Assembly (NCBI RefSeq): GCF_003334765.1
Contig: NZ_QOWT01000004.1
Length of the DNA: 64,000 nucleotides
Direction: 5' to 3' (one strand)
Origin: Escherichia coli
GTDB taxonomy: Bacteria > Pseudomonadota > Gammaproteobacteria > Enterobacterales > Enterobacteriaceae
In this document: piece by piece, positions 1 to 64,000 of the stretch
How the letters are laid out: each line of letters begins with the position of its first letter
How positions within the stretch are numbered: position 1 is the first letter of the stretch
Translations under genes and position numbers: made by a program
The notes under the pieces: generated by a model
Seen by the model: only the letters and a program-made list of their open reading frames with translations
What the model was told of the DNA's origin: nothing
The model's database searches: none

Positions 1-39472: not shown

Positions 39473-39913
39473 GTGATTCAGAAAATAAATATTTTAGACA
39501 GTAGCCAGTCAGGCGTTAAAAATGGGGCGGATAGTGAGGCGGTTTTGGCTGCGCTTATTGAACATTTAGAATTGATCAATCCTTCTGGCAGATTAAGCCA
39601 AAATACCCGTTCGGCAATGCTTCAGTTACGCGAAGAGGAATGGTCTGAATTCTTTTTTTGGTTGCTAAATTCTCTGGAGTGTCTGGATTATGTGATTATT
39701 AATTTAACTCCAGAAAGCAAAAAAACGTTGATGAGTGAACACCGTAACAATATTCAGGTAGCAATTGATGCTTTATATAGCCAACGTCGGCGTAAATCGC
39801 CGGGTGATGAAAGTGAAACACTTACCCGTAGAAATGACGCTATCTTCGGCAACCACGTATGGCAAACATTTGCGCAATACTTCCCGCCAGGACTTGAAAA
39901 ACCGTCTGTGTAG
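39473..39913 (+). CDS. ycgY: uncharacterised protein YcgY
   Basis: 146-aa ORF; position matches K-12 ycgY. Confidence 0.65.
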   Translation: MIQKINILDSSQSGVKNGADSEAVLAALIEHLELINPSGRLSQNTRSAMLQLREEEWSEFFFWLLNSLECLDYVIINLTPESKKTLMSEHRNNIQVAIDALYSQRRRKSPGDESETLTRRNDAIFGNHVWQTFAQYFPPGLEKPSV

Positions 39914-39991
39914 AAAAAACCATAGCTATGGTGTTATCTGCCGACAACGCCATCCGGAGAAGCCGAATGACGTTGTCGGAGTAAGCGCTGG

Positions 39992-41689
39992 TTAAGGTGT
40001 GGGTTGTGCCTCTTTGGTTGAGGGTTGCGTCGTTGCTGACTTAACGGTCGGACGCGTCGCCGGAACATTGTCACACGGTTGCTCTTTCGGGCAGATCAAA
40101 TCCAGCATTTTCAGCGTCACGCCATTGGTCCAGCCAAAGCCATCCTGTAATGGATATTCGCCACCGCCGCCCCCCGTTCCGGTGGTGCTGACATCATATT
40201 TTTCCACCAGCTTTTTCTCCCGGTCATAGGTGTGCTGAACATTGGTCAGGAAGTGCCAGCTAATGTCCATCGCCACCTCTTTTTGCCCGTAGTTTTGTAA
40301 TCCTTCTGTCGCGACCCACTGTAACGGTGCCCAGCCATTTGGCGCATCCCATTGTTGCCCACTTTTCACCGACGTGGTGTTCAGGCCGCCGGGTTGCAGC
40401 AGATGTGTTTTCGTCGCCGTCGCCATTTTGTTGGCGCGATCTTTCGCTGCCGCATTGACGTACAGCGGGAACAGGGCGGCCGCGGTTAACTGATTGCGCA
40501 CTTTATGACTTTTCAGGTCGTAATCGGCATACCAGCCTTGTTGATCGTTCCACAGGTATTTTTCGATCCCTTTTTGACGGGCATTTGCCAGCGTTTCGTA
40601 CTGGTTTGCCATCGCGTTATCTCCGGCAGCTTTGCTGGCGCGGGCGAGGATTTTTTCCATTTTAAACATCAGGCTGTTCAGATCGACCGGTACGATGCTG
40701 GTGGTGCGTAAGGTATTTAACTGCTGCGGGTTGTCCATCCAGCGCGAGCTGAAATCCCAGCCAGACGCAGCGGCAGAGCGCAGGTCGCGGTAAATTTCAG
40801 TGGCAGGTCGATTCGGATTGCTTTTGGCGGTGGCAATATCTTCCACCCATGACTCTGGTCGTGGCGTATCGCGATCGTCCCAGTAGCGGTTGAGAAGGGT
40901 ACCATCCTGAAGTTTGACAACGCGTTTTTCCTGTTGTCCGGCTTGCAGGTTTTCAACACCGTCCATCCAGTAAGCATATTCTTTTTGCATTTGCGGCAGG
41001 TATTGCTTCAACGCGGCATCGCCTTCATGCTGCGCCAGTAACTCTACCATCAGGGCAAAGAAGGGCGGTTGCGAGCGGCTTAAATAGTAACTGCGGTTGC
41101 CGTTGGGAATATGACCGTAAGTGTCTATTTCATGAGCAAAATTGGCCACCATATTCGCGACTTTATCCCAGTGACCGCTTTCGGCAAGTCCTAACATGGT
41201 GAAGTAACTGTCCCAGTAATATACCTCGCGAAAGCGTCCGCCCGGCACGACATAAGGTTCCGGCAGCGGTAACAGAGAATCCCATTTTTCGGTGTTTTCG
41301 GTAGAACGCGTTAATACCGGCCAAAGTCCGTCAATATGTTCGCGCAGTGACTGCCCCTCTGGCGGAACATATTTCTCGCCTTCTTTCGGCAGGGTGAAAT
41401 TGACGTTAACGAAATGGCGCAGATCAAATCCGCTCTGGTTTTGCTGCATCCGATAATCAGCAAGGATCATCAGCGGATCGCTGTTCGGCACGGCATCGGC
41501 AAAGGTTTTTTGGTCCGGAAAAAGTTTGGCGTTTTGCACATCATTAAACAGCGGCCCTAATAAAATATCAGGCGGCTGTGGTGTTACCGGTGTTTCTTCT
41601 GCCTGCACCGATAGCGCAGCGAAACACAAAAAGATACAGGCTGGAATTAACGCCATTTTTTGCGGGCGAGAAGGTGCGGGGGATTTCAT
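39992..41689 (-). CDS. treA: periplasmic trehalase
   Basis: Signal peptide then glycoside hydrolase family 37 domain; 565 aa from the second Met. Confidence 0.9.
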
Positions 41690-42008
41690 CAATCATTCTC
41701 CTTTGGCGAAACCGAATAAAACGGTATTCAAGTATCAGAAAACCTTAGTTCAGGATCGCACTAGCTGCATGATCGAAATCTCATTCTGCGAACTGTCAGG
41801 CATTTTAGAAAAGGGAATTAAAGGGATAAATAACGGCGAAATAGAGTGATCAAATAACGTCTGTTTATTAGCCAGCCAGCGGCGTTGGGTTCGTGATTAG
41901 CGAAGAAAAATCATCATAAATTGGTGAAAAATATAACAGGTAGTTAAAAACCATTAGTGCTGAGTAAATTGCCGGATGACATCAGAACGATGCCATCCGA
42001 ACAGTGGC

Positions 42009-43427
42009 TTAACCCTGACGGTTGAAACGTTGCGTTTTAACGTCCAGCGTTAGCGTTTCTTCTGGTTGTATCGCATACAGTTTCTCACCCTGCTGGCAAA
42101 TCCAGCCAATCCCCAGTTCACGGGCGATTAGGGCGCTGTGGGATACCGGACTTCCGGCGCTAAGGCAGATACCTTTTACAACCGCCGGATCCAGTTGCAG
42201 TACTGTGGAAGGATAAATGTTCTCCGCCAGTAGAATAGTTGGCGAGTTAAACTGCGGGAGTTCTTCTTTCGTTTGGGTCAGGTGGACCAGGGTGCGATGC
42301 AGAAGATCGTCCACATCAATATAGCGAGCTTGTAGATATTCATCATCCAGTTGCTGGTATTGCTGGCTAAGTTCTTTAAGAACTTGCTGCCAGGCATATT
42401 CTGCCGTGCAATGTTCATGCTGAAGGAGTTCGCTTGCCGCCGCCAGCAGTTCCGGATCATCTAACAGTGTATGGTGACCAGAAAAGATTGCGGCAATATC
42501 GTCAAGCCCGCTGGCTTCTGCTTTCGCTGTTAACGTCATCAGATCTAATAACGTGAAGTCAATAGCCTGGCGTAATCGATCTTGTTCTTCTTCCACGGTC
42601 AGGGTTGATTTTGCCTGTACCGTACATAAAACTGGTTGATAATAAAAGGCTTTACCCGAAACAGGCGGAACGGGACGCAGAGTAGGTGGAGCGACTTCCT
42701 CCGTTTCACCAAAGTTATCTTCAGCCAGCTGACGGAAAGCGATCAGTGCCTCTTCAGCTTCTGGCCCTTTCGCAATCAGGCGCAGCGTATCGTTATAGCG
42801 AACTTGTAGTAACGCAATCTGGTTAATACTCTCTGGTGTGACGCATTTGCCGTTTTTTTCCAGCAACATATCGGCATTAAATGTCGATAAGGTATAAACC
42901 AGCCGGGAGGCCGGACGTACATGCAGGCCGTTACGGTTTTTTATGACCACCGCCAGAGAACGGGCTTCTTCATCGTACGCAGGACATGTGTCAGAGATTT
43001 CAGTGTCGGAGGACGGTAAACCCAGTTGTTCACGTTTGGCTTCCAGCGCATGCATGGCGTCAAAGATAACTTTGTCGATATCCGCCCCCGAGGCCGCGCT
43101 GACCGTTGCTGCCAGTGTACCTTCGACCAACGGCGCAGCACACAAACGTACTTTTGCGGCGATCTCGGGAGCCAGCAATTCCAGCGCAGTTTCAGCACTC
43201 AATAATGCGCTACCCATATCCATCATGACCAGCACATGGTCGGCATCAGCAACAGATTCGATGGCCTCCATCACTTTGACGGCATCGGTACCAATGGGAT
43301 TTTGTGGATCGTCAATTCCCGCGGCAATGGCGATTTTACAACTATCACTCATTAACATCTGACGGGCTAATTCACCGACACCTTCTCCCAGTCGGCTGCT
43401 ATGTGAAACTATGACCAGGTTTACCAT
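42009..43427 (-). CDS. dhaM: dihydroxyacetone kinase phosphotransferase subunit DhaM
   Basis: EIIA-Man-like, HPr-like and EI-like domains; 472 aa from MVNLVIV. Confidence 0.9.
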   Translation of the reverse strand: MVNLVIVSHSSRLGEGVGELARQMLMSDSCKIAIAAGIDDPQNPIGTDAVKVMEAIESVADADHVLVMMDMGSALLSAETALELLAPEIAAKVRLCAAPLVEGTLAATVSAASGADIDKVIFDAMHALEAKREQLGLPSSDTEISDTCPAYDEEARSLAVVIKNRNGLHVRPASRLVYTLSTFNADMLLEKNGKCVTPESINQIALLQVRYNDTLRLIAKGPEAEEALIAFRQLAEDNFGETEEVAPPTLRPVPPVSGKAFYYQPVLCTVQAKSTLTVEEEQDRLRQAIDFTLLDLMTLTAKAEASGLDDIAAIFSGHHTLLDDPELLAAASELLQHEHCTAEYAWQQVLKELSQQYQQLDDEYLQARYIDVDDLLHRTLVHLTQTKEELPQFNSPTILLAENIYPSTVLQLDPAVVKGICLSAGSPVSHSALIARELGIGWICQQGEKLYAIQPEETLTLDVKTQRFNRQG

Positions 43428-43437
43428 CACCAATTCC

Positions 43438-44070
43438 TTACTCTTTTGCGGCTAACGCCAACATTTGCATCATAAACATCACCGAGGTCGCGCCGGGATC
43501 CTGGTGACCAATACTGCGTTCACCGAGATAACTGGCGCGGCCTTTGCGGGCTTGCATCGTAATCGTACTTTGTGCAGCGGATTCGGCGATGCTACTGGCA
43601 GCTTCGAGCGCCACCGGAACAGAGAGATTTTGCTCGCTGGACTGACGTAACGATTCCACCACCGGCACCCACACATCACACATGGTTTTATCGCCAGGTT
43701 CGGCTTTCCCGCGACTGATTACGCCGTCCGCGCCATCGCGGAACATCTGATAAAGCTCTTCCAGTGTCAGGCTTTGCCGTGCCTGGGTCGCCTGTGCGGC
43801 GCGGATAAAGAAGGTACCGAACAGCGGACCACTGGCACCACCGACGCTGGAAAGCAGCGTCATACCGGTATTCTTGAGAATGAAACCGATATCTTTATCT
43901 GCGATAGCAGGGAGTTTTTCCACCACTTTGCTAAAGCCTCGGTTCATATTTAGCCCGTGGTCAGCATCGCCAATTTCGCGATCCAGTCCGGTAAGATACT
44001 CGCTCTCGGTGCTGAAAATATCGCCACAACGAGTGAGCCAGTTAACAATTTGAGTTCTGCTCAGTGACAT
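43438..44070 (-). CDS. dhaL: dihydroxyacetone kinase ADP-binding subunit DhaL
   Basis: Start at MSLSRTQ gives 210 aa; the ORF extends 26 codons into dhaK. Confidence 0.9.
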   Translation of the reverse strand: MSLSRTQIVNWLTRCGDIFSTESEYLTGLDREIGDADHGLNMNRGFSKVVEKLPAIADKDIGFILKNTGMTLLSSVGGASGPLFGTFFIRAAQATQARQSLTLEELYQMFRDGADGVISRGKAEPGDKTMCDVWVPVVESLRQSSEQNLSVPVALEAASSIAESAAQSTITMQARKGRASYLGERSIGHQDPGATSVMFMMQMLALAAKE

Positions 44071-44080
44071 TGCTTTCTCC

Positions 44081-45151
44081 TTATTTACCCCAGTTAAGGG
44101 CCGGGGTGTGAACCGGGGCGTCCCAGAGTGCCAGCGTTTCGTCATCAACTTTCAGTAAGGTGATTGAGAAACCGGTCATATCCAGTGAGGTGCAGTACGC
44201 GCCAATTAAATTACGTTCGATAGTCAATCCCGCTTGCTGGCAACGTGTGGTCAGGCGGTTATAGACGCCGTACAGCTCAGAAAGCGGAGTTGCGCCAAGA
44301 TTGTTAACCAGCGCAATCACCCGATCGCCAGACTGGAGCGGTTGTTTGGTTTGTTGTTCTTCCTGCCAACTGCCTTGTTGATAATCCCAGAAACGCAAAG
44401 TGCGATGGTATGAGCCATTTACCAGCAGGGTGTCGAACATTTCATCGACGGTTTGATCAAGGGAAGAGAAGGGGCGGCGGTCAATACCCGGCTCACCATG
44501 AATGCCGACGCCAAACTCCATCTCATTATCCGCCAGGGTAAAAGAAGGTTTGCCCGCGGCAGGAACGGTACAGGCACCGAGAGCGATACCTATTGAGTGG
44601 CCTTGATTATTCAGCTTACGCCCCAGTTCCGCACAGGCGTCCAGTGAGTCGCCACGCTCCGCCGCTGCGCCTACGAGTTTTTCAATTAATACGGTGTTGG
44701 CAACGCCGCGTCGCCCGGCAGTATAAAGACTGTCTTTTACCGCAACGTCGTCATCAATGACCACAGTGGTCACTTTTACGCCGCTATCGTGCAGTAACTC
44801 GGTCGCTGTTTCAAAGTTAAGAATATCGCCGGTGTAATTTTTGATAATCAACAGTACACCTTCGCCGCCATCAACTTGCATGGCGCATTCAAAGATTTTA
44901 TCGGGCGTCGGTGAGGTGAAAATTTCGCCCGGACAGGCCCCCGAAAGCATCCCCTGACCGATATAACCACAGTGCATCGGCTCGTGTCCGCTGCCGCCAC
45001 CCGACAGCAGGGCGACTTTTCCTTCAACAGGGGCATCAGCTCGGGTGACATACACCGGATCCTGATGCAGTGTCAGCGATGGATGCGCTTTCGCCAGTCC
45101 TGCCAGTTGTTCGTCCAGTACGTCTTGCACATCATTGATCAATTTTTTCAT
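44081..45151 (-). CDS. dhaK: dihydroxyacetone kinase substrate-binding subunit DhaK
   Basis: Start at MKKLINDV gives 356 aa; 10-bp gaps between dhaK, dhaL and dhaM. Confidence 0.9.
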   Translation of the reverse strand: MKKLINDVQDVLDEQLAGLAKAHPSLTLHQDPVYVTRADAPVEGKVALLSGGGSGHEPMHCGYIGQGMLSGACPGEIFTSPTPDKIFECAMQVDGGEGVLLIIKNYTGDILNFETATELLHDSGVKVTTVVIDDDVAVKDSLYTAGRRGVANTVLIEKLVGAAAERGDSLDACAELGRKLNNQGHSIGIALGACTVPAAGKPSFTLADNEMEFGVGIHGEPGIDRRPFSSLDQTVDEMFDTLLVNGSYHRTLRFWDYQQGSWQEEQQTKQPLQSGDRVIALVNNLGATPLSELYGVYNRLTTRCQQAGLTIERNLIGAYCTSLDMTGFSITLLKVDDETLALWDAPVHTPALNWGK

Positions 45152-45265
45152 TATTTTGCTCCAGCAATTACGGTAGGGCATGGATGATGTTCAACGACAC
45201 GGCGACCACTGACTGCCGATGAATCCATTGTGCATCAGGCAAGGGAAAAGAAAATTAGCCCAAAT

Positions 45266-45286
45266 TATGTTTCATAGTGAAACATA
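45266..45286. promoter_or_regulatory. candidate DhaR operator (palindrome) in the dhaK-dhaR intergenic region
   Basis: TATGTTTCA-tag-TGAAACATA with perfect 9-bp arms; a second imperfect GTTCCA-N3-TGAAAC site at 45299-45314. Confidence 0.45.
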
Positions 45287-45378
45287 TGCTTTAATGAATG
45301 TTCCATATTGAAACTTTTACGTGTATTAATACTTAAAATTGCGAGCCGGAACACCTTTTGTCATAAGGGATGCGGGAT

Positions 45379-47298
45379 ATGAGTGGCGCTTTTAACAACG
45401 ATGGTCGGGGCATATCTCCCTTAATTGCAACCTCCTGGGAGCGATGCAATAAGCTGATGAAACGGGAGACATGGAACGTACCACATCAGGCCCAGGGCGT
45501 GACATTTGCTTCTATTTATCGGCGTAAGAAAGCGATGCTGACGCTCGGGCAGGCTGCGCTGGAAGATGCCTGGGAATATATGGCACCGCGAGAGTGTGCG
45601 CTGTTTATCCTCGATGAAACCGCCTGCATTCTCAGCCGTAATGGCGATCCGCAAACCTTGCAGCAGCTAAGTGCACTGGGATTCAATGACGGCACGTATT
45701 GCGCCGAGGGAATTATTGGTACTTGTGCGCTATCGTTAGCGGCTATCTCTGGTCAGGCCGTGAAAACGATGGCCGATCAACATTTCAAACAGGTACTCTG
45801 GAACTGGGCCTTTTGTGCAACGCCGTTGTTTGACAGCAAGGGCCGATTGACGGGAACAATAGCGCTGGCGTGTCCGGTTGAGCAAACTACCGCAGCTGAT
45901 TTGCCGTTGACGTTGGCAATCGCCCGCGAGGTCGGAAATTTACTGCTGACGGACAGTTTGCTCGCTGAAACTAACCGTCATTTAAATCAACTTAATGCCC
46001 TGTTAGAAAGTATGGATGATGGCGTGATTAGCTGGGACGAGCAGGGTAATTTGCAATTTATTAATGCCCAGGCGGCGCGGGTCTTGCGCCTTGACGCGAC
46101 GGCAAGTCAGGGACGGGCAATCACTGAACTCTTAACGTTACCCGCCGTATTGCAACAAGCAATAAAACAGGCACATCCGCTCAAACACGTAGAAGCAACC
46201 TTTGAAAGCCAGCACCAGTTTATTGATGCGGTGATAACCCTTAAACCGATAATAGAAACGCAGGGAACCAGCTTTATTTTGTTGCTCCATCCTGTGGAAC
46301 AGATGCGGCAGTTGATGACCAGTCAATTAGGAAAAGTCAGCCATACCTTCGCTCATATGCCACAGGACGATCCGCAAACCCGCCGCTTGATTCATTTTGG
46401 TCGCCAGGCGGCGCGCAGTAGCTTTCCTGTCCTGCTTTGTGGAGAAGAGGGCGTGGGCAAGGCACTGCTAAGTCAGGCAATTCATAATGAAAGCGAGCGT
46501 GCTGCAGGTCCTTATATCGCCGTCAATTGTGAGTTATATGGTGATGCTGCGCTGGCGGAAGAATTTATTGGTGGCGATCGCACGGACAATGAAAATGGCC
46601 GTCTGAGTCGGCTGGAACTGGCACACGGCGGCACGCTGTTTCTTGAAAAGATTGAATATCTGGCGGTGGAGTTACAGTCTGCTTTGCTTCAGGTTATCAA
46701 GCAGGGGGTTATCACGCGACTGGATGCGCGGCGTTTAATACCAATTGATGTCAAAGTGATTGCAACAACGACCGCGGACCTCGCAATGCTGGTGGAACAA
46801 AATCGTTTTAGTCGCCAGCTGTATTACGCGCTGCATGCATTTGAAATTACCATCCCGCCTCTGCGTATGCGGCGTGGCAGCATTCCGGCGCTGGTGAATA
46901 ACAAATTACGCAGTCTTGAAAAACGCTTCTCTACGCGGCTGAAAATTGATGACGATGCCCTCGCTCGCCTGGTTTCTTGTGCATGGCCAGGCAACGATTT
47001 TGAACTTTACAGCGTCATCGAGAATCTTGCTCTGAGTAGTGATAACGGGCGCATTCGCGTCAGTGATTTGCCGGAACATCTGTTTACCGAGCAGGCGACA
47101 GATGATGTCAGCGCCACCCGCCTTTCCACCAGTCTGTCATTTGCGGAAGTTGAAAAAGAGGCAATTATTAACGCAGCCCAGGTCACAGGCGGTCGCATTC
47201 AGGAAATGTCGGCTTTACTTGGGATCGGCCGCACTACGCTGTGGCGGAAAATGAAGCAACATGGCATTGATGCAGGGCAGTTTAAGCGCCGGGTATGA
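45379..47298 (+). CDS. dhaR: sigma-70-dependent AAA+ transcriptional activator of the dha operon
   Basis: GAF/PAS sensor region, AAA+ domain and C-terminal Fis-type helix-turn-helix; 639 aa from MSGAFNN. Confidence 0.9.
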   Translation: MSGAFNNDGRGISPLIATSWERCNKLMKRETWNVPHQAQGVTFASIYRRKKAMLTLGQAALEDAWEYMAPRECALFILDETACILSRNGDPQTLQQLSALGFNDGTYCAEGIIGTCALSLAAISGQAVKTMADQHFKQVLWNWAFCATPLFDSKGRLTGTIALACPVEQTTAADLPLTLAIAREVGNLLLTDSLLAETNRHLNQLNALLESMDDGVISWDEQGNLQFINAQAARVLRLDATASQGRAITELLTLPAVLQQAIKQAHPLKHVEATFESQHQFIDAVITLKPIIETQGTSFILLLHPVEQMRQLMTSQLGKVSHTFAHMPQDDPQTRRLIHFGRQAARSSFPVLLCGEEGVGKALLSQAIHNESERAAGPYIAVNCELYGDAALAEEFIGGDRTDNENGRLSRLELAHGGTLFLEKIEYLAVELQSALLQVIKQGVITRLDARRLIPIDVKVIATTTADLAMLVEQNRFSRQLYYALHAFEITIPPLRMRRGSIPALVNNKLRSLEKRFSTRLKIDDDALARLVSCAWPGNDFELYSVIENLALSSDNGRIRVSDLPEHLFTEQATDDVSATRLSTSLSFAEVEKEAIINAAQVTGGRIQEMSALLGIGRTTLWRKMKQHGIDAGQFKRRV

Positions 47299-47397
47299 AA
47301 GACAGAAACGATTTCTGATACATCAGAGTGATCTGTATTTCATTCCGGCGCACGCTAACAATTTTCAGCATCGTTTAAGGGCTTGTCTATCCCGCAC

Positions 47398-50265
47398 TTA
47401 AAAGCTGAAGCGATATCCTCCGTTGACTTGCTTCTGATCAAAGAGGTTACCCTGCGTGTAATCCGCTTCGAGATAGAATGTGTGCTGTTTGTTATACTGT
47501 GCACTGACTCCCACGCCGTTATTCCAGCCATTACCTTTGAAACTGTACTTCTCCCGGGAGTTGTTCAACAGATATTCGGTATCCCCTGAAAACTCGCGGA
47601 TAGCGCCAGTCTTCACATAGACATTCAGCTGGCTGTTGCCTGCGGTGATGTCATACCCCAGTATCATGCTGGCACGCCCCAGCAGCGATTCGTAGTGATT
47701 CAGATGTATATTGAGGCCATTACTCGCCTTCATAGTCATCTCATTCTGGTGGCTGTATGTAAGCTGGGTTTGCGGCTCTATATAGAACCCATAACCAGTA
47801 GGGGACAGGTTGAACCTCTGCCCGGCTTCCAGGGAGATGCTCATTCCATTCGCAGTGCCGTTGGCGTTAACGCCGTTGTTCTGACTGTCCAGTACGTGGA
47901 AACTATTTTTCTGGCGCGATGCTTTTATAACGAGATCGCTGTAAAAACCGTTTTGTGCCATGTAACTGGCGTACATTCCCATGTAGTCTGAACGTGCGGT
48001 ACCGTCGCCTCCGCTATAGTCCGGCGATGCATGTGTTGAGCCAATATACAGACCGACATACAACGGCATTACATCAGAGAGACGTTTATCCCCACCAAAC
48101 TGGATACCGCTGTAACCCATGTCAAAGCCGCTCAGTTTGCCACTGGCAAAGGAGTCCAGGCTTCCCCCATAACTGCGCAACCAGATATTACCGTCTTTAC
48201 TCTGATTTCGCAGGTCACCCATCCGTTGCATCAGCGTACGGTTTTCAACATAGTTCAATAAGTAACCGACATTGAGATAATTGCCGCCAGCATCTGCGGT
48301 CGTGGTGGGTTTAGGCGTGGGAGCGGGTTCAGGCGTAGGATCGGGGTTGACTATGGGAGGCTGAGCGGGAGCTGGTGTGGGTTCAGGATTAGGAGTCGGT
48401 TCCGGAACTGTCCCGGAAGCGTAAAGCTCCCAGTTAGTGCCATTTTTACGCACATCGTACAGATATCCCCCCAACTCAACCTGAGAAGACGCGCTGAACG
48501 AGGCCGCGCCGTCAGTGGTTTTTACCACTGTCAGAACTTCATTTCCCGTTGTGGCCTCGCTGCCCTGGTTGCGGATAGCCAATACGTGATTACCAGCACT
48601 ACTCCCGCTGATATTCAATAAATCCCCTTTATTATTAACGCCATTACCCTCGCCAACAACATCAGCACGCATAATAAAGGTACTGTTACCGCTCAGGTTC
48701 TCTACGTTTAATGTGGCAAATGTGCCGGCAGTTGACCCGTGGCTGGCAAAATCGACAGTTGAATGGCTCAGCGCCAGCGTGTCGAGATTAGAATTACTTG
48801 TTACGTTCCAGACGCTGTTATTCATTGCAACGTCCAGTTTTCCGCCATTGACATTATCGCTGAGGGAGGAACCTGTCCAAACCGACCCAGGGTGCATATC
48901 CAGATTGATTAGCCCACCTTTGGAAAGAACGCTACCGTTGATAAGCATACGACCCGAGGCGTTGATGCGGCTGGCGGCATAACCATCGTCATGTTGCGTT
49001 GCGATGGCCATCTGGTCGGGTGTACTCATATCAATGACCAGATCGCTCGTGAGGTCGATCTGGCTGTTGGTCATGGCATAAATTCCCCTGGCTCCTGCCG
49101 CGCCGGTGATAGCCAAACTGTCTCCGGTTATTCTACCGCCGCTGAGAGCCCACAAACCCAGCGCCAGACTGCCATTACGATCAACTGTAATATCGGTATT
49201 TTGCATGTTGACAACAGCCGTTGCCGTCTGGGCCGAGGCACCATAAGAACCGCCGGAAAAGATGCTGTTTCGTTGCGCTGCCGTGCCAGTAAAATTGATT
49301 ATCGCGTCTGAACCACTGGTGACGAGGCCACCGCCCTGCGCGGAAGAAATATGGCTATCTGCACCGATAGTGGTTGTACCACCACGAACTTCGACGCCAT
49401 TGGCCGCGGCTCCAGTTACATCAACAGTGAGTGCATTCGCGCTAACCTGGCCAAAGCTCCAGAGGCCGTGAGCATTATCGCCATTGGTTTTAATGGTACT
49501 GTTTGTTCCGAGATCGACAACAGAGTTTTTCTGTACGTTTATCCCCATGGCGCTGTAGCCCTGAACATCGATTGTCAGGTCTGTAGCCGTAAAACGCGCA
49601 GCACCATTGGCGTTATTGCCGTTGAGACCACCGATATAAACACCTGTACTTCCATCGGTCGTGATTTTACTTCCGCTTCCAAGATCGACACTGGTGCCAT
49701 AGTCATTGATGGTTAGGCCTATACCGTTCGAGTTTTCAATGGTGAATTGAGTGGCTGTTAGTGTTGAGCTATGCCCAATAATGATGCCGTCATCGTTACT
49801 CTTAATGGTGCTGCCTGTGCCTAAGTCAGCATGGGTATAGTCACCAATTAAGTTAATGCCGATGGCAGAGGTTTGACCAACAACATCTACTGTGAGTCGG
49901 TTAGCTGTCAGGGAGCTGTTTTTGCCCTGAATAATGATTCCTTTTGCATATCCAGAGGCGTCGTTGACATTGACGGTGACATCATTACCCAGGTTGATAT
50001 TGCCAGGCGTGTTTCCTGCTGGGGTCATTACACCATAGAGGTTTCCTGATGGATCGGCGGTATCTCCTGTAATTCTGTCACCATCATTAATAGTAATATT
50101 GGTGCCATATTGACTTCCTGTATCAGCAGCTATCAGCAGGGGGGAAAAGATAATTGCATTCAAACCAATAGCGCCAAATTTTATCAGTTGAATTGAGGGC
50201 GAACGGATTTTTAATTCAGCGAGACGATCTGCTTTGGTATTCCCATTGTGTTGTTTGATGCCCAT
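47398..50265 (-). CDS. ycgV: autotransporter adhesin-like protein YcgV
   Basis: 955-aa ORF with repetitive passenger domain, Pro-rich linker (PEPTPNPEPTPAPAQPPIVNPDPTPEPAPTPKPTT) and C-terminal beta-barrel ending ...GGYRFSF. Confidence 0.85.
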   Translation of the reverse strand: MGIKQHNGNTKADRLAELKIRSPSIQLIKFGAIGLNAIIFSPLLIAADTGSQYGTNITINDGDRITGDTADPSGNLYGVMTPAGNTPGNINLGNDVTVNVNDASGYAKGIIIQGKNSSLTANRLTVDVVGQTSAIGINLIGDYTHADLGTGSTIKSNDDGIIIGHSSTLTATQFTIENSNGIGLTINDYGTSVDLGSGSKITTDGSTGVYIGGLNGNNANGAARFTATDLTIDVQGYSAMGINVQKNSVVDLGTNSTIKTNGDNAHGLWSFGQVSANALTVDVTGAAANGVEVRGGTTTIGADSHISSAQGGGLVTSGSDAIINFTGTAAQRNSIFSGGSYGASAQTATAVVNMQNTDITVDRNGSLALGLWALSGGRITGDSLAITGAAGARGIYAMTNSQIDLTSDLVIDMSTPDQMAIATQHDDGYAASRINASGRMLINGSVLSKGGLINLDMHPGSVWTGSSLSDNVNGGKLDVAMNNSVWNVTSNSNLDTLALSHSTVDFASHGSTAGTFATLNVENLSGNSTFIMRADVVGEGNGVNNKGDLLNISGSSAGNHVLAIRNQGSEATTGNEVLTVVKTTDGAASFSASSQVELGGYLYDVRKNGTNWELYASGTVPEPTPNPEPTPAPAQPPIVNPDPTPEPAPTPKPTTTADAGGNYLNVGYLLNYVENRTLMQRMGDLRNQSKDGNIWLRSYGGSLDSFASGKLSGFDMGYSGIQFGGDKRLSDVMPLYVGLYIGSTHASPDYSGGDGTARSDYMGMYASYMAQNGFYSDLVIKASRQKNSFHVLDSQNNGVNANGTANGMSISLEAGQRFNLSPTGYGFYIEPQTQLTYSHQNEMTMKASNGLNIHLNHYESLLGRASMILGYDITAGNSQLNVYVKTGAIREFSGDTEYLLNNSREKYSFKGNGWNNGVGVSAQYNKQHTFYLEADYTQGNLFDQKQVNGGYRFSF

Positions 50266-50606
50266 ACCACTCCTATATAGTACCCAGACTATGGGTCTAT
50301 GGATTTTGTCATTTTGTTTAAATCAATGAATAATATCCTCTTATCATCATGATATTTGTATGGTGCAATCATGATGAGCTTCTCAGAGAATAATTCTCTA
50401 TTACCGGGCAAAATCAGGAACACAGGAATTAATATATATTTAACATCCCCCTTACAAAGGTGAGTTTATATCGAGTTATTCCCTAAGTTGTCGTTACTTA
50501 TTCCAATTCGTTACTATAAATATGGCAAAAATATTACAACAAACAGCGGTTAAAAAATTTGGTGAAGATTTTTTGTAATAATCCTAATTAGTTATGGGAA
50601 TTTCGC

Positions 50607-64000: not shown

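What the first reader, a model, noticed from the sequence alone, without database searches (positions are those of the whole stretch)
45152..45378. Paired GTTTCA/TGAAAC dyads in the divergent dhaK-dhaR promoter region
A perfect palindrome TATGTTTCA-tag-TGAAACATA (45266-45286) and a second imperfect copy (45299-45314) lie 115-165 bp upstream of dhaK and 65-110 bp upstream of dhaR. This is consistent with enhancer-like binding sites for the AAA+ activator DhaR, which unusually acts with sigma-70 and is controlled by DhaK/DhaL.
Basis: partly seen in the sequence, partly recalled or inferred. Interest (0 to 1): 0.35.

Follow-up and report, generated by a model that had tools for sequence, protein, structure and literature searches.

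The report
DhaR operator pair, dhaK–dhaR spacer
The two GTTYCA-N3-TGRAAC palindromes between the E. coli dhaK and dhaR genes are real and are almost certainly the docking sites of the regulator DhaR, which is expected biology for a well-studied operon, not a surprise.

Summary
The window is E. coli. The 227-bp spacer 45152-45378 separates dhaK (-) from dhaR (+).

Three tests link them to DhaR:
- The same pair at the same spacing is kept in other Escherichia and in Citrobacter. It recurs at every dha promoter examined in Pantoea, Klebsiella (three pairs) and a Serratia-like contig.
- A matrix trained only on those foreign sites scores the two E. coli dyads 24.5 and 24.1 bits. The next best site in 64 kb scores 14.6.
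- A metagenome scan using only the paired-dyad DNA pattern returned 80 loci, 44 with a DhaR-type regulator and/or DhaK/DhaL/GldA within 3 kb.

A -10-like hexamer lies 43-45 nt from the promoter-proximal dyad in 8 of 9 enterobacterial dha promoters. Distant relatives have a near-consensus sigma-70 promoter at the matching position. I infer DhaR sites near -56 and -87 of dhaK, with dyad 2 over the -35 zone of a candidate dhaR promoter.

There is no sigma-54 promoter, and DhaR lacks GAFTGA. "Enhancer-like" therefore fits only the layout. This is known biology, and the primary paper could not be read. Interest is low.

The parts
45266..45286 (.). DhaR box 1: perfect palindrome TATGTTTCA-TAG-TGAAACATA (core 45269-45283, centre 45276). 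It is the dyad nearest dhaK.
   Evidence: Searches give the sequence. It scores 24.5 bits with a matrix trained on other genera. It is conserved in Escherichia and Citrobacter.
45297..45317 (.). DhaR box 2: AATGTTCCATATTGAAACTTT (core GTTCC-ATATT-GAAAC 45300-45314, centre 45307), 31 bp from box 1. It is the dyad nearest dhaR.
   Evidence: Searches give the sequence. It scores 24.1 bits. In other Escherichia clades and Citrobacter L006 it is the perfect palindrome GTTCCATAACGGAAC; L004/L005 have a 1-mismatch variant.
45245..45256 (-). Conserved T-tract (AATTTTCTTTTC on the dhaK strand) occupying the -35 zone of the inferred DhaR-dependent dhaK promoter.
   Evidence: 79% of its columns are invariant in the Escherichia/Citrobacter alignment. 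Similar T-tracts follow the proximal dyad at the Pantoea and Klebsiella dhaK, gldA/dhaD and dhaB promoters. Its role is inferred.
45227..45232 (-). Inferred -10 hexamer CACAAT of the DhaR-dependent dhaK promoter. It implies a start site near 45220, box 1 at about -56 and box 2 at about -87.
   Evidence: It is invariant in 7 Escherichia/Citrobacter spacers. A -10-like hexamer sits 43-45 nt from the proximal dyad centre in 8 of 9 dha promoter contexts. The start site was not mapped here.
45167..45194 (-). Alternative, in-silico dhaK promoter TTGAAC-16-CGTAAT (-35 at 45189-45194, -10 at 45167-45172). It may be a basal promoter.
   Evidence: It is listed for this spacer by Shimada et al. 2014, which found RpoD holoenzyme binding to the spacer by genomic SELEX (PMC3946193). 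Coordinates were checked.
45334..45339 (+). Candidate -10 (TAAAAT) of the dhaR promoter, followed by the conserved TGCGAG. It would put box 2 at about -39, over the -35 zone.
   Evidence: A (T/G/C)AAAAT or TAAATT element followed by G(C/A)GA is kept in Escherichia, Citrobacter, Klebsiella and Pantoea. This is an inference. Shimada 2014 proposes TTGCGA-17-CATAAG (45339-45367) instead.
44081..45151 (-). dhaK coding sequence (356 aa), the first gene of dhaKLM.
45379..47298 (+). dhaR coding sequence (639 aa): GAF-PAS sensor, a degenerate AAA+ domain (no GAFTGA, Walker B GGTLFLEK) and a C-terminal HTH with ...GRTTLWRKMKQHG...
   Evidence: Precomputed Pfam domains on E. coli DhaR fragments are.

Best explanation
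The two dyads are the operator of DhaR. I propose that each TGTTYCA-N3-TGRAACA dyad binds one dimer through the C-terminal Fis-type helix-turn-helix. With centres 31 bp (three helical turns) apart, both dimers sit on the same face of the DNA.

Bound at about -56 (box 1) and -87 (box 2), DhaR helps sigma-70 RNA polymerase use a weak dhaK promoter with -10 CACAAT and a T-rich -35 zone. Whether bound DhaR activates depends on its sensor domain. DhaK holds it inactive, and DhaL-ADP, formed when dihydroxyacetone is present, switches it on.

The same occupancy of box 2 covers the -35 zone of the divergent dhaR promoter, which would account for the reported autorepression.

Shown here: the sites, their conservation, and their tight association with DhaR and dha genes. 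Taken from literature or memory: sigma-70 dependence, DhaK/DhaL control, autorepression. Inferred: start sites, exact positions, the dimer-per-dyad stoichiometry and the contact with polymerase.
For: 1. The pair is kept with the same 31-bp spacing in four other Escherichia lineages and three Citrobacter genomes, although DhaR is only 71-73% identical in Citrobacter.
2. In Pantoea ananatis, two pairs lie in the dhaK-gldA spacer, one facing each operon. In Klebsiella pneumoniae, three pairs lie in the dhaK-dhaD and dhaT/orfY-dhaB spacers. A Serratia-like contig has one pair upstream of gldA-dhaKLM. In the Klebsiella locus (13.6 kb) and the 7.9-kb Pantoea locus only one other site comes within one mismatch, a lone hit in Pantoea gldA; the Serratia-like locus has two lone 1-mismatch hits outside its spacers. 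Klebsiella DhaR is reported to regulate dhaT and dhaB (PMC5890353).
3. A matrix trained only on those foreign sites picks the two E. coli dyads from 64 kb, at 24.5 and 24.1 bits against 14.6 for the next site.
4. Reverse test: a metagenome scan with the paired-dyad pattern alone gave 80 loci. Of these, 44 have a DhaR-type regulator and/or DhaK/DhaL/GldA within 3 kb. Most of the rest are contig ends or unrelated 31-nt direct repeats.
5. Geometry: a -10-like hexamer lies 43-45 nt from the proximal dyad centre in 8 of 9 enterobacterial dha promoters (binomial 4e-9, or 3e-4 if orthologous promoters are collapsed). In distant DhaR relatives (28-42% identity), a near-consensus TTGACA-16/17-TAnAAT promoter starts 24-25 nt from that centre in 16 of 24 loci.
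6. The recognition helix GR(T/S)TLWRK is conserved in all these regulators. Sigma-54 activators that share the peptide RTTLWRKMKQHG carry the same dyads upstream of a sigma-54-type -24/-12 promoter, canonical in L016 and one base off in L019.
7. Another factor's predicted site in this spacer, YgfI/DhfA, lies elsewhere at 45221-45236 (PMC9068703 Table S1).
Against: - No direct binding evidence was obtained or could be read here. The primary study (Bachler et al. 2005, EMBO J 24:283) is not in the held library. No open-access paper in the library describes a DhaR site.
- The dhaK start site is not mapped in the data I could reach. One genome-wide start-site list reports only a weak start inside dhaR, with a 318-nt leader and 6 reads.
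- An alternative in-silico promoter, TTGAAC-16-CGTAAT, would put the dyads at about -116 and -147.
- The simple sigma-70 scan finds no canonical promoter in the spacer.
- The autorepression geometry rests on an unverified -10. One RNA-seq study reports dhaR going up, not down, on dihydroxyacetone (PMC6643234).
- Within the Escherichia/Citrobacter alignment the dyads are conserved (60-67% invariant columns) but are not the most conserved blocks of the spacer.
Confidence: 0.88

Rival explanations
1. The protein is the same but the mechanism differs. DhaR bound at the dyads acts as a remote, enhancer-type upstream activating sequence, at about -116 and -147 from the promoter TTGAAC-16-CGTAAT next to the dhaK start codon, and reaches polymerase by DNA looping or bending.
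For: TTGAAC-16-CGTAAT is the best sigma-70 match in the spacer. It is listed for dhaK in a spacer that binds RpoD holoenzyme in vitro (PMC3946193). The block containing TTGAAC is well conserved in Escherichia and Citrobacter. Two dyads about 32 bp apart at roughly -110 and -140 would mirror the NtrC enhancer at glnAp2 (my own knowledge). An A/T tract that could bend DNA lies between the dyads and this promoter.
Against: - That promoter is not conserved in Pantoea or Klebsiella, where an insertion of about 30 nt separates the corresponding segments. The -10-like hexamer 43-45 nt from the proximal dyad is conserved in 8 of 9 contexts.
- Distant DhaR loci place a near-consensus promoter directly after the pair.
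- A start about 7 nt after CGTAAT would leave a leader of roughly 9 nt and cut off the GGAG ribosome-binding site (sequence).
- DhaR lacks GAFTGA and the Walker B 'DE', so ATP-driven remodelling from a distance is unlikely.
Confidence: 0.2
2. The dyads are the binding sites of a different regulator, such as YgfI/DhfA, NtrC, CRP or Mlc, and DhaR binds elsewhere in the spacer.
For: ChIP-exo places YgfI/DhfA upstream of dhaKLM (PMC9068703). An NtrC genomic-SELEX peak falls in this spacer (PMC8743547). The dyads share the 7-3-7 layout of NtrC sites (my own knowledge of the NtrC consensus).
Against: - The predicted YgfI site is GATGCACAATGGATTC at 45221-45236, not the dyads.
- The dyads follow DhaR-type regulators and dha genes into distant bacteria, where the only common linked regulator is the DhaR homologue.
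- The dyads also occur at dhaB/dhaT in Klebsiella, a DhaR-regulated pair.
- The dyads do not match the CRP or TyrR consensus by eye (inspection of the sequence; not scored).
Confidence: 0.04
3. The palindromes are chance features of an AT-rich spacer, or act as a DNA or RNA hairpin (cruciform or terminator), not as protein sites.
For: The spacer is 40% G+C. The 64-kb window holds about 11 other distinct perfect 9+9 inverted repeats, several resembling terminator stems.
Against: - The chance probability for this spacer is 0.8% for the first dyad alone.
- The second copy, the fixed 31-32 bp spacing and conservation across genera and phyla are not explained by chance.
- Half-sites vary independently. 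GTTCC paired with GAAAC occurs alongside GTTTC/GAAAC and GTTCC/GGAAC, which fits protein recognition and not stem pairing.
- No T-run terminator and no Rfam match were found.
Confidence: 0.01

Closest known systems
E. coli DhaR / dhaKLM-dhaR control region (Bachler, Schneider, Bahler, Lustig & Erni 2005, EMBO J 24:283)
   Same: This is the same locus at 100% identity. DhaR is the described sigma-70-dependent activator of dhaKLM, controlled by DhaK and DhaL. From my memory of the abstract, it also autorepresses dhaR.
   Different: Nothing is demonstrably different. I could not read the paper, so I cannot say whether its binding assays resolve these two dyads. The positions of about -56 and -87 and the cross-genus motif are my inferences.
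Klebsiella / Citrobacter dha regulon controlled by DhaR
   Same: The same dyad motif in the same paired layout stands in front of dhaK, dhaD and between dhaT/orfY and dhaB. DhaR is reported to regulate dhaT and dhaB (PMC5890353).
   Different: There dhaR is the second gene of a dhaD-dhaR operon and the regulon has three pairs. E. coli has one pair, shared by dhaK and a divergent dhaR.
NtrC enhancer at glnAp2 (two dyad sites about three helical turns apart; consensus TGCACCA-N3-TGGTGCA)
   Same: Both have a 7-3-7 dyad bound by a Fis-type HTH of a bEBP-family protein, with two sites about 31-32 bp apart on one helical face (the NtrC facts are from my own knowledge).
   Different: NtrC acts on a sigma-54 -24/-12 promoter from beyond -100, using ATP hydrolysis and GAFTGA. 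Here there is no sigma-54 promoter, no GAFTGA, a degenerate Walker B, and the sites are probably at -56 and -87.
TyrR and TyrR boxes (a sigma-70-dependent bEBP homologue in E. coli)
   Same: TyrR is a bEBP-derived regulator that lost the sigma-54 interaction and activates or represses sigma-70 promoters from dyad boxes near the promoter (PMC3162934).
   Different: The box sequence differs: TGTAAA-N6-TTTACA (my own knowledge) against TGTTYCA-N3-TGRAACA. The effectors also differ, being amino acids for TyrR and protein partners (DhaK, DhaL) for DhaR.

Membership tests
DhaR operator of the dha control region | Lies in the spacer between dhaK(LM) and dhaR | tested here: met
   The spacer is 45152-45378, between dhaK (ATG 45151, - strand) and dhaR (ATG 45379). 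It is 100% identical to annotated E. coli genomes.
DhaR operator of the dha control region | Dyad symmetry suited to a dimeric Fis-type helix-turn-helix | tested here: met
   HTH_8 (PF02954) is recorded on DhaR. The recognition helix GRTTLWRK is conserved.
DhaR operator of the dha control region | Conserved in orthologous spacers | tested here: met
   Both dyads and their 31-bp spacing are kept in 4 Escherichia and 3 Citrobacter loci.
DhaR operator of the dha control region | The same motif occurs at other promoters of the DhaR regulon and travels with dhaR and dha genes | tested here: met
   Pairs occur in Pantoea (2), Klebsiella (3) and a Serratia-like contig (1). Of 80 pattern-only metagenome loci, 44 carry DhaR-type and/or DhaK/L/GldA genes within 3 kb.
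DhaR operator of the dha control region | Physically bound by DhaR (gel shift, footprint or ChIP) | not testable with these tools
   This needs an experiment or the primary paper, which is not held.
Sigma-54 enhancer (bEBP upstream activating sequence) | Two or more dyad sites phased on one helical face | tested here: met
   The start-to-start spacing is 31-32 bp in all 9 enterobacterial pairs.
Sigma-54 enhancer (bEBP upstream activating sequence) | A -24/-12 (GG-N10-GC) promoter downstream | tested here: not met
   The only spacer match to TGGCAC-N5-TTGCW has 3 mismatches and lacks the -12 GC. No GG-N10-GC was found after the pairs in 11 of 12 distant DhaR loci.
Sigma-54 enhancer (bEBP upstream activating sequence) | Activator carries GAFTGA and an intact Walker B (DE) | tested here: not met
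   E. coli and Pantoea DhaR have no GAFTGA, and their Walker B reads GGTLFLEK. The 12 distant DhaR-type regulators also lack GAFTGA. This agrees with PMC3162934.
Sigma-54 enhancer (bEBP upstream activating sequence) | Sites 80-150 bp or more upstream of the start site | tested here: inconclusive
   The start site was not mapped. Comparative geometry gives about -56 and -87. The alternative promoter would give about -116 and -147.
TyrR-type regulation (sigma-70-dependent bEBP homologue) | TyrR box TGTAAA-N6-TTTACA | not tested
   Compared by eye only, with the TyrR box taken from my own knowledge: the motif derived here is TGTTYCA-N3-TGRAACA, which has a different half-site and spacing. No scan with the TyrR consensus was run. 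This is a functional analogy, not membership.

The most novel reading that the evidence does not exclude
The paired DhaR box is not just an E. coli operator. It may be an ancient, portable module that defines a whole GAFTGA-less, sigma-70-dependent offshoot of the enhancer-binding proteins.

The same two dyads 31-32 bp apart stand at a fixed distance in front of a sigma-70 promoter, with the proximal centre near -56 to -60. This holds from Enterobacterales to distant bacteria whose DhaR is only about 30% identical, in the arrangement dhaR-pair-glpF-dhaK-dhaL.

The same DNA code is still used by genuine sigma-54 activators that share the recognition helix RTTLWRKMKQHG. On this reading DhaR kept the enhancer's DNA-binding grammar while switching sigma factor. 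The divergent, autorepressed dhaR of E. coli would be a derived layout.
Probability: 0.55. Interest if true: 0.35.

Novelty: already known. Interest (0 to 1): 0.2.

Why it matters
For E. coli this is housekeeping knowledge. It pins the operator of a known regulator at its known target and gives coordinates for annotation.

The added value is modest but real:
- a consensus (TGTTYCA-N3-TGRAACA, in pairs 31-32 bp apart) that predicts DhaR-controlled promoters in other bacteria, including the industrially used Klebsiella 1,3-propanediol regulon;
- a testable promoter geometry, with sites near -56 and -87, for how an enhancer-binding-protein relative works with sigma-70.

Tried and rejected
- **Primary literature.** Bachler 2005 and Shi 2014 were tried by DOI, PMC id and PubMed id and are not held. 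Full-text searches for the dyad sequence and for 'DhaR binding/box/operator' found nothing relevant. Several broader searches returned mostly unrelated papers.
- **K-12 RefSeq record.** It carries no binding-site features here.
- **Start-site data.** Thomason 2015 is not held. Kim 2012 lists only a weak start inside dhaR and no Klebsiella dha entries in the stored part.
- **Consensus scan.** It found no canonical sigma-70 promoter and no terminator in the spacer.
- **Sigma-54 promoter.** Rejected.
- **Structured RNA.** No Rfam match.
- **Word-indexed protein search.** It returned mostly fragments. Three of the contigs followed from it lacked a visible dha promoter (L034, L035, L037). L009 ends before its dhaK promoter.
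- **Query error.** My first GldA query was one base out of frame and was corrected.
- **By-eye comparisons.** CRP, FNR and TyrR consensus matches to the dyads were considered by eye and rejected.

Full report
**What is there.** The window is E. coli. The stretch 45100-45430 is 100% identical to thousands of complete E. coli genomes, which annotate the flanking genes as dhaK and dhaR.
- dhaK runs on the minus strand with its ATG at 45151. The ORF lister starts it at an upstream in-frame ATG at 45181, which gives a 366-aa form.
- dhaR starts at 45379.
- It contains the perfect palindrome TATGTTTCA-TAG-TGAAACATA at 45266-45286 and a second copy, TGTTCCATATTGAAAC, at 45299-45314. The two 15-nt cores start 31 bp apart.

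**Is it more than chance?**
- A perfect 9+9 inverted repeat with a short loop appears in 0.8% of Markov simulations of this spacer.
- In the whole 64-kb window, the only exact match and the only one-mismatch match to GTTTCA-N3-TGAAAC are these two sites.

The stronger argument comes from other genomes.

**Orthologous spacers.** A scan of one genome per species with the DhaR protein gave four further Escherichia lineages, three Citrobacter, Pantoea ananatis and one more distant relative.
- In all Escherichia and Citrobacter spacers both dyads are present with the same 31-bp spacing.
- Outside E. coli proper, box 2 is GTTCCATAACGGAAC, a perfect palindrome in the other Escherichia clades and Citrobacter L006 and one mismatch off in L004 and L005. 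The half-site is therefore GTTYC/GRAAC.

**Other dha promoters.** In Pantoea, dhaR is not next to dhaK. The cluster is dhaK <- 588 bp -> gldA-dhaR, and this spacer holds two pairs of dyads, each pair about 145-195 bp from the start codon it faces.

In a Klebsiella pneumoniae dha regulon there are three pairs: two in the dhaK-dhaD spacer and one in the dhaT/orfY-dhaB spacer. No other site within one mismatch exists in that 13.6-kb locus. A Serratia-like contig has one pair in front of gldA-dhaKLM. Klebsiella DhaR is reported to regulate dhaT and dhaB (PMC5890353).

A weight matrix trained only on these twelve foreign dyads scores the two E. coli sites 24.5 and 24.1 bits. The next best position in 64 kb scores 14.6.

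**Reverse test.** I scanned the metagenome collection with the DNA pattern alone: TGTTYC-N5-GRAAC-N16/17-GTTYC-N5-GRAAC. It returned more than 120 stretches, of which 80 were fetched.
- 44 of the 80 have a DhaR-type regulator and/or DhaK, DhaL or GldA within 3 kb of the pair.
- Three have another AAA+ activator, and three are tandem arrays.
- 30 have nothing. Most of these are contig ends or direct 31-nt repeats that lack the CA-N3-TG inner bases.

Many positives are far from E. coli. Their regulator is only 28-42% identical, yet it aligns over its full length, lacks GAFTGA, and sits in the order dhaR - pair - glpF-like channel - dhaK - dhaL. The motif therefore travels with DhaR and its targets, not with any other factor.

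**Link to the DNA-binding helix.** The recognition helix GR(T/S)TLWRK is conserved in all these regulators. Unrelated sigma-54 activators had been pulled in by chance through the peptide WRKMKQHG.
- Two of them (L016, L019) are RTTLWRKMKQHG proteins with intact GAFTGA.
- They carry two dyads of the same kind, scoring 18-23 bits, just downstream of their own gene and upstream of a sigma-54-type promoter.
- In L016 that promoter is GGCACATATTTTGC; in L019 the match is weaker, with GA in place of the -12 GC.

**Geometry.** Oriented toward the target gene, a -10-like hexamer (A2, T6, at least 4 of 6 matches to TATAAT) lies 43-45 nt from the centre of the proximal dyad in 8 of 9 enterobacterial dha promoters.
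- The hexamers are CACAAT in E. coli and Citrobacter, then GAGAAT, CAGAAT, TAAAGT, TACAGT, TAAAGT and CATAGT.
- The background rate gives a binomial P of 4e-9, or 3e-4 if orthologous promoters are counted once.
- In E. coli the hexamer is 45232->45227 and is invariant across Escherichia and Citrobacter.
- A T-rich tract fills the -35 zone in the ten Escherichia, Citrobacter, Pantoea and Klebsiella promoters for dhaK, gldA/dhaD and dhaB, but not in the Klebsiella dhaT-facing or Serratia-like contexts.
- In the distant clade, a near-consensus sigma-70 promoter follows the pair. Its -35 begins 24-25 nt and its -10 begins 46-48 nt from the proximal centre in 16 of 24 loci.

From this I infer a DhaR-dependent dhaK start near 45220, box 1 at about -56 and box 2 at about -87. 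This is an inference, because no usable start-site data were available. The alternative in-silico promoter TTGAAC-16-CGTAAT (PMC3946193) may be a basal promoter. It is not conserved in Pantoea or Klebsiella, and it would leave almost no leader.

**The dhaR side.** A -10-like (T/G/C)AAAAT or TAAATT followed by G(C/A)GA is conserved 27-28 nt beyond box 2 in Escherichia, Citrobacter, Klebsiella and Pantoea. If it is the dhaR promoter, box 2 is centred near -39 and would block the -35 zone. That fits the autorepression I recall from the abstract of Bachler 2005. This part is the weakest. Shimada 2014 lists a different candidate, and one RNA-seq study saw dhaR rise on dihydroxyacetone.

**How 'enhancer-like' it is.** The layout of two 7-3-7 dyads three turns apart is that of an NtrC-type enhancer. 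The rest is not.
- The spacer has no -24/-12 promoter.
- DhaR lacks GAFTGA, and its Walker B reads EK where active relatives have DE (PMC3162934).
- The sites are probably promoter-proximal.

The closest functional analogue is TyrR.

**Other factors.** The predicted YgfI/DhfA site (PMC9068703 Table S1) maps to 45221-45236, not to the dyads. An NtrC genomic-SELEX peak lies in this spacer and was not pursued. No Rfam family and no terminator match were found.

**Verdict.** The feature is the operator of a known regulator at its known target in the best-studied bacterium, so I rate it already known and of low interest.

The caveat is that I could not read the primary paper to see how finely the site was mapped. 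The consensus, the regulon-wide and cross-phylum conservation and the promoter geometry are useful by-products.

Noticed in passing
L016:3008-3186; L019:3907-4085; also L012:4730, L014:5140: Genuine sigma-54 activators (GAFTGA intact) from uncultured Deltaproteobacteria share DhaR's recognition-helix peptide RTTLWRKMKQHG. They carry the same TGTTYCA-N3-TGRAACA dyads (18-23 bits), two per locus about 80 bp apart, between their own gene and a sigma-54-type promoter followed by a UspA-like gene. The promoter is GGCACATATTTTGC in L016; the L019 match is weaker, with GA in place of the -12 GC.
   Followed up: partly
L038, L055, L059, L068, L074, L079, L083, L093, L102, L105, L109, L112 (metagenome loci): A distant DhaR clade (28-42% identity, no GAFTGA) has the order dhaR - paired dyads - near-consensus sigma-70 promoter - glpF-like channel - dhaK - dhaL. 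A promoter that strong should not need an activator, so DhaR may act differently there, for example as a repressor or anti-repressor.
   Followed up: partly
window 45221-45236: The site predicted for the LysR-type regulator YgfI/DhfA (GATGCACAATGGATTC, PMC9068703 Table S1) overlaps the -10 hexamer CACAAT that I infer for the DhaR-dependent dhaK promoter. That is an odd place for a proposed activator.
   Followed up: no
window 45189-45220: The G+C-rich block GTTCAACGACACGGCGACCACTGACTGCCGAT is among the best conserved parts of the spacer in Escherichia and Citrobacter (66% invariant columns). It would lie in the dhaK leader if the start is near 45220. Its role is unknown, and there is no Rfam match.
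   Followed up: partly
window 45309-45339 versus L002, L003, L007 2931-2961: E. coli proper and L001 differ from the other Escherichia clades in a segment of about 25 bp. It runs from the right half of box 2 (TGAAAC versus CGGAAC) to the candidate dhaR -10. In E. coli it creates an AT-rich TGTATTAAT (extended -10-like) at 45322-45330. This may be lineage-specific rewiring of the dhaR promoter.
   Followed up: no
window about 45247 (spacer); PMC8743547: An NtrC genomic-SELEX peak is reported in the dhaK/dhaR spacer (old coordinate 1,250,156). NtrC sites have the same 7-3-7 layout (TG...CA-N3-TG...CA), so weak cross-binding to the DhaR boxes is conceivable.
   Followed up: no
window about 45469 (inside dhaR, minus strand): Kim et al. 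2012 list a weak start site assigned to dhaK with a 318-nt leader (6 reads). It would be antisense to the 5' end of dhaR.
   Followed up: no
L032:6001-7578: In this Klebsiella pneumoniae assembly dhaR is called as only 525 aa, with a weak AAA+ match. This suggests an internal deletion or frameshift in that isolate.
   Followed up: no
L046, L058, L065, L070, L077/L095, L097, L051/L117 (metagenome loci): Several pattern hits without dha genes are direct repeats or tandem arrays of 31-32-nt units that each contain a GTTYC-N5-GRAAC palindrome. L070 alone has 14 overlapping matches. They are unrelated repeat families of unknown nature.
   Followed up: no
window 45370-45378 and 45152-45181: Both genes have alternative upstream in-frame ATGs: dhaR at 45370 (642 aa) and dhaK at 45181 (366 aa, an older annotation). 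The mechanical ORF list uses these, so the true spacer is longer than the ORF list implies.
   Followed up: yes

Follow-up and report, generated by a model that had tools for sequence, protein, structure and literature searches.

ycgV of Escherichia coli K-12, a known and intact autotransporter gene with a proline-rich spacer that varies in length between strains

A 64-kb stretch of Escherichia coli DNA (the window, meaning the whole stretch analysed) holds three autotransporter loci, one of which had been singled out from its sequence alone as apparently intact, named ycgV and described as a 955-aa protein with a repetitive passenger, a proline-rich linker and a C-terminal beta-barrel ending in F. 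This raises the question of whether the locus encodes a working surface protein or a relic about to follow its two neighbours, and whether its linker differs in length between strains. The ORF list places the 955-aa frame, with an ATG start, on the minus strand, a detail that the sequence-only reading had left out, and the frame far exceeds the chance expectation for 955 open codons in DNA of 50% G+C. Its sequence matches ycgV (b1202) of E. coli K-12 MG1655 and the annotated ycgV of K-12 genomes at 100% identity, which bears out the name. The frame is flanked by dhaR and ychF and is open and identical across independent K-12 assemblies, with no sign of a frameshift. The RefSeq annotation agrees that it is the sole intact locus of the three:

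47398-50265, minus strand: ycgV coding sequence, 955 codons plus stop, very probably a classical type Va autotransporter (K-12 identity; Pfam/NCBIfam domains)
13914-16561: ycgH, a pseudogene in the RefSeq annotation
17877-18220: autotransporter barrel remnant, a pseudogene in the RefSeq annotation

The gene is already known: it is ycgV of E. coli K-12, which is intact and very probably encodes a self-secreting surface adhesin that would normally be silent. ycgV already has a name and a partial characterisation in K-12; its importance hardly goes beyond good annotation, and the dimorphism of its linker described below is a small new detail with nothing new in kind.

The encoded protein divides into four parts, all on the minus strand:

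50125-50265, minus strand: predicted extended Sec-type signal peptide, residues 1-47 (hydrophobicity; homologue alignment)
48412-50124, minus strand: passenger, residues 48-618, a predicted right-handed beta-helix (AF2, Foldseek, Pfam PF03212, phmmer)
48301-48405, minus strand: Pro-rich spacer PEPTPNPEPTPAPAQPPIVNPDPTPEPAPTPKPTT, residues 621-655, 35 aa (AF2, repeat finding, strain comparison)
47398-48300, minus strand: translocation unit, residues 656-955, a predicted helix (~655-679) and C-terminal beta-barrel (AF2, Foldseek, PF03797, TIGR01414)

Both domains characteristic of this architecture were found by domain search, namely a Pertactin domain (PF03212, residues 494-615, E 1.4e-37) of the autochaperone type in the C-terminal part of the passenger, and an Autotransporter beta-domain (PF03797, residues 694-935, E 1.6e-37); the only further Pfam matches are two weak Pro-rich ones. 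The TIGR01414 match reaches 360 bits (cutoff 16) and the protein terminates in the aromatic beta-signal GGYRFSF; the intact barrel ending in F stands as described. In the AF2 model (mean pLDDT 85.5) the passenger is a beta-ladder, the Pro-rich segment is disordered, and a helix leads on to the barrel. The ladder of short strands is continuous, extends with high confidence over residues 48-618 and reaches pLDDT >90 across most of residues 50-500, and the helix at about 655-679 immediately precedes the first of the long antiparallel barrel strands, of which DSSP counts about 12-13 segments.

Foldseek aligned the model barrel with the BrkA beta-domain (TM 0.89-0.90, rmsd 2.6 A) and, more generally, with the BrkA, EspP, Hbp and NalP barrels at TM 0.79-0.90; the AIDA-I transport unit (4mee) was matched as well, and the alignment to pre-cleavage EspP (3slj) spans 319 columns. 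For the passenger, the Foldseek matches are P.69 pertactin (1dab, E 8e-12), Hap, IgA1 protease and UpaB, while the solved relatives recovered by sequence using phmmer are Vag8, BrkA, EspP, pertactin and Hbp. Collectively, the model and the domain matches point to a passenger that is a predicted beta-helix with a C-terminal autochaperone-type domain, followed by a predicted barrel translocator with a terminal aromatic residue, and we consider it very probable that in E. coli K-12 ycgV encodes an autotransporter adhesin of the classical type (type Va).

The description of the passenger as repetitive and Gly/Thr/Asn-rich was right for its composition (G 14%, T 11%, S 11% and N 10% over residues 48-618, where Cys is absent) and holds for the repeats only loosely, in the sense of a beta-helix. 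Four degenerate repeats of ~50 aa line up within residues 117-321, by eye or in a MAFFT alignment, yet self-BLAST found no significant off-diagonal repeats at the protein or the DNA level; we rejected true repeats and read these as degenerate beta-helix rungs. Likewise, Pfam at E <= 10 reported none of the AIDA families of imperfect ~19-aa repeats.

From what is known of the family, we infer that YcgV would use its 47-residue signal peptide for Sec passage and that BAM would place the C-terminal barrel in the outer membrane. The passenger would then be threaded out with its C-terminus leading. The Pertactin-type domain (494-615) would be the first part to fold and would template the stacking of the beta-helix, and the helix at ~655-679 would remain in the barrel pore. 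Once displayed on the surface, the passenger may lead to adhesion and biofilm formation. In a published display system, the YcgV beta-domain anchor displays cargo if supplied with an exogenous signal peptide (PMC13101318).

The closest well-studied relatives are those of the Bordetella pertactin family (P.69 pertactin, BrkA and Vag8), with which YcgV shares a passenger that ends in the Pertactin domain, sequence matches to Vag8, BrkA and pertactin, a barrel at TM 0.9 to that of BrkA and a passenger match to 1dab. The identity to this family is, however, only about 16% over the passenger and 26% over the barrel, ycgV is a commensal gene of enterobacteria and YcgV, as read from its sequence, lacks an RGD motif. 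Where its passenger ends C-terminally, pertactin has Pro-rich PQP repeats (‘region 2’) whose length is polymorphic between strains. Region 2 is analogous to the YcgV spacer, although the repeat units PEPTPN and PDPTPE of YcgV differ from the pertactin repeats.

By phylogeny, YcgV has been placed in Group 4 with Ag43, AIDA-I, TibA and the cryptic K-12 adhesins YfaL and YpjA; like them, it has a beta-helix predicted to run the full length and has been linked to biofilm formation (PMC9289746, PMC3796261). The differences are that YcgV carries no AIDA-type repeat in Pfam and that the annotation places no glycosyltransferase next to ycgV. Orthologues are found in other Enterobacterales, with identities of 83% in Citrobacter farmeri, 60% in Leminorella and Morganella, 56% in C. 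rodentium, 52% in Pragia (‘P.93’) and 47% in Pantoea. They share with YcgV the full-length architecture, a mature N-terminus of the form (A)D-x-GSQ and the GYRFSF terminus.

A specific doubt concerns the N-terminus, as SignalP 6.0 gives the native YcgV signal peptide a score of only 0.47 (PMC13101318). The peptide has an atypically long sequence of 47 aa and a weak -3 position (L or I, sub-optimal), whereas its overall layout is that of a Sec signal peptide: an n-region of residues 1-29 (net charge +4, scored over residues 1-36), an h-region from F30 to F40 and a c-region SPLLIAA, with predicted cleavage around A46/A47, ahead of DTGSQ. Residues 37-47 form the most hydrophobic 11-mer in all of YcgV (KD 2.45). 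We aligned K-12 YcgV with 49 further sequences, comprising alleles and homologues of other genera, and found that the leader, an n/h/c signal, is followed by a motif of four residues, mostly x-x-G-S with an invariant final Ser, which is directly preceded by Ala in 44 of the 49 and by Thr or Ser in 2 more. The leader before this motif is exactly 47 residues long in 21 of the 49, from several genera, while the homologues of Pantoea, C. rodentium and Sulfurospirillum have shorter leaders of about 30 aa. This conservation of leader length and architecture across genera answers the doubt raised in the 2026 paper. By sequence criteria and conservation among homologues YcgV thus appears to have an N-terminal Sec signal peptide of n/h/c architecture, and the absence of one, which would have undermined the sequence-only reading, was not what we observed. 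The result is relevant to users of YcgV as a surface-display scaffold.

The unusual length of the leader, and the polar character and low AF2 confidence of its first 29 residues, could also mean that the annotated start is wrong, that the real protein begins elsewhere and that the 47-residue leader is an annotation artefact. Against this, a strong Shine-Dalgarno sequence, AGGAG, is located at 50270-50274, 4 nt upstream of the ATG, no further in-frame ATG, GTG or TTG occurs between M1 and the h-region, and the same leader length recurs in the aligned sequences as given above; we regard a misplaced start as scarcely credible. With the annotated start retained, the N-terminal extension of the YcgV family is a separate, loosely conserved segment of 29 residues and is not an ESPR: the ESPR motif (PF13018) has no match in YcgV by Pfam and, among its homologues, is present only in the distant P0083 and P0084. 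Phase variation at a T4C6 tract in the signal-peptide codons was considered and set aside; only one sampled genome (L005) has a nearby frameshift, and the C6 run is short for this.

The upstream region is the following:

50266-51033, minus strand: ychF-ycgV intergenic region, 768 bp, containing the ycgV regulatory region (composition, sequence)

This region is AT-rich (about 32-34% G+C). K-12 carries a 75-nt intergenic deletion. The repressor YbdO binds a ycgV promoter fragment (PMC11681634), and we mapped the EMSA primers of that study to 50266-50391, giving a product of 126 bp, as the paper states. In addition, a ‘promoter island’ upstream of ycgV is listed in PMC3661553 and falls at about 50423-50723 of the window, after conversion of its coordinates via the sigma-54 site. 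A consensus promoter scan yielded fewer sites than shuffled controls did, and in the intergenic region none of sigma-70-like type lay on the ycgV strand. A small ORF at 50607-50789 matched no NCBIfam family above threshold. Lying behind this long AT-rich regulatory region, ycgV would normally be poorly expressed in K-12. When expression is made constitutive, ycgV reportedly leads to adhesion and biofilm formation, an effect attributed to Roux et al. in 2005. Later papers likewise assign YcgV a role in adhesion and biofilm and place it in Group 4 (PMC9289746, PMC3796261), one of them stating that the mechanism of biofilm promotion is unknown and suggesting only possible membership of the SAATs (PMC9289746).

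We examined the distribution of ycgV in E. coli and found the gene in 4119 of 5426 complete genomes, and absent from about 24%; ycgV is accessory within the species. The gap between ychF and dhaR is itself variable, containing either ycgV, an unrelated segment of 404 bp or an integrase island, and the 58-aa ORF present in place of ycgV in strain A33 matched no NCBIfam family above threshold. Among 30 matches sampled across the ranking, at least 6 no longer have an intact ycgV, owing to an IS1 insertion, one of two frameshifts, an internal stop, the 3′ deletion of O157:H7 or the loss of all but a small remnant. Two clusters, P0006 (867 aa, 3116 members) and P0014 (716 aa, 1256 members), were considered as a very common pseudogene allele and rejected. 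The P0006 representative has an 11-nt deletion in the barrel (window 47701-47711), which a junction-specific search recovered in only 5 of the 5426 complete genomes; consequently, the size of this cluster is no measure of the frequency of that allele.

Such losses and disruptions, the decay of the two other autotransporter loci of the window and the low SignalP score would be expected if K-12 ycgV were a decaying, non-functional relic with a degenerate signal peptide, never usefully expressed and bound to become a pseudogene like ycgH and the barrel remnant; later papers also describe the ycgV phenotype as one seen under induced expression. We nevertheless consider this very unlikely. Divergent intact alleles retain the full frame, with a gene-wide dN/dS of 0.15-0.22 in four comparisons with K-12 and of 0.36 between L008 and L021, and the signal-peptide codons themselves give about 0.16 in three of the four K-12 comparisons. 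All 8 additional sampled alleles are intact, full-length orthologues with 47-residue leaders exist in Citrobacter, Morganella, Leminorella, Pragia and Limnobaculum, forced expression is reported to yield adhesion and biofilm (PMC9289746, PMC3796261), and a published report describes positive selection at some ycgV sites. Intact ycgV alleles are under purifying selection (dN/dS about 0.2), and we retain the reading of ycgV as an intact adhesin gene.

The linker had been placed at about 48300-48420 and proposed as a site of length variation. The spacer falls within that range and the proposal proved correct, as two arrays of 18-nt repeats differ in copy number between strains:

48370-48405, minus strand: repeat array A, PEPTPN-PEPTPA, residues 621-632 (linker peptides of 16 alleles)
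48328-48345, minus strand: repeat unit B, cccgatcctacgcctgaa, PDPTPE, residues 641-646 (alignments; junction-specific search; 60-row sample)

The spacer is 43% Pro and 19% Thr, is predicted to be disordered or extended and has an AF2 pLDDT <50 at residues 620-649. On the linker DNA, TRF reported a period of 18 nt with 2.2 copies at 48307-48345, and three copies of a 21-nt repeat are present at 48302-48322, 48320-48340 and 48374-48394. Unit B is single in K-12 and double in 1327 complete genomes, by a junction-specific search of the 5426; the two-unit PDPTPE allele accounts for these 1327 out of about 3940 linker-bearing genomes. In a spread sample of 60 rows, 40 had the single-copy length (one of them at 302 nt), 19 were longer by 18 nt and 1 was truncated. 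Array A has two units in K-12 and one in strain AST20 (L012) among the 16 alleles compared. Furthermore, a two-unit allele (L002) and a one-unit allele (L007) are otherwise alike at all but 7 of 2751 sites, and the latter nests within a two-unit clade. Near-identical alleles that are one unit apart indicate that the spacer changes are recurrent.

Slippage or unequal recombination in the two 18-nt arrays may produce these changes, which would alter the spacer in steps of 6 residues, and the Pro-rich segment 621-655 would act as an extended spacer that keeps the beta-helix, some 570 residues long, at a distance from the membrane. It is conceivable, and in our view unlikely, that the arrays form a low-frequency contingency locus, in which steps of 6 residues, worth about 2 nm in an extended spacer, are under selection to suit the distance by which the adhesin must clear the O-antigen or capsule of each strain and the dimorphism of about 2:1 between one-unit and two-unit alleles is kept by selection rather than drift. 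The recurrent indels at two sites, the nested one-unit allele, a mosaic ycgV allele whose breakpoint lies close to the linker and the published positive-selection scans fit with such a locus; no functional effect follows from them. The polymorphism itself is real, common and recurrent, and provides a natural series to relate spacer length to autotransporter display. Beyond E. coli, the Enterobacterales orthologues have a Pro-rich spacer at the same position, which varies widely in both length and composition, from PEPEPQPEPEPDPDPNP... in Limnobaculum to a long non-Pro insert in Pantoea (P0067).

The sequence-only reading took ycgV for an intact autotransporter gene of 955 aa and for the one intact autotransporter locus of three in the window. 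Both points are borne out: the ORF list contains the ATG-started frame, which we assign to the minus strand and which shows 100% identity to the annotated ycgV CDS of K-12 genomes, and RefSeq marks the other two loci as pseudogenes.

47398..50265, minus strand: ycgV (ORF list and 100% identity to the annotated CDS)
13914-16561: ycgH pseudogene (RefSeq annotation)
17877-18220: autotransporter barrel remnant, pseudogene (RefSeq annotation)

The window is from E. coli K-12 MG1655 and starts at about 1,205,691 of NZ_CP032679.1, in the same orientation; ycgV is flanked by dhaR (convergent) and ychF. ycgH is a pseudogene by frameshift and the second barrel remnant lies 1.3 kb downstream of it, with ymgD, ymgG, ymgI and ymgJ in between; both may be fragments left from earlier autotransporter genes.

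Domain searches confirmed the proposed barrel and pertactin-type passenger, with a Pertactin domain at residues 494-615 (Pfam, E 1.4e-37), an Autotransporter beta-domain at residues 694-935 (Pfam, E 1.6e-37) and a TIGR01414 match over residues 513-955 (NCBIfam, 360 bits against a cutoff of 16). The barrel, a PF03797-type domain, is intact and ends in F as described, the C-terminus being GGYRFSF. The passenger (residues 48-618) consists of 14% Gly, 11% Thr, 11% Ser and 10% Asn with no Cys, and its description as repetitive holds for degenerate ~50-aa beta-helix repeats and in no further sense. Among solved structures, those related in sequence are Vag8, the BrkA barrel, the EspP barrel, pertactin and Hbp. 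An AlphaFold2 model built on a 50-sequence alignment (mean pLDDT 85.5) comprises the following parts:

Leader: low confidence
Residues ~48-618: passenger, a ladder of short strands, high confidence
Residues 620-649: disordered stretch, coincident with the Pro-rich segment
Residues ~655-679: helix
After the helix to the C-terminus: long antiparallel strands

Foldseek searches of the PDB matched the C-terminal domain to the BrkA beta-domain (TM 0.89-0.90, rmsd 2.6 A) and further to EspP, Hbp, NalP and AIDA-I, and the passenger to P.69 pertactin (E 8e-12), Hap, IgA1 protease and UpaB. YcgV thus has all the parts of a classical type Va autotransporter: a signal peptide, a beta-helix passenger with its Pertactin domain, a barrel, and a helix whose predicted place in the pore was checked only indirectly. 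Its closest likeness in both sequence and fold is to Bordetella pertactin, BrkA and Vag8. Reviews place YcgV in 'Group 4' with Ag43, AIDA-I and TibA, but it is without AIDA-type repeats. Earlier work had already established the gene, the class it belongs to and its likely role; what is new is the comparative support for a signal peptide and the two-array spacer polymorphism.

YcgV has been treated as 'leaderless' with a SignalP 6.0 score of only 0.47 (PMC13101318, 2026). Its N-terminus reads MGIKQHNGNTKADRLAELKIRSPSIQLIK-FGAIGLNAIIF-SPLLIAA-DTGSQ, in which a positively charged n-region (net +4) precedes residues 37-47, the most hydrophobic 11-mer of the entire protein, and a Pro stands six residues ahead of the small-residue site. 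The ATG has a strong Shine-Dalgarno sequence 4 nt upstream of it (AGGAG, 50270-50274), and the sequence offers no alternative in-frame start between this ATG and the hydrophobic core. Full-length homologues, between 83% and 43% identical, are found in Citrobacter, Leminorella, Morganella, Limnobaculum, Pragia, Pantoea and Sulfurospirillum. All 14 homologues read whole carry a hydrophobic core, with a site of the A-x-A type directly before the conserved mature N-terminus (A)D-x-GSQ, and the E. coli LLIAA/DTGSQ aligns exactly at this site. Among 49 sequences aligned with K-12, the residue before the motif is Ala in 44 and Thr or Ser in 2 more; exactly 47 residues precede the motif in 21 of them, as in K-12, and 30 residues in 12 (Pantoea). 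The extension is not an ESPR, since Pfam gave no PF13018 match to it. We conclude that YcgV carries a Sec signal peptide with a predicted cleavage site, so that the leader on which the reading of an intact gene depended is present as judged by sequence and homologue alignment. A plausible cause of the low SignalP score is the unusually long leader together with the weak residue at -3 (L or I).

Following the family pattern, we infer that the 47-aa leader would take YcgV over the inner membrane via Sec and that BAM would put the barrel into the outer membrane. The passenger would then cross C-to-N with the Pertactin-type domain first to fold, the helix would stay in the pore, and the Pro-rich segment would serve as an extended spacer from the barrel to the beta-helix stalk. 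Constitutive expression of YcgV is reported to lead to adhesion and biofilm (Roux et al. 2005, as cited in PMC9289746, PMC3796261 and PMC9110714), and its anchor displays cargo once supplied with a signal peptide (PMC13101318).

The linker DNA had been proposed as a site of length variation, and strain comparison supports this with two variable 18-nt arrays. The Pro-rich peptide (residues 621-655) is encoded at 48301-48405, where TRF finds a period of 18 nt at 48307-48345 and a 21-nt repeat is present in three copies.

48328-48345: unit B, cccgatcctacgcctgaa, PDPTPE; copy number varies
48370-48405: unit A array, PEPTPN-PEPTPA; one unit lost in strain AST20

Alleles with two copies of cccgatcctacgcctgaa measure 2886 nt, not 2868 nt, and encode 961 aa. 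Using a junction-specific 36-mer unable to seed on one-copy alleles, we found the second unit B in 1327 of 5426 complete E. coli genomes, the linker region overall being found in 3942. Across 60 rows spread down the ranking, 40 had the single-copy length (one being 302 nt), 19 had 18 nt more and 1 was truncated, with no other length in this sample. AST20 has one unit A fewer and two B units, because of which its total length is unchanged. Linker copy-number changes are recurrent, since the near-identical alleles L002 (two B) and L007 (one B) differ, linker apart, at only 7 of 2751 sites, and a neighbour-joining tree puts L007 inside a two-unit clade. Furthermore, allele L004 is a mosaic, its 5′ 1850 nt identical to L002 and its 3′ part K-12-like, which places a breakpoint near the linker. 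In the E. coli allele P0004 (877 aa), a 78-residue in-frame passenger deletion (about residues 106-183) fuses two degenerate ~50-aa repeats, and this junction suggests that the beta-helix, too, can shorten by repeat-mediated recombination.

A ycgV match is present in 4119 of the 5426 complete genomes, covering at least 80% of the gene in 3936; eight matches are on plasmid-labelled records. Out of 30 matches sampled across the ranking, at least 16 are intact and at least 6 disrupted. Disrupted alleles are the following:

H1: IS1 insertion
L004 and L005: frameshifts
L007: internal stop
L006 (O157:H7 NE 1169-1): 3′ 43% deleted together with dhaR
H30: 118-nt remnant

The L006 deletion takes all of dhaR and leaves the truncated passenger gene adjoining dhaK; other O157:H7 genomes, such as PV15-279, keep a full ycgV with a two-unit linker. 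IS1 insertions in ycgV or its upstream region occur in several genomes (H1, H51, H59). An 11-nt deletion (atatacatctg, 47701-47711) shifts the barrel frame to give an 867-aa product and is found in only 5 of the 5426 genomes. Gene-wide dN/dS is 0.15-0.22 in four comparisons of intact divergent alleles with K-12 and 0.36 between L008 and L021; where strains keep ycgV, purifying selection therefore maintains it. The few signal-peptide codons give values similar to the gene-wide ones. In published scans, ycgV is one of the genes reported to have positively selected sites (PMC9110714).

The ychF-dhaR gap differs in content among E. coli strains. In K-12 it holds ycgV and its AT-rich leader, and 3735 bp (47299-51033) separate the stop codons of ychF and dhaR. 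Where ycgV is absent, the gap may hold other DNA. In A33 the whole segment is replaced by an unrelated 404-bp segment encoding a 58-aa lipoprotein-like, His/Pro/Gly-rich ORF; in S10EC and 20AR0192 a tyrosine-integrase-led island has inserted immediately behind ychF, and the annotation shows no tRNA gene nearby.

The 768-bp region upstream of ycgV has 32-34% G+C and figures in a published list of 'promoter islands' (PMC3661553). Work on an APEC strain showed binding of the repressor YbdO to a 126-bp upstream fragment, which we place at 50266-50391, and a rise of about 4-fold in ycgV mRNA on ybdO deletion (PMC11681634). The intergenic region also contains a small hydrophobic ORF that diverges from ycgV (50607-50789, plus strand; 59-60 aa in K-12) and may encode a small membrane protein. 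An independent gene caller called it on a Logan contig too, and its N-terminus is polar, with a single transmembrane-like segment after it. Strains agree over about the first 47 residues but vary at the C-terminus, which gives lengths of 51, 59, 62, 67 and 84 aa, and one strain has a frameshift; NCBIfam gave no match. A 75-nt segment present in 6 of 9 alleles compared is missing at 50754/50755 from K-12 and close relatives; the deletion, bounded by the direct repeat CTGGCnAGA, falls within this ORF and could alter ycgV regulation. A perfect 26-nt palindrome, AAAATCCACGCAATTGCGTGGATTTT (50952-50977), 57 nt past the ychF stop, is probably the ychF intrinsic terminator, bidirectional in form. Within the barrel-coding part of ycgV, the sigma-54 binding motif TTGGCTCAACACATGCA (48028-48044, minus strand) has been reported as intragenic site IS15 (PMC4591121). 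Elsewhere in the window, gathering-threshold Rfam matches identify the C0299 sRNA (24942-25020) between hlyE and umuD and, near the window end, an rdl-family antitoxin RNA (63636-63701) in an ldr/rdl type I toxin-antitoxin region.
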